A stretch of DNA of 64,000 nt from contig CAVSVL010000042.1 in NCBI GenBank assembly GCA_963731025.1, positions 9,576-73,575 on the forward strand. The letters run 5' to 3'. Shown one piece after another: positions 1 to 64,000 of the stretch. The first letter of the stretch is position 1. Each line of letters starts with the position of its first letter. This DNA is from an uncultured delta proteobacterium. Its GTDB lineage: Bacteria > Desulfobacterota > Desulfobacteria > Desulfobacterales > UBA11574. Both the position numbers and the translations under genes were made by a program. The notes under the pieces are model-generated. The model was given only the letters and a program-made list of their open reading frames with translations, did not search any database and was not told where the DNA came from.

Positions 1-40
1 TACCAATCACCCCGGTTGAGCCTGCAACAAATACCTTCAT
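1..40 (-). CDS. 5' end of a Rossmann-fold NAD(P)-binding protein (SDR/epimerase-like); gene runs off the left edge
   Basis: Minus-strand ATG at 40..38 preceded by GAGGAA. Reads MKVFVAGSTGVIG, a GxxGxxG dinucleotide-binding N-terminus. Only 13 codons visible. Confidence 0.35.
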   Translation of the reverse strand, partial: MKVFVAGSTGVIG

Positions 41-149
41 TAGAGTTCCTCATTACGCAACGCGACTAACGGCGCCGTTCAACTGTACACACCCAGCGCG
101 TGTCCAGATGCCTAGGAGGTGATGCTATTCGCCGCGTAGATACAAAAAC

Positions 150-758
150 TTAAGCTCCAAGCGATCCTGTTTTCACTTCACCAACACGCTTGTAATTAGC
201 AACAATAACGCCGAGTGGCGATACTTTACTGTCAGTCAATTTGAAAGCCGCCGGAGTCGTACCCTCGGCAAATAGGCGTTTGCCTGGGCCGAGCGTTATA
301 GGGAAATGTTTGATCCACAATTCATCAGTCAAATCGTGCTTCAAGAGCGTCTGTATCAAGTTGCCGCTTCCCCAAACATGCAGGTCGGGGCCGTCCTCAC
401 TTTTAGGTTTCTTCACTTTTTCGGCAACATTGCCCGAGAGAAGCACAGAATTCTCCCAATCAAGCTTGAACGATGAATTATGAGACGCAACATACTTTTT
501 TACTTCGTTGATGCCGGGCCAACCAGCAGCGTTGTGCGGCCAGTATCCTGCGAAGATTTCGTATGTCTTCCGCCCAAGAAGCAGCTCAGATCGTTCTAAC
601 GGCATCTGCTCCCCCATCACCTTGCCCAAAAAGTCGTCCATGTAGGGACCCATCCACCCGCCATACTTGAAGCCTTCCAATGTATCTTCTTCGGAACCTC
701 CAGGTGCTTGTATAACGCCGTCGAGAGTTATGAATAATACAACAATAAGTTTTCTCAT
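150..758 (-). CDS. dihydrofolate reductase-like protein (RibD C-terminal domain family)
   Basis: 202-aa ORF with AAGGAG upstream of the ATG. Family motifs: N-terminal ITLDGV..APGG, LLLGRKTYE.F, C-terminal FPITLGPGKRLF. Confidence 0.85.
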   Translation of the reverse strand: MRKLIVVLFITLDGVIQAPGGSEEDTLEGFKYGGWMGPYMDDFLGKVMGEQMPLERSELLLGRKTYEIFAGYWPHNAAGWPGINEVKKYVASHNSSFKLDWENSVLLSGNVAEKVKKPKSEDGPDLHVWGSGNLIQTLLKHDLTDELWIKHFPITLGPGKRLFAEGTTPAAFKLTDSKVSPLGVIVANYKRVGEVKTGSLGA

Positions 759-944
759 AATTCAAACTCCTTAATCTCAATTAATTTTGGCCTAACACCG
801 TAAATCATCCGTGCCGCTTTTGCGTCGGCTGAATTTGCATGTTATACGGCCCATTTGCTTAGCTCCGTGGATCGGTCTCACCTTATTCTGGGCTCAAGAC
901 AAATAAGGCGTCCACCTCGGGATCGTTGAAAGTCGCCGTCCGGA

Positions 945-1505
945 TCACCCCTCATAGATTAAGATGACGATGCCATCACCGACCGTCTTCGATTCACTGA
1001 GCCGCAGGCGCTTCATGTCGCCCGTGTCGCCGAAAAGACGTTTGCCGGTCCCGAGAATGAGCGGAAAGACCATCAGACGCAATTCATCGACGAGGTCGTG
1101 TTCGACTAACGTCTGCACGAGCCGGGCGCTGCCATGGACGACGATGTCCCCATCCAGCTTCTGCCTCAATTTCGAGACCTCCTCCACCACATTGCCCCGG
1201 AGCACCGTCGAATTGTTCCAAGTGGCATTCCCAAGAGTCGAGGAGACGACATATTTGGGCATGCTATTGAACTTGTTTGCAAACTCGTTTTTCATGGATG
1301 GCCAGGCTGCGGCAAAGCCTTCATAGGTCACCCGCCCCAAAAGCAGCGCGACGGACGAGAGGGTTTCGTCGAGTTTGAAATTGTCGCCCTCCTCTCCACG
1401 ATTGATCTTGAAGGTCCAACCTGCGTGCTTGAAGTCCTCGCCTCCGCCTGGGGCCTCCATGACGCCGTCGAGCGAGACGAATTCGGTTACGACGATTCTT
1501 CCCAT
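945..1505 (-). CDS. dihydrofolate reductase-like protein (RibD C-terminal domain family), GC-rich paralog
   Basis: 186-aa ORF, AGGAGG upstream. Motifs VSLDGVMEAPGG, LLLGRVTYEGF, VFPLILGTGKRLF. Visibly higher GC than both neighbours. Confidence 0.85.
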   Translation of the reverse strand: MGRIVVTEFVSLDGVMEAPGGGEDFKHAGWTFKINRGEEGDNFKLDETLSSVALLLGRVTYEGFAAAWPSMKNEFANKFNSMPKYVVSSTLGNATWNNSTVLRGNVVEEVSKLRQKLDGDIVVHGSARLVQTLVEHDLVDELRLMVFPLILGTGKRLFGDTGDMKRLRLSESKTVGDGIVILIYEG

Positions 1506-1596
1506 TTTGTCCTCCTATTCGTTGTCGAAGTTAAAGTCCAATCCTATAACGATCTCTTCAAGCGGGTGCGGCTTTTTGCACTCCGTAAAAAGAGCG

Positions 1597-2256
1597 TTAG
1601 GCGTCACAATCCATCTTTTTAATTATAAAATGTGTCGCATTATCAGTGCGAACATTTTTAACACATTGATATCCCAGTGAAACTAAATCTATCTTTGAAA
1701 ATAGATTTTCCCCAGATCCTAAAAGGACGGGCGAAACAGCAATATGCATCTCATCTATCAATTTTGCATCGAGATACTGCTGAATCGTATTTACACCACC
1801 ACCGATCCTTACATCCTTACCCTCTGCAGACTCAAAAGCTCTTTCAAGCGCAGCTTGAATTCCTTCAGTAACAAAATGAAATGTGGTTCCGCCTTCCATT
1901 TCGAATGATTTCCTCTTATGATTTGTAAGGACAAAAACTGGTACGTGGTATGGTGGGTTCTTTCCCCACCAACCTTTCCATTCTTCATTAGGCCAAGGAC
2001 CTCGTAAAGGACCAAACATATTACGACCCATAATCCATGCACCAATGTTATAAAAACCACGTGATGCAAGGTCGTTGTCAACATCAGTTGTGCCTTCATC
2101 TTTTCCCATTACATATTGTTGGAATATTTTTGTTGGGAAAAACCATTTATGAAGGCTTTCACCACCAATTCCTAAAGGGTTTTTTGGACCTTGATTCAGG
2201 CCCGCACCATACCCATCGATGGAAACTGAAAAACTTTCAACACGTAACTTTTGCAT
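1597..2256 (-). CDS. dihydrofolate reductase-like protein (RibD C-terminal domain family), divergent AT-rich paralog
   Basis: 219-aa ORF. Motifs SVSIDGYGAG, IMGRNMF, HIAVSPVLLGSGENLF match the same fold with extra insertions. Confidence 0.8.
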   Translation of the reverse strand: MQKLRVESFSVSIDGYGAGLNQGPKNPLGIGGESLHKWFFPTKIFQQYVMGKDEGTTDVDNDLASRGFYNIGAWIMGRNMFGPLRGPWPNEEWKGWWGKNPPYHVPVFVLTNHKRKSFEMEGGTTFHFVTEGIQAALERAFESAEGKDVRIGGGVNTIQQYLDAKLIDEMHIAVSPVLLGSGENLFSKIDLVSLGYQCVKNVRTDNATHFIIKKMDCDA

Positions 2257-3352
2257 AATTTTACACTTTTCTAATTTACATTTTAATGACTACTTTGTAG
2301 TGTACCACCTAAAAATATGCGAAAAAACGTACATTTTTAGACGCGTAAAGGTCAACGCCGTTGACTTTTCATTCCTTCAAACGAAAACCCTCGAAGTACA
2401 TGCTTCATTGTATGTTCCTTGTATCTGCCAACCTTCCTTTAATTTCTCTATAATTATACCTCCTTTAATGCATAAGCATAAGGTTCGAAAAAAATAACAA
2501 CAACTTCAAGTGCGAGATGGTATCCAGTGTTGTCCAATTTGCTTGTCTGCGGCTAACTACACAATCCCTTAACTCAGAGGCAAATAATTTGAATGTCCGG
2601 ACACACTTTAGTGTTCAGCCTGGTTGCAACCTTCAACATTCAATAGTTTTCCAAATTTTTAGGTCTGTCTCAAGGCAACAGGCGACACCGTTTTGATCGA
2701 AGAGCTCGATTTGGAATGTCTTCAAGTGGCGTTTATGAGTTCAGGGAAAAGCCGTGGAGGTTCATCAATTTTTTGCCGGCCCATATCCTGTTGAACCGGT
2801 GTGACATTCAGTTCGTCAAAGAATTCATCCAAGGCCGGCGATTTTTCCTGTGCCAAGGAAGGCGAACAGTAATCCTCCTACCATGCAGTGTATCCATCTT
2901 CACGAAGTCGTGCGTTCTAAAGCGAATGGGTCATGGTTTTTCAGAAAGTCCGTATTGATGCGTATTCATTCTCACGCAGGTTCTCCAAGAGATCTTTTAA
3001 ACGGTCGTGTTTGCGTTTAGCAAAGACAAGATAGCTCGCCATATTGGACTCTCGGTATAAAAAGTTATTGCCTCAAAGTGGAATGTCAAGCAAATTTCAC
3101 TATATCGATATCGGAATATTTTTTTTGATTTGCAGTTCGAATCTAATTTCGTACCGAATAGGTATTAATTACTATAAGATACTATCAAAGATATAAGACC
3201 GTATTGCCAACATCATTTATAATGTTTATGGTTATACGCATCAAGTAAAGTGGTAATCATCGGTTCTATGATGGCGAGAAAGTAACCGTCGTAAAAACCG
3301 AAAACTTCTTCCAAAACATCCTTATAGAACCGGAAAATAAGGAGATAACATT

Positions 3353-3835
3353 ATGAAAACAGAAATAAAAACCATACCTGAGGGATTCCACACGGTTACT
3401 CCCTCTTTGACACTAAAAGATTCTCTGAAGGCCATTGCCTTCTACGAAAAAGCATTTGGGGCCAAAAATGCGGAGGTATTCCCATCGCCGGACGGCAAGC
3501 ACACCATGCATGCCACGATCCGGATCGGCGATTCGATCTTGATGATGGGCGATGAAATGTCCGACATGGGCTGTAAAAGCGCAGAATCCCTGGGCGCTTC
3601 GCCGATCAGTCTGTATGTTTATGTACCGGATGTGGACGCGGTTTTCGAGCAGGCGGTCGCTGCCGGAGCCACAGAAGTCATGCCGGTGGCGGACATGTTC
3701 TGGGGAGACCGTTGCGGAACACTGAAGGACCCGTTCGGCTATCAGTGGACAATCGCCACGCATAAGCGCGACCTGACCGAAAAAGAGGTTCAGAAAGGCG
3801 CCGAAGCGTTTTTTGCAGCCATGGAGAAGCCGTAA
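3353..3835 (+). CDS. VOC (glyoxalase/bleomycin-resistance/dioxygenase) family protein, PhnB-like
   Basis: 160-aa ORF with AAGGAG upstream. Motifs HTVTPSLTLKD..AIAFYEKAFGA and FWGDRCGTLKDPFGYQWTI are typical of the PhnB-like VOC subgroup. Confidence 0.85.
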   Translation: MKTEIKTIPEGFHTVTPSLTLKDSLKAIAFYEKAFGAKNAEVFPSPDGKHTMHATIRIGDSILMMGDEMSDMGCKSAESLGASPISLYVYVPDVDAVFEQAVAAGATEVMPVADMFWGDRCGTLKDPFGYQWTIATHKRDLTEKEVQKGAEAFFAAMEKP

Positions 3836-3846
3836 ACGCCAAAAGG

Positions 3847-4121
3847 CATGGAGGAAAAAATCACGCCCCATATATGGTTCAATAAAGAAGCTAAAGAAGC
3901 GGCCAGATTTTATACCTATTTTCTCTAACTCCAAAATTACGCACATCACGACGATCCATGAGGTTCCGACGCCGACAGGAGATTGCGACATCATATATTT
4001 TGAACTGAACGGGCAACCTTTTATGGCAATCAACGCCGGGCCGCTTTTCATGTTCAATCCATCAATATCTTTTACTATTCATTTTGACCTGTCGAGAGAT
4101 AAGAATGCGAGAAAAGAATGA
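3847..4121 (+). pseudogene. frameshifted and 3'-truncated PhnB-like / 3-demethylubiquinone-9 3-methyltransferase-domain (VOC) gene
   Basis: ATG 3847 reads MEEKITPHIWFNKEAKEAARFYTYFL then stops. The next frame continues SNSKITHITTIHEVPTPTGDCDIIYFELNGQPFMAINAGPLFMFNPSISF, the expected continuation of this family. Homology ends abruptly before the zinc-ribbon ORF. Confidence 0.6.
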
Positions 4122-4324
4122 AATGTCCCTCTTGTAATGTGGAAAATTCAGAAAACAGAAAATATTTCCGCAAATGCGGTGATAGGATCATACTGGTATG
4201 CAATAATTGCGGTTTTGAAAACTTTTCCGAAGACAAATATTGTGGAAAATGCGGACAGGCATTAGTGAAAGCACCCAAATCTCATCTGTTCAATTATAGT
4301 CGTCCCAATTCCTTTACATCCTGA
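4118..4324 (+). CDS. small double zinc-ribbon protein (possibly an N-terminal remnant of a larger zinc-ribbon signalling protein)
   Basis: 68-aa ORF with two CxxC...CxxC ribbons (CPSC..CRKCG, CNNCG..CGKCG). No downstream catalytic domain. Confidence 0.45.
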   Translation: MKCPSCNVENSENRKYFRKCGDRIILVCNNCGFENFSEDKYCGKCGQALVKAPKSHLFNYSRPNSFTS

Positions 4325-4505
4325 TTCAAAGGGTCAAGCCACGTTTCTTATGTTCCCGGTTTTAAAATTGCCGGCATTCGGTGATGAATATCCCGGACTA
4401 AATCACTGGATTGTGTGGATGAATATGGCCGATGTATAAAATGTCTTGAGGAAAAGCCATCAAAAGCATAGCCTTATTATATTGAACATAGGTTTACATT
4501 AATTA

Positions 4506-5267
4506 ATGGGTAAGAATAACTTTAAAGATCATTTTTCTGTTCATTCTGAAAAATACGGCAAATATCGTCCAGATTATCCGGCATTACTATTTAAATTCTT
4601 ATCATCAATAACACCGGGGCATGATCTTGCATGGGACTGTGCAACAGGGTCAGGGCAAGCCGCTCATGGTTTGGTAGAATATTTCCAAAAAGTAATTGCG
4701 ACTGATGCCAGTGAACAGCAGATTAAGAATGCAATCCGTCATAAAAAAATTTTATACAAAGTAGCGCCTGCCGATAAAACTACAATCCAGACTGAATCAA
4801 TTGATTTGATAACTGTAGCACAAGCATTACACTGGTTTGAATTTGACCAGTTCTACAAGGAAGCTAAGCGGGTTCTGAAGCAAAATGGTATTATTGCGGT
4901 TTGGACATATAATTTGCTAACTATTTCTCCAGAAATAGACTCTATTATCAAACATTTTTATTTTAACGTTGTTGGTGAATTTTGGCCTCCTGAAAGAAAA
5001 CTCGTCGAAAATGGATATGAGAATATACCTTTTCCGTTCCATAAATTGCATAGCCCATCTTTTCGCATGTCAGCAAAATGGACCATCAAACAACTTATTG
5101 GTTACATTAGTACCTGGTCTGCTGTAACGCGTTACAGGGATAATAAAGGTAATGATCCGATTGAATCGATTGAAAAAAAATTGACCAAGTTATGGGATAT
5201 CAGCTCGGACTTTATGGAAATTCATTGGCCGTTATCCATATTGATCGGTAAAAAGACAGCCACATAG
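4506..5267 (+). CDS. class I SAM-dependent methyltransferase
   Basis: 253-aa ORF. SAM motif I LAWDCATGSGQAA, acidic motif II ATDAS, motif post-II DLITVAQALHWF (Methyltransf_11-like). Confidence 0.85.
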   Translation: MGKNNFKDHFSVHSEKYGKYRPDYPALLFKFLSSITPGHDLAWDCATGSGQAAHGLVEYFQKVIATDASEQQIKNAIRHKKILYKVAPADKTTIQTESIDLITVAQALHWFEFDQFYKEAKRVLKQNGIIAVWTYNLLTISPEIDSIIKHFYFNVVGEFWPPERKLVENGYENIPFPFHKLHSPSFRMSAKWTIKQLIGYISTWSAVTRYRDNKGNDPIESIEKKLTKLWDISSDFMEIHWPLSILIGKKTAT

Positions 5268-5638
5268 CACAATAACGTATGTTTGTCTTGTTTTAAATAT
5301 ATGGTTGACAGCATCTTTAGCTGTTGCACCGGCGATTACGGTGATCCACTCTTCCAAGGAACTGCATCATGTCTGGAGGGCAACACATTAAATTATGTCA
5401 TTTGAGGTTAGAAAATTCATAATTTAGGTTATCCTTGTTCAATTTTGACGCCGGTCTTGGCTCGGTTATTATGATAATTATATTTTTGACAAATAATTTA
5501 CCCAAAAGCGAAGGATTGAAAGAAAAATGAACACATTAACCAATCGATGCATCAAGGTGTGTTGCATGAAAATAAATGATGATTAGATTATGTGCGGACA
5601 AAGTTAAATTGTCTTAATCCTTTCGAAAGGAGGGCTGG

Positions 5639-5791
5639 ATGATGAAAGAAAAAAAAGTTTCCAGAAAGGAACAACTTTGTATCAGCGAATGCATTCATAA
5701 ATATTGGAGGCATCCGGATATAAGTATAGAAGACGATCATCGAAACCAAAACTATGAAAAATGCTTAACATCATGTAATATTTGTGGATAA
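5639..5791 (+). CDS. hypothetical small Cys-rich protein (50 aa), below the ORF-track cutoff
   Basis: Hand translation: MMKEKKVSRKEQLCISECIHKYWRHPDISIEDDHRNQNYEKCLTSCNICG. AAAGGAGGG 5 nt upstream of the ATG. Cys pattern C-x3-C ... C-x3-C-x2-C. Confidence 0.4.
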   Translation: MMKEKKVSRKEQLCISECIHKYWRHPDISIEDDHRNQNYEKCLTSCNICG

Positions 5792-5886
5792 TGGTTAAAT
5801 TTGGGGGCAACCCTTTAATGAAAGCATGCATGAAACCGTGCGATTTTCAGGGCCACCCCCTTTTATCATTTTTGAATCTAATTCGG

Positions 5887-6489
5887 TCAACTTGCCGCTC
5901 TAAAATGTTCGTCAACTTTATTCCAATTAATCACATTAAAAAACGCTTCAATATACTCAGGTCTGCGGTTCTGATATTTTAGATAATAGGCATGTTCCCA
6001 AACATCGAGTCCCAACAATGGTGTCTTACCCTGACTCAAAGGACTATCCTGGTTTGGGGTGGTGGTAATTTGTAGATCATTGTTATCCAATACCAGCCAT
6101 GTCCAGCCGCTTCCAAAGAGCAGGGCGGCAGCGTTGGAAAACGCCTTTTTAAAGCTATCAAAACCTCCGAACTTGTTATTGATGGCGTTTTTTATTTTTC
6201 CTTCTAATTTTACATCTTTTTTCAATAGCGGCCAGAAGAACGAGTGATTCACGTGTCCTCCGCCGTGATTTCTCACGGCAGTTCTGATGGTTTCCGGAAT
6301 CGTGTTCAGATTCTTCAGCAACTTTTCCGGTTTCATATCTTGTAACGCCTTTTGTCCTTCTAACACGGCGTTTAATTTGTCAATATATGTCTGATGATGC
6401 TTTGTGTGATGGATCCTCATGGTTTGTTCATCGATATAAGGTTCCAGGGCGTCATAGGCATATGGAAGTGGTTCTAATTTGTGGATCAT
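5887..6489 (-). CDS. Fe/Mn-family superoxide dismutase
   Basis: Motifs [25 protein letters not shown] and DVWEHAYYL. Start moved to the internal ATG at 6489 ([10 protein letters not shown]), which has GGAGGTG 6 nt upstream. The longer ORF-track start lacks an RBS. Confidence 0.95.
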
Positions 6490-6787
6490 AATAACACCTC
6501 CATGTATTAAAAAAATCAACCGTGGTTGATTTGATGATATGTTCAATTTAAATAATTATTACGCATTGCTATCCAACTCGTGTTTGTGCATAAACGGTTT
6601 TTGGTAAAAATTCATGTAATATCGCACATCAATTAAAATATTCATTTTAATACTTTCGTCAACATTATACGATTAAAACGAATGATGAAATTCTTGGGAT
6701 ATCCAACTTAAAATGCATTGAAGGACGATATTTATTGGTTATATTGTTCCATATAAATGTTTGTTCTTAATCCAACGAGGAGGCCCT

Positions 6788-8155
6788 ATGACATTAAAAG
6801 CAATCAATCCCGCAAACGGCAATACGATCAAAATTTATGAAGAAACACCCTTCGATAAAGTTATAACATGTATAGAAGGTGCACATCAGGCATTTAATTT
6901 TTGGAAGGATACGCGTTTCTCCCAACGGGCAGGATTAATGAAGAAAGCTTCTCAAATCTTAACCGAAAACAAGGAAGAATATGCAAAGATAATGGCCATG
7001 GAAATGGGAAAGCCCATCCGGCAAGGCCGTGCAGAAGTTGAGAAATGCGCATGGGTGTGTGAATACTATGCCGATAATGCTTTCAAAATGTTGGAGCCCG
7101 AGAAAATTGAGACCGACGCAAGTAAGAGCTTCGTATCGTTTCAACCCTTGGGCGTTATCCTCGCTATCATGCCATGGAACTATCCTTTTTGGCAGGTTTT
7201 TCGATTTGCGGCTCCGGGACTAATGGCCGGCAACGCCGTTGCGTTGAAACACGCTTCGAATGTGCCGGGTTGTTCTCTGGCCATCGAAGACGTTTTCGGC
7301 AAGGCTGGGTTTCCCGAAAACCTTTTCCAAAATTTATTAATTCCCAGCAAACACATACAGCAAGTTATGGAACATCCACTGATACAAGCCGTAACCTTGA
7401 CCGGAAGTAATTTTGCGGGTCAGGCAGTAGCGGCCAGTGCTGGAAAATTGCTAAAAAAATCGGTGCTCGAACTTGGCGGAAGTGATCCGTATATCATTTT
7501 AGAGGACGCAGATCTTGAAGCTGCAGCCAAAACATGTGTAGAAAGCAGACTTCTGAACTCCGGTCAAAGCTGCATTGCCGCGAAACGCTTTATCGTCATC
7601 GATGCCGTCCGCCAACGATTTGAGGATATGTTTATAGACCACATGCGAGCAAAAAAAATGGGAAACCCCCTGGAAGAAGACATTGACATCGGACCTCAAG
7701 CACGTTTCGACCTGCGCGAAAATCTTCACCGGCAGGTCGTCCGAAGCATTGAAAAAGGAGCAAAATGTCTTCTCGGCGGAGAAATCCCCAAAGGGAAAGG
7801 GGCTTTTTATCCTGCAACGGTTCTCAGCGCCGTTGAAAAAGGTATGCCCGCATATGAAGAAGAAATTTTCGGGCCGGTAGGCGCAATCATCTCTGCTAAA
7901 GATGAAAGAGAGGCCATTCAAGTCGCAAACGATTCATCTTTCGGTCTTGGTGCGGCCATTTTTACCAAAGATATCGAACGCGGCGAACGGATTGCCACAC
8001 AAGAACTGGAAGCCGGATGCTGCTTTGTGAACGCCTTTGTAAAATCAGACCCCCGGCTTCCCTTCGGGGGTATCAAATCAAGTGGTTACGGACGCGAGCT
8101 TTCGCACTACGGCATCAAAGAGTTCGTCAATATTAAAACCGTCTATGTTCACTGA
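6788..8155 (+). CDS. gabD: NAD(P)-dependent succinate-semialdehyde dehydrogenase (aldehyde dehydrogenase superfamily)
   Basis: 455 aa from the ATG at 6788 (GAGGAGG upstream). ALDH motifs ELGGSDP, catalytic Cys in SGQSCIAAKRF, EEIFGPV. Length and N-terminus match the SSADH/GabD1 subgroup. Confidence 0.85.
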   Translation: MTLKAINPANGNTIKIYEETPFDKVITCIEGAHQAFNFWKDTRFSQRAGLMKKASQILTENKEEYAKIMAMEMGKPIRQGRAEVEKCAWVCEYYADNAFKMLEPEKIETDASKSFVSFQPLGVILAIMPWNYPFWQVFRFAAPGLMAGNAVALKHASNVPGCSLAIEDVFGKAGFPENLFQNLLIPSKHIQQVMEHPLIQAVTLTGSNFAGQAVAASAGKLLKKSVLELGGSDPYIILEDADLEAAAKTCVESRLLNSGQSCIAAKRFIVIDAVRQRFEDMFIDHMRAKKMGNPLEEDIDIGPQARFDLRENLHRQVVRSIEKGAKCLLGGEIPKGKGAFYPATVLSAVEKGMPAYEEEIFGPVGAIISAKDEREAIQVANDSSFGLGAAIFTKDIERGERIATQELEAGCCFVNAFVKSDPRLPFGGIKSSGYGRELSHYGIKEFVNIKTVYVH

Positions 8156-8209
8156 TACCTGTTCGTTCAGAGTTTTACTTCCTTATTTATGAAGGGGTCC
8201 CCGTTGCTT

Positions 8210-8542
8210 TCAATAAGGGGTTTTCTCTGCCGGTCGCCGTTCTGGAACGTATTCGTGAGGTATGTTATCCTCGTTCCATTCTTTTGAAACATAAAGGTTG
8301 CAGTAACAACTGCCATATTCTTCGATATCCGGTACACTGTAAATGCATGGACAGATAATATCCCGGTCGGCCTTTCTGTCTCCCGAGAGCAGTCTGCAGG
8401 GACACCCCATATACCCGTAACGGTCTTTATTCGTAATCAGAGCTTCTAAAAGCTCAAAGGTTCTTTCTTTGTTTTTATTAAAAAAGTAACCTTTGGGCTC
8501 CTGAACCTTCTTCATCATTTCATAAAGTTTTTGAGCATCCAT
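8210..8542 (-). CDS. ferredoxin-thioredoxin reductase catalytic-subunit-like protein
   Basis: MDAQKLYEMM... with the FTR-B Cys signature CPCR..(x)..CPC..(x)..CYC. ATG 8542 lies 1 nt after the corrected aconitase stop (TAA-T-ATG) with GGAG upstream. Confidence 0.8.
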   Translation of the reverse strand: MDAQKLYEMMKKVQEPKGYFFNKNKERTFELLEALITNKDRYGYMGCPCRLLSGDRKADRDIICPCIYSVPDIEEYGSCYCNLYVSKEWNEDNIPHEYVPERRPAEKTPY

Positions 8543-8543
8543 A

Positions 8544-10486
8544 TTATGCGGCTCCTTGTTTTTTTCGCACAACATTGATCAGGCTCCCTTCCAGAACCAT
8601 TTCAATCTGGCGATCACTCAACGCATGTTCCGTTTCATAAGTTTCATTTTTAGTTTTATTGGTGATTCGGATGCGTTTACCCTGACGCAAACCCGACGAA
8701 TATCTTTCGTTTCAAGTTCATCTTCCTGTTCAATTTTATCGTAGTCTACAGGATCGATAAAGGTAAGCGGCAATATTCCAAAGTTGATTAAATTTTGCCA
8801 GTGGATACGCGCAAAACTCTTGACAATGACGATTTTAAGCCCCAGATAACGGGGGGCCAGTGCAGCGTGTTCACGGCTGGATCCTTGTCCGTAATTGTTA
8901 CCTCCCACCACGACAAAGCCCCTTTGCTGGTGTTTTATGGCCCGATCGTAAAAGTTTTCATCGATCCGGCTAAAGGCATATTTACTGATTTCCGGAATAT
9001 TGCTGCGGAAAGGCAGAATTTTAGCGCCTGCAGGCATGATCTCATCGGTCGAAATATTATCTCCTACTTTCAGCAGAACCTTACCGGAAATGGTATCGGG
9101 CAGCGGATCGAACGGCGGTAGCGGCTTGATGTTTGGACCTTTTTCAAGCTTGATGTCTTTTCCAGAATCCGGAGGAGCGATTAACATCTGGGTGTTGATT
9201 TGAATCCCCTCAGGCTCTTCATAGTGGGGATATGGCATGTCCAGTGCACGAGGGTCGGTGATGACACCGGTTAATGCAGAAGCAGTCGCTGTTTCCGGGC
9301 TGCACAAATACACTTGATCTTCTTTGGTGCCGGAGCGGCCTGGAAAATTTCGAGGTACGGTTCGCAGGCTGATTTTTCCGGTAGCCGGTGCCTGTCCCAT
9401 GCCGATGCATCCATTACATCCGGCCTGATGAATGCGTGCTCCGGAACGGATCAACTTTTCTAAAAATCCTTTCACTGTCAAATTTTCCAGTATTTGTCGT
9501 GATGTGGGGTTGACATCAAAAGAAACACGACCATGGACTTGCCTGCCGTCTACCATTAGGGCAGGCATGACAAAATCTCGAAACCCCGGATTGGCGGATG
9601 AACCGATATAAGACTGGTAAATCTCGCGGCCTGCAACTTCTTTTACCGGGACCACGTTTCCGGGACTGCTCGGTAGCGCAATCAACGGCTCTAAACCGGA
9701 CAAATCGATTTCATCGGTTTCGTCATAGGCGGCGTCTTCATCGGCCAGAATGGAGGTCCAAACTTTTTCTCTATCCTGGGTTTTTAAAAATCTTCGCACG
9801 GCCTCATCCGATGGAAACACTGAAGTCGTAGCCCCAAGCTCGGTTCCCATGTTGGCAATCACGTGCCTGTCCATTGCCGACAGACGGTTTAATCCCGGGC
9901 CATAATATTCAATGATTTTGCCGTATCCGCCATTGACGCCATGCCTTCGCAGCATTTCCAGAATGACGTCTTTGGCGCTGACCCAGTCGGGCAGACTGCC
10001 GATCAAGCGGACCCCCATAATTTTGGGCATTTTAATATAGATGGGTTCCCCGGCCATGGCCATGGCCACTTCCAGTCCTCCCGCCCCCATGGCCAGCATG
10101 CCCAATGATCCGGCTGCCGTGGTATGGCTGTCCGAACCCAGCAAAGTTCTTCCCGGAACCCCGAACCGTTCCATATGTACCGGATGGCTGACCCCGTTTC
10201 CCGGGCGACTGTACCAGACACCGAACTTTTGACAGCAACTCCATAAAAACAAGTGATCGTCGGCATTTTTAAAATCGGTTTGCAGCAAATTGTGATCGAC
10301 GTATTGAGCTGAAACCTCTGTTTTCACTCGTGGAATCTGCATGGCTTCGAATTCCAGCATGACCATGGTTCCAGTAGCATCTTGGGTGAGTGTTTGATCG
10401 ATTTTAAGGCCGATCTCTTTTCCCGGCTGCATGTTCCCATCAACCAAATGGGCTTCTATTAGTTTTTGGGTTACATTTTTTGCCAT
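8544..10486 (-). CDS. aconitate hydratase (short putative-aconitase family); frame broken about 45 codons before the true end
   Basis: MAKNVTQKLIEAHL.. with aconitase Fe-S ligand regions and the swivel-domain motif KSFARIHWQNLINFGILPL. The track ORF ends at 8618. In the adjacent frame the text continues GLRQGKRIRITNKTKNETYETEHALSDRQIEMVLEGSLINVVRKKQGAA to TAA 8546..8544. Total length is 3n-1. Confidence 0.9.
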
Positions 10487-10563
10487 AGATATTCCCTCCA
10501 CGGATCATATAATTATTTCTATAGAAAACAATATACATTAAATAGTGAAAAGTGAATAGTAAA

Positions 10564-11565
10564 TTATAGATCTTTTATGTCGATTCCAATTTTTTGGCGT
10601 ACTTTGCTCAATAAGGGTTTTGCAATATTTCTGGCTGTTGCTGCCCCTTGTTTTAGAATTCGGTCTATGCCCGGTTTGTCTCTCAACAAAACATCATAGG
10701 CCCGACGGCCTTCCTTAAATTTTTCAAGCAGCAATTCAATAAGTTCTTTTTTGATGTCACTGTACCTCGCTCCTCCTTTAAGATAGACCATTCGTGTCTT
10801 CTCAACCGCTTCAGACGGAGCAAAATACCGGTACAATGAAAAGACATTGCACGCTTCCGGATTCTTAGGAGCTTCTGGTGGTTTCGAGTCTGTGATGACA
10901 CCCATGACCTGCCTGCGGATTACCTGGTCATCTGCGAAGATAGGTATGGTGTTTCGGTAAGTCTTACTCATTTTGCGCCCATCCACGCCAGGTACGCTCA
11001 TGACATCTTTTCGAATCAAAGCTTCCGGTATCGTGAAAACTTTTCCATACTGAGAATTGAAGCTCGATGCCACGTCTCGAACGATTTCGACGTGCTGTTT
11101 CTGATCCTGGCCCACCGGTACCACATGGGTCCCAAACAGCAGGATATCGGCAGCCATCAATACCGGATAATTATACAGCCCGGCGTTGATATTATCATCC
11201 TCACTTCTTCCCTGTCGGATATTCTCATCTGCGGCAGCTTTATATGCGTGGGCACGGTTCAGAAGTCCTTTGGCGGTGAGGCAGGATAGAATCCAGGTCA
11301 ACTCGAAAACTTCCGGAACATCCGACTGTCGAAAAAACACAACTTTCTCTGGATCGAGTCCCAAAGCCAGCCACATAGCAGCCAGCTCGAATATCTGCCG
11401 ATTCAGCATCTCAGGGTCTCGTTGGGTTGTCAAAGCATGATAATCGGCAATAAAATAAAATGCCCGGTAATGTTGAACCAGCTCGAGTGCCGGTTTAATC
11501 ATTCCTAAATAGTTACCGATATGTGGAGTACCGGTCGGTTTAATTCCTGTCAACGCAATCTTCAC
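10564..11565 (-). CDS. trpS: tryptophan--tRNA ligase
   Basis: 333 aa. Class I synthetase HIGH-type motif (TPHIGNYLG) and KMSKT loop (RKMSKTY). Overall TrpRS length. Confidence 0.95.
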   Translation of the reverse strand: MKIALTGIKPTGTPHIGNYLGMIKPALELVQHYRAFYFIADYHALTTQRDPEMLNRQIFELAAMWLALGLDPEKVVFFRQSDVPEVFELTWILSCLTAKGLLNRAHAYKAAADENIRQGRSEDDNINAGLYNYPVLMAADILLFGTHVVPVGQDQKQHVEIVRDVASSFNSQYGKVFTIPEALIRKDVMSVPGVDGRKMSKTYRNTIPIFADDQVIRRQVMGVITDSKPPEAPKNPEACNVFSLYRYFAPSEAVEKTRMVYLKGGARYSDIKKELIELLLEKFKEGRRAYDVLLRDKPGIDRILKQGAATARNIAKPLLSKVRQKIGIDIKDL

Positions 11566-11656
11566 CGCTCAACTCCGTATTTCATCTTGATTTCTACGTA
11601 AATGTTAATAAATTTGAAGGGGTACCTACACTCAAAAAAACAAAAAATGCAAAATT

Positions 11657-11839
11657 TTATTCATCATCTACAATACATTTTTTGGAATGATGGCCGCTTA
11701 TCTTTGAGGCAACACGGTAACACCAGTGTCGTTCGGTCGGATTTTTAAAATATCGGTCGCAGATGGAAAGATTTTCCACCAGCCGATCATATTCATGTGA
11801 AAAGCAGTGCTTTGCTTTTTTTAAGGATTCACTTTCCAT
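11657..11839 (-). CDS. hypothetical small Cys/His-containing protein (60 aa)
   Basis: Internal ATG at 11839 with AGGAGGTGG upstream. MESESLKKAKHCFSHEYDRLVENLSICDRYFKNPTERHWCYRVASKISGHHSKKCIVDDE. Four Cys spaced about 15 residues apart. Confidence 0.4.
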   Translation of the reverse strand: MESESLKKAKHCFSHEYDRLVENLSICDRYFKNPTERHWCYRVASKISGHHSKKCIVDDE

Positions 11840-11952
11840 AATTCCACCTCCTATTGGGCAAATGGGAAATACAAACCATCCGGTACAGGAACTGATACTT
11901 GGTTTAAAGTTATTCATCTTCGGCGGCTCTTGTCACCTGCATAAATACTTTC

Positions 11953-12108
11953 TTAACAACAGTCTGTAACTGGACGATAACAAGGATCTACATATCTTCC
12001 GTCTGAATCTATAATATAGCAACAACACAGGTTGGGGTCTCCTTGAGAATCTCTTTTTTGTATTATGCAGGTATCTGTCTTTTCCTTTTCTTCTATCTTT
12101 TTACGCAT
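11953..12108 (-). CDS. hypothetical small Cys-rich peptide (51 aa), below the ORF-track cutoff
   Basis: Hand translation: MRKKIEEKEKTDTCIIQKRDSQGDPNLCCCYIIDSDGRYVDPCYRPVTDCC. AAAGGTGA upstream. Charged N-terminal third, seven Cys including CCC and a terminal CC. Confidence 0.35.
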   Translation of the reverse strand: MRKKIEEKEKTDTCIIQKRDSQGDPNLCCCYIIDSDGRYVDPCYRPVTDCC

Positions 12109-12437
12109 GGGGTCACCTTTTGGAATAAAAATTATAATCTAATGCTTTAACCTTCACGTTGCTCCATAGTGCAACTTATCTATATAAAATTGTGAACATT
12201 ACCACAATTTGTCAAGAGTCCTGAATTTAATTTGCTCTGACGAGCAAAGCCATATTGAATTCTAATTATTAATGTCCAACTTAATGAATTATTCAACAAT
12301 TTTTATACGATAACATTACGCGATAATATTTTTAAAGGAATAAAATGTCTCGTACAATATTACAGGAGGTGAGGAAAAATGGCGGATAGGATCCTTTCCG
12401 AACCTGTTTGAATCCCTATTAACATAGGATTAATTAT

Positions 12438-12773
12438 CTACGTTGGTGTATTTGGCAAAGCCTTTAAACCCTCAATATTACATTCACCGTCAAAGCAAAT
12501 CGCGATACCCTGAGGGGTAGAACGCACAATATTTCCTTTGCAGCCTTTCAAACTCTCTATGTCATAAAATTCTTTAAGGTTATCAGTTGGAAGGGTGAAA
12601 TCCAATTTAAATGTTGTTCCTTCTGGAAAAGACGTAATTGTAAGAATGAATGCCCCGGTATAAGATATGTCTTTAGTTGCAAGATCTAAAACCCTTCTAT
12701 TGTCTGAATTTATGGTTTTAAGTCTTACAGGAAGTGCAATGTTAATCCTTTGATGCTTCCGCCTTTCTATCAT
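12438..12773 (-). CDS. PilZ domain protein (c-di-GMP receptor family)
   Basis: 111 aa. N-terminal RRKHQR (RxxxR) and DISYTGAF (D/NxSxxG) c-di-GMP-binding motifs at the canonical spacing. Confidence 0.8.
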   Translation of the reverse strand: MIERRKHQRINIALPVRLKTINSDNRRVLDLATKDISYTGAFILTITSFPEGTTFKLDFTLPTDNLKEFYDIESLKGCKGNIVRSTPQGIAICFDGECNIEGLKALPNTPT

Positions 12774-13090
12774 TGATAAAACCCTTTCATGTTAATTAGT
12801 ATCTCCTTCAAGATTAAGATGCTGCATAAAAATCTTAAGTAAAAAAACTAAATCAGAACATGGGAATGTCAACCAGAAAGGAATTCCCGAGAGATAGATA
12901 TGGGGAACTGGGAGGTGTGAACTCAGCTAATGGTCTTTTTATCTTTTTATATATCTCAGATACAAATAGTCATCAACTATCATAGCCGGCTTGTGAGGGG
13001 AATGCTTCAGTCGAATTCTTACGGATGGCCTGTCCCATGGTTTGTTTAAGATCCCAGTGGATCAAATTTTGCCAAGAACCTATTTTAGCT

Positions 13091-13588
13091 TTATAATTCT
13101 GTCGGCACCGGCATATCATGAACCCCGCATTCGGGACATTGCAGGTTGATAAAATCCAAAGACTCCATAGCGTTTTTGATCAATTTTCCCGGATCGTCTC
13201 TTTGAGAGGCAAGGTTTGTACTCCAGATGGTTCCGAAACGGTCGACCACCATCAGCCATAACTGATCCCTATCTTCGTTTCCAATGATCTTTGAATATAC
13301 CGACCGATCCACATCGAAGAGAAAAGGAAATGGGGATCGTAACTTGCGACACATCGCTTCGGTTTTTTCCTTTTCTCCTCCAACGACCACCAAAATCTCC
13401 GCTTCGAGCTTTTGACACTTGTGGTATGTTTCATTGAGTTTTTCGACAAATTTTCGGCCATAATCGCTATCGGCATCGGGCAGCATAAGCAGCAGCAGAT
13501 TTCGCTTTTGCCAGAAAGTCTGGGAGCTCATGGTTTTATCGCAGGTAGAAGGAAGTTCAAAGAACGGTAAATTGTTTATTTTATTCAT
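13091..13588 (-). CDS. hypothetical protein with a peroxiredoxin/thioredoxin-like fold signature but no peroxidatic Cys
   Basis: 165 aa, GGAGAAG upstream. The layout (LLLLMLPDADSDY ... ILVVVGGEKEK ... FPFLFDVDRSVY ... MVVDRFGTIW) parallels AhpC/TSA proteins, but the P-x-DFT-x-VC motif is replaced. C-terminal CPEC. Confidence 0.5.
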   Translation of the reverse strand: MNKINNLPFFELPSTCDKTMSSQTFWQKRNLLLLMLPDADSDYGRKFVEKLNETYHKCQKLEAEILVVVGGEKEKTEAMCRKLRSPFPFLFDVDRSVYSKIIGNEDRDQLWLMVVDRFGTIWSTNLASQRDDPGKLIKNAMESLDFINLQCPECGVHDMPVPTEL

Positions 13589-13644
13589 ATAATCTTCTCC
13601 ATTCTATCATCAGTTTCGGAAATTGCTGAATACGGATAAATGAT

Positions 13645-14358
13645 TTATATCACTGAGGGCATATTGCAGTTTTTTGTGTGCTTTCTGTAGTCATAAGACG
13701 ATACAAGACTATTTTTGGCCCCGGCCTTTTTGTCGATATTTTTCAATTTTCTTAATAAACACCTAATGTTTTTTTGCTTCCTTTTTTCTCTCAGTATTTT
13801 TTGTGATTCAGTATAATATTGGTGTGTTGTTATAAGTTCGAGGGTATCTTTGTACCATTTTGCTTCATCACTGACATCTATTCCTTGTGCACGCAATTCT
13901 TCTCTTAATTTTCCGTCCAACTTGAAAAAATCTTTTCTGCCGAAGTGGTCGAGATCAGCATCACAGAGGATCTTTTCAAGATGGGTTTTTGGTTCACGCT
14001 CAAGATCTGTTGATAATATCATCTTTTGAACCTTAACAATTTCGTTAGGTTTATAACCGAACAATTTAAGTATTCTGCCTGCCATTTCTGCCCCAATTGG
14101 TTCATTTTTATTATATTTTCTAATGTAACCAGAATCATGAAAATAGGCCGCGGTTATTAATAATTCTCTATCATGTTCGGAGATATTCTCAGATATTGCA
14201 ATTCTGTTGGCAGAAGCAACGACTCCTTTGGTTGGATGAAGTGTATGATCAGCAATATGAAATTTAAGCCCTGTTGGCAGCTCATCTTTTAATAACCTTC
14301 TTATATAACGGTCTACAATTTTCAGTCGAGAAGTATGAGGTTTGTATTTTAGTTTCAT
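13645..14358 (-). CDS. HD-domain phosphohydrolase (paralog 1)
   Basis: 237 aa. HD signature in ITAAYFHDSGY and a downstream DADLDHFG metal motif. Close paralog of 56315..56962. Confidence 0.85.
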   Translation of the reverse strand: MKLKYKPHTSRLKIVDRYIRRLLKDELPTGLKFHIADHTLHPTKGVVASANRIAISENISEHDRELLITAAYFHDSGYIRKYNKNEPIGAEMAGRILKLFGYKPNEIVKVQKMILSTDLEREPKTHLEKILCDADLDHFGRKDFFKLDGKLREELRAQGIDVSDEAKWYKDTLELITTHQYYTESQKILREKRKQKNIRCLLRKLKNIDKKAGAKNSLVSSYDYRKHTKNCNMPSVI

Positions 14359-14544
14359 AATTAGCTAAATTTTCATATGTTATTATTGGTTCTAAACAAT
14401 TAAAAAACCTTTGGACATATCAAATTACAAATAAAAAGAACTTTTGTTTTTTGTCTCATTTCACCCTCATGTTTTAATCAACTTACGTCATGGTAGTCAG
14501 AAGATCTAATAGAAGTAAGATTAGAATTTATTAACTGCAAACGC

Positions 14545-14718
14545 TCAATCGGAATTGTAATCCGGATTGCCTGTTAGACAAAATTTCACAAATTTTTTCT
14601 CGGCCTCTTTATAACCATTTTTTTCGTAAAAATCCTTATTTTCAGACCGCCTAAATTCATTACGGCATTTTTGGACCAACAATCGAATTCCTTGGTTTGT
14701 TTTTAATGAATTATCCAT
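14545..14718 (-). CDS. hypothetical small protein (57 aa), below the ORF-track cutoff
   Basis: Hand translation: MDNSLKTNQGIRLLVQKCRNEFRRSENKDFYEKNGYKEAEKKFVKFCLTGNPDYNSD. GAGAGGG upstream of the ATG at 14718. Confidence 0.3.
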   Translation of the reverse strand: MDNSLKTNQGIRLLVQKCRNEFRRSENKDFYEKNGYKEAEKKFVKFCLTGNPDYNSD

Positions 14719-14940
14719 TCAAACCCTCTCTATGGTTTTGTTGTTGAGACAAATTTAGAAGGTTTCATTTGAAAAAATAGGCTTAATCCAGACATCTGGT
14801 ATGTGATTTGATTTCATGTCAAGAATAGATAGATTCTTAAACGTGTCGGGGGTGAGCAATTAAATTGGGAAACCTATTCTAAATTTGAAAAGAAAGTATC
14901 GCAGTCTGGATTTATAGGTTTTAAATCGCACTTTGAAGGA

Positions 14941-14972
14941 AAAAAGGGGGGCCCATAAGTCTGATATCCCCC
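14941..14972 (-). terminator. intrinsic terminator downstream of the 47-aa Cys-rich ORF
   Basis: On the minus strand GGGGG (14972..14968) pairs with C5 within the 14951..14946 run (16-nt loop), followed by TTTTT (14945..14941), 27 nt after the stop codon at 14999. Confidence 0.55.
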
Positions 14973-14998
14973 TTTTAACGACCCCTCTATCGTCAGGA

Positions 14999-15142
14999 TT
15001 ATACCGAGCATTGCTCAAAGCAATCTTCAAGTTTAGTTGAGCAGTCCCACGTTCCGTCTTCATCCATCCAGCAATTCTTCACTTTAAACTTGCATCTTCC
15101 CATACAGGTTCTATTTATTTTTATATTTTGATTTTCTGACAT
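14999..15142 (-). CDS. hypothetical small Cys-rich protein (47 aa) with a mirror-symmetric Cys spacing
   Basis: Internal ATG 15142 with AAGGAGTG upstream. MSENQNIKINRTCMGRCKFKVKNCWMDEDGTWDCSTKLEDCFEQCSV. Cys pattern C-x3-C-x6-C-x9-C-x6-C-x3-C. Has its own terminator. Confidence 0.45.
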   Translation of the reverse strand: MSENQNIKINRTCMGRCKFKVKNCWMDEDGTWDCSTKLEDCFEQCSV

Positions 15143-15522
15143 AAAAATCACTCCTTTTCCGATGCCATAAAATTGAAATGTTTGGTCATTTATCGTACAC
15201 AAGGTATAAGATTTGAAAAATATCAACGAATTGTACCAGTAATACATTATTATACAAGTTAAGTACGAATTGTCTCATTTCAACACCGGAAAACAAAGTA
15301 GGCTGGAATTAAATTAAAACAATTCAGTTATTTGTTGAATATGATGTCTACTAAAAGACTTTGAAGGTAAATTATTTAAAAAAAGTGTGCATCAGCATCA
15401 ATTTAGCCCGAGAATAATTGAGAGCTGGGCCCATCCCTTGCTTTTATCCTACTAAATCTTATCTTTATATTGGCATTCATGAAAGAGAATGCATCTATAA
15501 AAACATAAAAGAAGGTGTTAAA

Positions 15523-15720
15523 ATGGCAAGACGAGTTATTATAGATAAAGATGAATGTATTGGCTGTGAGAGTTGCGTTGAACTTTGCTCAGAGGTCTTT
15601 GCATTTAACGAAGATGAAGAAAAAGCTGAAGTCATTCTTCCCGAAGGCGGACCTGAAGATTGCATTGAAGAAGCTATTGAATCTTGTCCCGTAGAATGCA
15701 TCCATTGGGAAGAAGATTAG
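15523..15720 (+). CDS. small ferredoxin (single-cluster Fer4_13-like)
   Basis: 65 aa from the internal ATG 15523. Motifs DECIGCESCVELC ... CPVECIHWE. Paralog of 24829..25023. Confidence 0.85.
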   Translation: MARRVIIDKDECIGCESCVELCSEVFAFNEDEEKAEVILPEGGPEDCIEEAIESCPVECIHWEED

Positions 15721-15733
15721 AAATATTATTATG

Positions 15734-15823
15734 TTATGTCTGAATTGGATATCCAGCATTTTTCCAGGCTTCAACACCGCCTTTGAGTACCTTTACGTTT
15801 AAGAAACCTTTCTTCATATGACT
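15734..15823 (-). pseudogene. C-terminal remnant of a rhodanese-domain gene
   Basis: Hand translation: SHMKKGFLNVKVLKGGVEAWKNAGYPIQT-stop. It matches the conserved rhodanese C-terminus (GF.NV..L.GG..AW...G.P). There is no upstream active-site loop and an in-frame stop lies 9 codons upstream. Confidence 0.4.
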
Positions 15824-15911
15824 TAAAAGAAGGTACAAAAAGTAGCGTCAGGTCAGCTTTCCACAAGGCACAAACTTTAGATTATGATGATCGAGAATTT
15901 TTTCTTAATGA

Positions 15912-17531
15912 ATGAATAAAGTCGCTCAATTGGTAAAATGGATTATCGACATGTTGCGTGTTTTCAAATTCAATCTTTCTGACCCTGATCATTTTGTGGT
16001 TACGTTGGAACTGGTGCCCGGACGGGAAGCCTCCGGTCGCACGGTAGATTCCGTCTTGGGTATTGCCCGCGACGCTTTTAGCGATGGCCGCATAACAGCC
16101 GTTTCTATCACAGACAATCCAGGTGGTAATCCCTCGCTTAGTCCTGATGTTTTGGGCCACGATATTTTTAAAATCGGAATGGATGTCATTGTACATTTTA
16201 CCTGCCGGGATATGAATCGCGTGGGCATGGAAAGTCGAGCACTTCAACTTGCTAAGATGGGGATGAAAAATATTTTGGCTTTGAACGGAGACTATTCCGG
16301 CAAGGGGTTCGGTGGACAAGGGGCACCTGTTTTCGACATCGATTCGGTGCAACTGCAAATTATGATAGGTATGCTCAGCGAGCGCATTATAGCATCTGGT
16401 GATCCAGAGGGTTTCTTTGCAGGCTGTGCGGTCTCGCCGTTTAAGCGCACCGAAGGCGAAAGCTTTGCCCAATACGCCAAACTGTGTCGCAAAGCCGCGG
16501 CTGGCGCTCAATTCATCATCACCCAATTGGGGTATGATGCCCGCAAGTTTAAAGAATTGATTCAAATCCAAAAATTTATGGGTATCGAGTTACCAAGTTT
16601 GGGATCAGTCTATGTGCTGACTCCCAAAACTGCCGGCATTATCAATGCCGGCAAGGTACCGGGTGCAGTGGTTACCGATGCACTTTTAAGACGTGTTCAA
16701 GACGAGTGGAAAGATTCGATTTCAGGCCGTCAGACAGTCATTGAACGCGCCGCGAGACTGGCAGCCGTTCTCAAGGGACTCGGATATGCCGGGATCCACA
16801 TTGGTGGGATCCATCGGAGCTTCGATTTGGTAGGCCTCATTCTCGATCGCCTGGCAGTTATTCAGGACCAGTGGAAGGAGTTCCTGTCCGACTTTGACTT
16901 CCCTCAACCCGGTGGATTCTATGCCTTTCCTTCTCAGTCTGAGGAGGAATCTGGGGCACCCGGCTTCGGTCTTGATCCGCCCCGCCCCGGCCCGATTGAG
17001 CGTTTGCGATACTTTCTGTTAAGGCGCATACACGACACTATTTTTGAACCTCGCCATTCCTTAGGGCATACATGTCGCAAGTTATGTCAAATGATTGACG
17101 ACAAGCCTGGAAGCCAGTTGTTGATGTATCTGGTCGAAGATATGCCCAAGCGCCTGACCCTTGACTGCCTTAAGTGCGGCGACTGTGGTATTCAACATGT
17201 GGGTTTTTTGTGCCCTGAATCCCAATGCCCAAAACATATCCGCAATGGCGCCTGCGGCGGAAGCAGCAACGGCCGTTGCGAGGTATTCCCGGAACGTCCC
17301 TGTGTCTGGGTTCGTGCCTATCAGCGTTTGGTCAATGCAGGACAGACCCGACAGATAATTGACGGATGTGTCCCACCGCGGCTTTGGGAATTAAACCAAA
17401 CCTCGGCGTGGCTAAATTTTCATCTCCACCGCGATCATCAAGGGGTCTCCAACGAGATAGCCCGGAGATGCAACATCATCAACTGTCGGTTTAACCAACT
17501 GGCAGACGGTTCGCCAAAAAGCAAAGGATAA
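15912..17531 (+). CDS. metF: methylenetetrahydrofolate reductase fused to a C-terminal Cys-rich MTHFR_C domain
   Basis: 539 aa. MTHFR core (FVVTLELVPGRE.., ITDNPGGNP, VHFTCRDMNR) followed by CLKCGDCG..CPESQCPKHIRNGACGG..GRCEV, typical of the MTHFR C-terminal domain seen in anaerobes. Confidence 0.9.
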   Translation: MNKVAQLVKWIIDMLRVFKFNLSDPDHFVVTLELVPGREASGRTVDSVLGIARDAFSDGRITAVSITDNPGGNPSLSPDVLGHDIFKIGMDVIVHFTCRDMNRVGMESRALQLAKMGMKNILALNGDYSGKGFGGQGAPVFDIDSVQLQIMIGMLSERIIASGDPEGFFAGCAVSPFKRTEGESFAQYAKLCRKAAAGAQFIITQLGYDARKFKELIQIQKFMGIELPSLGSVYVLTPKTAGIINAGKVPGAVVTDALLRRVQDEWKDSISGRQTVIERAARLAAVLKGLGYAGIHIGGIHRSFDLVGLILDRLAVIQDQWKEFLSDFDFPQPGGFYAFPSQSEEESGAPGFGLDPPRPGPIERLRYFLLRRIHDTIFEPRHSLGHTCRKLCQMIDDKPGSQLLMYLVEDMPKRLTLDCLKCGDCGIQHVGFLCPESQCPKHIRNGACGGSSNGRCEVFPERPCVWVRAYQRLVNAGQTRQIIDGCVPPRLWELNQTSAWLNFHLHRDHQGVSNEIARRCNIINCRFNQLADGSPKSKG

Positions 17532-17876
17532 AATATCAACATTTGAAAATTAGTGGTAAATAGGGACGTCTAAGATTTTATGTTCTTCATTGCTAAATGG
17601 AATCGAACGCTAAAAGAAGGCAACGGCATAATCCAAGATATAAACTTTCGGATAGTTCTGGTGATACCTGCAGAGACTATCGAAAAACTCTAAATTTGCG
17701 TTTTTTTAGCCAGCTGTGGTATCAATATTTTGGAATAACCGTATTCAAGCCACAACTGATTCTGGCCCAATTTGCCTGCCTTCTATAGTATGTTGTGTCT
17801 TGTTACGGCTTGTTCTAACTTACGATTCTATGCAGATAATCATTTTTTGACACATATAATTAATTGGAGAGTAACC

Positions 17877-18362
17877 ATGAAAACGAGTTATCCTTTTGCT
17901 TATTTGCTTATTCTTTTATCCATTTGTTTTTTTTCACCTCTTCCTGTAAATGCTGACGAGAAAATCGGGTTGTCTGACGGGCAAATCATTTATGTGCCTG
18001 CTTATTCACATATTTACATTGGAAACAGAGAAACGCCTTTCTTATTGACGGTAACATTAAGCATCAGAAACATTGATCCTAAGCATCAAATCAAAATCAC
18101 ATTAGTCGATTATTACGAGACGCAAGGGAGGCTATTAAAAAAATATGTAGAAAAGCCAGTAATTCTAAACCCATTAGAGTCATTGCGCTATGTCGTACCA
18201 GAAAGAGACAAAGCTGGTGGGTCAGGTGCCAACTTTATTGTTGAATGGAAATCCAACAAATTTATTAATCCACCCATTGTTGAATCAATAATGATTAGCA
18301 CAAAAAGTAATCAAGGCGTTTCTTTTACCTCTCGTGGTCAAGTAATCATTACATCTAAGTAA
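17877..18362 (+). CDS. secreted DUF3124-like protein
   Basis: 161 aa from ATG 17877 (GGAGAG upstream). Signal peptide (LLILLSICFFSPLPVNA). The IYVPAYSHIY motif matches my recollection of DUF3124. Confidence 0.6.
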   Translation: MKTSYPFAYLLILLSICFFSPLPVNADEKIGLSDGQIIYVPAYSHIYIGNRETPFLLTVTLSIRNIDPKHQIKITLVDYYETQGRLLKKYVEKPVILNPLESLRYVVPERDKAGGSGANFIVEWKSNKFINPPIVESIMISTKSNQGVSFTSRGQVIITSK

Positions 18363-18444
18363 TACCACCCATAAAATAACTATTTTCGCGGTGGACTATT
18401 ATAATTCAAACGGGATGATATGTTTTTAAAGGTCACAATATTCC

Positions 18445-20403
18445 ATGGGCATTGCAAGTGACATAGTTATCATTGTGATGGTTGCTTTACTGGGTGGGTT
18501 AATTGCCCAAAAACTAAAGCAGCCTTTAATTTTAGGGTATATTCTTGCGGGTGTAATGGTTGGCCCTTATACCGGCGGCATAACCGTTTCCGAAATTCAT
18601 GATATCGAGATGTTGGCTGAAATCGGAATTGCGTTGCTGCTTTTCGCTCTGGGGCTTGAATTTTCGTTCAGTGATTTAAAGCCTGTTCGCAATATCGCCC
18701 TGGTTGGCACACCCATACAGATATTGCTGACAACGGTTTACGGATTTGGCATAGGTCACTGGCTGGGTTGGCGCTGGATACCCTCAGTTTGGTTTGGCGC
18801 ATTGATCTCTTTATCCAGTACGATGGTTATACTGAAAACATTAGAGAACCAGGGACATATGGGTACCTTGTCAAGTCGCGTAATGATAGGAATGCTCATT
18901 ATTCAAGATTTGGCAATCGTGCCGTTGATGATTATCCTGCCGCAACTCAGTAATCCAAAAGCGGGTTTGCCGCTATTGGGAGTTGCCGCCTTAAAAGCCG
19001 TCTTTTTTCTGGTCCTAATGATTTTCATCGGTACAAAGATCATTCCTTACATAATGAAATATGTGGCCAGATGGAACTCGAGAGAATTATTTCTTCTTAC
19101 AACCACTGCGATGGGACTGGGTGTTGGATACGGCACCTATCTGTTTGGGCTTTCATTCGCCTTTGGTGCTTTTGTTGCCGGCATGCTTATCAGTGAATCA
19201 GATTATGGTTATCAGGCCCTGAGCGACATAATTCCTCTGCGGGACATTTTTAGCATACTCTTTTTTACATCGGTGGGAATGCTTCTTGACCCGAAATTTT
19301 TAATATCCAACGTAGGAACGGTCTTGCTTTTGGTCCTTGTTATAATGGTTGGAAAAGGATTGATTTTTGGAATAATAAGCAAAATCTTCGGTTATGGAAA
19401 TGTCGTGCCTTTCGCAATGGGATTGGGTCTTTCGCAGATCGGCGAATTTTCTTTTGTTCTTGCAAGGGTCGGCATCAGCACAAATTCTATCTCTACGGAA
19501 TTTTATTCCTTAATTCTTACGACAACTATCATAACCATGTTTTTAACACCCCTTGTATCAGGATTTACTGGTCCATTATATAAGCTTCGCAACCGCTGGC
19601 TCAAACCTTTCCAGCTACATACAATTAATCTCCCTCAAAACGGATTGCATAACCATTTAGTGATTGCAGGCGGTGGGAGAGTCGGAAAGTACATAGCCGA
19701 CGTTCTATATCGTATCAGAATGCCCTTTGTTATATTAGAAATCAATTACAGCCGCGTTGAACAAATAAAATCATTGGGATTTCCGGTAATATACGGAGAT
19801 GCCAGTCAGTCGATCATCTTGGAAGCGGCAGAAATCGATAAAGCCAAATTGCTGTTGATCACGACTCCGGTTACTATTGTTTCCCAGGCGATTGTATCCC
19901 AGGTTAAAAAACTTGATCCGGACCTTCAGATAGTTGCAAGAGCCGAAGCTGTAGAGCACATGAAAGCGCTTTACGACCATGGTGTATATAACGTCATCCA
20001 GCCGGAGTTTGAGGCGGGTCTCGAGTTTACGCGGCAGGCGTTGCTCAGCCTTGACATACCTGCTGACCGGATACAGCAATTTACAGATGAAGTGCGGCAA
20101 GAACTCTACAGACCGCTTTATAATTTAAACACGGAATATAAGACGCTTGCGCAATTGCAGAACGCTCGTCACTTATTCGAATTAACGTGGATAACGCTGC
20201 GTCCTGACAGCTCTATCGTCGGCAAGACGATTGAAGCCTCAAGGATACGCAGCAGGACCGGTGTCACCGTAGTCGGGGTTATGCGGAAGGGCACCTTATA
20301 TTCCAACCCCAATCCCGACTTTTCCTTTAATCCGAACGATATTGTAGGTGTCATCGGGCGCACGGAAGAACTCACCGCTTTTCGTGAATTGGATAAATTA
20401 TAA
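18445..20403 (+). CDS. CPA2-family monovalent cation:proton antiporter with TrkA-N and TrkA-C (RCK) domains
   Basis: 652 aa. About 12 hydrophobic helices with a Kef-type N-terminus ([16 protein letters not shown]), then the Rossmann motif VIAGGGRVG and a C-terminal RCK_C-like segment. Confidence 0.9.
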
Positions 20404-20655
20404 GGTTGCGACTACACTTCCAAACCAATAAATTTTTTTGTCCAAAAGATTCCATAATACAGTACGATTGTTAAATGAATATAAGAATGGAGTATTAAAT
20501 CAGCTTGGAATTATAAGATATTTTGACTTTTTGCAAGATATATAGTATTCTCACAGATAATATCTTTCACATCTTTGCCTACGATTAAAACTTCATCACC
20601 GACCCTTTTTTTATCAAAATATTAAACCAGCCATTATAGAAACATAAAATAAAAT

Positions 20656-20683
20656 TTGACAGGTATTCATTTGTTGTTACAAT
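20656..20683 (+). promoter_or_regulatory. sigma70-like promoter of the TetR-headed cluster
   Basis: TTGACA (20656..20661), 16-nt spacer, TACAAT (20678..20683). The -10 box abuts the 18-bp palindrome. Confidence 0.55.
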
Positions 20684-20700
20684 GTGAATAATAATTCACA
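20683..20700. promoter_or_regulatory. 18-bp palindromic operator, copy 1 (TGTGAAT-N4-ATTCACA)
   Basis: TGTGAATAATAATTCACA is a perfect 7+7 inverted repeat overlapping the -10 box and transcription start region of the TetR gene. Confidence 0.6.
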
Positions 20701-20713
20701 TATGGGGAGCACT

Positions 20714-21313
20714 ATGAGTATTGATAAATTGGATACCCAAATCAGGCAGGAACAGATCGCTCAGGCTGCGATGAATCTAATGAACACCACCGGTATGAAA
20801 GGGCTGAGTATTGCGAGAGTGGCGAAAAGAGTCGGACTGGTTCCCTCAGCGATTTACCGTCACTTTGAAAGTAAAGATCGAGTAATAGATGCCGTCCTGG
20901 ACGTTATCTTTGATCGACTCATGGACAATGTTTCGAAAGCATGTAGCGCAACTATTGACCCCTTTGAACGCCTTAAGTTGATTCTAACGCGTCATATACG
21001 CTTGATTTTAGAGAACCACGCAATTCCTCGGATTATTTTTTCTGAAGAGGTTTATAGTGGAAACATTGATCGAAAGGCAAAACTGAATCAGAAAATCGGC
21101 GGATATCTTGCTAAAATCAGTGAAATCGTTCGGCAGGGCCAGCACGAAAATCGCATCCGTAAAGATGTGGACTCGGATACTGTTTCCGTAATGTTCCTAG
21201 GAATTATCCAGCCGGCGGCGATACTTTGGCATATCAGTGATGAAACGTTTGATGTAACCAAACATGCCGAAAAGGCCTGGAAGATTTTTAAAGAATCACT
21301 GGAAACAGCTTAA
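20714..21313 (+). CDS. TetR/AcrR-family transcriptional regulator
   Basis: N-terminal HTH (GLSIARVAKRVGLVPSAIYRHFESKD) and an all-helical C-terminal part. Start uncertain: ATG 20702 or 20714, while the track GTG 20684 lies inside the operator. Confidence 0.9.
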   Translation: MSIDKLDTQIRQEQIAQAAMNLMNTTGMKGLSIARVAKRVGLVPSAIYRHFESKDRVIDAVLDVIFDRLMDNVSKACSATIDPFERLKLILTRHIRLILENHAIPRIIFSEEVYSGNIDRKAKLNQKIGGYLAKISEIVRQGQHENRIRKDVDSDTVSVMFLGIIQPAAILWHISDETFDVTKHAEKAWKIFKESLETA

Positions 21314-21329
21314 TTTTATTTAAATATAG

Positions 21330-21347
21330 TGTGAATATCAATTCACA
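21330..21347. promoter_or_regulatory. 18-bp palindromic operator, copy 2
   Basis: TGTGAATATCAATTCACA has the same 7+7 arms as copy 1. It lies 16 nt after the TetR stop and 45 nt before the hemerythrin start. Confidence 0.6.
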
Positions 21348-21392
21348 TTATGCGGGCACATTATAACGTTATATGTTGAAAGGGGGTATCTC

Positions 21393-21950
21393 ATGAAACC
21401 GATTCAAGATTTAATAATGGAGCACGAAGCCGTCAAGTTGACGCTAAAGATTCTGGATAAAATTTGTACCAATATCGAGCAAACCGGAAAAATTTTGAAC
21501 CCGGAGCATTTGGATCAACTGATAGAATTTTTCATCGTATTTGTGGATAAATGCCATCATGGAAAAGAAGAAGAATTGCTTTTCCCGGCTCTGGAAGCGA
21601 TTGGGGTTCAAAGAGACGGCGGACCGATTGGGGTCATGCTCGCAGAACACCAGCAGGGGCGTGAATACGTCCAAAAAATGAATAAGGCGTTTTCACAATA
21701 CAATGAGGGTGACCGTGCAGCTGCAGCTCAGCTTGCTAAAAATGCAAGAGCGTACATCGCTTTATTGCGTCAACATATTGATAAAGAGAACAATGTCCTA
21801 TTTCCCATCGGGGATAATCGTCTGTCGGAAGAGAAAAAGGCGGAGTTATGGGAAGGTTTTGAGACAATAGAAAAACAAAAAATCGGAGTTGGAAAACACG
21901 AAGAGTTTCACAAAATGTTGGACCATTTAGAAAGTGTGTATATGAAGTAA
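21393..21950 (+). CDS. hemerythrin (HHE cation-binding) domain protein
   Basis: 185 aa. Motifs MEHEAVK, CHHGKEEELLFPALE, GPIGVMLAEHQQGR, HIDKENNVLFP are typical di-iron hemerythrin-like stress proteins. Confidence 0.85.
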   Translation: MKPIQDLIMEHEAVKLTLKILDKICTNIEQTGKILNPEHLDQLIEFFIVFVDKCHHGKEEELLFPALEAIGVQRDGGPIGVMLAEHQQGREYVQKMNKAFSQYNEGDRAAAAQLAKNARAYIALLRQHIDKENNVLFPIGDNRLSEEKKAELWEGFETIEKQKIGVGKHEEFHKMLDHLESVYMK

Positions 21951-22103
21951 GGTTTAACTGTTTTATTATAGTTGGTCTGGGAGGACCCATCATCCTCACC
22001 CAGTTTCCGAGCCAACTAAAAGGGGATTTGGATCGAGAAAGATTGGGCATAGAAACAAAACGTTGTGCATTTATTTAATGAGAATCTATATGGAGGTGAC
22101 ATT

Positions 22104-22394
22104 ATGTTTGTAGTTCTAATCTCTTTTCCGCCGATAAAAGCAGGCAAAGATGCTGAATTCCGAGAGTGGTTTGTCTCGTCAAACGAAGAATTCTCCAAGT
22201 TTAAGGGTTTTATCAGGAGGAGGCTTTTGAAGCCTTTTGGGGAGGGCAATTATGCCGCTATCGTTGAGTTTGAAAATCAAGATACTTTCAAGGCAGTGCA
22301 GAGCAGTCCTGCCCATGAAAAAGCAGGTGAGCATGTAAAACCACTATTTGACGGCAATCCCACGCCCCGTTTTTATCAAGTCGTCATAGGGTAG
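22104..22394 (+). CDS. antibiotic-biosynthesis-monooxygenase (ABM) domain protein
   Basis: 96 aa from the internal ATG 22104 with GGAGGTG upstream. Ferredoxin-like ABM layout (MFVVLISF..FKGFIRRRLLKP..YAAIVEFENQDTF). Confidence 0.7.
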   Translation: MFVVLISFPPIKAGKDAEFREWFVSSNEEFSKFKGFIRRRLLKPFGEGNYAAIVEFENQDTFKAVQSSPAHEKAGEHVKPLFDGNPTPRFYQVVIG

Positions 22395-22435
22395 ATCCGA
22401 AATCAAGTTTATAATGGTAAAAGGGGGAAAATAAA

Positions 22436-23467
22436 ATGGTGGATTTATCAACCGAATATCTTGGTCTTAAACTAAAGAATCCTATAATCGTAGGAAGTTC
22501 GGGATTAACAAGCTCGGTTAAAAAGATAAAAAGTTTAGAAGGAAATGGTGCCGGCGCTGTTGTATTAAAATCTATTTTCGAGGAAGAGATAGCTTATGAG
22601 TATGAGGATTTTATCAAACAAGCAGGAAAAACCGGTTCTCCTCCCAAATACTTTGATTATGATGGTCGCAAAAATCCAATTGACTTTTATGATTACAAAA
22701 TTCGAGAGGATAATTTAAATAAATATATCAAACTTATTGAAGAGAGCAAGAGCAATGTTTCCATACCCGTTATTGCAAGTATCAACTGCTATTATCATTC
22801 CGCTGATTGGATAGCTTACGGCAGACACTTAGCACAAGCAGGAGCTGATGCACTCGAATTAAATATGTTCTTTTTACCATCAAACTTCAGCCGATCAAAA
22901 GAAGATACAGAAAGAATATATTTTCAGGTTATTGAGAAAATCCTGCAAGAAGTCTCTATCCCGGTCGCATTGAAAATTAGTCATTATTTCACCGATCTTG
23001 GGCCCATGATTCAAAAATTGTCAAAATCAGGCATTAAGGGACTGGTTCTCTTTAACCGCTTTTTTAGCCCCGATTTCGATATAGGCAAATTCCAAGTCGT
23101 GCCTTCATTCGTTTTCAGCACGCCTTCAGAATTGGCGATTTCTTTACGATGGATTGCAATAATGGCAGAAAAGGTCGACTGTGATCTTGCCGCTTCAACC
23201 GGTGTCCACGATGGCGATGCGGTTATTAAGCAGATTTTGGCCGGCGCCGATGCGGTTCAAGTCGTGTCTTGCCTATATAACCATGGTATAGGGTACCTTG
23301 AACAGTTGCTGGAGCGTTTAAAAAGCTGGATGGTGAGTAGAGGTTTTAAGCGATTATCTGATTTCAAAGGAAAAATGAGCCAGAGCAAAAGCATAGATCC
23401 ATCGATATATGAAAGAGCACAGTTCATGCGGTATTTTGGCGGTAAAAAAAATGTCAAGACTTATTGA
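22436..23467 (+). CDS. dihydroorotate-dehydrogenase-like flavoprotein (PyrD-fold, not canonical PyrD)
   Basis: 343 aa. TIM-barrel FMN motifs (NPIIVGSSGLT, GAGAVVLKSIFEEE, GADALELN, ASTGVHDGDAVIKQILAGADAVQV). Confidence 0.8.
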   Translation: MVDLSTEYLGLKLKNPIIVGSSGLTSSVKKIKSLEGNGAGAVVLKSIFEEEIAYEYEDFIKQAGKTGSPPKYFDYDGRKNPIDFYDYKIREDNLNKYIKLIEESKSNVSIPVIASINCYYHSADWIAYGRHLAQAGADALELNMFFLPSNFSRSKEDTERIYFQVIEKILQEVSIPVALKISHYFTDLGPMIQKLSKSGIKGLVLFNRFFSPDFDIGKFQVVPSFVFSTPSELAISLRWIAIMAEKVDCDLAASTGVHDGDAVIKQILAGADAVQVVSCLYNHGIGYLEQLLERLKSWMVSRGFKRLSDFKGKMSQSKSIDPSIYERAQFMRYFGGKKNVKTY

Positions 23468-23553
23468 TTATGTATCATCTCTTGGTTTAAAGCTTAGAAG
23501 TCTGATTATTAACTCAAAAACAGTGAATCCTCATTTTAAATCGACTGGAAGCA

Positions 23554-24714
23554 TTGGAAATGAAAAAAGTCAATGTTGTTGATACCGATTTAAACTTTAT
23601 TAAATCGGTAATATCCATAGGTGGGCATGATGTTAAAAAATGCTACCAGTGCGCAACATGTTCGGTTGTGTGTCCGATATCACCTGAATATAAACCGTTT
23701 CCACGCAAGGAGATGATTGCTGCTTCCTGGGGTTTGAAAGACCAATTATTAAAAGATGCAGATGTCTGGCTATGTCACAATTGTGGTGATTGTTCTGTCC
23801 ATTGTCCCAGAGAGGCAAAACCAGCGGATGTAATGTCGGCCATAAGGATGCAAGCAATTCTTGAATATGCATGGCCAAAGCCAATTGCAAAAGTCCTATC
23901 AGACCCTAAAAAACTTCCCTTGCTATTGACGATTCCTATCATTTTATTTATTATCGTTGGTGTGCCGACCGGATTGCTGAATTTCACTCCAGAAAGTGGA
24001 CCAATTGTTCATTCCCATTTTTTTTCCACATGGCTTGTTGACATAATCATGATTCCTGCTGCAGTTTGGGCTTTTTTGTCTTTTACAATAGGTTTAAATC
24101 GATTTATTAATGATATTCATCAGAATGCTCTATTAGAAGGGAAAACAAAAGAAAAAACAATTGATCCAAAAAGATTTATTCGTTCTCTCATCAGGACAGT
24201 TCCTGAAATACTCAAACATCAAAGATTTAGCAGATGTGGTGAAAATAACGAACGACCCACCGCACATATGATGGTGCTGTTCGGATATATAGGCCTTTTT
24301 GTCGTAACCAGTATCTTCTTTATTGCACTATATGTTTTCCAGGAACATGGACCTTATTCGCAATTAAATCCCGTTAAATGGCTGGCTAACATTAGCGGTG
24401 TAATTCTCATCATAGGTAGCGGGCTAATGATAAAAAGCCGGCTGTCCAAACCACAGCATATCTCCACATACTTTGACTGGTGCCTTATCTACCTCGTCTT
24501 TGGATTGGGAGTCACGGGTATGGCAACCGAAATGGCCCGTTTGGCTGGATGGGCTGCCGGAACATATGTTATATATTTCATTCACCTGATGCTTGTGTTT
24601 TGCTCATTTGCATACCTACCATACTCAAAATTCGCGCATTTGGTTTATCGGACGGCAGCTATTGCTTATGTGAAGTTTGCAGACAGAAAATTTAGCTTTA
24701 AAGATAATAGTTGA
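23554..24714 (+). CDS. QmoC-like membrane oxidoreductase subunit (HdrC-like 2x[4Fe-4S] domain fused to an HdrE/NarI-like membrane domain)
   Basis: 386 aa. CYQCATCSVVCP and CHNCGDCSVHCP cluster motifs, then about 6 hydrophobic helices. No qmoA/qmoB-like genes are adjacent. Confidence 0.75.
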   Translation: MEMKKVNVVDTDLNFIKSVISIGGHDVKKCYQCATCSVVCPISPEYKPFPRKEMIAASWGLKDQLLKDADVWLCHNCGDCSVHCPREAKPADVMSAIRMQAILEYAWPKPIAKVLSDPKKLPLLLTIPIILFIIVGVPTGLLNFTPESGPIVHSHFFSTWLVDIIMIPAAVWAFLSFTIGLNRFINDIHQNALLEGKTKEKTIDPKRFIRSLIRTVPEILKHQRFSRCGENNERPTAHMMVLFGYIGLFVVTSIFFIALYVFQEHGPYSQLNPVKWLANISGVILIIGSGLMIKSRLSKPQHISTYFDWCLIYLVFGLGVTGMATEMARLAGWAAGTYVIYFIHLMLVFCSFAYLPYSKFAHLVYRTAAIAYVKFADRKFSFKDNS

Positions 24715-24828
24715 CTTCAATGCCGGGAGCTTAATTTAGCTTTATAAATACTGTTTCAGATTATCCACACAAGTTCGTTTAATTTTGAAAAACTTGACCA
24801 CCAATGTTGTTATAGGAGGAAATATATC

Positions 24829-25023
24829 ATGGGAAAAAAAGTTTACATTGAAACGGAAGAATGTATCGGTTGCGAGAGTTGTGTTGAACTTTGCCCTGAA
24901 GTGTTTGGTTTTGACGAGGAGGCTGAAAAGGCTTTTGTTCTTATGCCGGAGGGCGGTTCTGAAGAATGCATTGATGAGGCCATCGAAACTTGTCCTGTTC
25001 AATGCATCCATTGGGATGAATAA
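24829..25023 (+). CDS. small ferredoxin (paralog of 15523..15720)
   Basis: 64 aa, AGGAGGA upstream. Motifs EECIGCESCVELC ... CPVQCIHWDE. Confidence 0.85.
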   Translation: MGKKVYIETEECIGCESCVELCPEVFGFDEEAEKAFVLMPEGGSEECIDEAIETCPVQCIHWDE

Positions 25024-25212
25024 AGGATAACATAGCCGTTATCTCCTGGTTGATAGGAAAGGCTAATCAGAGTGAAAATCTTTCCATTTGAGCCATACAC
25101 CGCCTGTTCCGGTGATTTAATGTTGTTTTTTCCATATTTTTGATTAACTATTTCGCATCTTGATCGTTTTTCACAGGATGTGGCATAAATTTCTTGCAGG
25201 GAGGATGAACCC

Positions 25213-27495
25213 ATGAACCTTCGACAGACTTTCCGTTCCGAACTCTCGGCGTGGTGGCGGGTGGGGCTCATATTTACCGTTATAGCAGGGTTTACAATTC
25301 TGATTTTTATAACGGTAAAGACATACAAAGACAGCCCCCCGATTCCAAAAAAGGTGGTCAATGCTGCAGGCGATACCGTCTTTACCGGCGAAGATATCTT
25401 GGCCGGCCAACAGGTATTTTTGAAGTATGCCTTGATGGAAAACGGCACCATCTGGGGGCATGGGGCCTATCTCGGCCCCGATTTTTCGGCTGAATATCTT
25501 CATGGCCTGGCCGAGGATGTCGGCGAAGCCCTGGCCCAGGAGCGTTATCATTTGGGATTAGAGGCGCTGCAGCCTGCGGAACGAGAAGCGGTGAAGGCCG
25601 AAATCCCGCAACTCCTCAAAAAAAATCGCTTCGATCCTAATGCGCAAACTTTGTTATTTACGAAGCCTGAAGAGAACTCCTACCGACGGCAAATCACCAA
25701 GTGGCAAAATCACTTTTCCCGGGAATCCAGCAATGGAGGGCTGCCCCCGAAATATCTGACCAATCACCAAGAACTTGAGCACCTTACCGCCTTTTTCGCA
25801 TGGACGGCGTGGGCGGCCGTGGCCAATCGCCCCGACAAGTCTTATTCATACACCAGCAATTTCCCCTATGATCCACTGGCCGGAAACACGCCGCCCGGCG
25901 CCGCCATTCTCTGGAGTGCTTTGAGCCTCATCACGCTGCTTGGCGGAACGGCGGCCATCTTGTTTGCCTTCGGCAAGTTTGACTATCTCGGCTGGAAACG
26001 CGGAAGCGAAGAATTGCGACCCCGGATGCTGCCGGGTGAGGCCACCGAAAGTCATCGGGCAATCTTAAAATACTTTGTGATCGTTGCCCTGCTTTTCCTC
26101 GCGCAGGTACTGATCGGCGGGGCCGTGGCCCACAACCGGGCTGAACCGGGCTCGTTTTACGGATTTAATCTATACCAGTTTCTGCCGACGACCATTCTGC
26201 GTACCTGGCATTTGCAGCTGGCGTTATTCTGGATCGCCACCTCTTATATCGGAGGCGGTCTGCTGCTTGCCAGTTCATTGGGCAAAAAAGAACCGAAGTA
26301 CCAGGCCAAGGGGATTCACCTCCTTTTCTGGGCGTTGGTTCTGGTCGTTGTCGGCAGCCTGCTGGGAGAACTCCTTGGAATCAATCAACTCCTCGGCAAT
26401 CTCTGGAGCTGGTTCGGCCATCAGGGCTGGGAATATCTCGATCTCGGGCGCGGCTGGCAAGTCCTGTTGGTGGTGGGTCTGGTCTTGTGGCTGATTTTGC
26501 TTTACCGAGTCGTTACCCCCGCATTGAAAGATCCCAAGCACAAGGAGATTACCACCCTGTTCATGATTGCCGCCTTGGCCATACCGCTTTTTTACCTTCC
26601 CGCCTTTTTCTTTAACAGCACATCCAACTATACCGTGGTGGACAACTGGCGTTTTTGGATTATCCACTTGTGGGTTGAAGGTTTCTTTGAGCTTTTTGTC
26701 ACCACCATGGTGGCGGTTCTTTTTTATCAACTCGGCCTGGTTTCCCGCAAGAACGCAACCCGTATAATCTACCTGGATGCCATCCTTTTCTTGGGGGCGG
26801 GTATCGTGGGGACCGGCCATCACTGGTATTGGACTGGACAAACCCATCTGAATATGGCGCTTTCAGCGCTGTTCTCCGCTATGGAGGTCATCCCCTTGAC
26901 CTTGCTTACACTGGACGCCTGGGATTTCGTAAGACTGACCCGCACCGGCGATGAGACCGGCAGGCAGAAGCGGCAGCTTCCGTATAAATGGGTGTTCTAT
27001 TTTTTGATGGCTGTTGGATTCTGGAATTTTGTCGGTGCCGGTATTTTTGGATTTCTCATCAATTTACCCATTATCAGCTACTTTGAGATCGGCACTGTCC
27101 TCACCCCAAACCATGGACATGCGGCCTTGATGGGGGTCTTCGGCATGGAAGCGGTGGCCCTGATGGTACTCGGGTTTCGACAGGTGCTCACGGACGAGCA
27201 ATGGAGACGGCCTGAGAAATTTATCCGGGTTTCATTCTGGGGACTCAATATCGGTCTTGCCCTGATGGTTGTGTGCAGTCTATTTCCTGAGGGAATATTC
27301 CAGCTCTCAGACGTCATAAACAATGGCTACTGGCACGCAAGGGGGGCTGACTATTTTACCATCCACACCGTCCGGCTTCTTGAATGGATGCGCTTGCCGG
27401 GCGACGCGGTATTCATCGTGTTCGGGGTCGTTCCCCTTGTTATAGCCGCAGTGATTACTTACGCGACCATGAAAAGGCAAGTCAGTGAATATTAA
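25213..27495 (+). CDS. norB: quinol-dependent nitric oxide reductase, large single-subunit form (qNOR)
   Basis: 760 aa. N-terminal TM helix plus a haem-less cytochrome-c-like extension (FTGEDILAGQQVFLKYALMENGTIWGHGAYLGPDFSAEYLH), followed by a haem-copper-oxidase-type 12-helix core with conserved His ligands. Confidence 0.95.
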   Translation: MNLRQTFRSELSAWWRVGLIFTVIAGFTILIFITVKTYKDSPPIPKKVVNAAGDTVFTGEDILAGQQVFLKYALMENGTIWGHGAYLGPDFSAEYLHGLAEDVGEALAQERYHLGLEALQPAEREAVKAEIPQLLKKNRFDPNAQTLLFTKPEENSYRRQITKWQNHFSRESSNGGLPPKYLTNHQELEHLTAFFAWTAWAAVANRPDKSYSYTSNFPYDPLAGNTPPGAAILWSALSLITLLGGTAAILFAFGKFDYLGWKRGSEELRPRMLPGEATESHRAILKYFVIVALLFLAQVLIGGAVAHNRAEPGSFYGFNLYQFLPTTILRTWHLQLALFWIATSYIGGGLLLASSLGKKEPKYQAKGIHLLFWALVLVVVGSLLGELLGINQLLGNLWSWFGHQGWEYLDLGRGWQVLLVVGLVLWLILLYRVVTPALKDPKHKEITTLFMIAALAIPLFYLPAFFFNSTSNYTVVDNWRFWIIHLWVEGFFELFVTTMVAVLFYQLGLVSRKNATRIIYLDAILFLGAGIVGTGHHWYWTGQTHLNMALSALFSAMEVIPLTLLTLDAWDFVRLTRTGDETGRQKRQLPYKWVFYFLMAVGFWNFVGAGIFGFLINLPIISYFEIGTVLTPNHGHAALMGVFGMEAVALMVLGFRQVLTDEQWRRPEKFIRVSFWGLNIGLALMVVCSLFPEGIFQLSDVINNGYWHARGADYFTIHTVRLLEWMRLPGDAVFIVFGVVPLVIAAVITYATMKRQVSEY

Positions 27496-27528
27496 TCTCG
27501 GCCAAGCGGTACACTGGGTGCAAATAAT

Positions 27529-27882
27529 ATGGAAATAAAAATCAAACGTGCATATGAAAATCCTAATGATACCGATGGGTACCGAATCCTGGTTGATCGG
27601 CTTTGGCCCAGGGGTGTTTCAAAAGAAAAGGCAAAAGTAGACTATTGGCCCAAAGAACTCGCCCCCTCAGCAGAGCTGCGCAACTGGTTTAGTCACGATT
27701 TAAATAAATGGCCTGAGTTCAAATCTCGTTATTTTAAGGAGTTAGATGGTAATCCAAAGCTGTTAAAAGAGCTTCTCCAGTATGTGCGTAAGGGAACGGT
27801 AACTTTTGTTTACAGTTCGAAAGAGCAACTGATAAACAATGCAGTTGCTCTTAAAGAGTATGTCGAGTCCTTAAATGGATAA
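27529..27882 (+). CDS. DUF488 (YeaO-like) protein
   Basis: 117 aa. Family-typical motifs IKRAYE...[37 protein letters not shown]. Confidence 0.8.
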
Positions 27883-28121
27883 AACTCCTCAGGTTTTGAT
27901 TGCGAGATAGGATCGCAGCTATTTTTTAAACCAACCACCATAACCAGATTGAAGCAGATCCCACGGACAAAATCCTTTCCGGACACGTTTCAAGATGCGG
28001 ATGGTGATGTTCTATATCCGGCAAGAGAAGTACTCGCCCGTCAGATTTATTACTTCAGCAGAGGACAGGTTCTCGTCTCAAATACACTATGAAATGGTTA
28101 TAGACCATAAAGGAGGAAACA

Positions 28122-28595
28122 ATGGGAAACGAAGATGTCTGTTATACAAGAGAAGTCGCCCTGGAAAAGGCGATTGAGATGGAGATGAAAAGTTTCCAAA
28201 CTTATAAAGAAGCCTATCTAAAAATTAGGGAACCTCGTGTCAAAGACCTTGTAAAAGATTTGGCACTGGAAGAATTAGAGCACAAATATATTTTGGAAAA
28301 AGCCTATTTTGAGGAAACTGTGGCACTTCATGAAGAAGGTATGAAAGAAGGTCCCAGTATGAAACTATCGCTTCTTTTAATGGAAAAACCTTTGGAAGAT
28401 GATGCTGACGATCAGGACGTTATGATACACGCCATCCATGATGAAAAGCGCGCCGTTGATTATTATAAAAAAATGGCCGAGCAGTGTGGTGGCGCTCCAA
28501 TGGAGGAGATGTTTAAAAGATTGTACCAGGATGAAGAGGCACATCTCGTTCGATTGGAAGAGCTATACGAAACTATTTATATGAAAGATATGTGA
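28122..28595 (+). CDS. rubrerythrin/ferritin-like di-iron protein
   Basis: 157 aa, AGGAGGA upstream. Paired E..ExxH motifs (EMEMKSF, LEELEHKY, HDEKRAVDYY, QDEEAHLVRL). Confidence 0.75.
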   Translation: MGNEDVCYTREVALEKAIEMEMKSFQTYKEAYLKIREPRVKDLVKDLALEELEHKYILEKAYFEETVALHEEGMKEGPSMKLSLLLMEKPLEDDADDQDVMIHAIHDEKRAVDYYKKMAEQCGGAPMEEMFKRLYQDEEAHLVRLEELYETIYMKDM

Positions 28596-28627
28596 CAAAT
28601 TTATACGGCGTTAAATGGAGAATCATT

Positions 28628-29047
28628 ATGAGCAAAACCGACACAAATACACTTTTAGATTTTTACAACATGCTGCTTGAAGCAGAACGTGCAGGTGTAA
28701 CTGTCCTGAGTGAAATGAACAAGCAAGTTGAGGATCAGCGATTAAAGCCTATTTTGGAAAAGTTTTTACGGGATGAAGGCGTCAACTGCCGTATCTTGGT
28801 AAGCCTTATTCATGATCTCAATGCCAAACCCAGCGACAAAACAGGGTCATTCGTGGACAAAATACGTGCACTGGACAATCTTGATGAAAAAATCCAGCTT
28901 TTGATCCGCGGTCAAGCATGGGTTGCGCGTAAAATTCGGGAGTTCCAAAGCCATCTTCCAACCGGATCGGCCTACTTATTCATGGACGCGATTAAGGTGC
29001 AGCATGAAGAAAATGTAGATACACTGAAAAAATATTTCGATGTATAG
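28628..29047 (+). CDS. hypothetical helical protein, possibly ferritin-like
   Basis: 139 aa from ATG 28628 (GGAGAA upstream). About 30 nt downstream of the preceding stop, co-directional. All-helical composition with E/H-containing repeats. No family recognised with confidence. Confidence 0.5.
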   Translation: MSKTDTNTLLDFYNMLLEAERAGVTVLSEMNKQVEDQRLKPILEKFLRDEGVNCRILVSLIHDLNAKPSDKTGSFVDKIRALDNLDEKIQLLIRGQAWVARKIREFQSHLPTGSAYLFMDAIKVQHEENVDTLKKYFDV

Positions 29048-29200
29048 AAATTCACTGGTTCCAATATCTATCTTATATGACTTTTTAATTCCTTGAAAAA
29101 AGTGCATACTTCTGCCTTATTCATCATGCATTCAAACCATCATATGAAGAGTGTTGATTGAGGTTCAGAATCATTAATACGAAACCTTAGATAGCTGCAA

Positions 29201-29225
29201 GTGCGCCACGAGCGCGCTTTTTATA
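29201..29225 (+). terminator. terminator-like hairpin ending the 20.7-29.0 kb cluster (alternatively the first 25 nt of the outer intron)
   Basis: GUGCGC-CACGA-GCGCGC (one G.U pair) followed by UUUUU. A GC-rich hairpin set in AT-rich intergenic DNA. Confidence 0.4.
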
Positions 29226-29925
29226 TAAAGTGTGCGTAACTGCACAAAAGATGAGGGTAGGCCCCTCGGAGCCGGCTTACAGGAGCAGGCTTCAAACCAC
29301 CTCAAGCTGCATAGGTAAAGAGCCTTTGTGGTGAGCGTTGAGGAAAAGGCATGGCAAAAGATCGTGTCAGGTGAGGATCAAGGAGATGAGCGCAAGCGAA
29401 TCACTGATGAGGTGTCGAAATATCAGAGATGGCGTCAAAACTGGGGTGCTTGCAGGTCTCCAGGATAAGCTCAGGGGAAACCTGTTTACTGCCTGAGCGG
29501 CGTCCGGCATAAAGGTGGCATGAACTTGATCCAGGCTTTTGTGCGGAACGTGGGGTGCGCTGGGAGAAGCTTGTGTTATCTTGCGGGTGGAAGTCCCGTC
29601 CGGCTAAAGCTTAGCGAGCGGGCCGGGAGCGAGTCTTGCGAGCGCCATGGTAACAGGGCGTTCGAAGCGTAGACAGCAGTTGTGCGGGGTGTGCTATTGA
29701 GCCACGAAATACGCTAATTGTGGAGGCCGAGACCGTCCCACGAGTCGAAGGCAGCATATGCACTGTCGTTATCGCGAGACAATGCTGCTCCACCGGGGTC
29801 TAAGAACACATCACGTACGAAAGGATGGCGCAGGAACCCAGGAAGCCCCGTCGGGTCCTATTGTTGGTCACTATAGGGGGATCAAGGCGAGGGAAGACCG
29901 GAGTCTTGGTCTGAGCTGAGGCGGG

Positions 29926-31440
29926 GTGGCGGACTGGGGTGTAGTACTGATGATGTCACCGAAGGAAAATAGTACGAGGTGTGCGGAGGGAAGGCCCCGG
30001 CCTGAGGGGATCTCTGGTGAGAAGGCGAAGGTCCGAACGCAGGGTCGGGCAGCCTTGCCAGCCAATCTTGCCAGAGTGAACGAGGCGGCGAGGAGATCGC
30101 GCAAGACCCGGTTTACAGCGTTGATGCATCACATGGATGTTGAGGCCCTAAGACGAGTCTTTAACCGGCAACGGCGGAAGGCCAGTGCAGGTGTCGATGG
30201 GGTTACGGTAGAAGAATATGAGGGTAATCTGGAAGCTAATCTTAAAGATTTATGCGACCGGGTGCACTCGGGATGCTACCGCCCTCAACCAGTGCGAAGG
30301 GTATACGTGCCCAAAGCTGACGGAGCCCAGCGACCGATTGGCATACCAGCTCTGGAAGACAAGATCGTCCAGGGATCGGTAGCCGAGGTTCTGAGCGCCA
30401 TATACGAAGTCGATTTTCTTGGCTTTTCGTATGGTTTTCGGCCTGGACGAAGCCCACATCAGGCGTTGGATGCTCTCAATGCAGCGCTAATTAAACGGAA
30501 AATAAACTGGGTGCTCGACGCAGATGTTCGCAGATTTTTCGACTCGGTTGACCACGAGTGGCTTTTGCGAATGGTTGCGCACAGGATAGCCGATCCACGG
30601 ATACTGCGGTTAATAAGACAGTGGCTGCGGGCAGGGGTCCTGGAGAGCGGCAAATGGTTCAAGACATTGGAAGGTACACCGCAAGGGGCTGGAATCAGCC
30701 CGATTTTAGCCAACATCTTCTTGCACTACAGTCTTGATCTTTGGGTTCATCAGTGGCGGCAGCGCCATGCTAAAGGAGAAGTCGTCATCGTGAGATACTG
30801 TGATGATTTCGTAATGGGCTTCGAGAAACAGACGGATGCGAAAAGCATGTTGGGTGAGCTCAAAGGGCGGCTAACAAAGTTTGGCCTCGGTCTGCATGAG
30901 AAGAAGACCCGTCTTCTGGAATTTGGCAGGTTTGCATCCGAGAGGAGAAAGAGACGGGGTATGCGACGCCCGCAGACGTTCGACTTTCTTGGATTCACGC
31001 ACTATTGCAGCATGAATAAGAAGGGACGTTTCTTTATTATGAGAAAGACTCAAGGTGCGCGCATGATACGTAAACTCAAGGAGTTGAGGATCGAAGCCAG
31101 GCGTCGGATGCATTGGCCGTTGAAGAAACAGCATCGCTGGTTGGCTGCTGTCCTAAGAGGTCATTATGCCTATTACGGGATTCTCGGGAACTCGCGTGCC
31201 TTATCGAGCTTTGCCTATGAGGTTCGTAAGTTGTGGTTCCGGGCATTGTGCCGACGAAGTCAGAAAAATGCGATGACCTGGGAACGATTTAACCGGCTTC
31301 TTAAGGTTTTTTTTTCCTCTCCCAATTCCAAGAATCATTCGCACCTAAAACGATGGCCTCAGCTGATCTTGGGTTACCTTCGGGAGGAGCCCATTGCGGG
31401 AAAGCCGCACGATGGGATCTGTGGGGGTGAAAGCCGGTAA
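29926..31440 (+). CDS. group II intron reverse transcriptase/maturase (IEP of the inner intron), no endonuclease domain seen
   Basis: RT blocks GVDGVTVEEY, RRVYVPKADGAQRPIGIPALEDKIVQ, FSYGFRPGRSPHQA, GTPQGAGISPILANIFLH, active site YCDDFVMGF, X/maturase region LRGHYAYYG. Likely start MMSPKEN at 29950. The last ~19 codons overlap domains V/VI. Confidence 0.9.
   Translation: MADWGVVLMMSPKENSTRCAEGRPRPEGISGEKAKVRTQGRAALPANLARVNEAARRSRKTRFTALMHHMDVEALRRVFNRQRRKASAGVDGVTVEEYEGNLEANLKDLCDRVHSGCYRPQPVRRVYVPKADGAQRPIGIPALEDKIVQGSVAEVLSAIYEVDFLGFSYGFRPGRSPHQALDALNAALIKRKINWVLDADVRRFFDSVDHEWLLRMVAHRIADPRILRLIRQWLRAGVLESGKWFKTLEGTPQGAGISPILANIFLHYSLDLWVHQWRQRHAKGEVVIVRYCDDFVMGFEKQTDAKSMLGELKGRLTKFGLGLHEKKTRLLEFGRFASERRKRRGMRRPQTFDFLGFTHYCSMNKKGRFFIMRKTQGARMIRKLKELRIEARRRMHWPLKKQHRWLAAVLRGHYAYYGILGNSRALSSFAYEVRKLWFRALCRRSQKNAMTWERFNRLLKVFFSSPNSKNHSHLKRWPQLILGYLREEPIAGKPHDGICGGESR
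31387..31419 (+). other. domain V of the inner group II intron
   Basis: GAGCCCAUUGCGG-GAAAG-CCGCA-CG-AUGGGAUC: AGC triad, 2-nt CG bulge, GAAA-type loop. The triad G faces A instead of the usual U. Confidence 0.6.
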
Positions 31441-31640
31441 CGGCTGATCTACCCGACAACCTGTCGGCCCGATGCTAAGGGAGAAACTCAAGTGGAAGAC
31501 CCACGAGAGTGAGAGTACCGATACAGGCCACGGGGGCGGAGCAACCCGTATTAGTGATGAGGTCTCTGTAATGGAGGTGGAGCGAAGGGGTTGCATCGAC
31601 CAGCTTTATAATATGGTCAACCATATAATGGGAGGAGCCA

Positions 31641-32897
31641 TTGAGTAAGGCAAAGCCGTTTAGTATTTCCAAACGAGTTGTGTTTGAGTCATACAAGCGG
31701 GTAAAAGCGAACAAAGGAGCAGCAGGAGTAGAGCGGGAATCGATTTCGGATTTTGAGAAGGACTTAAAGAACAATCTATACAAAATTTGGAATCGGATGT
31801 CGTCGGGCAGCTATTTTCCACCACCGGTTCGGGTGGTAGAGATAGCGAAGAAGGATGGTGGTCAAAGAAGATTGGGAGTGCCCACAGTGGCCGACCGCAT
31901 CGCACAAATGGTAGCGAAGGAGTATCTGGAACCATTTGTGGAGCCGCATTTTCATCCTGATTCATATGCTTATAGACCAAACAAATCAGCGATTCAGGCT
32001 GTGGGAGTAGCGCGCAAGAGGTGTTGGCATTACGACTGGGTTTTGGATCTTGATATTAAAGGGTTTTACGACAACATTGATCATGATCTGCTGATGCGTG
32101 CTGTTCGAAGACACACCGATTGTAAATGGATACTGCTATACATTGAGCGGTGGCTCAAAGCCCAGGCTCAACTGGAGGATGGTTCTCTGGTAGCCCGTGA
32201 CAAAGGGACTCCCCAGGGTTCGGTGATCAGTCCGCTGTTAGCCAATCTCTTTTTGCATTATGCGTTTGATGAGTGGATGAGGCGAAACCATCCGCATATT
32301 CCGTTCGAGCGTTACGCCGATGATATCATCGTGCACGGCAAAAGCGAGAGGCAAGCAGAGTGGATAAAGTCGGTCATTGAAAAGCGGCTTTTGGAGTGTA
32401 AGCTGGAACTGCATCCTGAGAAGACGCAGATTGTCTATTGTAAGGATGATTACAGGCGGGGAAATTATGTAAACGAGAAATTTGATTTCTTGGGTTATAC
32501 GTTCAGACCTCGCGGAGCAAAGGCTCGACATAAGAAAAGATTCTTCGTAGGCTTCAATCCTGCTGCATTAAGCAACAAAGCGGCAAAATCCATGGGGGAT
32601 ACCATTAGGAGCTGGGAAATTCATCTGATGAGTGATAAGTCGATTGAGGAGATTTCACGCATCATAAACTCTGTTGTGCGGGGGTGGATCAATTATTATG
32701 GCAAATATTACAGGTCGGCGCTTTATCCGATATTCAACCAACTTAACAAGGCTCTGAGAAAGTGGGCGATGAGGAAATGCAGAAGGTTGCGAGGGCGAAA
32801 GCGGAAGGCTGCCCTTTGGTTACGAAGGATAGCCCGTCGCGATCGAGGTTTGTTTGCACACTGGAGATTTAGTGCAGGATCTTTGGCTGGTCGATAG
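31641..32897 (+). CDS. group II intron reverse transcriptase/maturase (IEP of the outer intron), compact En-less type
   Basis: 418 aa, TTG start 4 nt after GGAGGAG. RT blocks VKANKGAAGVE, PPVRVVEIAKKDGGQRRLGVPTVADRIAQ, YAYRPNKSA, GTPQGSVISPLLANLFLH, active site YADDIIVHG, X domain VRGWINYYGKYY. Confidence 0.9.
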   Translation: MSKAKPFSISKRVVFESYKRVKANKGAAGVERESISDFEKDLKNNLYKIWNRMSSGSYFPPPVRVVEIAKKDGGQRRLGVPTVADRIAQMVAKEYLEPFVEPHFHPDSYAYRPNKSAIQAVGVARKRCWHYDWVLDLDIKGFYDNIDHDLLMRAVRRHTDCKWILLYIERWLKAQAQLEDGSLVARDKGTPQGSVISPLLANLFLHYAFDEWMRRNHPHIPFERYADDIIVHGKSERQAEWIKSVIEKRLLECKLELHPEKTQIVYCKDDYRRGNYVNEKFDFLGYTFRPRGAKARHKKRFFVGFNPAALSNKAAKSMGDTIRSWEIHLMSDKSIEEISRIINSVVRGWINYYGKYYRSALYPIFNQLNKALRKWAMRKCRRLRGRKRKAALWLRRIARRDRGLFAHWRFSAGSLAGR

Positions 32898-32931
32898 GAG
32901 CCGAATGAATCGAGAGATTCACGTTCGGTTG
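32898..32931 (+). other. domain V of the outer group II intron
   Basis: GAGCCGAAUGAAUC-GAGA-GAUUCA-CG-UUCGGUUG: 34 nt, AGC triad with a G.U pair, CG bulge, GNRA tetraloop. Begins 1 nt after the IEP stop. Confidence 0.8.
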
Positions 32932-33056
32932 CGTGAGGGACTGAGGGGGAAGCTCCCTCGGTCTACTCGACTAAAAAAATTATTGTGAAATGGTTTTCCG
33001 AACATTGAACTGCCTAACGATGTTGTGGCTGACGAATTTTCAGGAGATTTATATAA

Positions 33057-34370
33057 ATGGATCGGACCCTGTGTGATAAAAAAAGAGTTGTTTTAGTTAT
33101 AGACAGCGACCAGGTTAGAGGTGCCAAATTAAAAAAGATTCTTAACAATTACGGTTATCGAGTCTATACAGCCGTGAATTTCAAAGAAGCCCGTCGGATC
33201 CTTGCAGAAAAGAAAAAGATAGATGTCGCCCTTTTATCCTCGAAAAGATTCAATCTTGCTCCTGGGCAGATTATTGAAGATTTTAAGCTCGGAAAGCCGG
33301 TGATTGTGATTCTGGAAAAATTCTCCGAAGAGGTTGTCGTTTCAGCTTTGAAAGCCGGTGCGGTCGACTTTCTTACCTATCCCGTGGATTCTAAAGAGTT
33401 GGTAAAAAGATTGGGAGTATACGCCTGTATGGCGGACGACGGCGGATATGAACGGTTAAGGATAGATGTATGCGCCCCGATGGAAAAAGGCGGCGGTGCT
33501 TCGAGATTCCTTAAACGGGTTTTTCAAGGTTTATATTCCAGGTCAACTGAAAAAGAACTTCTGGACCTTGGGTATGAGAAACTGGACAGGTTGGGAATAG
33601 GGAGCTTCGGCGAGGTTTGGAAGATCAAGGACGTAACAAAGGACCCGCCAAAGATTTTTATTGTCAAGATTCCTCTAAGCAAAAAATTTAACGCTAAGTT
33701 TGAAGAAGGGGCCCGTATATTAAGGAAGCTTGAAGGACATAAAGGGATTCCAAAAATCTTTGACATGATAGAAATAAATAACAAAAAAGCACTGATTGAG
33801 GAGTTTATATCCGGGAAAACACTCTATGAGGTGATTGAACGAGAGCTCGAGGAAGAGGAAATAGAGTCGGTGGTAATTCAGCTTGTAGACGTGGTGGCGC
33901 ATTGCCACGGCATCGGGATTATCCATCGGGACATAAAGCCGGGAAACGTGATGGTTCAGCCTGACGGGACCATAAAACTTCTGGACTTCGGCACGGCCAA
34001 AGAACTCGGAGAGAAAAAGATGTTCGAGACGACAACAGGTTCCCGGCCATTTATGGCACCCGAGCAGATTATGGGAAAAAGTCAGATGCGCTCGGACGTC
34101 TGGGCAGTTGGCGTCGTTATGTACGTGCTTTACACAGGGATGTTCCCTTTCTATCATGAAGTGGAGAAGGTGCTCATGGACATAATCCTTAGCGTTCCAC
34201 CATCTCCACCGAGTAAATTCAACGAAGAATTAGATCCGGGAATCGATCGCATAATATTGAAATGTTTAGAAAAGAACCCGGAAGACCGCTATCCTGATGC
34301 TCGGGCGTTAAAGGAGGATATCATCAACTCTTTTCCAGATTATGGAGAAAATATTTTACCCCTCTATTAA
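33057..34370 (+). CDS. response-regulator receiver domain fused to a Hanks-type Ser/Thr protein kinase
   Basis: 437 aa. REC (VLVIDSD, phospho-acceptor-like D in IDVALLS, but GAVDFLTYP instead of ..KP). Kinase motifs GIGSFGEVW, IVKIP, HRDIKPGN, DFG, MAPEQ. Confidence 0.9.
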   Translation: MDRTLCDKKRVVLVIDSDQVRGAKLKKILNNYGYRVYTAVNFKEARRILAEKKKIDVALLSSKRFNLAPGQIIEDFKLGKPVIVILEKFSEEVVVSALKAGAVDFLTYPVDSKELVKRLGVYACMADDGGYERLRIDVCAPMEKGGGASRFLKRVFQGLYSRSTEKELLDLGYEKLDRLGIGSFGEVWKIKDVTKDPPKIFIVKIPLSKKFNAKFEEGARILRKLEGHKGIPKIFDMIEINNKKALIEEFISGKTLYEVIERELEEEEIESVVIQLVDVVAHCHGIGIIHRDIKPGNVMVQPDGTIKLLDFGTAKELGEKKMFETTTGSRPFMAPEQIMGKSQMRSDVWAVGVVMYVLYTGMFPFYHEVEKVLMDIILSVPPSPPSKFNEELDPGIDRIILKCLEKNPEDRYPDARALKEDIINSFPDYGENILPLY

Positions 34371-34637
34371 ATCCGTTACGATACCTTTGTTGACTGGCAC
34401 GCAACTGCGATAGCTGCAATAACGTCCCAGTATCAACTGCTTGATTTTTCTGTGATACCATAATACTGTATCTCCAAACCATAGTTGTCTCGATCCCTCT
34501 ACCTATATTTAAACTTCCGAATTTGTGATATGGTCAAAAAGCGAAAAAAAAGTTGGCAGTGATATGTAGTGGAGATCACACGAATTGGACCTGTTTCAAT
34601 TTTTTGGATTACTCCAAGATATTAATAGGTAAATATA

Positions 34638-35129
34638 ATGGATTATTCAATGTCTCCAATTTCAAAGGAAAATCGCAAATCAATAATGGATATATTTAAT
34701 CATTATATTGAAAATTCTTATGCAGCATATCCTGAGACCAAACTGCCTTATGAAGCATTTGATATGTTTTTACAAATGGCTCATGGTTATCCCACAGCAA
34801 AAGTGAAAGATAAAAATGGCCGGGTAGTTGGTTTTGGACTGTTGCGTTCACATAATCCAATGCCGGCCTTTTCTAAAACAGCAGAAATAACCTATTTCAT
34901 TCACCCAGATCATACGGGGAAAGGTATCGGGACAAAGCTGCTAAGGCTCCTTGAAAAAGAAGGAATGCAAAAAGGCATCACGAATATTTTAGCCAATATA
35001 TCTTCCCTCAATCCCAGAAGTGTCGATTTTCATAAAAAGAACGGTTTTATTGAATGCGGGCGTTTCAAAAATGTGGGAAGGAAAAAAGGAAAGCTATTCG
35101 ATACAGTTTGGATGCAGAAAATTCTCTAA
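34638..35129 (+). CDS. GNAT-family N-acetyltransferase
   Basis: 163 aa. Acetyl-CoA motif A (HPDHTGKGIGTKLL) and the C-terminal KNGFIECG motif. Confidence 0.85.
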   Translation: MDYSMSPISKENRKSIMDIFNHYIENSYAAYPETKLPYEAFDMFLQMAHGYPTAKVKDKNGRVVGFGLLRSHNPMPAFSKTAEITYFIHPDHTGKGIGTKLLRLLEKEGMQKGITNILANISSLNPRSVDFHKKNGFIECGRFKNVGRKKGKLFDTVWMQKIL

Positions 35130-35207
35130 CCATGTACCGGATGCCGGCTGGATATTCGCTAGCGCTCAACATCAGCCGGATAAGCACTACGTTATGTCTA
35201 TAAGTAT

Positions 35208-35774
35208 ATGAAGATATCATTAAGAGATTACTTGATACGGTACTGGAAAAAGGAAGATGCTCCCGCTATTGCTAAGTATGCAAACAATCGCAAGATTTGG
35301 CTCAACCTCCGGGATCGCTTCCCCCACCCGTATCATCTTTCCGATGCCGAAGATTTTCTTACCAGGGTGTTTGAACAACAACCTGTGACTTTTTTCGCAA
35401 TAGCAAATGAGAAAGAGGCGATAGGCAGCATTGGGCTTATGCTCGGAGAAGACATTCACCGTTACACAGCAGAATTGGGTTATTGGTTAGCTGAACCCTT
35501 CTGGAATAAAGGAATCATGACTGAGGTAGTGAGCAAATTCACCGACTTTGCTTTTGAAAGATTTGAACTTCACCGAATATTTGCTGAGCCTTACACAAAT
35601 AATACAGCATCTGTGCGTGTTCTGGAAAAGTCTGGATTCATACTTGAAGGTACACTTCGCGGCAATGTTTTTAAAAATGGAAAGATCTTAGATCAATATC
35701 TTTATACAAAAATAAGGGATGAAACCACATGGCCACTTGACGGGAATTCCACTGGGCTCCATAGCAGAAAATGA
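35208..35774 (+). CDS. GNAT-family N-acetyltransferase (RimJ/RimL-like)
   Basis: 188 aa. Motifs YWLAEPFWNKGIMTE, HRIFAEPYTNNTASVRVLEKSGF. Confidence 0.85.
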   Translation: MKISLRDYLIRYWKKEDAPAIAKYANNRKIWLNLRDRFPHPYHLSDAEDFLTRVFEQQPVTFFAIANEKEAIGSIGLMLGEDIHRYTAELGYWLAEPFWNKGIMTEVVSKFTDFAFERFELHRIFAEPYTNNTASVRVLEKSGFILEGTLRGNVFKNGKILDQYLYTKIRDETTWPLDGNSTGLHSRK

Positions 35775-35793
35775 AGGGCGCATTACTGCTATT

Positions 35794-35996
35794 GGTCTAA
35801 GGCTTTTCACGAAATCAATATCGTGAGATATCTCCTACATATATGCGATGTGAAAACATGCAGAAAGGATTATTTTTGAGATACGATTTAGCTAAAAGGT
35901 CTTTTGGGGGGTTGAAAAGAGTCGTTTAAAACGATTTTAAGGCCTGTTTTATTCTTCATTTGATGTTATTATAATTAGTTACTGTGGTCAGACCCC
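35794..35996 (+). repeat. R1 repeat, right-hand part with an internal ~60-bp insertion
   Basis: 35865..35996 aligns along its length with 44150..44281 (..GGATTATTTTTGAGATAC.. to ..GTTACTGTGGTCAGACCCC). The GGTCTAAGG piece at 35794 matches 44144. Confidence 0.7.
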
Positions 35997-36022
35997 AAAT
36001 GTCAAAAAGGAACCAAAGAACC

Positions 36023-36811
36023 ATGACTTACAATTCAATCATTTTTGAAATAGAGAAAGGCGTTGGACTGATCCGTCTAAACCGTCCTGAAGAGGGAAAT
36101 GCAATTACTCCGGAGATGGGGCGCGAACTTCTGGATGTCGCCATCAGGTGTGACGAAGATCAAGAGGTTCGATCGGTGGTGCTGACCGGTAACGGCAATA
36201 GGTTTTGCGTTGGAGGCGATCTGAAGGCTTTTAACGCCCAGGGTGAAGGAATCTCTCGCTATATTACAAAGATCACCCATACCTTTCACGCAGCGATATC
36301 CCGATTTAACTGGATGGACGCTCCGGTGATCGGCGCTATAAACGGAACAGCCGCAGGAGGGGGCTTCAGCCTATCACTAACCACCGATATTGCCATTGCT
36401 GCGGAATCGGCTAAATTCACCATGGCCTACACTAAAATAGGCTTGGTTCCGGACGGCAGTTCCAGTTATTTCTTGGCACGTATTGTGGGGTTGCGCCGTG
36501 CCAAGGAGATGGCATTGTTAAATCCTATATTGTCGGCAGAGCAAGCCATGGAGTGGGGTCTCGTTAATCGAGTCGTTGCTGATGATCAAGTACTATCTGC
36601 CGCCCTTGAAATAGCACATAATTTGGCAAAGGGGCCTACTCGATCATTCGGTGAGACCAAACGTTTGATCCTCATCGGTACAACCGATAGCCTTGAATCT
36701 CAGATGGAAAGAGAATCCCGCACAATTTCAGCAATGGCAGCCAGCGCAGATGGTCGTGAAGGGATCGCCGCCTTTGTCTCTAAACGCATGCCGGATTTTC
36801 AGGGGAAATGA
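36023..36811 (+). CDS. enoyl-CoA hydratase/isomerase (crotonase) family protein
   Basis: 262 aa from ATG 36023. Motifs LIRLNRPE, VVLTGNGNRFCVGGDL, GTAAGGGFSLSLTTDI. The longer track start (GTG 35984) lies inside the R1 terminal repeat. Confidence 0.9.
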   Translation: MTYNSIIFEIEKGVGLIRLNRPEEGNAITPEMGRELLDVAIRCDEDQEVRSVVLTGNGNRFCVGGDLKAFNAQGEGISRYITKITHTFHAAISRFNWMDAPVIGAINGTAAGGGFSLSLTTDIAIAAESAKFTMAYTKIGLVPDGSSSYFLARIVGLRRAKEMALLNPILSAEQAMEWGLVNRVVADDQVLSAALEIAHNLAKGPTRSFGETKRLILIGTTDSLESQMERESRTISAMAASADGREGIAAFVSKRMPDFQGK

Positions 36812-36862
36812 TCTTCTGCCAAAAATCTCCGGAATAGAAAGAAATAGGCGAATAGCGAATAA

Positions 36863-36885
36863 GGGTCTGACCACAATTTAAATCA
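36863..36885 (+). repeat. R1 repeat, isolated left terminus
   Basis: GGGTCTGACCACAATTTAAAT matches the first ~20 nt of the R1 copies at 38843 and 44046, including the upstream CGAATA flank. Confidence 0.5.
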
Positions 36886-37014
36886 TATCTTCAGATATTG
36901 AGTCTGAGCGATAAGCTCTTCGCGATAGTGTTCCAAAAGCGTTGTCTTTGAAAGCACACCGATGAACTTGCCGTTTTCCACAACCGGAATATTGTCCATA
37001 AGCTGTGCCTCCAT
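36883..37014 (-). pseudogene. C-terminal remnant of a CBS-domain gene
   Basis: Hand translation: MEAQLMDNIPVVENGKFIGVLSKTTLLEHYREELIAQTQYLKI-stop. The VVENGK.IG.LS...LL pattern is the end of a CBS motif. An in-frame stop lies 2 codons upstream. Confidence 0.35.
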
Positions 37015-37053
37015 AACGTATCATCCAAGTTAAACATCAATTTGTGGTGGCTT

Positions 37054-37195
37054 CTAGTTATTTTTTGGCCGCCCTTTCCTGCTCTCTTTTTTCAACCACA
37101 CATTAAATCCCGCCTTCTTCGAGACCCGGTTTAAAACAACTGTTGCATGAAATACACCTGGCGGTTTTGCGATCACCCTGAAACCATCGATTGAC
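37054..37195 (+). repeat. R3 direct repeat, copy a
   Basis: About 142 bp, collinear with 38384..38526 (11 substitutions, no net indel by hand alignment). The minus strand keeps an open frame ..SIDGFRVIAKPPGVFHATVVLNRVSKKAGFNVWLKKESRKGRPKNN-stop. Confidence 0.8.
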
Positions 37196-37436
37196 CAGGC
37201 CGGGTCCCCGGATAAACGGCATGGACATGGAAATGGTATTAGATGGTACGATCATTCTGAACATGCGCAAACCTGACCATCCAATATATTTGTTTTACTC
37301 GACAGCCTCTTTGAAAAAATTTATTCTTGATATGTACATTTCGAATTTGATATTTATTAAAAATACAAGGCGATTGTAGCAGTTGCTACGGTATTCGGTT
37401 TTATAATGATTTATAAAGAGGAAAAAGGATGAGACA

Positions 37437-38387
37437 ATGACACGTGCTCTGATCAATTTCGAACTGCCGGACCCGTATTTTCACCAGCTGCAGCAAAATT
37501 ATCCGCAGCTGGAATGGGTTCGGTGCACAGATTCTGAAAAGCTACCTGCTCTGCTAAAAGAGACCGAAATTTTGCTGACCTTTCTTCAGTGCGACCGTAA
37601 AATGATCGACGCGGCGTCGCAATTGAAATGGATTCAGGCCATCAGCGCAGGGGTCGACTATATGCCCCTGGACGAAATCAGACGCCGGGGCATTGTGCTG
37701 ACCAACGGACGAGGCATCCACAAGATCCATATGGCCGAATATGCCGTCGCAGCGATGATCAACCTGGCCCGCGGCTTTCATCTGCTGTTCCGCAATCAGC
37801 TGCAGAAAAAATGGGAGAGGTCGGTGCCGCAAGAGGAGATTCATGGCGCCACCGTTGGGATTATCGGGCTGGGCGTCATTGGCGCAGAGATCGCCAAAAA
37901 GGCCGCCTTGATGGGGATGCGTGTGATCGGGGTCAAACGCATCCCCGGGCCGGTCGACCATGTAGAAGAGGTCCACGCTCCGGATGATATGGCCGCTGTT
38001 TTTCGACGCAGTGATTACATCATCAATTTGCTGCCCTATACACAGGAAACGGAAAAGCTGATCGACCAGCGGTTTTTCGATCAGATGAAGCCCACGGCCT
38101 GCTTCATCAATATCGGCCGCGGCCGGACCGTCAATGAGGACGATTTGATTGAAGCGCTGCGCAATAAAAAGATCAGAGCCATGGTCAGCGATGTCTACTA
38201 TACCGAACCGCTTCCCCCGGAAAGCCCTCTGTGGGACTTGGACAATGTCATTCTGACACCGCACATCTGCGGCGTGTCACCCCAATACATGGCTCGGGCC
38301 ATGCAGATCATCGCACACAACTTGAATGTTTATCTGTCGGGGCAGGGCGAGATGATCAATCTTGTCGATATGCAAGCCGGATACTAG
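37437..38387 (+). CDS. D-isomer-specific 2-hydroxyacid dehydrogenase family protein
   Basis: 316 aa. NAD motif VGIIGLGVIGAEIAKKA, catalytic region INIGRGRTVNEDDL, TPHICGVSP. GC-rich relative to its flanks. Confidence 0.9.
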   Translation: MTRALINFELPDPYFHQLQQNYPQLEWVRCTDSEKLPALLKETEILLTFLQCDRKMIDAASQLKWIQAISAGVDYMPLDEIRRRGIVLTNGRGIHKIHMAEYAVAAMINLARGFHLLFRNQLQKKWERSVPQEEIHGATVGIIGLGVIGAEIAKKAALMGMRVIGVKRIPGPVDHVEEVHAPDDMAAVFRRSDYIINLLPYTQETEKLIDQRFFDQMKPTACFINIGRGRTVNEDDLIEALRNKKIRAMVSDVYYTEPLPPESPLWDLDNVILTPHICGVSPQYMARAMQIIAHNLNVYLSGQGEMINLVDMQAGY

Positions 38388-38526
38388 TTATTTTTTGGCC
38401 GTCTTTTCCTGCTCTTTTTTTTCAACCACGCAATAAATCCCGCCTTCTTCGAGACCCGGCTTAAAACAGCTGTTGCATGAAATACACCTGGCGGTTTTGC
38501 GATCGCCCTGAAGCCATCAATTGAGC
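38384..38526 (+). repeat. R3 direct repeat, copy b
   Basis: Starts at the dehydrogenase stop codon (CTAG). The minus strand reads ..SIDGFRAIAKPPGVFHATAVLSRVSKKAGFIAWLKKKSRKRRPKNN-stop. Confidence 0.8.
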
Positions 38527-38554
38527 GGGTGTTATCGAAAGAGGAGAGAATGGT

Positions 38555-38755
38555 GAGAATGGTGTCAAATCTTGAATAGTGAACTAAAATTATTTTAGCC
38601 ATAAATTCAGATATTTATCGTACAGGCGAAGTCCATAGTGGTGATGATTGAATCCATAGAATGCACAAAATCCCAAGCATAAAGCGTAAAATATTCTGAG
38701 GCTATCACTTTATCGAGCCACGCATCTTATCGTTACGTTTCCTCCAAAAAACCGG
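38555..38755 (+). repeat. R2 repeat (about 200 bp), copy a
   Basis: GAGAATGGTGTCAAATCTTGAATAGTGAAC ... CTCCAAAAAACCGG. Collinear and mostly identical with 42540..42740. Confidence 0.8.
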
Positions 38756-38842
38756 CGGACAAGTATCCGGAACTTACAAGGGAATATTAGGATGTCCCTT
38801 AATTTTACCTGGAGGATTATCTGCTGAAATAATAAACGAATA

Positions 38843-38976
38843 GGGGTCTGACCACGATAAATATTTAAATATATAAGAAGAACTCGAAAAGTAGCTGTTT
38901 TTTGGTCTTAAACGCACAATCTTGGGTGCAAAAAGATCGGTCTAAAGATTATTTAAGAGATTATATTTTGTTTAAC
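38843..38976 (+). repeat. R1 repeat, left-hand part
   Basis: GGGGTCTGACCACGATAAATATTTAAATATAT.. aligns with the first ~130 bp of 44046..44281. The right half is absent. Confidence 0.7.
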
Positions 38977-39050
38977 CGGAACGTTTACTTTCCCCCTCAG
39001 TCCTTGCCCTTGCTTAACAGCGTGTGCGCTTATCCATTTATCCGCCTGAT

Positions 39051-41108
39051 TTACTCTGTTACTTTCGAAAGCCGGCACATGAAACTTCTGCCCGAGGGCG
39101 TACCGATAATCGGATTACGCCGGTCGTCGTCGGTCAGACTGTTCAAGTTGTAATCCAGACTCATCTCTCCCCAGCCCCAAGCAATTCGGATCAACCCCGG
39201 TCGGACTGCAGCGGATATTTTGGCGGCCATGATAAGCTGGCCCCGAGGCGTTTCCACTTTTACGCGATCACCATTTGAAATATCGTATGCGGCAGCGTCG
39301 CTGGCGTTCACATCGACGACGCAGCCCTGCCCGCCTTTTAGCAGCGACGGAATTTTTCTGAATTGCGAATGGGTAAAACGGTTGGTCCGGGCGCCGCTGA
39401 TCCCCAAGACGGGATAGTCTTCCTTTTGATCGAGGAAGCTGATCGGCTCCTCAAGATAGCCGTTGGCATAGGGAACCGGTACGAAACCGTTTACCTCGAG
39501 CGTTTTTGAATAAAACTCCACTTTTTTTGAAGGCGTCTTGAAGCCACCGGTTTTATGCTTTTCAAAGGCCATCTCGGCGGCCATGATGCCAGCGGGATTT
39601 TCCCGCAACATGTCGACCGTGATATTGGACGGCGCCAGCTGGTAGTCGATGGCTGCTTCCACCGTCTGCCAGGGGAATTCTTTTTCCAGCCCGATCCGTC
39701 GGGCCAGTTCGAAAATGATCTGCCAGTCCGGCCGGCTGTCTGTGATCGGCGCGATAACCTGATCCTGGATGCGGACCGGACTGTTGCGAAGGCTGGCCCG
39801 GTTGAGCTGGGTCTTTTCAAAACAACTGCCGGCAGGGAGCACCACATCGGCCATTGCGCCGGTTTGATTCATGAACATGTCGATCACCACCAGGAATTCG
39901 ACCTTTTCCAGGGCACGCCGTACCCGGCCCGAGTCCATCAGGGTCACCACCGGGTTACCGGACTGTGACACCAGCATCCTGATGGGGTATGGTTTTTCAT
40001 CCAGAATGGCGTCCACCATACAAGACTGTACATGCCTGCCCCAAGTGTCATTAAATTCGTTGAACAAGGGGTAATCATCGGTAATCGACACAACTCCTTC
40101 AGGTAGCCGGTCTTTGAGTTGAATATTGCGGGCCGGCACCGGCTGAGGGAGATAGTCCCCGCCCTTTACGTCCAGGTTGCCGGTCAGCGCTCTGAGCATA
40201 CCTACCGCACGGGTGGCATCAAAGGCGTCCAGCTGCATGTCCAAACCGTTGCCGTCCACAATACAGGCCGGACGGGTCGTCGCATACACCTGCGCCGCTT
40301 CTTTTATCATGTCCGGGTCGAGCCAGATCTGCCGGGCGATCTTTTCGGCCGGGAACTGTTTTGCTGACTGCTTTAACTGCTCGAAGCCGACGGTCCATTG
40401 GCCGACAAAATCGGCATCATAAAGGTTCTGGGAAATAATTTCATGAATCATAGCCATGGCCAGAAGACCGTCATGGCCCGGTTTTATTTTCAGCCAGATG
40501 TCGGCATTGGCGGCCAGATACGTCTTGACCGGGTCGACCACGATCAGCCGGACGCCGTTCTGTTTGGCATGCAGTATCCCCTCGGCGGCAGTGGGATTGG
40601 TATCACGGTCGTTCTTGCCCCAGACCAGGATGCAGTTTGAAACTTTTACCATGGGCACAGTCATAGCGCCGTAAGTCGCCGTATGGGCAAACTCACGCCC
40701 CACATGACAGACCGATCCGTTTCCGATACTGTTGGGCGAACCAAAGGCATTCATCAACCGGTTAACATAATCCCAGGGCGCGCCCCAGTCGGCCGCCATA
40801 CCTCTCAGCCAACCGACCGATTCAGCCCCGTATTCGTTTTTAAAGCGGTTAAACTGTTCGGCAACCGTATCCAGCGCGTCGTCCCAGGAAGCCTCTCGAA
40901 AGCCGTTGTTGCCATCCTTGATCAAGGGCTTGGTAAGCCGTTCGGGGGAATAGACGATATCGGCGGCAGCCTTTAATTTCGGACAGATCAATTGTTTGTC
41001 GTCGGATAAAAATGACTTACGTTGGGCTGAAATCAACCGGCCGTTTTCGATTTCAGCGACAATCGGACAGCATGATGAGCAAAAACGGCAGATGGTGTGT
41101 TTTTTCAT
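39051..41108 (-). CDS. cytoplasmic molybdopterin (bis-MGD) oxidoreductase, DMSO-reductase superfamily, unknown substrate
   Basis: 685 aa from ATG 41108 (AAAGGAG upstream). N-terminal Fe-S motif CRFCSSCCP...C, no twin-arginine signal, candidate Mo ligand Cys in NGSVCHVG, C-terminal beta-barrel MGD-binding domain. Confidence 0.9.
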   Translation of the reverse strand: MKKHTICRFCSSCCPIVAEIENGRLISAQRKSFLSDDKQLICPKLKAAADIVYSPERLTKPLIKDGNNGFREASWDDALDTVAEQFNRFKNEYGAESVGWLRGMAADWGAPWDYVNRLMNAFGSPNSIGNGSVCHVGREFAHTATYGAMTVPMVKVSNCILVWGKNDRDTNPTAAEGILHAKQNGVRLIVVDPVKTYLAANADIWLKIKPGHDGLLAMAMIHEIISQNLYDADFVGQWTVGFEQLKQSAKQFPAEKIARQIWLDPDMIKEAAQVYATTRPACIVDGNGLDMQLDAFDATRAVGMLRALTGNLDVKGGDYLPQPVPARNIQLKDRLPEGVVSITDDYPLFNEFNDTWGRHVQSCMVDAILDEKPYPIRMLVSQSGNPVVTLMDSGRVRRALEKVEFLVVIDMFMNQTGAMADVVLPAGSCFEKTQLNRASLRNSPVRIQDQVIAPITDSRPDWQIIFELARRIGLEKEFPWQTVEAAIDYQLAPSNITVDMLRENPAGIMAAEMAFEKHKTGGFKTPSKKVEFYSKTLEVNGFVPVPYANGYLEEPISFLDQKEDYPVLGISGARTNRFTHSQFRKIPSLLKGGQGCVVDVNASDAAAYDISNGDRVKVETPRGQLIMAAKISAAVRPGLIRIAWGWGEMSLDYNLNSLTDDDRRNPIIGTPSGRSFMCRLSKVTE

Positions 41109-41279
41109 GAAATCTCCTTTTAAAAAAAGGCCTCCCGGCCCATGGCCCACCATGGTTTTTTGGCTGAGCACCAAACGCGATCCACATTTTAAAAATAGGT
41201 TTTAAATCTGTAGGCATTTATCATATTGCGCAGGATCATAAATACAGGTCCGCATAACACAACGCATGGGCCCCTCGAA

Positions 41280-42221
41280 CTATCTAACGGCTTTTACGTA
41301 GCAGCTTCTGATCTGTTCAAAGTGGTTTTCGTGGGTACGGATCTTCCACCAGATCCGGCCGTGTGTTTCCACGCTCCACGTCGGCAAGAGACGGTTCTGA
41401 TCCCCCTTCAAAAGTGCCATGACATTATCAAGCCCTCTTCCCGAATAAGGTCCGTCGGCCTGTCCGCCCAGCCAGTCTTTTTCAGCGGCAACCTCCTGCG
41501 ACCATGAAAACGGGTCGGATAAAAGAAACTGGGCGCCTGTTTCCGCAGTAACCCGGTTCATTTCCTCGAGGTGTTTAATAGGAAAGGGAACTTTATCGAC
41601 CAGATTCAAAGAGGCCAGTGACGAAACAGCCGACTTTCGAAAGGGAAGCGCCAGGGCATCCCCCACAATAAATTCCACCCGATCGCTGTTCCACGCTTCC
41701 GGCAGGGTCAGTTCGACCTCCCGTGTCAGATACCCCTCCTGCTTCAGAGCGACGGTCATGCGCCTGTTGATCATCAACTCCCGGGCGGCCCGGATAAGGG
41801 CATGCGCGTTGTCGATACCGATGACGAAATCACTCTTTTGGCTCATTTCAAAAGTAAAGCGTCCCGCCGCAGCGCCCACATCGACGGCCAGACCCGAGTA
41901 ATCGCACATCAGGTCCGCCCAGCGACTATAGGCATCAGAGGCGTTTTCCTCATCCAGAAGATCCCCGTAATGGCTCCACAGGTAGGAGGATACGACCGAC
42001 GCGGTTTCATATTTGTTTTCCGCGGGTTGATTGGGATGAAAGGTTTGGGGATCCAGAACAGCCACCCCGTCTTGTATAGGATAATTTTTTCCGCATTGAC
42101 GGCAGTTCAGCACCCCCTTTACGATATTATCTTTTTGTTCCTGACCGATGTGCGCATTCAGCTGGATTTCATCCGGCAGACAGGCGGGACAGATCAACAT
42201 TTCCAAAAGCAGCTTTTTCAA
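41280..42221 (-). CDS. Trm112-like zinc-ribbon domain fused to a class I SAM-dependent methyltransferase
   Basis: 313 aa, TTG start after GGGAGG. N-terminus MKKLLLEMLICPAC...CRQCGKNYPIQDGVAVL (Trm112/DUF343 pattern), then SAM motif I VDVGAAAGRF. Confidence 0.8.
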   Translation of the reverse strand: MKKLLLEMLICPACLPDEIQLNAHIGQEQKDNIVKGVLNCRQCGKNYPIQDGVAVLDPQTFHPNQPAENKYETASVVSSYLWSHYGDLLDEENASDAYSRWADLMCDYSGLAVDVGAAAGRFTFEMSQKSDFVIGIDNAHALIRAARELMINRRMTVALKQEGYLTREVELTLPEAWNSDRVEFIVGDALALPFRKSAVSSLASLNLVDKVPFPIKHLEEMNRVTAETGAQFLLSDPFSWSQEVAAEKDWLGGQADGPYSGRGLDNVMALLKGDQNRLLPTWSVETHGRIWWKIRTHENHFEQIRSCYVKAVR

Positions 42222-42322
42222 TAAAACCTCCCGGGTTGGTCGCGTTATACTTGTGTTTCCGTGTCAGGAAACGTAAAAAGGTAATGGAACGTGGCTTTAC
42301 GGCTTGGATTTTAATTTATAAA

Positions 42323-42533
42323 TTATCTGCAATCCGGCCGGATTGTCAAGTCAGGAATGGCCTCAATCATCCGTTGAAGGTGGGTTACATCATGCGCAAT
42401 CCGACCGATCCTCCGGGTTGGGGATAAAACGCCCTTATGGTAACGGAAGCGCAACACCCGGGTCCCTTTACCGGGGACACTGCTGATGTCGATACGGCCT
42501 TTATGTGCGTCGATAACGGCTTTACAGAGAACT
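42323..42533 (-). pseudogene. 3' remnant of a sensor histidine kinase gene (HATPase_c end), itself frameshifted
   Basis: Directly below R2 copy b: VLCKAVIDAHKGRIDIS, then after a 1-nt shift VPGKGTRVLRFRYHKGV. This matches the G2-box-to-end region of HATPase_c. No upstream HisKA or sensor part. Confidence 0.5.
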
Positions 42534-42539
42534 CAAGGG

Positions 42540-42740
42540 AGAATAGTGTCAAATCTTGAATAGTGAATTAAAATCATTTTAGCCATAATTTCATATGTTT
42601 ATCGTACAAGCGAAGTCCATAGTGGTGATGATTGAATCCATAGAATGCACAATATCCCGAGCATAAAATCCAAAATATTCTGAGGCTATCACTACATCGG
42701 ACCACGCATCTTATCGTTACATTTCCTCCAAAAAACCGGC
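42540..42740 (+). repeat. R2 repeat, copy b
   Basis: Collinear with 38555..38755. Sits between the response-regulator gene and the kinase remnant. Confidence 0.8.
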
Positions 42741-42777
42741 CTTTTAGCCGTAGATTCTCTAAGAAATAGAATTTTCA

Positions 42778-43443
42778 TCAACAAAAAGCTTTTTTGGTTT
42801 GATTCCTCTTTTTTAACCCAATTAATTCTTCTATTTTATCTACGAATTTTTTCATGTCTACGGGTTTTTTAAAAAATATTCCCTTCTTGGATTTGAATTC
42901 AAAATTACCTGAAATAAAGATAAACTTTGACTGGTCCGTTCGGGGATCATTTATTAGTTCTTTGTAAACCGCCCTTCCATCCATTCCTACATCTAAAACC
43001 ATATCTATTATTATGAGATCTTGCGGTATTTCACGGGCAATTTTTATTCCGGATTTACCATCTGTTGCATAGAAAATTATTAGTTCATTTACAGAAAAAG
43101 CACGCATTAAATATGTTTTTAAAAATTCACATACCGATTCATCATCTTCTATTATTAATAATGTCTTTGCTCCTTTGAGATTTTTAAATTCGAATTGGAT
43201 GTTTTTATCCATTTCATATGCTTTTATGTATTTTACGATTTCATCAAGACCCATTCCATTTTTCTTACATGACTCTACAATTTTTTTTCTTTTTAATATA
43301 TCTCCCTTGTCGAAAAGATCTTTATCCCAGATTGATCTACATGCCTTAATCAACCCAAGCGTCTTATATTTTCTTAAAGATTCAAGAGAAACATTAAAAA
43401 GTTTAATGACTTCACTCGTATCAATTAGAATGGTTTCTTTCAT
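42778..43443 (-). CDS. MerR-like HTH domain fused to a response-regulator receiver domain
   Basis: 221 aa, very AT-rich. N-terminal HTH-like segment (IDTSEVIKLFNVSLESLRKYKTLGLI). REC motifs LLIIEDDE, DLIIIDMVLDVGMDG, IFISG, FFKKP. Confidence 0.75.
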   Translation of the reverse strand: MKETILIDTSEVIKLFNVSLESLRKYKTLGLIKACRSIWDKDLFDKGDILKRKKIVESCKKNGMGLDEIVKYIKAYEMDKNIQFEFKNLKGAKTLLIIEDDESVCEFLKTYLMRAFSVNELIIFYATDGKSGIKIAREIPQDLIIIDMVLDVGMDGRAVYKELINDPRTDQSKFIFISGNFEFKSKKGIFFKKPVDMKKFVDKIEELIGLKKRNQTKKAFC

Positions 43444-43619
43444 AACTTTCTAATTTTAAATGTTCTCATCAGTATTATTGCTCAAGCGGGACGAATATGA
43501 TGGTATCTTTCGGGTAGGATCTGATCAGAAGATTTTTAACACATTGGTAAGTCACAACCTGGTTCAGATACCCGTCCTTTTTCCCGTGAATTTGAAAAGT
43601 TTAGCAACCTGTTTGGCAT

Positions 43620-43733
43620 CTATTTACTCGTCCAGATTGCATTTTTTGACTTGGCTGCCACTGATGATAGAATCCCGAGAACCAGCATGACGAGTAGCAT
43701 GCCAGGCATCAAAACTTTTAAAATTCGTTTCAT
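43620..43733 (-). CDS. hypothetical 37-codon ORF with a signal/TM-like hydrophobic core, first ORF after the riboswitch
   Basis: Hand translation: MKRILKVLMPGMLLVMLVLGILSSVAAKSKNAIWTSK. GGGGG 8 nt upstream of ATG 43733. Too short for homology judgement. Confidence 0.3.
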   Translation of the reverse strand: MKRILKVLMPGMLLVMLVLGILSSVAAKSKNAIWTSK

Positions 43734-43861
43734 TTTTTACCCCCACGGTAAAATAATTTGAATTTTATAAAAACAATTCATAAAGTATTTGCTTCTTTTT
43801 TATCACCACCTTCCAAATATTTTTTACAACAAGACCACAAATAGATCGGAAGAACCTAAAA

Positions 43862-43893
43862 ACAAAAAACCTTCGGGCAAACGTTCCCGAAGG
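43862..43893 (-). terminator. intrinsic terminator forming the expression platform of the c-di-GMP riboswitch
   Basis: Minus strand CCUUCGGG-AACGUUUG-CCCGAAGG followed by UUUUUUGUU. Confidence 0.7.
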
Positions 43894-43903
43894 CTATTAG
43901 AAA

Positions 43904-43990
43904 CTTCGGCAGCCCGGCTGTCATAGCTTTTCAGCTTTAGACCCGCGACTTTGCGTCTCCGCCTTTCAACGGATTTGCCCTTTCGATCTG
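43904..43990 (-). promoter_or_regulatory. c-di-GMP-I (GEMM-I) riboswitch aptamer
   Basis: Minus strand GAAAGGGCAAAUCCGUUGAAAGGCGGAGACGCAAAGUCGCGGGUCUAAAGCUGAAAAGCUAUGACAGCCGGGCUGCCGAAG. It contains the conserved GGGCAAA, GAAA-capped hairpin, GACGCAAAG, CGGG..CUAAA and GCCGGG..CCGA blocks in GEMM-I order. Confidence 0.8.
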
Positions 43991-44002
43991 TATTTTAAAG
44001 AT

Positions 44003-44031
44003 ATTATATAAGATTCCGATGTAATTGTCAA
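44003..44031 (-). promoter_or_regulatory. sigma70-like promoter driving the riboswitch
   Basis: Minus strand TTGACA (44031..44026), 17-nt spacer, TATAAT (44008..44003). The aptamer begins about 12 nt downstream of the -10 box. Confidence 0.6.
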
Positions 44032-44045
44032 TAAATTAGGGGAAT

Positions 44046-44281
44046 GGGGTCAGGCCACGATAAGTATTTTAATATATGTAAGAAGAACTCTAAATATAGC
44101 TGTCCTTTTGTCTTAAGCGTACAATTTTGAGTGCTAAATTATAGGTCTAAGGATTATTTTTGAGATACTATTTAGCTTAAAAGGTTCTTTTTGGGGTCAA
44201 AAAGAGTCGAATAAGATGATTTTAGGGCCTATTTTTTTCTTCATTTTATGTTATTATAGATAGTTACTGTGGACAGACCCC
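44046..44281 (+). mobile_element. R1 element, only full-length copy (236 bp, MITE-like)
   Basis: Imperfect terminal inverted repeats GGGGTCAGGCCACGATAAGTA / TAGTTACTGTGGACAGACCCC. AT-rich non-coding interior. Left and right halves match the partial copies at 38843, 53302 and 35865. Confidence 0.7.
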
Positions 44282-44458
44282 AAATAATCTTATCTTGACT
44301 TAATCCATCTCACCGGCCGTTAACTGTTGCAATGGGACCTGCTTTTCTTGAGGAATAGATCCCAATCGGCAGGGGATATTGAACAATGTTAATTTATGCT
44401 TATTGTTTCAAAAGGCACAATAAGTATGTGGTAAAAAATCAAAATCGAGGAGTCGAAA

Positions 44459-45493
44459 ATGAAAGCAACCGTTTTTCAAGCACCTGGAGATGTGCGCGTT
44501 GAGGAAGTACCCGACCCCGCAATCACGGAACCCACCGACGCTATTGTTCGTGTGACCCACGCCTGCATCTGCGGGTCGGACTTGTGGTTTTACAGGGGAC
44601 TTACACCCTTTGAGCCGGGCTGGCGAACGGGACATGAGTGGATGGGGATTGTCGAGGAGGCAGGTCCCGGGGTCCGCACCATCAAGAAGGGAGACCGGGT
44701 GATCGCCCCTTTTGCTTTTTCCGACGGAGACTGTGAATTCTGCCGGAAAGGCCTGCAAACCTCATGTCTTCACGCAGGTTTCTGGGGAATGAAAAACGAC
44801 GGGGGACAGGGTGAAATGGTTCGCGCCCCTTATGCGGACGCCAATTTGGTGGTGTTGCCCCAGAGCATCGAAAATGATGCCGCTCTCCTCAAGGCCGTAT
44901 TGCCCCTCACCGACGTAATGGGGACGGGGCACCATGCTGCTGTCTGCGCAGGCGTCAGCAAAGGCGCGACGGTTGCCGTCGTTGGAGACGGCGCAGTGGG
45001 ATTGTGCGGCGTCCTTGCGGCTCGCAGGCTTGGCGCCGGGCGTATCATTGTCCTGGGCCACCGGGCCGGTCGCATGGAACTGGCCAAAAAATTCGGCGCA
45101 ACCGATCTCGTCATGAGCAGCGGTGATGAAGCCATCGACCGGGTGCTGGAAATGACCAAAGGTGGGGCCGAAGCCGTGCTCGAATGCGTGGGAACGAGCG
45201 ATTCCCTGAACAGCGCAATCGGTATCTGCCGCCCCGGTTGCAGGGTGGGCTTCGTTGGGGTACCCCACCACAGCGCGGAAATGGACTTTAGAAGAATGTT
45301 CTACCAGAACATTGCCTTGCAGGGCGGCGTGGCGCCGGTACGCGCCTATATCCCCGAGCTTCTGGTCGATGTGCTGGCCGGCAGGCTCGATCCTTCCCCG
45401 GTCCTAGATCTCACCGTCAACCTCGCCGGCGTGCCCGAAGGCTACCGGGCGATGGATACACGTGAGGCGATCAAGGTGATGGTCAAGATGTGA
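44459..45493 (+). CDS. zinc-dependent alcohol dehydrogenase family oxidoreductase (MDR superfamily)
   Basis: 344 aa, GC-rich. Motifs ACICGSDLWFYRG, GHEWMGIVEE, structural Zn Cys cluster (DGDCEFCRKG..C), NAD motif VVGDGAVGL. Confidence 0.9.
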   Translation: MKATVFQAPGDVRVEEVPDPAITEPTDAIVRVTHACICGSDLWFYRGLTPFEPGWRTGHEWMGIVEEAGPGVRTIKKGDRVIAPFAFSDGDCEFCRKGLQTSCLHAGFWGMKNDGGQGEMVRAPYADANLVVLPQSIENDAALLKAVLPLTDVMGTGHHAAVCAGVSKGATVAVVGDGAVGLCGVLAARRLGAGRIIVLGHRAGRMELAKKFGATDLVMSSGDEAIDRVLEMTKGGAEAVLECVGTSDSLNSAIGICRPGCRVGFVGVPHHSAEMDFRRMFYQNIALQGGVAPVRAYIPELLVDVLAGRLDPSPVLDLTVNLAGVPEGYRAMDTREAIKVMVKM

Positions 45494-45668
45494 ACATGAG
45501 TTCAGCACGTTAGACCTTCCGGGTACCTGGAACCGGATTGAGCGCTGAACGTAAAACGCAAAACAAACGGTGTCGGCCAGATTTTCAGGCCTCTCCTTAA
45601 ATTATAACATTCGTTTGTAATACTAAAACTTTTGCCTGAGACAGGACAACCACAATATGGGCATCGAT

Positions 45669-46760
45669 TTATTTTCTGACCACATACCAGTTGTTCTGAA
45701 TATCGTGCGCAAGTTGGTTTGTCTCGATCGATTTAAAACCAGCCTTCTTTAGGTATTCCCGCGCTTTTTCTTCACCCCACATGGCACCCAGTCCCTCACC
45801 ACCTTGCGATAGAGAGACCGTCATACAATGCATCGTCGAAATGGTGTAGATGAATGTTCCGATCGGGTGGTCAACATTTTTATAGACGTGGCTTGATCCC
45901 CTAATATCTTGCATCAAGTAAACGCCGTTGGATTTCAAAGTACGGTAAATGCCTTTGAGAACGTTGAGCGGTTTGATCTGATCATGTATGGCATCAAAAG
46001 AAGTGATAAGATCGAACGCCTCAGGTTCGGCTGTTTCGTCGAAATCGCTCAGGTCACGGACCACAAATTCAACATTCTGCATACGTTTCTGTGATGCCTC
46101 AACACGCGCTGTACCGATCGCCTCCACGGAAATGTCCATCCCCGTAAACCGGCTATTCGAATACAGTTCGGCCAACCGGTTCAGTATTCGCCCGCTACCG
46201 CAACCGATATCCAAAACACTGATGCCTTTAGCGAGTCTGTCGGTAAGACCGGACACGAGCGGAAGCACGTGGGACTCGAGCGCCGAAAGCACCGACTGCC
46301 CGCTGTCTTCTGCCATTACGGCGTGGAATCTCAGGAAATCGTCATACGGCACACCGCCGCCTTTTTTGAAACACTCGACGATCTTATCCTCCACAGAGCC
46401 CAGTATACCGATGTACTGGGTGAAAACGGCAAAATTGTCTGCACCCGCCGCCCGGGTCAAAAAAGCGGCGTGTTCGGCCGGCAGCGTATATCTTGCGCTC
46501 TTCGGGTCGACGTCAATCACCCCGGCAGTGACCATGGCTCCCAACCACTCACGGACGTAGCGTTCGTTCAGGCCGGATGCTTTAGCCATCTCCTCCGAGG
46601 TCGATGGGGGCAATGCTCTCATGACATCAAAAATCCCCGTGCGATGCCCAATAGACATCATCAACGACAATGAGCCATAATTGAGTGCCATTAAGAGTTT
46701 TTCTGAAAATGCTTCTGCTTTCTCGGCGTCAAACGCCTTTTGATTATTTTCTGAGGTCAT
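45669..46760 (-). CDS. SAM-dependent methyltransferase with an N-terminal winged-helix/dimerisation-like domain
   Basis: 363 aa from ATG 46760 (AAGGAGGTG upstream). SAM motif I VLDIGCGSGR, motif II GMDIS. The N-terminal ~150 aa resemble O-methyltransferase dimerisation/wHTH domains. Confidence 0.85.
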   Translation of the reverse strand: MTSENNQKAFDAEKAEAFSEKLLMALNYGSLSLMMSIGHRTGIFDVMRALPPSTSEEMAKASGLNERYVREWLGAMVTAGVIDVDPKSARYTLPAEHAAFLTRAAGADNFAVFTQYIGILGSVEDKIVECFKKGGGVPYDDFLRFHAVMAEDSGQSVLSALESHVLPLVSGLTDRLAKGISVLDIGCGSGRILNRLAELYSNSRFTGMDISVEAIGTARVEASQKRMQNVEFVVRDLSDFDETAEPEAFDLITSFDAIHDQIKPLNVLKGIYRTLKSNGVYLMQDIRGSSHVYKNVDHPIGTFIYTISTMHCMTVSLSQGGEGLGAMWGEEKAREYLKKAGFKSIETNQLAHDIQNNWYVVRK

Positions 46761-47074
46761 GAGATTCACCTCCTTGTTAATTTCCACCAGGCATTCGTGG
46801 ATGACATTTGTTCATTTCATCTTCGTTGTTGAGTTTGTCCGTCCCGAGTGTGAGGCAACTCGTCCCAGGTCATATGACGAAAAAATAAGACCAGTTTTTA
46901 AATCAGCCCCGCCTTTAAACGAGATAACTTGTCAGTGTTTGGCGGATCGGACCAATCAAACAGTGTGATTTGACGGCAGAATGACGAAAAAACTGGGGCT
47001 TTTAATGTACTGTTCTAACGTGCTGACATACGAGGCAAAACACTCTCGCCTTTGGAATGAGAATCGGAGCCGAA

Positions 47075-47554
47075 CTATTTTCCAACAGCTTCCTTCATAC
47101 TGTCAAAATGCTGGGTTGCTGATTGGAATATGATGAAATCGAAAAGCTGCCCGGCTGTCACTTCGCCTCCGAAAGCGGGCATGTTGCCTTTACAGTCGAG
47201 TTCGTCATCGGTCAACCCCGCAGTGAATGCGGCCAGTTCAACGCTATTTTTTCGTAGCAATTCCAAGGCGTCGGCCTTGGTGCAATCCGCATGCTTGCGA
47301 GAATCCTTTTCGGACATCGCATTGATCTGATCCATGCTCAAAGGTGGCAGATCTTCACCTCTAACAATCATTTCTGCCATTTTTGATATTGCAAAATGCG
47401 CGGCTCCAATGTGACGCGCAGTGACACCCACGGTCCAATCTTCCAAGTTGCAGACTTTGTTCCAGTCACTTCTGTTTATACTTTCCACAAATGTGATCAC
47501 TTCGTCGGCAAATGATTTTATTCGTTTGGATATATCTTTAGCTCGCTGGCTCAT
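47075..47554 (-). CDS. DinB-family (four-helix-bundle metalloprotein) protein
   Basis: 159 aa. DinB_2-like pattern (W.V..TARHIGAAH near the N-terminus, H-containing C-terminal helix ATQHFDSM). Confidence 0.75.
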   Translation of the reverse strand: MSQRAKDISKRIKSFADEVITFVESINRSDWNKVCNLEDWTVGVTARHIGAAHFAISKMAEMIVRGEDLPPLSMDQINAMSEKDSRKHADCTKADALELLRKNSVELAAFTAGLTDDELDCKGNMPAFGGEVTAGQLFDFIIFQSATQHFDSMKEAVGK

Positions 47555-47801
47555 GTTTTTTTCCTTTTTTTTTAAGTCTATCTTAAAAATAGAATTTAGT
47601 ATTTCTGGTTATTCTACTTATCTATTATCCCCTTAAGAACATATACTTGTAAAATGCTACAGTGTAGTGGTTTGTCAAGATTATATCTCCAACAAACCAC
47701 CGCAATTAATCCTTATAATTTGGATAAGAAGTCCCATTCCCCCTTGATTCCCGTCTTATTGGCATTAGATTATAAATTAATGTAACATACTGAAAAATTA
47801 T

Positions 47802-47935
47802 AATTAGTGTTCATCCACGAAGTGTAATGTACCCAATTAAGTGTCCAATTCAGAAATGAGCAATTTCTGCCCTGATCAAACCCGCGGAGAACGCAGAGCA
47901 AGGCAAAAAAAGCCATTTATGGATGGAGCTAATTA
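47802..47935. repeat. R4 element copy a (MITE-like, about 134 bp)
   Basis: Termini TAATTAGTGTTCATCCA / TGGATGGAGCTAATTA. The interior in reverse complement aligns with the interior of 49163..49320 (TAAATGG.CTTTTT.GCC...CTCTGCGTT..). Confidence 0.6.
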
Positions 47936-47955
47936 GCCAAAAAAAGGAGTTCACC

Positions 47956-48834
47956 ATGATTGCCATAACAGGAGCTAGTGGAAATATCGGAAGCAAGATC
48001 ACGGCCGATCTTCTGGCAAAGGGACAAAAAGTCAGGTGTATTGCCAGAACAGCGGAAAATCTTAAAAACCTGTCTGCCAAGGGCGCTGAGATTACAGCCA
48101 TTTCTCTGGACGATACGGCTGCTTTGACAAGAGCCTTTACAGGTGTTGAGGCTGCCTTCACCATGATACCGTCAGACTACCAGGCCCCGGATTTTATAGG
48201 CTTTCAGAACACTATCGGGGAATCCATCGCTGAGGCCGTCGAAACTTCCGGCGTAAAATACATCGTTAATCTGAGTAGCCAGGGCGCTCATCTTCCAGAC
48301 AAGACAGGGCCGATCAAAGGACTGCACCACCAGGAAGAGCGACTGAACAAACTAAAGGGGGTCAACATCCTGCACTTGCGGCCCACCTACTTTATGGAAA
48401 ACCTGCTGGAGACCATCGACATGATCAAACAAATGGACATCATGGGTTCGGCACTTCGCGGGGATATGGAGATGCCCATGATTGCGACTCGGGACATTGC
48501 AGGGTTCGCAGCGGATCGTTTACTTAAAAGAGACTTTTCCGGGACGTCGGCGAAAGATCTTCTCGGTCAAAGAGACCTTTTGCTGAACGAGGCTGCTGAA
48601 ATTATCGGCAAAAAGATCGACAAACCAGATCTAAAATATGTTCAATTTTCTTACCAAGATACTGAAAAAGCGCTGGTGGATATGGGTTTCAGCCCTGATG
48701 TGGCAGGACTTTTCATCGAAATGAGCAAGGCGATCAACGAGAAGCTGGTCAATGTGCCCCGCACACCGGAAAATACGACCAAGACGACCTTTGAAGAATT
48801 CGCCGTGATGTTTGCCAAGATCTTTTTTGCTTAA
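47956..48834 (+). CDS. NmrA-family NAD(P)-binding protein
   Basis: 292 aa from ATG 47956 (AAAGGAG upstream). MIAITGASGNIGSKI Rossmann motif. The longer track start lies inside R4 copy a. Confidence 0.85.
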   Translation: MIAITGASGNIGSKITADLLAKGQKVRCIARTAENLKNLSAKGAEITAISLDDTAALTRAFTGVEAAFTMIPSDYQAPDFIGFQNTIGESIAEAVETSGVKYIVNLSSQGAHLPDKTGPIKGLHHQEERLNKLKGVNILHLRPTYFMENLLETIDMIKQMDIMGSALRGDMEMPMIATRDIAGFAADRLLKRDFSGTSAKDLLGQRDLLLNEAAEIIGKKIDKPDLKYVQFSYQDTEKALVDMGFSPDVAGLFIEMSKAINEKLVNVPRTPENTTKTTFEEFAVMFAKIFFA

Positions 48835-49162
48835 AAGGTCCTTTTTGACCCCAAATGCGAGGAGAATAAGAACCCCTGCGTCTCATCAGACAGGGTTTGT
48901 TTTGTAATTCAGGACGCAATTTTGTTTTGATGGCCTTCTCTACCTGCTCGTTCCAAAAACCTGCATTTAAACGCATACAGTTTGAATATATAACGTTTGA
49001 TTTTTTGGACGGCATACAGGCTGAAAATATTTATGAGTTGGTTGATATTCCCTGACCTAAACCTTTGCGATTTACAACCATTGTGGCATTAATGATTATC
49101 TTCATTTTTTGTTTTGTTGGACTTGTCTGATTTAGACGGAAATATAAGGAACAATCAACCGA

Positions 49163-49320
49163 CACTAACTAGTGTCCATCCATAAATGGTCTTTTTGCCC
49201 AATCTCTGCGTTATGCTCAAAAAATAATCCTCGGAATATTACACATATGCCTGCGGTTATTTTTTTCGCATGCCTTGATCTTGAACAAAAATCCTCATTT
49301 ATGGATGGACACTAACTAAG
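49163..49320. repeat. R4 element copy b (MITE-like, about 158 bp)
   Basis: Perfect 19-bp terminal inverted repeat TAGTGTCCATCCATAAATG (49170..49188 versus 49296..49314). The interior is self-complementary. Confidence 0.7.
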
Positions 49321-49780
49321 GGTGGGGTCATTTGACTTTGCCTTTTTTATTATCGGAACTTTGAATAACTGCTAACAAGTTTTTGAGAGCCTAAAATTTT
49401 TGTGATATCGTATTTAAACAGCGGCAGATTCTTTTTCGGGGATTTTCATTTTTTGCAATTTTGTAAGAAATAGGATATATATACTGGGAATCGAGATGCT
49501 TGAACCTGCCATTATGGTTAGGTATCTGAAATTTGAAGACCTCACATTTTACAACACTTCTATATATCATTAACCTTACATGGTAAACAGAGCTATATAA
49601 TCACTGGTTAAGGGAGGTTAAATAATATGAAGTGTCAGTACCTTCACCTTGAACAGGATAAGGTTGGGGAAATCTGAAAATTGTGTAAAACAGAAGAATT
49701 TCGAAACATTAAACTATTTTTTGAATTAAATACATTATGATCGTTCTCGGTTTTGCTTATGATCAATTCGGGAAGGCGTC

Positions 49781-51010
49781 ATGTCGTTAATAGCCTGCCA
49801 CGAGTGTGATTTAATTCATCGGGTTGGCCCTGTGCGCGAAGGAAGCGCAGCCAGGTGTTCCCGGTGCGGCGCGCTGTTGTATCAGCACAAACGCGATAGT
49901 TTGGAGCGTACGCTGGCATTGACGGTGGCGGGGCTTATCCTGTTTGTGGTGGCGAACGCCTTTCCTTTTTTAGGCTTCAAACTCCAGACCCAGGCCCGCG
50001 AGATCATATTGATTACCGGCGTCCAGGAGCTTTATCATCAGGGAATGTGGATCCTGGCAACCGTGGTGCTGTTGACGACCATTATCATGCCTGCGGCACA
50101 GATGATGGGGTTGCTGTATGTTCTGGTACCGCTCAGGCTGAACCGGATCCCCTGGAAATTAAAAGAAGTGTTTCGGTTCATCCAATCCCTGCGACCATGG
50201 GCCATGATGGAAGTATTCATGCTGGGTATTCTGGTTTCCATTGCAAAACTGTCCAAAATGGCAACGATCGTACCGGGTATCGCGGTTTTTGCATTCATGG
50301 CCTTGATCTTTATTTTGGCCGCGTCCCTGGCGGTATTGGATCCGCATGCGGTGTGGGAAAGAATAAAAATTCAAGAGAGTACCCGAGACATCCCCGTTGC
50401 ACGGGCCAACCTGATCGGCTGTCATACCTGCCATCTCCTGTGCCGTTTACCTTCCCACGGAGGTCATGGATTGACCTGTCCGCGATGCGGCACGCACCTG
50501 CACCGGCGCAAGCCCAACAGCATTGCACGGACCTGGGCACTGATCCTGGCAGCCGTAATATTTTATGTTCCGGCCAACGTGTTGCCGATCACCATTGTCA
50601 CCTCTTTGGGGAAAAAGCAGACCGATACCATCATTAGCGGAGCCATGTATTTTATTTCTTCGGGCATGTGGCCCATTGCGCTGGTCATCTTCGTGGCCAG
50701 TGTCTTTGTGCCATTAATAAAGCTTTTGACTCTCAGTTATTTGTCTTTTTCGGTCCAGCGCAAATCAACATGGCGACCCGTGGATCGCACCAAACTGTAT
50801 CGAATGACCGAGGTTGTGGGCCGCTGGTCCATGGTGGATGTGTATGTGGTGACCATTTTGGTTGCCCTGGTGAAGTTAGGCGCCCTGGCAACCATCGAAG
50901 CCGGTCCGGCGGCAGTCTATTTCTGCGCGTTAGTGATCATTACCATGTTCGCAGCCATGAGTTTTGATCCCAGACTCATATGGGACCAAACGGAGGATAA
51001 AAATGAATGA
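49781..51010 (+). CDS. pqiA: paraquat-inducible protein A (two PqiA domains)
   Basis: 409 aa. Duplicated CHxC...CxRCG zinc-ribbon plus 4-TM modules (CHECD..CSRCG and CHTCH..CPRCG). Confidence 0.9.
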   Translation: MSLIACHECDLIHRVGPVREGSAARCSRCGALLYQHKRDSLERTLALTVAGLILFVVANAFPFLGFKLQTQAREIILITGVQELYHQGMWILATVVLLTTIIMPAAQMMGLLYVLVPLRLNRIPWKLKEVFRFIQSLRPWAMMEVFMLGILVSIAKLSKMATIVPGIAVFAFMALIFILAASLAVLDPHAVWERIKIQESTRDIPVARANLIGCHTCHLLCRLPSHGGHGLTCPRCGTHLHRRKPNSIARTWALILAAVIFYVPANVLPITIVTSLGKKQTDTIISGAMYFISSGMWPIALVIFVASVFVPLIKLLTLSYLSFSVQRKSTWRPVDRTKLYRMTEVVGRWSMVDVYVVTILVALVKLGALATIEAGPAAVYFCALVIITMFAAMSFDPRLIWDQTEDKNE

Positions 51011-52622
51011 ACAGCCAAGGGGTGAAACCACCTCCTCGGGAGCAACCCGGGCCGTTGTCAAACCCAAAATAAGTGTTTCCATTATCTGGATCGTGCCTTT
51101 GGTCGCCCTTTTGATCGGCGGCTGGCTGGCATACAAGGCCGTAACCGAAAAGGGCCCCACCATCACCATTACCTTCAAAAGCGCCAAAGGGCTGGAAGCT
51201 GGCAAAACCAAAATCAAATTCAAAGACGTGGAAGTGGGTAAAGTGGAGAAGATCCGTCTCGGATCGGACCTGTCTCAAGTCATGGTAACGGCCCAGTTGA
51301 TGAAACAGGCCAAAGATTATTTGTCGGAAAACACCCGCTTTTGGGTGGTACGAGCCCGGGTGGCCGGCGGCGGAGTTTCCGGTCTCGGCACCCTTTTTTC
51401 CGGAGCTTACATCGGCATGGATCCGGGAAAACCCGGCAAAACTGTCCGGTCCTTCAAGGGGCTGGAGACACCGCCTATCGTAACCACGGGTCTGCCCGGT
51501 CGCCATTTCATTCTCAAGGCAGAAAGACTGGGTTCCCTGGATGTCGGAAAGCCCGTCTATTTCCGGCAGATCCAGGTGGGCCAGGTTGTGGCATACGAAC
51601 TGGAAAAAGACGGACAAGCCATTGATATCAACATCTTTATTAATGCCCCACATCATGAGCGCGTGCATAACAATACGCGGTTCTGGAATGCGGGAGGGCT
51701 GGACGTATCCCTTGATGCCAACGGAATCAAAGTGAACACGGAATCCTTTGTGGCCCTGATGATCGGAGGGATTGCCTTTGATACCCCCATGGATTCGGAA
51801 CCCGGTCCGGTCGCCCAAGAGGGTGGGATCTTTCGGCTGTACGATAGACGGGAGGATATCTACAAGAAAACTTATGTGGAAAAGACCCGCTGGCTGTTGC
51901 ACTTCCAAGGTTCGGTAGGAGGCCTTTCCGTGGGCGCGCCGGTGAAATTCAAAGGCATCAAGATTGGAGAGGTTATTAATCTAAAATTGGAATTTGACTA
52001 TGATGCCATGGCCTTTCGAATACCTGTTGTAATTGAGATAGAACCGGAGCGGATTGCAATAACCGGCAGGCAAGCCATTGAAAGACTGCGTGGGAACGAG
52101 ATTCTTGTGGAAAAAGGCCTCCGGGCGCAACTCAAGCAGGAAAATCTCCTGACCGGACAACTTTACATTGATCTGGACATGTATCCGGATGAATCGCCCC
52201 GGAAGATCGTATACGGCGGGAAATATCTGGAAATACCAACTATTCCGACCTCCAGAGAAGAGATCACCAGAGGCATAACTAAAATTGTGGACAAGCTGGA
52301 AAAACTTCCCCTGGAACAGATCGGCAAAGACCTCCGAGAGACCCTGACGCACTTGAATAAGTCCGCCGAACAGTTGGTCAAGATCATGCATAATCTGGAC
52401 GAAACGGTTGCCCCTGCGGCCACCGCAACGTTAGAGCGATCTCAAACCACCTTGATTAAGTTGGACAGACTGTTGAGTGCCGAGTCTCCCACGGGTCACG
52501 AATTGAAACGTGCGCTGGCAGAGCTGGCCGACGCAGCCCGGAATATCAGCGTACTGGCTGATTATCTGGGACGACATCCCGAGTCCCTGGTTTTTGGAAA
52601 GGAAAAGCGCAATGAAAAATAG
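51003..52622 (+). CDS. pqiB: PqiB-like MCE/MlaD-domain intermembrane transport protein
   Basis: 539 aa from ATG 51003 (GGAGGA upstream, overlaps the pqiA stop). N-terminal TM anchor, three MCE repeats (ITFKSAKGLEAGKTKIKFKDVEVGKV etc.), C-terminal coiled coil. Confidence 0.9.
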   Translation: MNEQPRGETTSSGATRAVVKPKISVSIIWIVPLVALLIGGWLAYKAVTEKGPTITITFKSAKGLEAGKTKIKFKDVEVGKVEKIRLGSDLSQVMVTAQLMKQAKDYLSENTRFWVVRARVAGGGVSGLGTLFSGAYIGMDPGKPGKTVRSFKGLETPPIVTTGLPGRHFILKAERLGSLDVGKPVYFRQIQVGQVVAYELEKDGQAIDINIFINAPHHERVHNNTRFWNAGGLDVSLDANGIKVNTESFVALMIGGIAFDTPMDSEPGPVAQEGGIFRLYDRREDIYKKTYVEKTRWLLHFQGSVGGLSVGAPVKFKGIKIGEVINLKLEFDYDAMAFRIPVVIEIEPERIAITGRQAIERLRGNEILVEKGLRAQLKQENLLTGQLYIDLDMYPDESPRKIVYGGKYLEIPTIPTSREEITRGITKIVDKLEKLPLEQIGKDLRETLTHLNKSAEQLVKIMHNLDETVAPAATATLERSQTTLIKLDRLLSAESPTGHELKRALAELADAARNISVLADYLGRHPESLVFGKEKRNEK

Positions 52623-53232
52623 AGCAGGTTTTGGAAACATCGGTCGGGTATTTTTCTTTATGGTATTTTTACTTGCTTCGTGCAGTACCACTCCTGCGGT
52701 GAGGTATTATACTCTGAATCCCTTTTTCGAGATGCAACCGGATAGTTCTCAAGCTGTTTCCGGGGATACCCTTGCCATCGGTGTGGGGCCGGTGGAATTT
52801 CCAAAATTTCTTGACCGGCCACAGATCGTGACCCGAAAAAGCCAAAACCGTGTAGAGGTGTCCGAGTTCCATCGATGGGCCGGCTCGTTTTCGGAAGATT
52901 TCTTACGAGTTTTGGCCAGGAACATTTCCATGCTTCTGCCCGCAGATCGGTTGGTCACATATCCCTGGACCGATCCGTTTTCCCCTGTTTATCGTATTCC
53001 GCTGACTGTGGAGCAATTTGACGGCCGGTTTGGTGGGAACGTTGTGTTAAACGTGACCTGGTCCGTATGGAATCAAAAAGACACGAATGAACCCGTGATG
53101 AAGAATACCCGTATTAGAGAGCCCGTATCCGCAGAAAACTATGACGCACTGGTTGCGGCCCAGAGCCGGGCTATAGGCACCCTCAGTCGCGCCATTGTTG
53201 ATGAAATAGAGAGAGTAAATCATAGGGACTGA
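52612..53232 (+). CDS. pqiC: PqiC/YmbA-like ABC-type transport auxiliary lipoprotein
   Basis: 206 aa from ATG 52612, overlapping the pqiB stop. Lipobox LLASC. Motifs YYTL..., FHRWA (DUF330-like). Confidence 0.8.
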   Translation: MKNRAGFGNIGRVFFFMVFLLASCSTTPAVRYYTLNPFFEMQPDSSQAVSGDTLAIGVGPVEFPKFLDRPQIVTRKSQNRVEVSEFHRWAGSFSEDFLRVLARNISMLLPADRLVTYPWTDPFSPVYRIPLTVEQFDGRFGGNVVLNVTWSVWNQKDTNEPVMKNTRIREPVSAENYDALVAAQSRAIGTLSRAIVDEIERVNHRD

Positions 53233-53301
53233 GGCTTTTCCGGTAGTAAAAACTGATCAGGGGTCAGTAGCGCAGTCTCCAAACACTGACAGTGGGAATT
53301 T

Positions 53302-53432
53302 GGGGTCGGGCCACGATAAGTATTTAGATATACTCTAAACTAGCCGTTTTTTGGACTTAAACGTACAATTTGGGGTATAAAATAACAGGTCTAAGGATTA
53401 TCTTAATAGAATATATTTTGCTTAAAAAGTCC
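53302..53432 (+). repeat. R1 repeat, left-hand part
   Basis: GGGGTCGGGCCACGATAAGTATTTAGATATAC.. aligns with the left ~130 bp of 44046..44281, with a short internal deletion. Confidence 0.7.
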
Positions 53433-53473
53433 TTCTAAAGATTCTCATGGATTTTCATGCAAAATTCAGGTGG

Positions 53474-54460
53474 CTAACGATTGACTGCTTTCATCGACCC
53501 CTCGGGGTAGCGCAAACCTTTAGCAGCGCCTAACGGTACGGCCTGATCGATTTGCGCCAGATCTTCTTTGCTGAGTTGTACTTGCAGGGCTTTGAGGTTA
53601 TCCTCCAGGTACTTAGTACGTTTGGTACCGGTAATCGGCACGATGTCTTCCCCCCGGGCCAGCAGCCAGGCCAGTGAAAGCTGGGCCAAAGTACACTGTT
53701 TGGCGGATGCGATCTCTTCGAGCCGTCGAATGATGCCCAGATTGAGCTTTAGGTTATCTGCCTGAAAACGGGGAGAATTGCGTCGCCAGTCACCTTCTTC
53801 CAAATCTTCGACCGATTTGATCCGGCCGGTTAAAAAACCGCGCCCCAACGGGCTGTAGGGTACAAACCCGATCCCCAATTCACGGCAGGTAGCCAAAATC
53901 TCGACCTCGACATCACGGGTCCACAGAGAATATTCGGTTTGCAAAGCGCTGATCGGATATACTGAATAGGCCCGTCGGATCGATTGAGGGGAAGCCTCCG
54001 ATAAACCGAGAAAACGCACTTTGCCTTGCTTGACCAGATCTGCCATAGCACCAACGGTTTCTTCGATGGGTGTATCGGGATCAACCCGATGCTGGTAGTA
54101 CAAATCAATGACATTCACGCCAAGGCGTTTCAAACTCGCATCGCACGCCTCTTTGACATAGGAAGGTTTTCCATTGACCCCCATGAAGCTTCCGTCCGTA
54201 CCACGCACATTGCCGAACTTGGTTGCCAGCACCACCTTGTCCCGCCGATCTTTGACGGCGCGGCCCACCAGTTCTTCATTGTGGCCCATGCCATACATAT
54301 CGGCCGTATCGAGAAAATTGATTCCCCAATCCAGCGCCTGGTGAATGGTGCGAATCGACTGTTCTTCGTTGGTCGAACCATAAAATTCCGACATCCCCAT
54401 GCATCCCAATCCAATGGCCGAGACGGTTGGGCCTTGTTTGCCTAATGTTCTGAAATTCAT
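53474..54460 (-). CDS. aldo/keto reductase
   Basis: 328 aa. AKR motifs [17 protein letters not shown], catalytic-tetrad context (D..Y..K..H), LGLSEAS. Confidence 0.9.
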
Positions 54461-54497
54461 GATATACCTCCTTTTTCAAATCAGATAATTTCCTATC

Positions 54498-55304
54498 TCA
54501 ATTGAGGTTGTAGGCTGGACGTGTTCCCTTCTGCTCGTAGTAGGGCATCATTTGAGGTATGAGGGAAGCGAGGTTTTTTTCGCGGTTTCCCGGTGCCGGA
54601 TGGGTGCTGAGAAATTCGGGAGGACCTTTACCACCGACTTTGGCCATCTTTTGCCATAAAGTGACAGCGGCGCGCGGATTGTAACCTGCTTTGGCTGCCA
54701 ACTCGATGCCGATACGATCCGCCTCAGACTCTGCAGCCCGGCTGTTTGGCATTTGGACTGCCAAAGCGGCGGCCAGCGACGCACCTGTCAGTGCCAATCC
54801 ATTGCTCTTCGTTGCGACGCCCACCGCCATCACACCGATCTGACTGGCCATGGCTACCGACATCTTTTCAGCCGAATGCTTGGCCAAAGCATGAGCGATC
54901 TCGTGGCCCAGGACCTGTGCCAGCTCGTCATCGGAGGGTTTGATTTTTTCTATCAGACCCGTATAAAGCGCCATTTTTCCACCTGCCATGGCCCATGCGT
55001 TGACTGTCTCGGGATCATCGATAATCTTGATGCTCCAATCCCAGTTTTTTGTCTCCGGACGCATTTTAATGGCCTGGGCAATCAAACGCCCGGTGATTTT
55101 ATAGACCCGATTCTTTAACACCGGATCGTTATCGATCTCGCCTTTCTCGGCATATGGCTTCAGCATTTCGGTGTATGCTGTCTTAGACGCGGCAATGGCC
55201 GAGTCTTCCGAAACGATCATCAGCTGACGCCTCCCCGTTATGCTGGTAGCACAGGCAGTGATTAGCAACGCGAAAAGCAGTATGATGCTGTAAAATTTTT
55301 TCAT
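54498..55304 (-). CDS. M48-family zinc metallopeptidase lipoprotein
   Basis: 268 aa. Lipobox LLITAC, HEIAH zinc motif, downstream E.EADR.G. Confidence 0.9.
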   Translation of the reverse strand: MKKFYSIILLFALLITACATSITGRRQLMIVSEDSAIAASKTAYTEMLKPYAEKGEIDNDPVLKNRVYKITGRLIAQAIKMRPETKNWDWSIKIIDDPETVNAWAMAGGKMALYTGLIEKIKPSDDELAQVLGHEIAHALAKHSAEKMSVAMASQIGVMAVGVATKSNGLALTGASLAAALAVQMPNSRAAESEADRIGIELAAKAGYNPRAAVTLWQKMAKVGGKGPPEFLSTHPAPGNREKNLASLIPQMMPYYEQKGTRPAYNLN

Positions 55305-55477
55305 TATCGTAATTTATCACTCGATCAATCTTATAACTTTACCGGCATTTGACGAATATCGGCAAAGAATAACGATCCTTATGGAATGTTGAGACCACTT
55401 TTATAAGAGAAATTATAAGCGTTTGAACTTGTGTGTCAAGTTAATTGGGCGTCAATCTTGAAAATGGGATTTGAAGG

Positions 55478-55545
55478 GAGAATGATATCAAATCTTGAAT
55501 AGTAAATTAAAATATTTTATGATGTTAGAAAATGCACAATAGTCC
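55478..55545 (+). repeat. R2 repeat, short degenerate copy c
   Basis: GAGAATGATATCAAATCTTGAATAGTAAATTAAAATATTTTA...AATGCACAAT matches the two ends of the first ~110 bp of R2, with an internal deletion. Confidence 0.5.
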
Positions 55546-55620
55546 GTACACAACTGCACAATTTTCTGTGCAGTCCATCTCGCGCCCGTTATTCATTTTT
55601 TTGTATAAGGAAACATTCAA

Positions 55621-56154
55621 ATGACAAAACCATTTCGGAAATATTTAATCGTTTTTGGACCTTTTTTGTTGATTTTCATGGTCGTTATTTTCGTAGATCG
55701 TTCACTCGCGAATATGTTTAGGTGGGTTGATGAAAATAGCATTTCACATTTTTCGGATGCGCCGCCTAATGATACGGGTAATTCAGATATTGAAACTTTA
55801 CCAACATATACAACACCGGAAAACAATGAATATACACAGAACAATAATTCAACAAAAAACGAAAGCATGGACAACAGCTTAAATCCTTCGGATACCGTTC
55901 AAAAAAAACCATCAGCAATAAAACCAAAAGTTGAGTTGTATACGACCAGCTGGTGTCCCTGGTGCAAGAAGGCCACAGCTTTTTTTCGATCCAGGGGAAT
56001 TGCATTTGTTGAATACGATATTGAAAAAGACAAAGAAGCTGCACGCCGAAAAGCGCGACTTGACCACCAACAAGGCGTGCCTTTTGCTGTAATAAACGGG
56101 AGAGGTGTCAACGGCTATAATGAAACAGCGTACATTAATGCATTAAAACAATAG
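55621..56154 (+). CDS. DUF4124-like N-terminal domain fused to a glutaredoxin-like domain
   Basis: 177 aa. TM/signal segment, WVDENSISHFSDAPP (DUF4124 pattern), low-complexity linker, then VELYTTSWCPWCKKA..FVEYDIEKD (CPWC glutaredoxin fold). Confidence 0.75.
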   Translation: MTKPFRKYLIVFGPFLLIFMVVIFVDRSLANMFRWVDENSISHFSDAPPNDTGNSDIETLPTYTTPENNEYTQNNNSTKNESMDNSLNPSDTVQKKPSAIKPKVELYTTSWCPWCKKATAFFRSRGIAFVEYDIEKDKEAARRKARLDHQQGVPFAVINGRGVNGYNETAYINALKQ

Positions 56155-56314
56155 TATGATCCGAAAGACTGTCGTCAAAACCTGAATTGTGAATGAAAAC
56201 CACATAGATTTGACTTGCTCCAATAGTTTGGATATCTTCAACCAAATCGGCAATATTAATGTTTTCAAACACCTGGGATAATCATAACATATTCAAATTT
56301 TAGCTAATCTTGAT

Positions 56315-56962
56315 ATGAAACTAAGATACAAGCCTCATACTCCCCGGCTGAAAATCGTGGACCTCTATATTAGGGAGTTATTTAGAGATGAGTTGCCAGA
56401 AGGTATTAAATATCATGATGCCAATCATACACTTCATCCTACCAAAGGCGTCGTTGCTTCTGCCAACAGAATTGCAATATCTGAGAATGTCTCCGAACGT
56501 GATAGAGAATTGTTAATTACCGCAGCCTATTTTCATGACACGGGTTTCATTATAAAATATGATAAAAATGAGCCGATTGCAGCACGAATGGCAGGCAGAA
56601 TCCTTAAATTGATCGGTTATAAGCCAAACGAAGTTGTAAAGGTTCAAAATATGATACTGGCAACTGATCTTGAGCGTGAACCGAAAACCCATGTTGAAAA
56701 GATCCTTTGTGATGCCGATCTCGACCACCTCGGCAGAGAAGATTTTTTCAAATTGGATGGGAAATTAAGAGAAGGATGGGGTGCAAAAGGAATAGATGTC
56801 AATGATGAAGCAAAATGGTACAAAGGCACCCTCGAATTTATAAAAAACCACCAATATTATACTGAATCTCAGAAAAAACTGAGAGACAAAGGAAAGCAAA
56901 AAAACATCAGGCGTCTTTTAAAAAAATTGGAAAATATCGAAAAAGAGAGACTAAAAAGATAA
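56315..56962 (+). CDS. HD-domain phosphohydrolase (paralog 2)
   Basis: 215 aa. Collinear with 13645..14358 over about 205 residues (most positions identical), including ITAAYFHDTGF and DADLDHLG. Similarity extends about 30 nt upstream of the ATG. Confidence 0.85.
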   Translation: MKLRYKPHTPRLKIVDLYIRELFRDELPEGIKYHDANHTLHPTKGVVASANRIAISENVSERDRELLITAAYFHDTGFIIKYDKNEPIAARMAGRILKLIGYKPNEVVKVQNMILATDLEREPKTHVEKILCDADLDHLGREDFFKLDGKLREGWGAKGIDVNDEAKWYKGTLEFIKNHQYYTESQKKLRDKGKQKNIRRLLKKLENIEKERLKR

Positions 56963-56997
56963 TTCTTATATTTTTATATAGATAAAGGAGTTACAAC

Positions 56998-59025
56998 ATG
57001 AGTAAAGTACTAAAATGGGGGCTTATCATATGTGCAAGTTTGGTGGTGATCATCATTGCAGCCATTTTGATAATTCCAAGGGTTGTGAATGTTCAAAAAT
57101 ACAAACCCGAACTCGAGAAAAAAATCGCGGAAGCTTCCGGACGCCCTTTTTCTGTTAGTGATGATCTTCGTTTTTCTCTTTTTCCGTGGATCGGCTTCTC
57201 GTTCTCAGATCTTCATTTAGGCAATATAAAAGGATTTAAAGAAAAGGACTTTGTAAATGTAAAATCCTTTGAAGTCAGAATCAAACTGCTACCTCTTTTA
57301 TCTAAAGATGTCCAAGTTAAAAAATTCATCTTAAATGAACCCCGCATCGTTTTGGTAAAAAATAAAGATGGCCGCGTAAACTGGGAAATGCCCAAAAAAA
57401 CCTCCGAACCAAAGATGGACAAAAAAGCATCGGTTGGAAAAACTTCTGAAACCGGCCTACCGATTGGTGCTCTAAAGGTTGAAGAGTTTTCCGTAAAAAA
57501 TGGGACGGTTCTGTGGATTGACCATGCTACGGGTGCACGTAAGGAAATATCAGATATAAATCTAACCACGCAAGAGGTGTCGCTGGATCGCCCTGTGCAG
57601 CTTAAATTTTCAGCCGTTCTGGAAAAGCAACCGTTGTCAATAGAAGGTTCTGTGGGACCGGTGGATAAGGGTGTTAAAGAGGGATCCGTTTCAATGGATG
57701 TATCGTTAAAGGCTCTAAATGAGCTAACCATTCGGTTCAAGGGAGCTCTCGAAAATCTGGATGCGACCCCCGGCATTGAAATGGACATGGAGACCGCTGA
57801 ATTTTCACCCCGAAAAGTGGTGGCAGCTTTAGGCCGGACGTTTCCGATAACAACGACTGATCCTAAAGTCTTAAATCGGATGACCGTCAAATCCCATATC
57901 AAAGCAAATTCTAAAAATATATCGGTCTCCAACGGTGTCATGGATCTTGATGAATCCAAGCTGATTTTCTCGATTAAGGCATCTGATTTTTCCAAACCTT
58001 CAGTGAAATTTGATCTGAATCTTGATCAGATTGACCTGGATCGATATTTACCTCAAAAATCAGACAAGAAATCCTCCTCGGAGCAACCGAATCAAGAGAC
58101 GACATCTCAACAAGTGGAAAAGCGTAAAGAAGCTACGACCGGATCGACAAAAAAGACAGATTACACACCGTTGCGTCAGCTTATCCTTGATGGACAACTG
58201 AAAATCGGCAGGTTAATTGCAAGTAAAGCAAAAATTCAAGGTTTAATCCTGAAGATCGATGCAAAAAACGGGATATTCAACCTGAATCCCATAAAATTTA
58301 ACATGTATCAGGGAAATGTATCCGGCAAAGCGACGCTCGACGTAACCAAAGATGTCCCCAGGAACGATATAAGCCTGCTCGTCGACAAAGTTGAGGTTGG
58401 CCCTTTGCTGCGCGACGTTTTGGATAAGGACATTTTGGAAGGTGTCACCCATGCAGATGTGACGTTGTCCATGGCTGGCGATGATCCTGTGTTAATCAAA
58501 AAAACGTTGAATGGTAAAGGCGAATTATTGTTCAAAAACGGTGCCATCAAAGGAATCGATCTTGCCGGTATGATCCGAAATACACAAGCTGCGTTTGGTC
58601 TTGCAGAAAAAGCAGATCAGAAACCTCAGACGGATTTTGCAGAACTTAAAGCACCCTTCACCATAACCAAAGGGGTGGTGAATACGCCGCAAACAAGTCT
58701 TAAGTCACCTCTGTTGCGAGTCATCGCAAACGGAAATGCCGATCTTGTAAAGGAAACTTTAGATTTCCGAGTCGAGCCCACGGTCGTCGGCACTATCAAA
58801 GGACAGGGGGATGAAAAACAGCGTTCCGGAATTATGGTGCCGGTGTTGGTAACGGGAAATTTCTCTTCTCCAAAATTTAGGCCGGACCTTGAGAGCATTG
58901 CCAAACAACAGCTTCAAGAAAAAGTCTTAGAATCAAATGAGGTCAAAAAAATACTGGAAAAAGAGGAACTGAAACAACTTCAAGAAACCACTAAAGGCCT
59001 GCTAAAAGGCGTTTTTGGCCAGTAG
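56998..59025 (+). CDS. AsmA-family outer-membrane biogenesis protein
   Basis: 675 aa. N-terminal TM anchor, long beta-rich body, conserved C-terminal AsmA_2-like region (LNGKGELLFKNGAIKGIDL..., VPVLVTGNFSSPKFRPD). Confidence 0.85.
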   Translation: MSKVLKWGLIICASLVVIIIAAILIIPRVVNVQKYKPELEKKIAEASGRPFSVSDDLRFSLFPWIGFSFSDLHLGNIKGFKEKDFVNVKSFEVRIKLLPLLSKDVQVKKFILNEPRIVLVKNKDGRVNWEMPKKTSEPKMDKKASVGKTSETGLPIGALKVEEFSVKNGTVLWIDHATGARKEISDINLTTQEVSLDRPVQLKFSAVLEKQPLSIEGSVGPVDKGVKEGSVSMDVSLKALNELTIRFKGALENLDATPGIEMDMETAEFSPRKVVAALGRTFPITTTDPKVLNRMTVKSHIKANSKNISVSNGVMDLDESKLIFSIKASDFSKPSVKFDLNLDQIDLDRYLPQKSDKKSSSEQPNQETTSQQVEKRKEATTGSTKKTDYTPLRQLILDGQLKIGRLIASKAKIQGLILKIDAKNGIFNLNPIKFNMYQGNVSGKATLDVTKDVPRNDISLLVDKVEVGPLLRDVLDKDILEGVTHADVTLSMAGDDPVLIKKTLNGKGELLFKNGAIKGIDLAGMIRNTQAAFGLAEKADQKPQTDFAELKAPFTITKGVVNTPQTSLKSPLLRVIANGNADLVKETLDFRVEPTVVGTIKGQGDEKQRSGIMVPVLVTGNFSSPKFRPDLESIAKQQLQEKVLESNEVKKILEKEELKQLQETTKGLLKGVFGQ

Positions 59026-59122
59026 CCGAAATACGGTTAATATTGAATAAGAAAGTTATAGCGAGCGTCCTTAAAAATACATGGTTTCGTCATTTCAAAT
59101 CCACATTTTTCATCTTCAGATC

Positions 59123-59494
59123 CTATACGACAGCCACCTCAATCATCAAATTGCAATGCCCCCCAAGCCCTTTCCATAATTTAAAACTACAACAAACGGT
59201 TGAGGTATCTTCATCAAAATGGTGATCATACCCTTCGCATCCGTCATGTGCACATTCAACCCAGTCAACGTGTTCGCCTTGATGGGCGACTCGGCTAAAA
59301 TATCTATATGCTATGGGGTGTTTACCTTTTGGAAGTTCGCCACACACCCTGTAACAAAAGGCAGCGTCGCCAAGATCAGAATCGTATTCCGAACAATGCT
59401 CCCTGGATTTCTCGATTTGTGGCGCAGCGACCGTGCCGGTTATCAAATGTACTTTATCTCCAAAATTTTTGTTTTCTGCATATATGACAGGCAT
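59123..59494 (-). CDS. hypothetical Cys/His-rich protein
   Basis: 123 aa with AAAGGTGGTGAG upstream of ATG 59494. Many Cys/His (CSEY, FCYRVCG, ECAHDGCEGYDHH, CC, HC). No family recognised. Confidence 0.5.
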   Translation of the reverse strand: MPVIYAENKNFGDKVHLITGTVAAPQIEKSREHCSEYDSDLGDAAFCYRVCGELPKGKHPIAYRYFSRVAHQGEHVDWVECAHDGCEGYDHHFDEDTSTVCCSFKLWKGLGGHCNLMIEVAVV

Positions 59495-59543
59495 GTTCTC
59501 ACCACCTTTCTGTTCTCGGAATTCAACTTCCCGCTGATTGAAT

Positions 59544-59687
59544 ATGAACCTATCTCAAAAATAAGATTAGGGTTCAGGGCAAGGCGCGAAACGGTGAAAA
59601 AGCGGAGCATACACGCAGTATGTGAGCATTTTGAACCGGTTCGCAACACAGCCATGGGCACTTAGATTATTTTTGAGATAGGTTCAT
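59544..59687. repeat. 144-bp nested inverted repeat (long imperfect hairpin or small MITE)
   Basis: Perfect 21-bp arms ATGAACCTATCTCAAAAATAA (59544..59564) / TTATTTTTGAGATAGGTTCAT (59667..59687). Inner arms GCGAAACGGT/ACCGGTTCGC and CATAC/GTATG. Confidence 0.75.
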
Positions 59688-59864
59688 GTTATCTTTGTAT
59701 GTGCTCCTCTTCACTTCGGCGTCAAAACAATCGGGTCTGGTTTTTCATTGGTTCGAGTTATTAGAGTTGGAAGGTCGTCAATCCCCGAATCTTGCTTGAA
59801 ATGTGAAAGCCTCCGATTTGTTAAAGGTTGGGGTAGTAATAGAGACCGTATAATCGTTTAGTAA

Positions 59865-60095
59865 TCATTTTTTTGAGTTATGCAAGCGTCCCTGGTGATG
59901 ATCAAACGCTCGTGTGAGCACCACTGCGCACCCAGTAGATATGGAATAAAACGTATAGTAGTATCCCCTCGAAACCAGCCCGGAGAGAAAAAACATACTG
60001 ATATTTAATATAATCATCAGGTTATTGAACCGGGATGGATTCGCCCGGTATATCACCATATATTTTTCGTAGGACATTTCGATTTTAGAGGACAT
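59865..60095 (-). CDS. hypothetical small membrane protein
   Basis: 76 aa from ATG 60095 (GAGGA upstream). Two hydrophobic segments (LMIILNISMFFLSGLV, YTFYSISTGCAVVL). No recognisable family. Confidence 0.3.
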   Translation of the reverse strand: MSSKIEMSYEKYMVIYRANPSRFNNLMIILNISMFFLSGLVSRGYYYTFYSISTGCAVVLTRAFDHHQGRLHNSKK

Positions 60096-60223
60096 AACTT
60101 TATCCTCTTCATTGACAGTTCCTTCCAAGTTGAATAATAATTCGATATTATAATTATTTGTCGATAAGGTCTTTTAATCCTTACAATGTAAAACCAATTT
60201 TTATGAAAAATTAGGATTAACCT

Positions 60224-61372
60224 ATGAGCGGACATCGTAAGGAAGTTCTTGTCTTTAGCGAGCGATTCAACCGTCACAGTTATGGACCCAATCACCCCTT
60301 GAAGGTGGAAAGGCTCCGAATAACCATGGATTTGATCGAAGCCTACGGGTTATTCGATTCCCCCGAGAGTCCATGGGTGAAAGCCCGGGAGGCGGATGAA
60401 CAAGACGTGCGCCTGGTCCACACTTTAGAATACATAGAAATTCTCCGTCAGGCCAATACCGGCAAGGCACCGCCAACATCAGCAAACTATGGCTTGGGGA
60501 GCGGTGACAACCCGGTATTTAAAGGATTGTATGACTGGTCCCTGCTGGTCACCGGAGCGACGTTGGAATGCATTCGCCAGGTCAGATATGAGAATCGCCG
60601 GATCGCTTTCAATATTGCCGGTGGATTGCATCATGCGCTATCCGCCCGAGCCTCCGGGTTCTGTTACTTAAATGATCCGGCCATCGGAATCGCCCGAATG
60701 GTTCAGGATGGTTTGCGTGTTGTTTACCTGGATTTAGACGTCCATCACGGTGACGGCGTTGAAGCGGCTTTTTATAATACGGATCAGGTGTTGACCATCT
60801 CCATTCATCAAAACGGCCACACCCTTTTCCCGGGCACCGGATTTTCCGAAGAAATGGGGCAAGGGCCGGGCCGTGGTTTTGCCGTCAACCTTCCTCTGGC
60901 TCCCGGCACCGATGATGATCTGTATATCCGGGTGTTTAATGAAACGGTTCCACCCTTGGTGCGCGCCTTTGACCCCGATGTACTGGTCACCCAGCTTGGG
61001 GTGGACAGCTTTACCTCCGACCCTTTGGCTTCGCTGAACCTTACAAGCGAAGGTTTTTGCAAACTGATTCGAGAGATCAAGTCCTGGGGACTTTGTTGGG
61101 TGGCTTTGGGCGGCGGCGGATATGACATAATGAACGTTGCCCGGGCGTGGACCTCGTCCTGGGCGATAATGAAAGGGGTTGAGCTGTCCGATGACCTGCC
61201 GGACGACTTTGTCAGCAAACACCGACACTTGCTGGGGAAAAACCTGAAACTTTCGGAACAGACGCCGCTGATCCGTTCTGTCAGCCGGGAAAGCACTCAA
61301 CGGGCCCGCCAACAGGCCGACTCGGGTGTCGCCTGGATTAAGGAACATATTTTTCCGCTGGTGGGTGTCTGA
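60224..61372 (+). CDS. histone-deacetylase-family protein (AcuC/acetylpolyamine amidohydrolase-like)
   Basis: 382 aa. Motifs GGLHHA, YLDLDVHHGDG, HQNGHTLFPGTG, GGGGY. Confidence 0.9.
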   Translation: MSGHRKEVLVFSERFNRHSYGPNHPLKVERLRITMDLIEAYGLFDSPESPWVKAREADEQDVRLVHTLEYIEILRQANTGKAPPTSANYGLGSGDNPVFKGLYDWSLLVTGATLECIRQVRYENRRIAFNIAGGLHHALSARASGFCYLNDPAIGIARMVQDGLRVVYLDLDVHHGDGVEAAFYNTDQVLTISIHQNGHTLFPGTGFSEEMGQGPGRGFAVNLPLAPGTDDDLYIRVFNETVPPLVRAFDPDVLVTQLGVDSFTSDPLASLNLTSEGFCKLIREIKSWGLCWVALGGGGYDIMNVARAWTSSWAIMKGVELSDDLPDDFVSKHRHLLGKNLKLSEQTPLIRSVSRESTQRARQQADSGVAWIKEHIFPLVGV

Positions 61373-61467
61373 AACCGGAGCCACTTTCCAACAAAACGAA
61401 ATTTTGCCTTACAGGAGAACTTCGCAGTCGGTCGGCGTCCCGGTCATAACCTATTTCGACAGCCCCG

Positions 61468-63736
61468 TCAGTTGAAAAGCCGCCCAGTAAGGTGGGGGTA
61501 GCGTTTTTTAACCATCAACTGAGCCTCGCGGAGAGCCTTATCCTTTTCCATCCGGGGGAGCCTTTTGTAGAAACCGACCATGAGCTCTCGTGTTGCCTGG
61601 TCGTCTACCTTCCAGAGACTCGAGACGATGGATCGCGCTCCTGAGTAAAGAAATCCTCTGGTAAAGCCGATGACGTCGTCGCCTTTTGAAATGGCGCTCA
61701 GGGCCGTCTCGCAAGCGCTCAAAGTGATCAGGTCATTGTTCAACCGGAGTTGATAGAGATCCCCAGCCCGCAGAAGGCCTTGATCAATGCCGTTTCCGGC
61801 GAGGAGAAGGGCTGAATTGAGGGGGTTTTTCGGATCGAAGATGCCATGGGCTGCAAAATGAAGTATGCGGTAATGACTACCCTTTTCACGAATCACGCTT
61901 GCCCGGGCATTGTTCCTCAGCAGAACGGTCGCCTTCGGGATGATCTTGCCGAGAGACAGGGCCTCTTTTTCGGCGTATTTCAAATCATAAGCCGGGTTCT
62001 TCAGATCCGGGTTGCCCAGGATGAGGGCGGACTGCTTACGGCTCTTAGCCCTGTCCGTCAGGATACTGAGAATGCTTGCGCTGGGCAGGGTTCTCAGCTG
62101 ATAGCGGTCAATCAAAAAATCCTTTCCTGAGAGAGGGCGCCGAAGGGGAGATAATGGAGCATGCCGTGGGGCACAATAATCAGCTTGGGTTTGGTCAGTT
62201 GTCCGGCCACGGGGGCGAATAGCCGTTGGTAGAGTGCCCTTGCCTTGGAGGCATAATTTTCGGAACCGACACGGGTGAGCTTTTCCCTGAAATCCAAAAC
62301 ATCTTTTTCAAGTCCGGCCCCGTTAATGGCGGCTACCCGAATACTGTTGCGTTTAAGAACAAAAACAAACCAATCCCGTTCTGTGCTATAGTACTCCAGA
62401 ATGGCTTCATCCGAGCCCAGGCACGCCTGAATCGTTTTGATGTTCGTATCCGTTACCGTAGTAATTGAAGCCAGGTCCGGGTCCTTTGCCAGCAGTTCTT
62501 TTTTCAGCTTCACGACGATGCCCCGAGTCCCGTTGCTGTTGCTCTGAGCCGTTGGATCGGCGATTGCTGCATCCGCATTTTCGGCATGGGACAATCGGTC
62601 TAATGTCCGGTTGATGTCTGCAGGGTTTTTTCCACGGACGATAAGCTTTGTTTGGGATGCCAAAAGATCCACGAGGGCCCGACCTTTTGCCCGCTCAACA
62701 TATTCGAAGCTTCCGCCGCGCGATTGCCGGCACACAATAGGGAAATCAGTTCCTGGTAAACGGCCTGTTTGTCGCCGACGTAACCGATTCGACCGGTTTC
62801 CGTGTTAATGGACGCTCTTTGTTTTTCGATGACGTCAACAGCTTCTTTCAAAAGATTTTCGGCATGTTTTGCATCTCCGGCGCGACGGGCAATGCGTGCT
62901 CGGTCTAAAAGTATGGGCCAGAGAAGCCCCCCGATCTGACGGATCTGGGGATGATTGAGGAGCTGGTCATAGCCTTTTTTCGCCTCTTCCTCTCTACCTG
63001 TTTCGTAGAGACACTTGACGAGGATGAAATATTTGGGGATTTCCTGGAAGGTCTGATCGTAAAAAGCCGTATAAAGACCTAAGACTTTAGCTTTGGGGTT
63101 CCGGATCGCTGCCAGGGCGCTTCGGTAGTCTTTCTTGGCCATGTATATCTTGGCCTGAGCGATATACTTTTCCGGCCCAATGATTGCACCGACAGTTGTA
63201 ACATCCTCAATGGTCTTGAGATGTGCGTCGGCGTCATGTATGCGCCCGGTCAGGGCCGATGCGACCCCTGCAATGCAGGAGATGTCGATCAGCTGAATTC
63301 GATAGAACGTGTTGCCCTCCTTTGCGTCCCGGTTGAGCACGACAATGGCTTCCGACGCTTCCTTGAGCGCCTTGCCGAAAATTCCCTGGTCAAGATAGGC
63401 GTAGCCTCTCAATATTTGCGGATATACGGTAAGATTTCCTCCGTACCCGGCCACATCTCCCTTGGCGATCTGATGTTCCAGCAAACCGACCGTCCTGAAC
63501 ATTTTCTCATAATCACGGATTTCGTAGTACGCCGATGCGAGGAGGAACAAGCGGAAAGACGATATGGGTTCCTTACGGTCAACCATCGGTTGGAGGGTGC
63601 GAATCAGTTCGTGGTGTTGCTTCTTCTGCATGCGAGAGCTGATCTTGATATCTTCGATATTCGTTTTCATGTCTTTCATAAAACCCGCGCTGCAACCGCA
63701 AACAAGAAAAGCCAGTGCGGTTAAAAAGCATACCAT
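61468..63736 (-). pseudogene. TPR-repeat plus CHAT-domain lipoprotein gene split into three frames by two 1-nt deletions
   Basis: Three consecutive ORFs (62600..63736 TPR part with lipobox LVCGC, 62112..62735, 61468..62115 CHAT part with HFAAHG and LSACET). Joins read ..NRAAEA/FEYVERAKGRALVDLL (about 62708) and ..LPFGALS./GKDFLIDRYQL (about 62125). Total length is 3n-2. Confidence 0.8.
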
Positions 63737-64000
63737 CGTTTTTGTCCGTAAAAGGCCGCCTTTACTTTGCTCTCGATATGTTTATTTTGGATTATCATGC
63801 AGATTTTTCCTTTATAAATACCTTATGCTTGCCTTTTATCATTCCTATGAAAGCCTATGGGTTGCGGTAACAATCGAAGCTCAGATACCAAAGGCGAACC
63901 AGGTTGTCAATCGCCATTTTTTATCCTGTAAGAGCATAAGATATAAGGTTCATACAGATTGAAAAATAAGAAAGTTACGGGTTATGCCAAGGTTGGCAGG

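Follow-up and report, generated by a model that had tools for sequence, protein, structure and literature searches.

A QmoC paralogue beside a ferredoxin gene in a nitrosative-stress island of a Desulfobacterales sulfate reducer: a possible electron link between the quinone pool and ferredoxin

In sulfate reducers, membrane modules of the HdrE/NarI type (Qmo, DsrMK, Tmc) move electrons inward, and in HdrED, DsrMK and TmcBC a membrane haem-b subunit passes quinol electrons to cytoplasmic Fe-S modules. TcuAB, a tricarballylate dehydrogenase with the membrane Fe-S/haem protein TcuB, and the mycobacterial EtfD system bring together a soluble flavoprotein and a membrane Fe-S/NarI-like haem-b protein that meets the quinone pool. 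To our knowledge, QmoC has until now been discussed only within QmoABC-AprAB, and in anaerobes it is poorly established which physiological donors supply electrons to Hcp and to rubredoxin-less flavodiiron NO reductases. Here we describe a QmoC-type protein, QmoC2, encoded among N-oxide genes in a stretch of 64,000 nucleotides (the window) from an uncultured member of the Desulfobacterales. We found no account of this system in the literature on QmoC and DHOD-like (PRK07565/cd04739) proteins in connection with NO reductase or nitrosative stress, and the same search agreed with the sequence-only reading of the window, which knew of no characterised system of such composition.

The four genes that this reading had singled out are all present on the forward (+) strand, and encode a dihydroorotate dehydrogenase-like FMN protein (DHODL, 22436..23467), QmoC2 (23560..24714), a 64-aa single-cluster ferredoxin (Fd, 24829..25023) and a quinol-dependent nitric oxide reductase (qNOR, 25213..27495). 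The QmoC2 reading frame is listed as 23554-24714, the ATG at 23560 being a likelier start than the TTG at 23554. The gaps separating the four genes (92, 114 and 189 nt) are not tight. Upstream on the same strand are genes for a TetR-family regulator (20684..21313; Pfam TetR_N and TetR_C_4), a hemerythrin-like di-iron protein (21393..21950; PF01814, 83 bits) that is kin to the C-terminal domain of RIC/YtfE (TIGR03652, 46 bits, under the cut-off), and a 109-aa ABM-fold protein (22065..22394; PF03992) whose adjacency to DHODL recurs in L026, G408 and G406. Downstream, also on the forward strand, a DUF488 protein is encoded 33 nt past qNOR (27529..27882; PF22752/PF04343), and a terminator-like hairpin with a T-run (27900..27927) possibly ends the unit before a rubrerythrin-like and DUF6306 gene pair (28122..29047), a cassette common to the genus. 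A candidate tetR promoter, TTGACA-16-TACAAT (20656..20700, +), is overlapped by the 18-bp palindrome TGTGAAT-N4-ATTCACA, and a second exact copy with a -10-like TATAGT (21325..21347, +) stands before the hemerythrin gene at what is likely the start of a hemerythrin-to-DUF488 transcription unit. These are the only two exact copies in the window; none was found 5' of DHODL, QmoC2, Fd or qNOR. Promoter and terminator scans of the window scored no better than shuffles, and a sigma-54-like TGGCAT...TTGCA 5' of qNOR was dropped since its spacing was wrong by eye.

The arrangement is not an assembly chimera, as contigs from other samples and studies span the DHODL-QmoC2, QmoC2-Fd and Fd-qNOR junctions. 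Contamination of the metagenome-assembled genome (7.6%) was also rejected as the origin of the contig, because segments of the island are shared with genomes of the same genus at 85-96% DNA identity. Nar, a NorV-type flavodiiron protein (FDP) and Hcp-family genes are encoded in this genome as well, and we read the region as a nitrosative-stress (N-oxide) island of mosaic build in a sulfate reducer of the Desulfobacterales.

QmoC2 has the architecture of QmoC, an HdrC-like part with two [4Fe-4S] clusters followed by a six-helix NarI/HdrE-like membrane domain of the di-haem-b type; the two 4Fe-4S motifs and their fusion to an HdrE/NarI-like domain had been recognized from the letters alone. It matched the qmoC equivalog model NF038018 with 483 bits (cut-off 300) over model positions 1-360, which is the full length. 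The Fe-S ligands C28/31/34/38 and C72/75/78/82, forming two CxxCxxCxxxC motifs, are invariant across QmoC2 and canonical QmoC, and so are H187, H220, H236, H342 and H360 of the membrane domain, in which haem binding is predicted. Foldseek related the AF2 model (pLDDT 78) to HdrC in the N-terminal part and to NarI in the membrane part, with weak E values of 0.03-0.1, and M. smegmatis EtfD was among the top folds found. The match to the TcuB model NF011607 (84.6 bits) was far under the cut-off of 524.

The protein had been called an orphan QmoC, and locally this holds, there being no adjoining qmoA, qmoB or aprBA as there would be for QmoABC; elsewhere in the genome, on contig C9, lies a canonical set of sat / aprBA-qmoABC genes. 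QmoC2 shares 57% identity with the canonical QmoC of its own genome, and 57-66% with canonical QmoC generally. In a quick, midpoint-rooted tree of eight QmoC2 and 55 QmoC sequences (54 metagenome loci with qmoB upstream, plus the genome's own aprBA-qmoABC copy), QmoC2 formed a separate clade (SH-aLRT 100, stem 0.44) outside that of QmoC encoded with qmoAB. The eight members are 70-80% identical to each other and strongly conserved. Judged from these comparisons, QmoC2 is a diverged QmoC paralogue in a genome with a full qmoABC and not a lone Qmo remnant, and it appears to derive from the Qmo membrane subunit with its tie to QmoAB lost. The shared Cys and His residues are kept, and by homology QmoC2 would be expected to interact with menaquinol in the way that Qmo does.

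QmoC2 is rare, being found in a few metagenome contigs and, among roughly 800 sampled genomes of the phylum, in two; searches of other genomes of the genus did not find it, and a phylum-level sample of 400 genomes gave no additional copy. The contexts number only about seven, some of them from related organisms, and every one holds N-oxide genes (qNOR, NorV-type FDP, Hcp, hemerythrin/ScdA or narGHJI). The order in the window is hemerythrin-ABM-DHODL-QmoC2-Fd-qNOR, and that in G312/L019 is Crp-cupin-DHODL-QmoC2-Fd-qNOR'-ScdA-Hcp. The remaining contexts are narGHJI-SLAC1-DHODL-QmoC2 (L022), Hcp-Rd/cupin-QmoC2-Fd-FDP-like with the FDP-like gene a partial ORF (L221), hemerythrin...QmoC2-Fd (contigs P0121 and P0122), and, in G408 of the same genus, DHODL-QmoC2 stub-Fd-124 aa-NorV-type FDP (NF008887, 745 bits). 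Fd is the steadiest neighbour, directly 3' of QmoC2 in five of six intact contexts. DHODL lies 5' of QmoC2 in the window, in G312/L019 and in L022, three intact and independent contexts that each have N-oxide genes, and the survey did not find this pair to be widespread with a known different function. As a control set we used a metagenome scan with the QmoC2 alignment, in which the matches listed were canonical QmoC only; among these 80 listed matches (at most 66% identity), 59 adjoin qmoA/B and in the other 21 the contig breaks off, and DHODL, Fd, qNOR and Hcp are beside none of the 80.

Perhaps there is no dedicated circuit at all, and QmoC2 is a stress-expressed spare or alternative subunit for the QmoAB of the same organism, taking over, for instance, from QmoC damaged by NO, with Fd and DHODL as independent members of the island. 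QmoC2 and canonical QmoC are indeed very near to each other, with 111 invariant positions in common and only four fixed differences, the island is a mosaic of shuffled cassettes, and both genomes with QmoC2 give a second QmoC match (canonical qmoABC in the genome of the window, a match only in G312). We nevertheless think this quite improbable, given that the monophyly and long stem of QmoC2 point to altered constraint, that qmoA and qmoB were beside QmoC2 in none of the contexts found, and that a following Fd in such varied backgrounds is hard to credit to chance.

The deletion of QmoC2 in G408 is clean, with DHODL and Fd kept, and in L034 QmoC2 is present as a frameshifted fragment; QmoC2 is therefore dispensable. 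With so few copies known, co-location could also owe something to the shuffling of cassettes at a recombination hot spot. These losses, together with the failure to find it in other searched genomes of the genus, would suit the view that QmoC2 came in recently as a passenger, now has no role in this genome and is decaying. We give this explanation very little credence, as the QmoC2 ORF of the window is intact with all cofactor ligands present, the identical sequence occurs in contigs of several independent samples, and the members of the clade are strongly conserved. QmoC2 and Fd are described here as a rare two-gene cassette within the island.

DHODL is not a canonical dihydroorotate dehydrogenase, which bears out the first reading. 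It matched the NCBIfam model NF005741, "dihydroorotate dehydrogenase-like protein" (PRK07565), with 400 bits (cut-off 303) and the true PyrD model NF005574 with only 79 bits (cut-off 269), compared with 439 bits for the genome's own real PyrD. Its AF2 model (pLDDT 89) is an FMN TIM-barrel like those of DPD (PreT/PreA) and class 1 DHODs, the top matches being DPD and DHODA (Foldseek E about 1e-17, TM 0.68-0.74). Unlike these enzymes it has no catalytic Cys (or Ser): in a profile alignment to DPD and DHODB, ELNMFFLP stands in place of ELN-x-S-C-P, with a Phe for the Cys (DPD C671, DHODB C135). An Asp replaces DPD Asn609, and the C-terminal Fe-S domain is absent. The loop is ELN(M/L)FF(L)P family-wide, with F145 invariant in 78 sequences. 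We therefore rejected a role as an NO-resistant replacement dihydroorotate dehydrogenase, the catalytic Cys and the pyrimidine-binding Asn being replaced throughout the family.

All 20 DHODL sequences near Nar, qNOR, Hcp or QmoC2 sit in one clade of 46, and none is among the remaining 32; QmoC2 is attached in both subclades. Members of this Desulfobacterales clade repeatedly adjoin nar, qNOR, hcp and FDP genes where QmoC2 is absent. Outside it, at eight loci in three phyla, a GltD/PreT-like Fe-S NAD(P)H flavoprotein of 500-920 aa is encoded directly upstream, and DHODL is therefore probably a terminal FMN subunit that receives its electrons from Fe-S partners, in the way of DPD. In the N-oxide clade the GltD/PreT-type NAD(P)H/Fe-S partner of this DPD-like enzyme would have been lost, and DHODL would instead draw electrons from Fd or QmoC2. 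A complex prediction for QmoC2 and DHODL gave a score of 0.01, which counts neither for nor against a partnership.

Fd matched Fer4_13 (PF13370) with 62.5 bits and is a single-cluster ferredoxin of the Desulfovibrio gigas FdI/II type, with predicted cluster ligands C12, C15, C18 and C55 (CxxCxxC...CP) and two further Cys, C22/C47. Ferredoxins of this type adjoin FDPs elsewhere, and on contig C1 of the same genome an FDP gene is followed by a distant Fd copy. The reductase combines a NorB cytochrome-c-like N-terminal domain (PF22085, 188 bits) with a haem-copper oxidase domain (COX1, PF00115, 177 bits). It gave 583 bits to the qNOR of G. stearothermophilus (3AYF), and all four quinol-site residues (His/Glu/Phe/Asp) align as identical; it is a true qNOR of the quinol-dependent type. 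In the G. stearothermophilus enzyme these residues are reportedly His328, Glu332, Phe336 and Asp746 (Matsumoto et al. 2012).

The first reading had proposed an electron-input module for qNOR, in which a soluble flavoprotein or ferredoxin would feed QmoC2 and menaquinone would be reduced locally. Spelled out further, reduced Fd and/or DHODL, oxidising some substrate, would pass electrons through QmoC2 to menaquinone and menaquinol would feed qNOR (and NarGHI), in the manner of TcuAB or EtfD. One part of this stood, as the trio DHODL-QmoC2-Fd lies directly before two unrelated qNORs that share just 38% identity and both have the quinol motif. In addition, DHODL-QmoC2 once directly follows narGHJI-SLAC1, and Nar and qNOR all oxidise quinol; the transfer from reduced Fd to menaquinone is strongly exergonic; and the TcuB match and EtfD fold recall systems that run from flavoprotein to quinone, even if the flavoprotein here binds FMN in a DHOD/DPD fold and is neither TcuA nor ETF. 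The rest fared less well. The constant neighbour of QmoC2 is Fd and not DHODL, and menaquinone reduction for qNOR explains nothing where QmoC2-Fd precedes soluble flavodiiron genes or adjoins Hcp, L221 and G408 having no qNOR or Nar in view. Nor does a dedicated qNOR link agree with ABM-DHODL-qNOR in L026, which has neither QmoC2 nor Fd, or with the deletion in G408. DHODL has no catalytic base for DHOD-type substrate oxidation, and the GltD-type NAD(P)H donor beside its non-N-oxide relatives suggests a reductase over a dehydrogenase. Furthermore, qNOR needs only quinol, for which sulfate reducers have other routes, and the haem potentials of Qmo reportedly favour reduction by menaquinol (Pires et al. 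2003). We consider an input module unlikely, though it is the main rival of the reading that we prefer.

Our preferred reading, to which we would give a probability of roughly 40%, is that QmoC2, Fd and their neighbours form an accessory electron link from the quinone pool to ferredoxin that may serve NO-stress enzymes. The haem-b membrane domain of QmoC2 would be the site of electron exchange with the menaquinone pool, and in physical partnership with Fd the two [4Fe-4S] clusters of QmoC2 would hand electrons on to the ferredoxin. Fd could then supply the soluble enzymes of the island, namely DHODL as an FMN reductase, the NorV-type FDP, Hcp and the di-iron proteins, while qNOR would draw on the same quinol pool directly. 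In this scheme, the likeliest direction would be from menaquinol through QmoC2 and Fd to cytoplasmic N-oxide-stress reductases. We thus lean towards inward flow, the opposite of what was first proposed, and this model accounts for the contexts with FDP and Hcp and equally for those with qNOR. Against it, transfer from menaquinol to a low-potential [4Fe-4S] ferredoxin runs uphill, save where Fd has a high potential or NO reduction pulls, and TcuB and EtfD, of the same architecture, run the opposite way. The loose gene spacing, the rarity and dispensability of QmoC2 and the small number of contexts also tell against it, as do DHODL, Fd and qNOR genes in places that have no QmoC2, with ABM-DHODL-qNOR in L026 and DHODL-Fd in L058 and L060.

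The link proposed here would resemble HdrED, DsrMK and TmcBC in its membrane subunit, but QmoC2 has no CCG/HdrD-type catalytic domain and its acceptor would be a free ferredoxin. Like NorVW and other rubredoxin-dependent flavodiiron NO reductases, and like Hcp-Hcr, it would involve soluble NO reductases and a dedicated small carrier encoded alongside, except that this carrier would be charged by a membrane QmoC-type protein and not by an NADH-dependent reductase. A more specific form, in which QmoC2-Fd is a dedicated menaquinol:ferredoxin oxidoreductase driving cytoplasmic NO detoxification by NorV-type FDP and Hcp from the respiratory quinone pool, and also driving an FMN reductase that would be new within the DHOD/DPD superfamily and act on a substrate tied to N-oxide stress, is tentative and to us still doubtful.

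The Cys-less DHOD-like family (PRK07565) gains its first consistent contexts, either with a GltD/PreT-type subunit or with the nar, qNOR, hcp and FDP genes of Desulfobacterales, and its function is therefore open to experiment; the role suggested here, if true, would be the first for this family. If QmoC2 is indeed a QmoC paralogue rewired to ferredoxin in NO-stress islands, the membrane module of Qmo would be reusable, and the quinone pool of sulfate reducers would be linked to nitrosative-stress defence. A menaquinol:ferredoxin oxidoreductase, if confirmed, would be a new respiratory-type branch of NO defence in these organisms.

The DHOD-like FMN protein (DHODL) and the QmoC-type protein (QmoC2, a name also used here for its clade relatives) are encoded among ten plus-strand genes at 20.6-29.1 kb of the window. 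Genes for a TetR regulator, a hemerythrin-like di-iron protein and an ABM-fold protein are followed by DHODL (fourth gene, 22436-23467), QmoC2 (fifth, 23560-24714, with the ATG at 23560 as likely start), a 64-aa single-cluster ferredoxin, Fd (sixth, 24829-25023), and the NO reductase qNOR (seventh, 25213-27495), and then by a DUF488 protein, a rubrerythrin-like protein and a DUF6306 protein. This arrangement is not an assembly artefact, because the junctions DHODL-QmoC2, QmoC2-Fd and Fd-qNOR are spanned by contigs from other samples and studies. The source genome, G000 (4.16 Mb in 43 contigs), has a completeness of 93% and a contamination of 7.6%, and the names of its database matches assign it to the Desulfobacterales. 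The island is native to the genus but has been shuffled into a mosaic, and the cassettes shared between genomes have 85-96% DNA identity. Directly 3' of it lie two group II intron-type reverse transcriptase ORFs (29926-32897; 504 aa with RVT_1, and 418 aa with RVT_1 and GIIM). A segment of about 370 nt (29183-29555) has many repeat copies in genomes of the genus, and the roughly 50 nt 5' of tetR (20491-20541) form a small dispersed repeat found on many contigs of G000 and its relatives.

QmoC2 scored above the qmoC equivalog cut-off (483 versus 300 bits), and its structure model resembled HdrC in the N-terminal domain and NarI in the membrane domain, at weak Foldseek E-values of 0.03-0.1. The protein had been described as an orphan QmoC, which holds locally, where no qmoAB lies beside it, but not genome-wide, given that contig C9 of G000 has the canonical sat / aprBA-qmoABC cluster, whose QmoC shares 57% identity with QmoC2. 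In a tree with 55 QmoC sequences (54 with qmoB upstream and the G000 copy), QmoC2 and seven metagenomic relatives at 70-80% identity formed one separate clade on a long stem (SH-aLRT 100). None of the eight Fe-S cysteines and five histidines shared with canonical QmoC has been lost, and only four positions are fixed differently between the two groups. QmoC2 might be a spare QmoC for QmoAB, an explanation that we regard as unlikely; qmoAB was found in none of the QmoC2 contexts. QmoC2 is a diverged QmoC subfamily that has become uncoupled from QmoAB.

All QmoC2 contexts contain N-oxide-stress genes. In genome G312 (locus L019) the order, with tight gaps, is Crp, DUF1858/cupin, DHODL, QmoC2, Fd, qNOR, ScdA and Hcp, the qNOR being of the A. 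xylosoxidans type with its quinol motif kept and 38% identical to that of the window. Locus L022 has narGHJI, SLAC1, DHODL and QmoC2, with debris of IS elements and pseudogenes beyond; L221 has Hcp, rubredoxin/cupin, QmoC2, Fd and a flavodiiron-like protein; and two metagenome contigs have hemerythrin, DUF6448, cupin, QmoC2 and Fd (P0121), and hemerythrin, a 95-aa protein, QmoC2 and Fd (P0122). The proposed pairing of DHODL with QmoC thus recurs, DHODL lying 5' of QmoC2 in three of the six intact contexts, but the steadier neighbour is Fd, directly 3' of QmoC2 in 5/6. As a control we used 80 metagenome QmoC loci at no more than 66% identity among the matches listed; there qmoA or qmoB was adjacent in 59, the other 21 being cut at a contig edge, and none of the 80 contained DHODL, Fd, qNOR or Hcp. 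On these results the tie between QmoC2 and the small ferredoxin is firm, as is the restriction of QmoC2 to neighbourhoods with N-oxide-stress genes.

The subfamily is rare. QmoC is present in 365 of 401 genomes of the same order, and a QmoC2-type copy only in G000 and G312; none was found in 400 more genomes sampled from the phylum, and it is absent from the other searched genomes of the genus. In the congeneric genome G408 a stub (L135:7524-7658) retains codons 1 to about 46 and ends in a clean 1-kb deletion with TATAAA microhomologies at the joint. DHODL and Fd are still intact around the deletion at 95% identity, and after Fd come a 124-aa ORF and a NorV-type flavodiiron protein (FDP; NF008887, 745 bits). 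A frameshifted QmoC2 fragment (aa 33-161) follows ABM and DUF488 genes at L034:7953-8338, DHODL occurs without QmoC2 or qNOR in genome G402, and in G406 DHODL is truncated. Such remnants recall a decaying passenger, yet for the QmoC2 of the window, with its complete set of cysteines and histidines, we consider this very improbable.

DHODL matched NF005741 (400 bits) and no PyrD equivalog, and G000 has its own PyrD (439 bits), in agreement with the sequence-only reading that this is not a canonical dihydroorotate dehydrogenase. The structure model has the FMN barrel fold of DPD and DHOD. Across 78 family members the catalytic Cys of DPD/DHOD is replaced by Phe and DPD Asn609 by Asp, and every clade conserves the active-site residues. 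Among 80 species-representative DHODL loci surveyed, none had an intact QmoC beside DHODL; the neighbours that recurred were narGHJI-SLAC1, qNOR, FDP and Hcp, the last often accompanied by a Crp-family regulator, and one locus, L026 (FDP-ABM-DHODL-qNOR), resembles the window minus the QmoC2-Fd insert. Rows with such neighbours numbered 20 in the DHODL tree, and every one fell within a single 46-row clade (SH-aLRT 80; its two subclades 100 and 99); none of the 32 rows outside it had them. The family is DPD-like and Cys-less, and the clade to which DHODL belongs is associated with N-oxide genes. In the Desulfobacterales a gene for a SLAC1/TehA-type anion channel lies regularly between narGHJI and DHODL (L022, 6060-7139; L038, L040, L071, L073), and its product may conduct nitrite or nitrate.

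At eight loci outside the N-oxide clade, spread over Calditrichota, Bacteroidales and Desulfobacterales, the gene directly 5' of DHODL encodes a GltD/PreT-like Fe-S NAD(P)H flavoprotein of 500-920 aa (L048, 6979-9741; L055, L059, L085, L091, L093, L100, L104), as in a split DPD. Because its relatives pair with such a subunit, the best reading of DHODL would be a terminal FMN subunit that receives electrons through Fe-S clusters.

In the whole window an 18-bp palindrome, TGTGAAT-N4-ATTCACA, has just two exact copies, one overlapping the tetR promoter (20656-20700) and one, with a -10-like box, ahead of the hemerythrin gene (21325-21347). It probably serves as a TetR operator that controls the island. 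No convincing terminator was seen from the hemerythrin gene through DUF488, and a hairpin with a T-run lies 3' of DUF488 at 27900; judged from these signals, the hemerythrin-to-DUF488 genes plausibly form a single TetR-controlled unit. In G408 an RND efflux pair (HlyD, AcrB) stands between the TetR and hemerythrin genes.

The window qNOR was taken to be quinol-dependent, and this was borne out by 583 bits to the G. stearothermophilus enzyme and by the conserved His/Glu/Phe/Asp of the quinol site. Fd has the Cys pattern of Desulfovibrio gigas FdI/II. A paralogue at 67% identity (15523-15720) precedes, by about 190 nt, an MTHFR gene (15912-17531) whose product has DUF5981 as its C-terminal domain; the MTHFR region has a 97%-identical 1.8-kb copy on contig C43 (G000:C43:64161-65942). 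On contig C1 (G000:C1:5957-7320) the gene immediately after a second FDP gene encodes a distant Fd (35% identity) of the same small single-cluster type, a pair independent of QmoC2.

From these associations we infer that QmoC2 and Fd link the quinone pool and ferredoxin. The sequence-only reading had electrons pass from Fd or DHODL through QmoC2 to menaquinone and on to qNOR; for this direction, with Nar as a further outlet, TcuAB and EtfD are precedents and three QmoC2 contexts fit, and we consider this main rival possible but rather doubtful. We favour the opposite direction, at a probability of about 0.4, in which menaquinol would give electrons to QmoC2, QmoC2 would hand them to Fd, and Fd would supply soluble reductases, namely DHODL, NorV-type FDP, Hcp and di-iron proteins. 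Such a flow accounts for the contexts with FDP and Hcp along with those containing qNOR, runs the same way as it does in the Qmo, DsrMK and Tmc systems of sulfate reducers, and suits DHODL as an electron acceptor.

G000 is a sulfate reducer that also encodes a respiratory nitrate reductase. A second N-oxide island on contig C14 (408900-418650, L222) has hemerythrin, DUF6448, NorV-type FDP, DUF6306 and narGHJI, and the genome holds four Prismane-family genes. Just as the earlier reading knew of no characterised system with such a composition, we found no publication that connects proteins of the QmoC type or the DHOD-like family to NO reductases. The island cassette is a rare variant built from known modules.

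Follow-up and report, generated by a model that had tools for sequence, protein, structure and literature searches.

Evidence for a class-E-like group II intron nested within a class D group II intron of an uncultured delta proteobacterium

Bacterial twintrons are described as rare. In Thermosynechococcus elongatus, the intron TeI3 lies inside TeI4 (Mohr, Ghanem & Lambowitz 2010, PMC2882425), and the twintrons of this organism share three properties with the one described here: the inner intron has become adapted to homing at a conserved position within a second mobile group II intron, near-identical inner introns occupy diverged outer copies, which has been read as repeated independent insertion, and the locations are intergenic and non-essential. 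The T. elongatus pair comes from a single related (CL/IIB) family within one genome, and its inner intron has no ORF and is inserted in domain IV, between two start codons of the host ORF. Here, by contrast, the pairing crosses classes (E-like in D) and extends over many metagenomes; the inner intron encodes an RT itself and splits the ribozyme core at J1/2, and it is often the host that lacks an ORF. The nested introns of Methanosarcina acetivorans (Dai & Zimmerly 2003), as summarised in PMC4424553, likewise home site-specifically into group II introns, which form a 'perpetual homing site' without host-gene exons; as described there, they are archaeal, reach up to five levels of nesting and home into related intron ORFs, whereas the window analysed here contains one level of nesting and the target is ribozyme-coding sequence. 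For the twintron of Trichodesmium erythraeum, sequential splicing has been shown experimentally (Pfreundt & Hess 2015, PMC4649490). There too a IIB host intron is interrupted in its domain I region, and the order of splicing is the one predicted here, but the case is confined to one locus, a protein-coding gene, where a B1 intron lies inside a B2 intron and the IEPs are of En-type lineages, while the present twintron is intergenic, encodes IEPs without En and belongs to a recurrent family.

The window is the whole stretch of 64,000 nucleotides that was analysed (assembly GCA_963731025.1, contig CAVSVL010000042.1), and both introns and their parts lie on its + strand. The outer group II intron, of class D and RmInt1-like, spans 29201–32971, as delimited by end-to-end alignment with uninterrupted copies; the inner intron, which is class-E-like and 1903 nt long, spans 29555–31457, the segment missing from those copies. 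We are highly confident, from comparative sequence analysis, that the two elements form a genuine group II twintron, apparently created by retrohoming of the inner one into the linker between domains I and II of the outer one; it is real, though the kind of arrangement is already known. It occupies an intergenic spacer flanked by genes for a DUF6306 protein and a response-regulator/Ser-Thr kinase, and a search for an empty-site allele of this exact genomic locus found none. Rfam assigns the two 5' ribozyme regions, as full-length matches, to different families, D1D4-2 at 29253–29372 (E=4e-25) and D1D4-6 at 29590–29808 (E=6e-51), and finds two domain V/VI units, at 31385–31457 and 32896–32971, in nested order with these matches. 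The sequence motifs listed in the earlier note, together with its two RT/maturase ORFs (29926–31440, YCDD; 31641–32897, YADD) and two domain V/VI hairpins ending at 31457 and 32971, are all present as it described them; both ORFs pass TIGR04416, the NCBIfam model for group II RT/maturases (cutoff 300 bits), and both hairpins match RF00029. These Rfam and ORF signals for two introns exceed chance by far.

The nested arrangement is most directly visible in uninterrupted copies of the outer intron. At least eight of these, in other assemblies, align with it from end to end at 88–95% identity, and in at least eight independent contigs the equivalent of 29554 is directly contiguous with that of 31458; additional empty copies occur in S. 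meliloti and as a second copy in one further locus (L109). In-silico deletion of 29555..31457 leaves an outer intron of 1868 nt, of which positions 1–1823 align with uninterrupted copies. The inner intron is complete and lies wholly within the outer one, the remainder is colinear with its uninterrupted relatives, and domains I–III of both introns fold completely, all of which bears out the earlier proposal of a complete intron nested in the 5' part of another. The boundaries required some revision. The inner intron had been placed at 29541..31457, and its 3' end stands, but the junction alignment shows that the 14 nt from 29541 to 29554 are retained inside uninterrupted copies and are outer sequence; a 5' end at 29541 was rejected on these grounds, the true position being 29555. 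Of the two outer 5' ends that had been offered, 29201 is correct, as homology among independent copies begins at the 5' exon target (29190..29200); at the other end of the intron, flanking homology breaks at 32971. A start at 29230/29232 was rejected because the sole complement of the sequence upstream of it lies in the AT-rich domain IV and because homology reaches 40 nt further upstream; the GUGCG at 29232 is internal, and the two introns begin with GUGCG at 29201 and 29555. The segment 29232..29540 had been offered as the possible missing 5' part of the intron that carries the second ORF; this part extends over 29201–29554.

Domain I of the outer intron (29201..29554), delineated by RNAalifold, the D1D4-2 match and EBS covariation, is closed by a basal helix between CCACG (29206–29210) and CGUGG (29549–29553), followed by a second helix between 29240–29250 and 29536–29546. 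Downstream of the inner intron, 31458..31640 comprises J1/2 (AA), domain II (~31460–31534), domain III (~31535–31601) and the 5' part of domain IV, as indicated by the consensus fold and by contiguity with 29554 in uninterrupted copies. Folding of six diverse copies with RNAalifold revealed compensatory changes in 49 of 158 pairs and placed the insertion in J1/2; the outer sequence without the inner intron does form complete domains I–III. Domains V, with a 4-nt GAGA loop, and VI, with a bulged A, occupy 32896..32971 (RF00029 49.9 bits; z=-5.2), and the intron ends in ...CUACUCGAC. The 5' exon target consists of IBS2 (GAUA, 29190–29193) and IBS1 (CUGCAA, 29195–29200), which pair with EBS2 (29421–29424) and EBS1 (UUGCAG, 29450–29455), respectively. 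Both pairings covary across ~27 copies; the IBS1/EBS1 variants are CUGCAA/UUGCAG, CUCCAA/UUGGAG, CUGCUA/UAGCAG, GUCUGA/UCAGAC, ACGGCUA/UAGCCGU and CAAUAUA/UAUAUUG. The outer IEP (31641..32897; 418 aa, TTG start) contains RVT_1 and GIIM domains and a RYADDI active site but no En domain in its Pfam and TIGR04416 matches, the latter scoring 424 bits. It is 56.5% identical to the RmInt1 protein, to which the inner IEP is 34% identical. Pairwise IEP similarity rather than phylogeny, along with the En-less IEP and the presence of both EBS1 and EBS2, suggests that the outer intron is of class D, IIB3-type. We also considered a class C intron inserted after a terminator, and rejected it: the hairpin and T-run at 29199–29219 travel with the intron, 3' of the splice site, and class C (IIC) introns have no EBS2, while a covarying EBS2 is present here.

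Comparison with RmInt1, the class D/IIB3 intron of Sinorhizobium meliloti, reveals IEPs of similar length (418 aa for the outer intron, 419 aa for RmInt1), both without D/En, and a common ribozyme layout that includes a D1D4-2-type 5' region and EBS1/EBS2 targeting. The homing site of RmInt1, ISRm2011-2, differs from that of the outer intron, and its basal helix is CUGCAG/CUGCAG where the outer intron has CCACG/CGUGG, so that the IBS1 of the inner intron is missing from RmInt1 and the latter is not expected to host it.

The inner intron has a small ribozyme, with ~450 nt in domains I–III and 73 nt in domains V and VI. RNAalifold places its domain I at 29560–29841, domain II at 29846–29926 and domain III at 29930–30004 (29560..30004 overall), with compensatory changes in 82 of 139 pairs among 10 relatives. 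Domains V and VI lie at 31385..31457 (RF00029 45.4 bits; MFE z=-4.3), with a 5-nt GAAAG loop in domain V, and both introns have the domain V AGC triad, a domain VI with a bulged A and an AY-type 3' end. EBS1 (CCCACG, 29737–29742) is complementary to the 6 nt immediately 5' of 29555, and this IBS1, CGUGGG at 29549..29554, comprises the 3' strand of the basal helix of outer domain I and one further nucleotide; the insertion site is the 2–3 nt linker between outer domains I and II. The pairing of the EBS1 loop with the flank covaries across ~20 class-E relatives, in agreement with the earlier suggestion that the inner intron arrived by retrohoming, and in unrelated flanks the relatives of the inner intron start at the counterpart of 29555. 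The predicted 5' splice sites of both introns are fixed by covarying EBS1–IBS1 pairings. An EBS2 loop is found in relatives, and in the inner clade EBS2–IBS2 pairing is weak or ambiguous, with no convincing candidate. A reading of the inner intron as a IIC element targeting a stem and UUUU at 29493–29540 was abandoned when the correct boundary and the pairing of EBS1 had become clear.

A 5-nt domain V loop is a hallmark of classes IIE and IIF, and IIE introns are further defined by a ribozyme of 450–700 nt without the ORF and an En-less IEP (PMC3753933). The inner intron has the GAAAG loop, a small ribozyme and an IEP for which RVT_1 is the only Pfam match, and it may be termed class-E-like, an assignment that draws on pairwise similarity and one structural hallmark and not on a phylogeny. 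Its IEP is 61% identical to a disrupted RT on pRmeGR4b, which is the class E intron S.me.I4 (PMC5894124), and 61–67% identical to rhizobial relatives including that copy; the intron also shares with class E introns a small ribozyme, a domain V loop of 5 nt, the lack of En and an EBS1 placed in a terminal loop. The inner clade differs from these relatives in its active site, YCDD in place of YADD, and in its homing site, which is another intron, whereas the rhizobial targets are CTACACCAC-N5-GGGA|CACGAYC.

The inner IEP ORF (29926..31440) encodes an RT without an En domain, with a RYCDDF active site and a TIGR04416 score of 354 bits. Its start codon is uncertain, since domain III and the beginning of the ORF overlap. 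At the C-terminus the frame is shifted by 4 additional nucleotides in a T-run at ~31311–31319, which moves the end of the ORF to 31440; in close homologues the stop falls at a position equivalent to about 31343, ~95 nt earlier. The frameshift removes a conserved FPLPxPRI motif, and the ending to which it belongs, ...FPLPxPRIIRT*, is kept in all 11 complete nested metagenome copies and in 29 of 30 close homologues. This may have impaired the inner copy in the window; alternatively, the T-run could be an error of assembly. This departure from an otherwise conserved ending is the argument for regarding the twintron as a decaying relic, whose inner IEP supports neither splicing nor mobility and whose outer intron is locked without excision. 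We consider this possible but doubtful: only the last ~10 residues are altered, both ribozymes, the RT and X regions and the entire outer IEP are intact, homopolymer length errors are frequent in assemblies, and a related IEP could work in trans, cross-complementation being documented among RmInt1 relatives (PMC4615759).

Nesting at the identical site was found at six loci including the window. In metagenomes there were 33 pattern matches, two of which were excluded as chance 21-mers without an intron; 29 of the 31 genuine inner copies sit at the identical site. A class-E-like intron inside a class D intron at this one nucleotide position was seen more than 30 times in independent assemblies. 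When GTDB genomes were scanned with the inner IEP as query, the only nested relative was one of the six loci (L014), the other 78 loci being relatives of 61–73% identity with other targets. Relatives with 89–98% identity to the inner intron occupy this site at other loci. At the nested loci inner copies are 91–98% identical, while the host introns are divergent and often ORF-less (75–97% identity in the 5' ribozyme, 63–93% in the IEP where it is not absent). That inner copies remain alike while host IEPs diverge points to repeated homing of the inner intron. The alternative is a single ancient insertion, after which the composite was inherited and diverged as a unit, with the inner intron no longer independently mobile and the recurrence vertical. 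The near confinement of the inner intron to outer-intron contexts would fit this, as would the outer target motif GATAnCTGCAA common to many twintron copies, which is also expected of a composite moving as a unit. We nevertheless judge it very improbable, given that the inner copies are far more alike than hosts that fall to 75% (ribozyme) and 63% (IEP) identity, an argument also applied to the Thermosynechococcus twintrons (PMC2882425). Moreover, some hosts contain an ORF and others do not, unoccupied hosts of the same lineages are known, and at one locus (L108) the inner 5' end adjoins non-intron DNA that still terminates in AACGTGGG. The inner element could be a member of a class-E clade parasitic on other introns, one that normally homes to the junction between domains I and II in a single sub-lineage of class D; at the many loci where the host ORF has been lost, the inner RT is the sole protein of the composite.

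The earlier note had reasoned that 29232..29540-like sequence in front of other copies of the first ORF's intron would mean a single long intron (from 29201 or 29232 to 31457) followed by a 5'-truncated second one. Such sequence is indeed seen there, but it recurs before inner copies because it is the homing site of the inner intron, and the conclusion fails because uninterrupted outer copies carry it directly in front of the sequence from 31458 onward. This reading, to which we give practically no credence, is already refuted by the eight or more contigs that join 29554 to 31458; in addition, 29201–29554 is a complete domain I with its closing helix running to 29553, 31458 onward supplies domains II–VI of the same family, and relatives of the inner intron begin at its 29555 equivalent in unrelated flanks. 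Equally remote is an assembly chimera of two repeated elements, for although the two introns are repeats with multiple copies and related contigs are in many cases short, identical junctions recur in over 30 contigs, produced by different projects and assemblers and in some cases 8–14 kb long, and the junction falls exactly where EBS1 predicts.

On the favoured reading of a true twintron, the EBS1 loop CCCACG of the inner intron would recognise the homing site CGUGGG within a target of GGAACGTGGG|AACCTG. The inner intron is predicted to splice first and the outer intron after it, for two reasons: while the inner intron is present, outer domain I is held 1.9 kb from domains II–VI, and the basal-helix strand that the outer intron needs doubles as the 5' exon strand bound by the inner intron. 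Excision of the inner intron would rejoin ...CGUGGG|AACCUG..., whereupon the outer intron could fold and splice. An insertion in this linker might in principle be tolerated by the outer ribozyme, and we infer the dependence of the outer intron on inner excision. Outer lariats would be 'empty' after inner excision, and fresh outer copies would constitute renewed homing sites to be refilled by the inner RNP; as neither IEP has an En domain, homing presumably proceeds via replication-fork priming. A further proposal, which we put forward tentatively and think unlikely, is that the composite is a two-ribozyme retroelement that either moves as a unit or has its ORF-less host aided by the inner IEP, with the order of splicing set by competition for CGUGGG.

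For annotation, the locus is a warning, as pipelines that seek an RT and one flanking ribozyme would miss or mis-bound the outer element, a failure of the kind noted in PMC8919778. For the biology of these introns, the recurrent pairing of an E-like with a class D intron offers a natural system in which to ask how a ribozyme folds around another ribozyme, whether competition for a common strand imposes the order of splicing, and how one intron may serve as a harmless, continually renewed landing site for another intron.

The features listed in the earlier note could all be located in the window sequence, among them its two RT/maturase ORFs (29926-31440 and 31641-32897), which both exceed the cutoff of 300 bits for the group II RT/maturase model TIGR04416, with 354 and 424 bits, respectively. 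RVT_1 matches both intron-encoded proteins (IEPs), and GIIM matches only the second, that of the outer intron. The Rfam matches run in nested order, with D1D4-2 for the outer 5′ ribozyme (29253-29372, E=4e-25), D1D4-6 for the inner one (29590-29808, E=6e-51), and then DV/DVI of the inner (31385-31457) and of the outer intron (32896-32971); a twintron is expected to show two 3′ ends after two distinct 5′ ribozyme families, as here. A c-di-GMP-I riboswitch aptamer on the minus strand (RF01051, 43905-43989, 83 bits, E=6e-15) is unrelated to the twintron. The outer IEP shares 56.5% identity with the RmInt1 protein, the single 419-aa ltrA of pRmeGR4b of S. meliloti GR4, encoded near the nfe genes; the inner IEP reaches only 34%, and shares 61% with the disrupted RT of pRmeGR4b. 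DV/DVI of both introns fold well, with a domain V loop of 5 nt in the inner and 4 nt in the outer intron; a 5-nt loop and a small ribozyme are traits used for class E (PMC3753933). On these pairwise IEP identities and on loop and ribozyme size, the outer intron is assigned to class D and the inner intron is class-E-like.

Contigs that encode close homologues (85-92% identity) of the second IEP supplied uninterrupted outer copies, of the kind that the earlier note had proposed to seek in the rest of the genome. The outer sequence minus the inner segment aligns with six loci (L003-L008) at ~90% identity, end to end or to the contig end, and two more (L131 and L134) are colinear straight through the insertion junction; nor does any insertion break L094, a related intron of S. 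meliloti, or the second copy in L109, which is ORF-less. At the junction the uninterrupted copies carry GTGCGGAACGTGGG, which corresponds to window positions 29541-29554; the missing segment is therefore 29555-31457, and the inner 5′ end is the next GUGCG, at 29555. Thus the nesting and the 3′ end at 31457 originally proposed are retained, while the proposed start at 29541 is not: the GUGCG at that position belongs to a strand of the second helix of outer domain I (29240-29250 with 29536-29546).

For the outer 5′ end, 29232 and 29201 had both been considered. Independent outer copies remain homologous for ~40 nt upstream of 29232, as far as GATA at position 29190. IBS1 CUGCAA (29195-29200) is complementary to EBS1 UUGCAG (29450-29455), and across ~27 copies the two co-vary (CUCCAA/UUGGAG, CUGCUA/UAGCAG, GUCUGA/UCAGAC, ACGGCUA/UAGCCGU, CAAUAUA/UAUAUUG), as do IBS2 and EBS2 (29190-29193 and 29421-29424; e.g. 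AAGAAU/AUUCUU, UAUGUU/AACAUA). Together these observations place the start at 29201 and eliminate 29232. A terminator-like hairpin at 29199-29219 is intron sequence, which rules it out as an exonic element. Flanking homology breaks at 32971, the 3′ end first read from the sequence.

A consensus fold of the outer sequence without the inner segment, derived with RNAalifold from six copies, one of them the S. meliloti relative, yielded, as the nested arrangement had predicted, domains I, II (~31460-31534) and III (~31535-31601); 49 of 158 pairs are compensated. The basal helix of domain I pairs CCACG (29206-29210) with CGUGG (29549-29553); the equivalent helix of RmInt1, CUGCAG/CUGCAG, provides additional covariation. 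This layout puts the inner intron in the 2-3 nt linker between domains I and II (J1/2) and makes its IBS1 the 3′ strand of the outer basal helix. Domains I-III of the inner intron are complete (29560-30004; 82 of 139 pairs compensated), and its EBS1 loop CCCACG (29737-29742) is complementary to CGUGGG (29549-29554). Some 20 relatives inserted between unrelated flanks each show a match between this loop and the 5-7 nt that precede the intron (e.g. GACGCA/UGCGUC, ACCGGG/CCCGGU, GUCGCC/GGCGAC, AUGCGGG/CUCGCAU). A search for an EBS2 pairing in this clade gave none that was convincing; IIE splicing in vitro is independent of EBS2 (PMC3753933).

Of 30 close inner-IEP homologues, 29 have YCDD. Overlap of the ORF with domain III leaves the start of this IEP uncertain. 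Near the end of the ORF the window reads GGTTTTTTTTTCC where relatives read GGTTTTCCC, with a T-run (31311-31319) a net 4 nt longer than in all close relatives. The frame change replaces the last ~10 codons, ...FPLPxPRIIRT*, with 43 unrelated residues running into domain V; the motif is kept in 11/11 complete nested metagenome copies and in the class-E relatives examined. Either a genuine mutation or an assembly error in the homopolymer may account for the longer run.

The nesting recurs. In all four contigs obtained from close inner-IEP homologues (L010-L013), outer-like sequence is interrupted by the inner intron at the same site; in a GTDB genome scan the sole nested relative was L014, from a deltaproteobacterial MAG (92% identical), and relatives at 61-73% occupy other targets. 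Scanning metagenomes for the 21-mer of the inner 5′ end gave 33 matches, of which two (L104, L123) lack any intron and were discarded as chance and one (L102) has only 4 nt of flank. At L108 (7959-8028), only 70 nt from the 5′ end of the inner intron are present, and they adjoin non-intron DNA ending in AACGTGGG / GAAACGTGGG; ectopic retrotransposition or a chimera at the contig end may explain this. In the other 29 of the 33, the 3′ end of class D domain I precedes the inner 5′ end. Six hosts bear an ORF (the window, L011, L095, L101, L119, L124) and at least nine are ORF-less (L010, L012, L014, L102, L105, L107, L109, L117, L122); in L096 the ORF is missing from the inner intron itself. L109 (1-3210) holds an ORF-less class D host with the inner intron and, in tandem behind it, that host again, ORF-less and uninterrupted. 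Identity to the window is 91-98% for inner parts, 75-97% for host 5′ ribozymes and 63-93% for host IEPs; in L101 the inner intron is 96% identical, whereas the host IEP is 65%. Alike inner copies in diverged hosts fit repeated homing, an argument also made for Thermosynechococcus (PMC2882425). The L095 host (276-3952) is a mosaic (5′ outer part 93%, 3′ ribozyme 80%, IEP 63% identity to the window), which suggests recombination or co-conversion across the twintron.

Other intron arrangements were encountered. L094 (S. meliloti pSymA, CP140947.1 141525-147757) shows reverse nesting at ~700-3823: a class-D-like intron, with an IEP 63% identical to the outer IEP of the window and EBS1 AGUCGU pairing with ACGACU, interrupts the RT of a class-E-like intron precisely at its RYADD codons; the 3′ part of that class-E-like intron is missing. 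In a Marinacidobacterales MAG (L020, L021, L023, L025; 1503-5428), a class-E-like intron is interrupted after ~nt 385 by a 2-kb intron that has an IEP and DV/DVI of its own, and this 3.9-kb twintron occupies at least four genomic sites. A third type, Rfam D1D4-4 (L010 2559-2697, L014 5668-5806, three matches in L096), lies directly downstream of, or among, ORF-less twintrons, suggesting intron clusters or further nesting. Rhizobial class-E relatives (L033, L043-L064 and others) start with GUACG, not GUGYG, and share the target CTACACCAC-N5-GGGA/CACGAYC (slash, insertion point) at many different genomic sites.

Both twintrons and the homing of introns into other introns are already established (PMC4424553, PMC2882425, PMC4649490), and the present twintron is a new, well-populated example rather than a new kind, set apart from known twintrons by its cross-class pairing, its site in the core J1/2 linker and its frequent ORF-less hosts. 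We propose that a class-E-like RNP would target GGAACGTGGG/AACC in DNA encoding class D introns. In the RNA the inner intron would be the first to splice, restoring the outer basal helix and J1/2 linker, and the outer intron would splice after it; mobile outer lariats would then give rise to empty copies, open to renewed invasion.

Follow-up and report, generated by a model that had tools for sequence, protein, structure and literature searches.

Probable transcriptional OFF control of a MerR-type/receiver regulator by a canonical class I c-di-GMP riboswitch in an uncultured member of the Desulfobacterales

Layout of the locus and its riboswitch

The window, i.e., the whole stretch of 64,000 nucleotides of DNA from an uncultured member of the Desulfobacterales that was analysed here, contains between positions 42600 and 44400 a region with a GC content of 28–39%, flanked by genes of approximately 55% GC. 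This region harbors a conserved unit on the minus strand, in which a promoter, a c-di-GMP-I (GEMM-I) aptamer and an intrinsic terminator are followed by a long leader and by a single regulator gene (Table 1); the promoter, the 85-nt aptamer and the compact terminator together span no more than 175 nt. The sequence features listed in an initial annotation of this DNA were all found, with positions agreeing to within 1 nt. These included both ORFs of the unit (37 aa, 43733..43620; 221 aa, 43443..42778) and, elsewhere in the window, a PilZ gene, whose ORF (12438..12773) is real and lies on the minus strand. Likewise, the proposal of a complete c-di-GMP-I unit, consisting of promoter, aptamer and intrinsic terminator, was confirmed by the Rfam match and by the motif matches described below.

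Table 1. Coordinates of the conserved unit and of its elements within the window.
Feature	Position	Strand	Remarks
Whole conserved unit, promoter to terminator	42730..44038	(-)	~1.3 kb, 33% GC
Sigma-70-type promoter TTGACA-17 nt-TATAAT	44003..44031	(-)	12/12 consensus match; predicted transcript start near 43996
c-di-GMP-I (GEMM-I) aptamer	43905..43989	(-)	Rfam RF01051, model positions 1-87 of 87
Candidate antiterminator hairpin	43887..43909	(-)	Putative pairing of aptamer 3' strand CCGAAG (43909..43904) with terminator 5' arm CUUCGG (43892..43887)
Intrinsic terminator	43858..43895	(-)	10-bp stem, 8-nt loop, U-rich tail; -16.6 kcal/mol
Possible second antiterminator helix, UUUGCCC (terminator loop and start of 3' arm)	43875..43881	(-)	Complementary to aptamer core GGGCAAA (43980..43974); putative pairing
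Long leader, terminator to regulator gene	43444..43857	(-)	Probably dispensable
37-codon ORF	43620..43733	(-)	Present; not supported as a gene
221-aa regulator	42778..43443	(-)	MerR-fold winged HTH (about residues 6-78), flexible linker (80-88), receiver (93-210)
Weak terminator-like hairpin and T-run	42731..42750	(-)	3' end of the unit; coincides with the 3' limit of homology to other loci

As initially annotated, the TTGACA-17-TATAAT promoter agreed with the consensus at all positions. It was the only perfect match between 42000 and 45500, where shuffled sequences gave 6.7 ± 2.3 weaker sites, and both of its hexamers were kept in the aligned relatives and in locus L103, with the exception of L004, in which the -35 hexamer is TTGACT.

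A covariance-model search with the Rfam c-di-GMP-I family, a check that had been suggested along with the initial annotation, matched the aptamer over the full length of RF01051 with a score of 83.3 bits (E = 6.3e-15), compared to a gathering score of 35 bits. The best-matching member of the Rfam clan was the canonical c-di-GMP-I model, which ranked above its variant families, and Rfam detected no other riboswitch anywhere in the window, even with the limit relaxed to E <= 0.5. The aptamer comprises a GAAA-capped P2 (UCCGUU-GAAA-GGCGGA) and a P3 with a tetraloop receptor (GGGUCUAAAG...CUAUGAC), and its alignment to the model contained no non-canonical pairs; attempts to delimit P1 by hand left it ambiguous, and no claim was built on that helix. 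Judged from these matches, it is virtually certain that the locus carries a genuine c-di-GMP-I aptamer.

With regard to the ligand, the positions corresponding to G20, A47 and C92, numbered as in Vc2, were located through the Rfam alignment, which shows a G for G20 and CC for positions 92/93. The G20 equivalent is 43979, the A47 equivalent directly follows GACGC, and the C92 equivalent is 43909. All three were invariant in 12 sequences; in particular, the G20-equivalent position is a G in the window and in 11 of 11 aligned relatives, and columns 16-19 were also invariant. In Vc2 structures, G20, A47 and C92 make contacts with the ligand. G20 is the selectivity position, and the C is the Watson-Crick partner of the ligand (PMC9262584). 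From the conservation of these three positions, we infer that the ligand is c-di-GMP.

The terminator hairpin and U-run claimed in the initial annotation were also verified, with the sequence AGCCUUCGGG-AACGUUUG-CCCGAAGGUU at 43895..43868 (minus strand), followed by UUUUGUUUUU. A compensatory change from C-G to U-A in its stem distinguishes the window from most relatives, and L005 shows the U-G intermediate. Variation within the unit was lowest in the aptamer, at 0.19 variable states per site. Across the 12 sequences, the helices of aptamer and terminator were paired in 97.7% of cells, including three compensatory pairs, and the three aptamer helix groups in 93.8–100% of cells. The observed covariation values were reached by 13–17 of 500 shuffles, and since the 12 sequences are only 8% divergent here, the covariation support for aptamer and terminator is thin.

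The regulator gene and its linkage to the riboswitch

The 221-aa ORF is marked as coding by its third-position bias, and its product had been described initially as a hybrid of a MerR-type HTH and a receiver, in agreement with the matches obtained here by Pfam, by PDB profiles and by Foldseek. Pfam Response_reg (PF00072) scored 32.9 bits versus a cut-off of 30.2. Among 37 relatives of the regulator, E99, D100, D147, S178, K193 and P194 were invariant and D101 was conserved in at least 90%; these residues are located where the predicted strands 93-98, 143-147, 173-178 and 188-192 end, and the receiver domain carries all catalytic residues. An AF2 model of the full-length protein (pLDDT 81.6) retrieved only receiver domains in Foldseek, with a TM of about 0.8 on the target, and a separate model of residues 1-92 (pLDDT 78.6) was needed to reveal the MerR fold. 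With this model, MerR-family DNA-binding domains, such as those of NmlR, MtaN, SoxR, GlnR, BmrR, CueR and CadR, made up nearly all of the top 50 PDB matches in Foldseek, with a TM of 0.54–0.72 on the query and a probability of 0.98–1.00. In line with this, PDB profile matches of the regulator were almost all to the MerR family over an E range of 1e-3 to 0.3, with GlnR, MerR and BmrR at 1e-3 to 0.03. The Pfam cut-offs for MerR (16.8 versus 28.2 bits, E 0.006) and MerR_1 (14.2 versus 21.6 bits) were not reached, and the MerR assignment therefore rests on the fold. The model shows helices at residues 46-61 and 66-78, then the linker (80-88), modelled with low confidence, and the receiver. The long C-terminal coiled-coil dimerisation helix and the effector region of the MerR family are absent from it, and for the lack of this long helix we describe the protein as a fusion of a DNA-binding domain of MerR fold with a receiver rather than as a canonical MerR protein. 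In public annotation, the regulator appears as a 'CheY-like chemotaxis protein' or a 'response regulator'. The MerR-fold domain and the link to the riboswitch improve on that description.

Relatives of the regulator were gathered by exact-protein look-ups; a metagenome scan was flooded by generic receiver-domain patterns and yielded one true relative (L014). All 14 distinct loci with a regulator at 70–100% identity and available upstream DNA carry the aptamer, with scores of 73.9–91.8 bits against RF01051, and the riboswitch unit was thus present upstream of every relative of at least 70% identity for which upstream DNA exists. In L007 and L103, about 50–80 nt separate the terminator from the regulator ATG. 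A second promoter would not fit into this interval, and transcription of the gene in these loci must therefore start at the riboswitch promoter. Taken from these genomic arrangements, it is very likely that the riboswitch controls the regulator gene, which would be co-transcribed from the riboswitch promoter. More distant homologues of the regulator (41–43% identity) had no riboswitch, neither in L013 at E <= 1 nor in L101 and L102 at the gathering score; the absence in L013 and L101 indicates that the link between riboswitch and regulator holds for one clade only.

Between terminator and regulator gene, the leader is more variable (approximately 0.51 states per site) than the regulator gene, and L007 and L103-L110 lack the greater part of it; as judged from these sequences, it is probably dispensable. 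A second structured RNA in the leader was considered and rejected, because the covariation term of RNAalifold was unfavourable with nine sequences (+2.1), only 3 of 87 pairs were compensatory, and the leader had no further Rfam match at E <= 0.5. An antisense ORF of 76 aa at 43460..43690 on the plus strand was also discarded for its lack of codon periodicity (counts 43, 37 and 44).

At the DNA level, the unit from promoter to terminator shows 85–93% identity among at least 14 loci, most of which come from MAGs of Desulfobacterales. In blastn comparisons with L004-L007, L010, L012, L014, L094 and L096-L099, this identity ended at 42730..44038, and the flanking genes showed no homology across loci at the DNA or protein level, except for one gene common to L004 and L012 and one weak match. 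The units measure approximately 1.3–1.5 kb at 32–36% GC, and the flanking DNA of their hosts is mostly of 41–57% GC. In one species-level population, the context of the unit was stable across eight samples. The unit of the window lies exactly between two genome-specific repeats, which elsewhere are only 81 nt apart. One may tentatively read the unit as a portable, self-contained regulatory module, which would have passed as a whole from one Desulfobacterales genome to another, by transfer or exchange, and would have brought a ready-made 'low c-di-GMP AND phosphorylation' input to the targets of the regulator; we consider this reading doubtful. Neither a recombinase nor fixed ends of the unit were found, and homology end points varied among pairs of loci. 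Transposon-like ends were rejected, as L094, L096 and L097 share no consistent terminal inverted or direct repeats, and so was a plasmid or phage origin, the sole plasmid match being an aptamer-only one in an Alicyclobacillus plasmid and phage matches being absent. According to these comparisons, the unit is not a classical mobile element.

Direction of the switch and alternative readings

Aptamer (43989..43905) and terminator stem (43895..43868) have no nucleotide in common, the terminator starting 9 nt after the end of the aptamer. The complementarity of the aptamer 3' strand to the 5' arm of the terminator, which had been pointed out in the initial annotation, is real and gives a 6-bp CCGAAG:CUUCGG helix of -6.9 kcal/mol, whose CCGAAG strand contains the ligand-pairing C. 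The corresponding antiterminator hairpin entered the minimum-energy fold once the 3' arm of the terminator was withheld, and the minimum-energy fold of the nascent RNA displayed it in the window and in 6 of 12 relatives. Across the 12 sequences, this hairpin was paired in 97% of cells and the second helix, GGGCAAA/UUUGCCC, in 93.8%; neither of the two competing helices covaries, because their partner strands are the invariant aptamer core. The joint fold of aptamer and terminator amounted to -40.3 kcal/mol, compared to -37.5 kcal/mol with both alternative helices.

This layout was compared with that of Cd1, the OFF switch of the flgB operon of Clostridioides difficile, which belongs to the same aptamer family. 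Like the riboswitch of the window, Cd1 has an intrinsic terminator downstream of the aptamer and without overlap, and an antiterminator that takes up the aptamer 3' strand including the ligand-pairing cytosine; its antiterminator is only transiently stable, and its aptamer and terminator coexist (PMC9262584). In the window, too, aptamer and terminator can co-form according to the predicted folds, and the alternative helix would pair the aptamer 3' strand with the terminator 5' arm. Since the non-overlap of aptamer and terminator and the competing 3' strand match the Cd1 architecture, OFF logic, already predicted in the initial annotation, is the best inference, and it appears likely that the riboswitch acts as a transcriptional OFF switch under high c-di-GMP.

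Taken as a whole, the reading that we consider fairly probable is that of a canonical class I c-di-GMP riboswitch serving as a transcriptional OFF switch for the MerR-type/receiver regulator of this uncultured Desulfobacterales bacterium. The transcript would begin at the consensus sigma-70 promoter, and the aptamer would be the first element to fold. With c-di-GMP bound, the ligand pocket would retain both junction strands, GGGCAAA, which contains the G20 equivalent, and GCCGAAG, which contains the C92 equivalent, the 10-bp hairpin with its U-run would form, and the transcript would stop near 43860, at a length of about 140 nt. Without ligand, CCGAAG would pair with CUUCGG, and GGGCAAA may pair with UUUGCCC; this pairing would transiently block the terminator, and RNA polymerase would read through the leader into the 221-aa gene. 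Given its intact phospho-acceptor pocket, the DNA-binding activity of the regulator is probably also under kinase control, so that low c-di-GMP and a phosphorylation signal would be integrated in the output.

Some terminator-bearing GEMM-I riboswitches, such as pilM, are ON switches, and in the ON switches of this class the terminator borrows an aptamer strand, so that the two folds exclude each other, as do aptamer and terminator of pilM (PMC9262584). If the riboswitch of the window behaved in this manner, c-di-GMP binding would prevent the terminator and induce the regulator, and the weakness of the antiterminator, which could make termination the ligand-free default, would fit such a scheme. 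Here, however, the terminator stem does not use the aptamer and the two fold together, and the folds revealed no helix that would allow the bound aptamer to keep the terminator from forming; an ON switch is thus unlikely. As to the nature of the ligand, cGAMP-selective GEMM-Ib members are known to carry an A at the G20 position. In Geobacter, a related sediment-dwelling group, relatives of this class had an original annotation as c-di-GMP riboswitches until binding of cGAMP was demonstrated, and G20 contributes to selectivity without being an absolute filter (PMC9262584). Nevertheless, with a G at this position in the window and in all aligned relatives, and with the canonical model, not a variant family, as the best Rfam match, it is highly improbable that the aptamer senses another cyclic dinucleotide, e.g., 3'3'-cGAMP as in Geobacter GEMM-Ib.

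Two further readings concern the RNA downstream of the aptamer. The main product could be the ~140-nt terminated RNA itself, either as a c-di-GMP-binding small RNA or as a constitutive attenuator, with the regulator expressed mainly from a start of its own in the leader. A perfect promoter followed at short distance by a strong terminator would suit this arrangement, and so would the 6-bp antiterminator, which is about 10 kcal/mol weaker than the terminator, so that termination could be largely constitutive; moreover, a small RNA of V. cholerae that includes the Vc2 riboswitch reportedly has its stability governed by this riboswitch (bioRxiv 10.1101/617340). Against this, the leader of L007 and L103-L110 is cut to 50–80 nt without a promoter-like sequence while the gene is retained, the leader of the window offers a minus-strand promoter-like site of 9/12 at best, and aptamer and regulator gene always co-occur among relatives of at least 70% identity, which renders this reading quite unlikely. 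The 37-codon ORF, initially annotated as a signal/TM-like peptide, would be the first cistron under the riboswitch if it encoded a real secreted or membrane peptide. A strong Shine-Dalgarno-like GGGGG precedes its ATG by 7 nt in all loci retaining this part of the leader, it is open for 28–56 codons in 8 of these 11 loci, and the version in the window has a hydrophobic core. Its length in relatives, however, varies widely (37, 47, 47, 43, 47, 28, 56, 37, 4, 4 and 2 codons, or absent), with stops after 2–4 codons in L010, L097 and L098 and deletion in two lineages, L007 and L103-L110, and the residues of the hydrophobic core are replaced by R, D or P. Its variability (0.52) equals that of the non-coding leader (0.51), with no codon periodicity or third-position bias (0.49/0.49/0.59 variable sites by codon position, compared to 0.29/0.24/0.43 in the regulator gene), it has no Pfam match, and its conserved part is the GGGGG-N7-ATG start region only. 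A real secreted or membrane peptide is therefore very unlikely; on these sequence data the ORF is probably not a gene, and it is not part of the proposed mechanism.

Comparison with known systems and significance

Compared with Cd1, the preferred OFF switch of the window would have a much shorter expression platform, with a 6-bp antiterminator and a possible second helix of 7 bp; it would control a single regulator instead of a 23-kb flagellar operon, and it belongs to a host of a sulfate-reducer lineage. Vc2-tfoY of Vibrio cholerae similarly combines a class I c-di-GMP aptamer with an off-switch for a regulatory protein, and Vc2 acts through RNA stability (bioRxiv 10.1101/617340). TfoY, unlike the regulator of the window, is neither a MerR-type nor a receiver protein. 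Vc2 is not known to have an intrinsic terminator comparable to that described here. Closer in terms of the controlled protein are CD630_32650 and CD630_32670 of C. difficile, DNA-binding response regulators directly under c-di-GMP riboswitch control, which have been proposed to relay c-di-GMP to further genes (PMC6200980). These two belong to larger operons, and a MerR-type identity is not described for them, whereas the regulator of the window is the only gene of its unit and has the domain order HTH then receiver. With regard to protein architecture, the best PDB sequence match of the receiver was 3cnb of Colwellia psychrerythraea (E 1.4e-8), titled 'DNA-binding response regulator, merR family', whose receiver was also a top structural match (TM 0.8 on the target, about 21–23% identity). 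By its title, this protein shares the combination of MerR-type DNA binding and receiver, the structure compared being the receiver domain; the protein is not known to be linked to a riboswitch.

The initial proposal of a transcription factor under a c-di-GMP riboswitch holds insofar as the unit lies upstream of the regulator, but such an arrangement is not new, with precedents in Vc2-tfoY and in the two C. difficile response regulators. Our understanding of how the c-di-GMP-I class works is unchanged by this locus, which is a well-conserved new example of an already known type of switch. Because the unit is short, lying within 175 nt, it is a convenient template for termination assays or a sensor part. 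For the uncultured Desulfobacterales, it would provide a clean, conserved case in which an RNA reads c-di-GMP to set the level of a transcription factor, and since this transcription factor is itself a two-component receiver protein, the locus is a candidate link between second-messenger and phosphorelay signalling.

The riboswitch and its expression platform

The c-di-GMP-I aptamer proposed in the initial annotation was recovered by the Rfam covariance-model scan with a score above the gathering threshold and with zero non-canonical pairs flagged in the alignment, and a permissive re-scan (E <= 0.5) found no second riboswitch in the 64-kb window. The accompanying TTGACA-17-TATAAT promoter and the terminator, i.e., a hairpin (AGCCUUCGGG/AACGUUUG/CCCGAAGGUU) plus its tail (UUUUGUUUUU), were both detected by the corresponding scans.

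Features of the riboswitch-regulator unit and of the neighbouring repeats (window coordinates)
Feature	Coordinates	Strand	Basis or remarks
Promoter TTGACA-17-TATAAT	44031..44003	-	Perfect; sole perfect match in the promoter scan
c-di-GMP-I (RF01051) aptamer	43989..43905	-	Rfam, full-length match, 83.3 bits vs gathering score 35, E = 6.3e-15
Competing helix 1 (candidate)	CCGAAG 43909..43904 with CUUCGG 43892..43887	-	Initial annotation
Competing helix 2 (candidate)	GGGCAAA 43980..43974 with UUUGCCC 43881..43875	-	New here
Terminator	43895..43858	-	Terminator scan
37-codon ORF	43733..43620	-	ORF reading, 37 aa
221-aa regulator ORF	43443..42778	-	ORF reading
202-nt repeat, 2 copies	about 42539-42740 and 38555-38756		About 91% identical
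Roughly 140-nt repeat, 3 copies	44042-44202, similar to 38838-38975 and 53296-53410
45-nt intergenic repeat, 4 copies	Listed sites include 55474-55518, 56161-56205		Genome-specific

In the Rfam alignment, with Vc2 numbering, the equivalent of G20 is the G at 43979, which is unpaired and precedes the 'GC' of P2, that of A47 is present after GACGC, and those of C92/C93 are the 3' 'CC' at 43909/43908. All of these were invariant across 12 related sequences, with the exception of C93 in L010, one of the loci retrieved for carrying a relative of the regulator. Since these conserved nucleotides match the roles previously described, in which the G20 equivalent selects between cyclic dinucleotides and the 3' cytosine is the Watson-Crick partner of the ligand (PMC9262584), we infer from the sequence that the aptamer is of the c-di-GMP type. 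It is an ordinary, high-scoring member of its class that any Rfam scan would annotate.

Terminator and aptamer do not overlap, and in ViennaRNA computations the aptamer helices alone reached -23.7 kcal/mol, the terminator hairpin alone -16.6 kcal/mol and the two together -40.3 kcal/mol. Two helices may compete with this fold, namely the CCGAAG:CUUCGG helix of the initial annotation (-6.9 kcal/mol) and a further candidate in which GGGCAAA, from the aptamer core, pairs with UUUGCCC, a strand covering the terminator loop and the beginning of the terminator 3' arm. The fold comprising the aptamer hairpins and both competing helices (-37.5 kcal/mol) lay only 2.8 kcal/mol above the terminated one. 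When the 3' arm of the terminator was withheld, which mimics the nascent RNA, the CCGAAG:CUUCGG hairpin formed part of the minimum-energy fold for the window sequence and for 6 of the 12 relatives; in the remaining ones, the 5' strand GAAAGG captured the partner of CCGAAG instead. Among the 12 sequences, aptamer and terminator helices were 97.7% paired with 3 compensatory pairs, of which one, in the terminator stem, changes from C-G to U-A, with a U-G intermediate in L005. The competing helices were also kept (97% paired for CCGAAG:CUUCGG and 94% for GGGCAAA:UUUGCCC); neither showed covariation among these 12 sequences, and the partner strands of both belong to the invariant aptamer core.

In the characterised Clostridioides difficile OFF switch Cd1, aptamer and terminator coexist, and a transiently stable antiterminator competes by pairing the ligand-binding cytosine, while in the ON switch pilM aptamer and terminator are mutually exclusive (PMC9262584). 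The window element shares the Cd1 arrangement, i.e., a coexisting aptamer and terminator with a competing antiterminator on the 3' strand of the aptamer, and on this analogy OFF is the best-supported direction and probably the right one. The predicted OFF logic is plausible; its weak point is the shortness of the antiterminator.

The leader and the regulator protein

Both downstream open reading frames of the initial annotation exist, although the shorter one, which had been described as a signal/TM-like peptide gene, did not hold up as such. Read from the equivalent ATG, its length in relatives was 47, 47, 43, 47, 28, 56 or 37 codons, and only 4, 4 and 2 codons in L097, L098 and L010, respectively. 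R, D and P occur in relatives within its signal-peptide-like hydrophobic stretch. Variable sites showed no codon periodicity (0.49, 0.49 and 0.59 by position, in contrast to 0.29, 0.24 and 0.43 in the regulator gene), and overall they were as frequent as elsewhere in the leader (0.52 vs 0.51), compared with 0.19 in the aptamer. The conserved part is confined to the GGGGG-N7-ATG start region, which sits within a small invariant hairpin (UUUUACC/GGUAAAA); RNAalifold found no covariation-supported structure in the leader. Judged by these comparisons, the 37-codon ORF is unlikely to be a gene. In L007, and likewise in the population of L103-L110, the middle of the leader, mini-ORF included, is gone entirely, so that the regulator ATG follows the terminator after only about 50-80 nt. 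These short-leader lineages indicate that transcription of the regulator gene has to start at the riboswitch promoter.

With regard to the 221-aa regulator, Pfam assigned only Response_reg (residues 96-182). Among 37 relatives, the receiver residues E99, D100, D147, S178, K193 and P194 were invariant and D101 was at least 90% conserved; these functional residues lie at strand ends in the prediction (strands 1, 3, 4 and 5). The N-terminal 90 residues matched Pfam MerR below threshold (E 0.006, 16.8 bits vs 28.2), and the profile of this domain retrieved from the PDB almost only MerR-family chains (E 1e-3 to 0.3), including GlnR, 3hh0, BmrR, MerR and SoxR. An AlphaFold model of residues 1-92 (pLDDT 78.6) shows a strand-helix-helix-hairpin-helix-helix topology, and nearly all of the top 50 Foldseek matches were MerR-family DNA-binding domains (TM 0.54-0.72). 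The predicted structure contains no long coiled-coil helix, and a low-confidence linker (residues 80-88) joins this domain to the receiver. Taken together, profile, Foldseek and model features indicate a predicted MerR-fold DNA-binding domain fused to a receiver, in agreement with the hybrid initially annotated. A MerR-type part and a receiver are already combined in 3cnb, a PDB entry named 'response regulator, merR family'.

Linkage across loci and limits of the unit

The protein collection contains 105 cluster representatives for the regulator, almost all of them at 70-100% identity, whose named sources are mostly Desulfobacterales or Desulfobacteraceae MAGs. Among loci drawn from GTDB genomes and metagenome contigs, a c-di-GMP-I match (73.9-91.8 bits) was present in every locus with a regulator at least 70% identical and sufficient upstream DNA, i.e., the window (= L001/L002), L004, L005, L006, L007, L010, L012, L014, L094, L096, L097, L098/L099 and L103-L110. 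The two distant regulator homologues (41-43% identity; L013, L101/L102) had no such match. The proteins flanking the window unit fall in 90%-identity clusters with named members mostly from Desulfobacterales or Deltaproteobacteria MAGs, which places the host, on sequence grounds, as an uncultured Desulfobacterales member. Short contigs bearing the unit (about 2.8-4 kb) were binned in unrelated MAGs (L010, Romboutsia; L011, Spirochaetia; P0069, Thermoplasmata), most likely because a fragment of roughly 32% GC was mis-binned and not because the unit truly occurs in those lineages. In L094, an HD_5/HD-domain gene (3595-5040) lies immediately upstream of the unit, a single case that may be coincidence; HD-GYP c-di-GMP phosphodiesterases carry domains of this kind.

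The unit is AT-rich and resembles a module. Region 42600-44400 has 28-39% GC vs about 55% in adjoining genes, and in most loci the unit has 31-36% GC and its flanks mostly 41-57%. Matches of 44060..42700 to all fetched loci (blastn, 85-93% identity) span from ~44038, just upstream of the -35 hexamer, to ~42730, just past the 3' T-run. Flanking genes showed almost no homology between loci (blastn, tblastn, tblastx), apart from one gene that precedes the unit in L004 and follows it in L012, and a weak similarity of the L012 flanks to those of L097. In the window, the unit sits exactly between two genome-specific repeats, the 202-nt and the roughly 140-nt one, which at 38757-38837 enclose just 81 unrelated nt. 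Compared among themselves, the other loci remain homologous beyond the limits seen with the window, for about 90-165 nt on the upstream side and about 75-130 nt on the downstream side, with end points varying from pair to pair. The unit context is constant in the P0082 population (8 places from different samples), and that of the window is likewise preserved in its close relatives. No terminal repeats, recombinase, or plasmid or phage copies of the unit were found. This pattern would suit a self-contained module relocated or exchanged between lineages, a reading that we consider rather unlikely; heavy rearrangement around a conserved gene could also have produced it.

Several further elements were recorded. 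L001 and L002 (same sample, ERZ25039500) carry an identical unit and ADH gene on two contigs, one of which additionally has genes for an enoyl-CoA hydratase and a CLC channel inserted farther upstream. Each contig breaks off at the 202-nt repeat, <230 nt past the regulator gene, which points to strain variation plus an assembly break there. A MITE-like pair at 59541-59690 (40-nt inverted repeats 70 nt apart) contains the motif AAGGATTATTTTTGAGATA, which recurs at intergenic positions 35865-35918 and 44149-44202, the latter just upstream of the riboswitch promoter. Window 34405-34563 (about 160 nt, outside the unit) is a conserved intergenic element, 82-89% identical to L094 1434-1592 and L096 2798-2862, loci from other genomes and otherwise unrelated to the window. 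A 634-nt inverted repeat (13726-14359 and 56314-56947, 86% complementary) has its arms 42 kb apart, one overlapping a 215-aa ORF (56315-56962). Group II intron signals at 29253-32971 (+), with domain 1-4 matches at 29253-29372 and 29590-29808 and two separate domain V/VI matches (31385-31457 and 32896-32971), could represent two introns, a nested intron or a duplicated 3' end, and are followed by a 437-aa ORF (33057-34370). The PilZ ORF noted initially (12438..12773, 111 aa) was confirmed by Pfam (PilZ, E 3.5e-8) and lies on the minus strand.

Relation to known c-di-GMP riboswitches

Vc2, upstream of tfoY, is an off-switch (bioRxiv 10.1101/617340), and in C. difficile two DNA-binding response regulators lie within riboswitch-controlled operons (PMC6200980). 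The novelty attached to a transcription factor under a c-di-GMP riboswitch was hence overstated. The initial observation is confirmed and its interpretation partly supported. In a limited literature search, no paper describing the pairing of this riboswitch with a MerR-fold/receiver protein was found. What is specific to the window case is the MerR-fold/receiver hybrid partner, the compact Cd1-like platform, the module-like appearance of the AT-rich unit and the strict linkage of aptamer and regulator within one Desulfobacterales clade.
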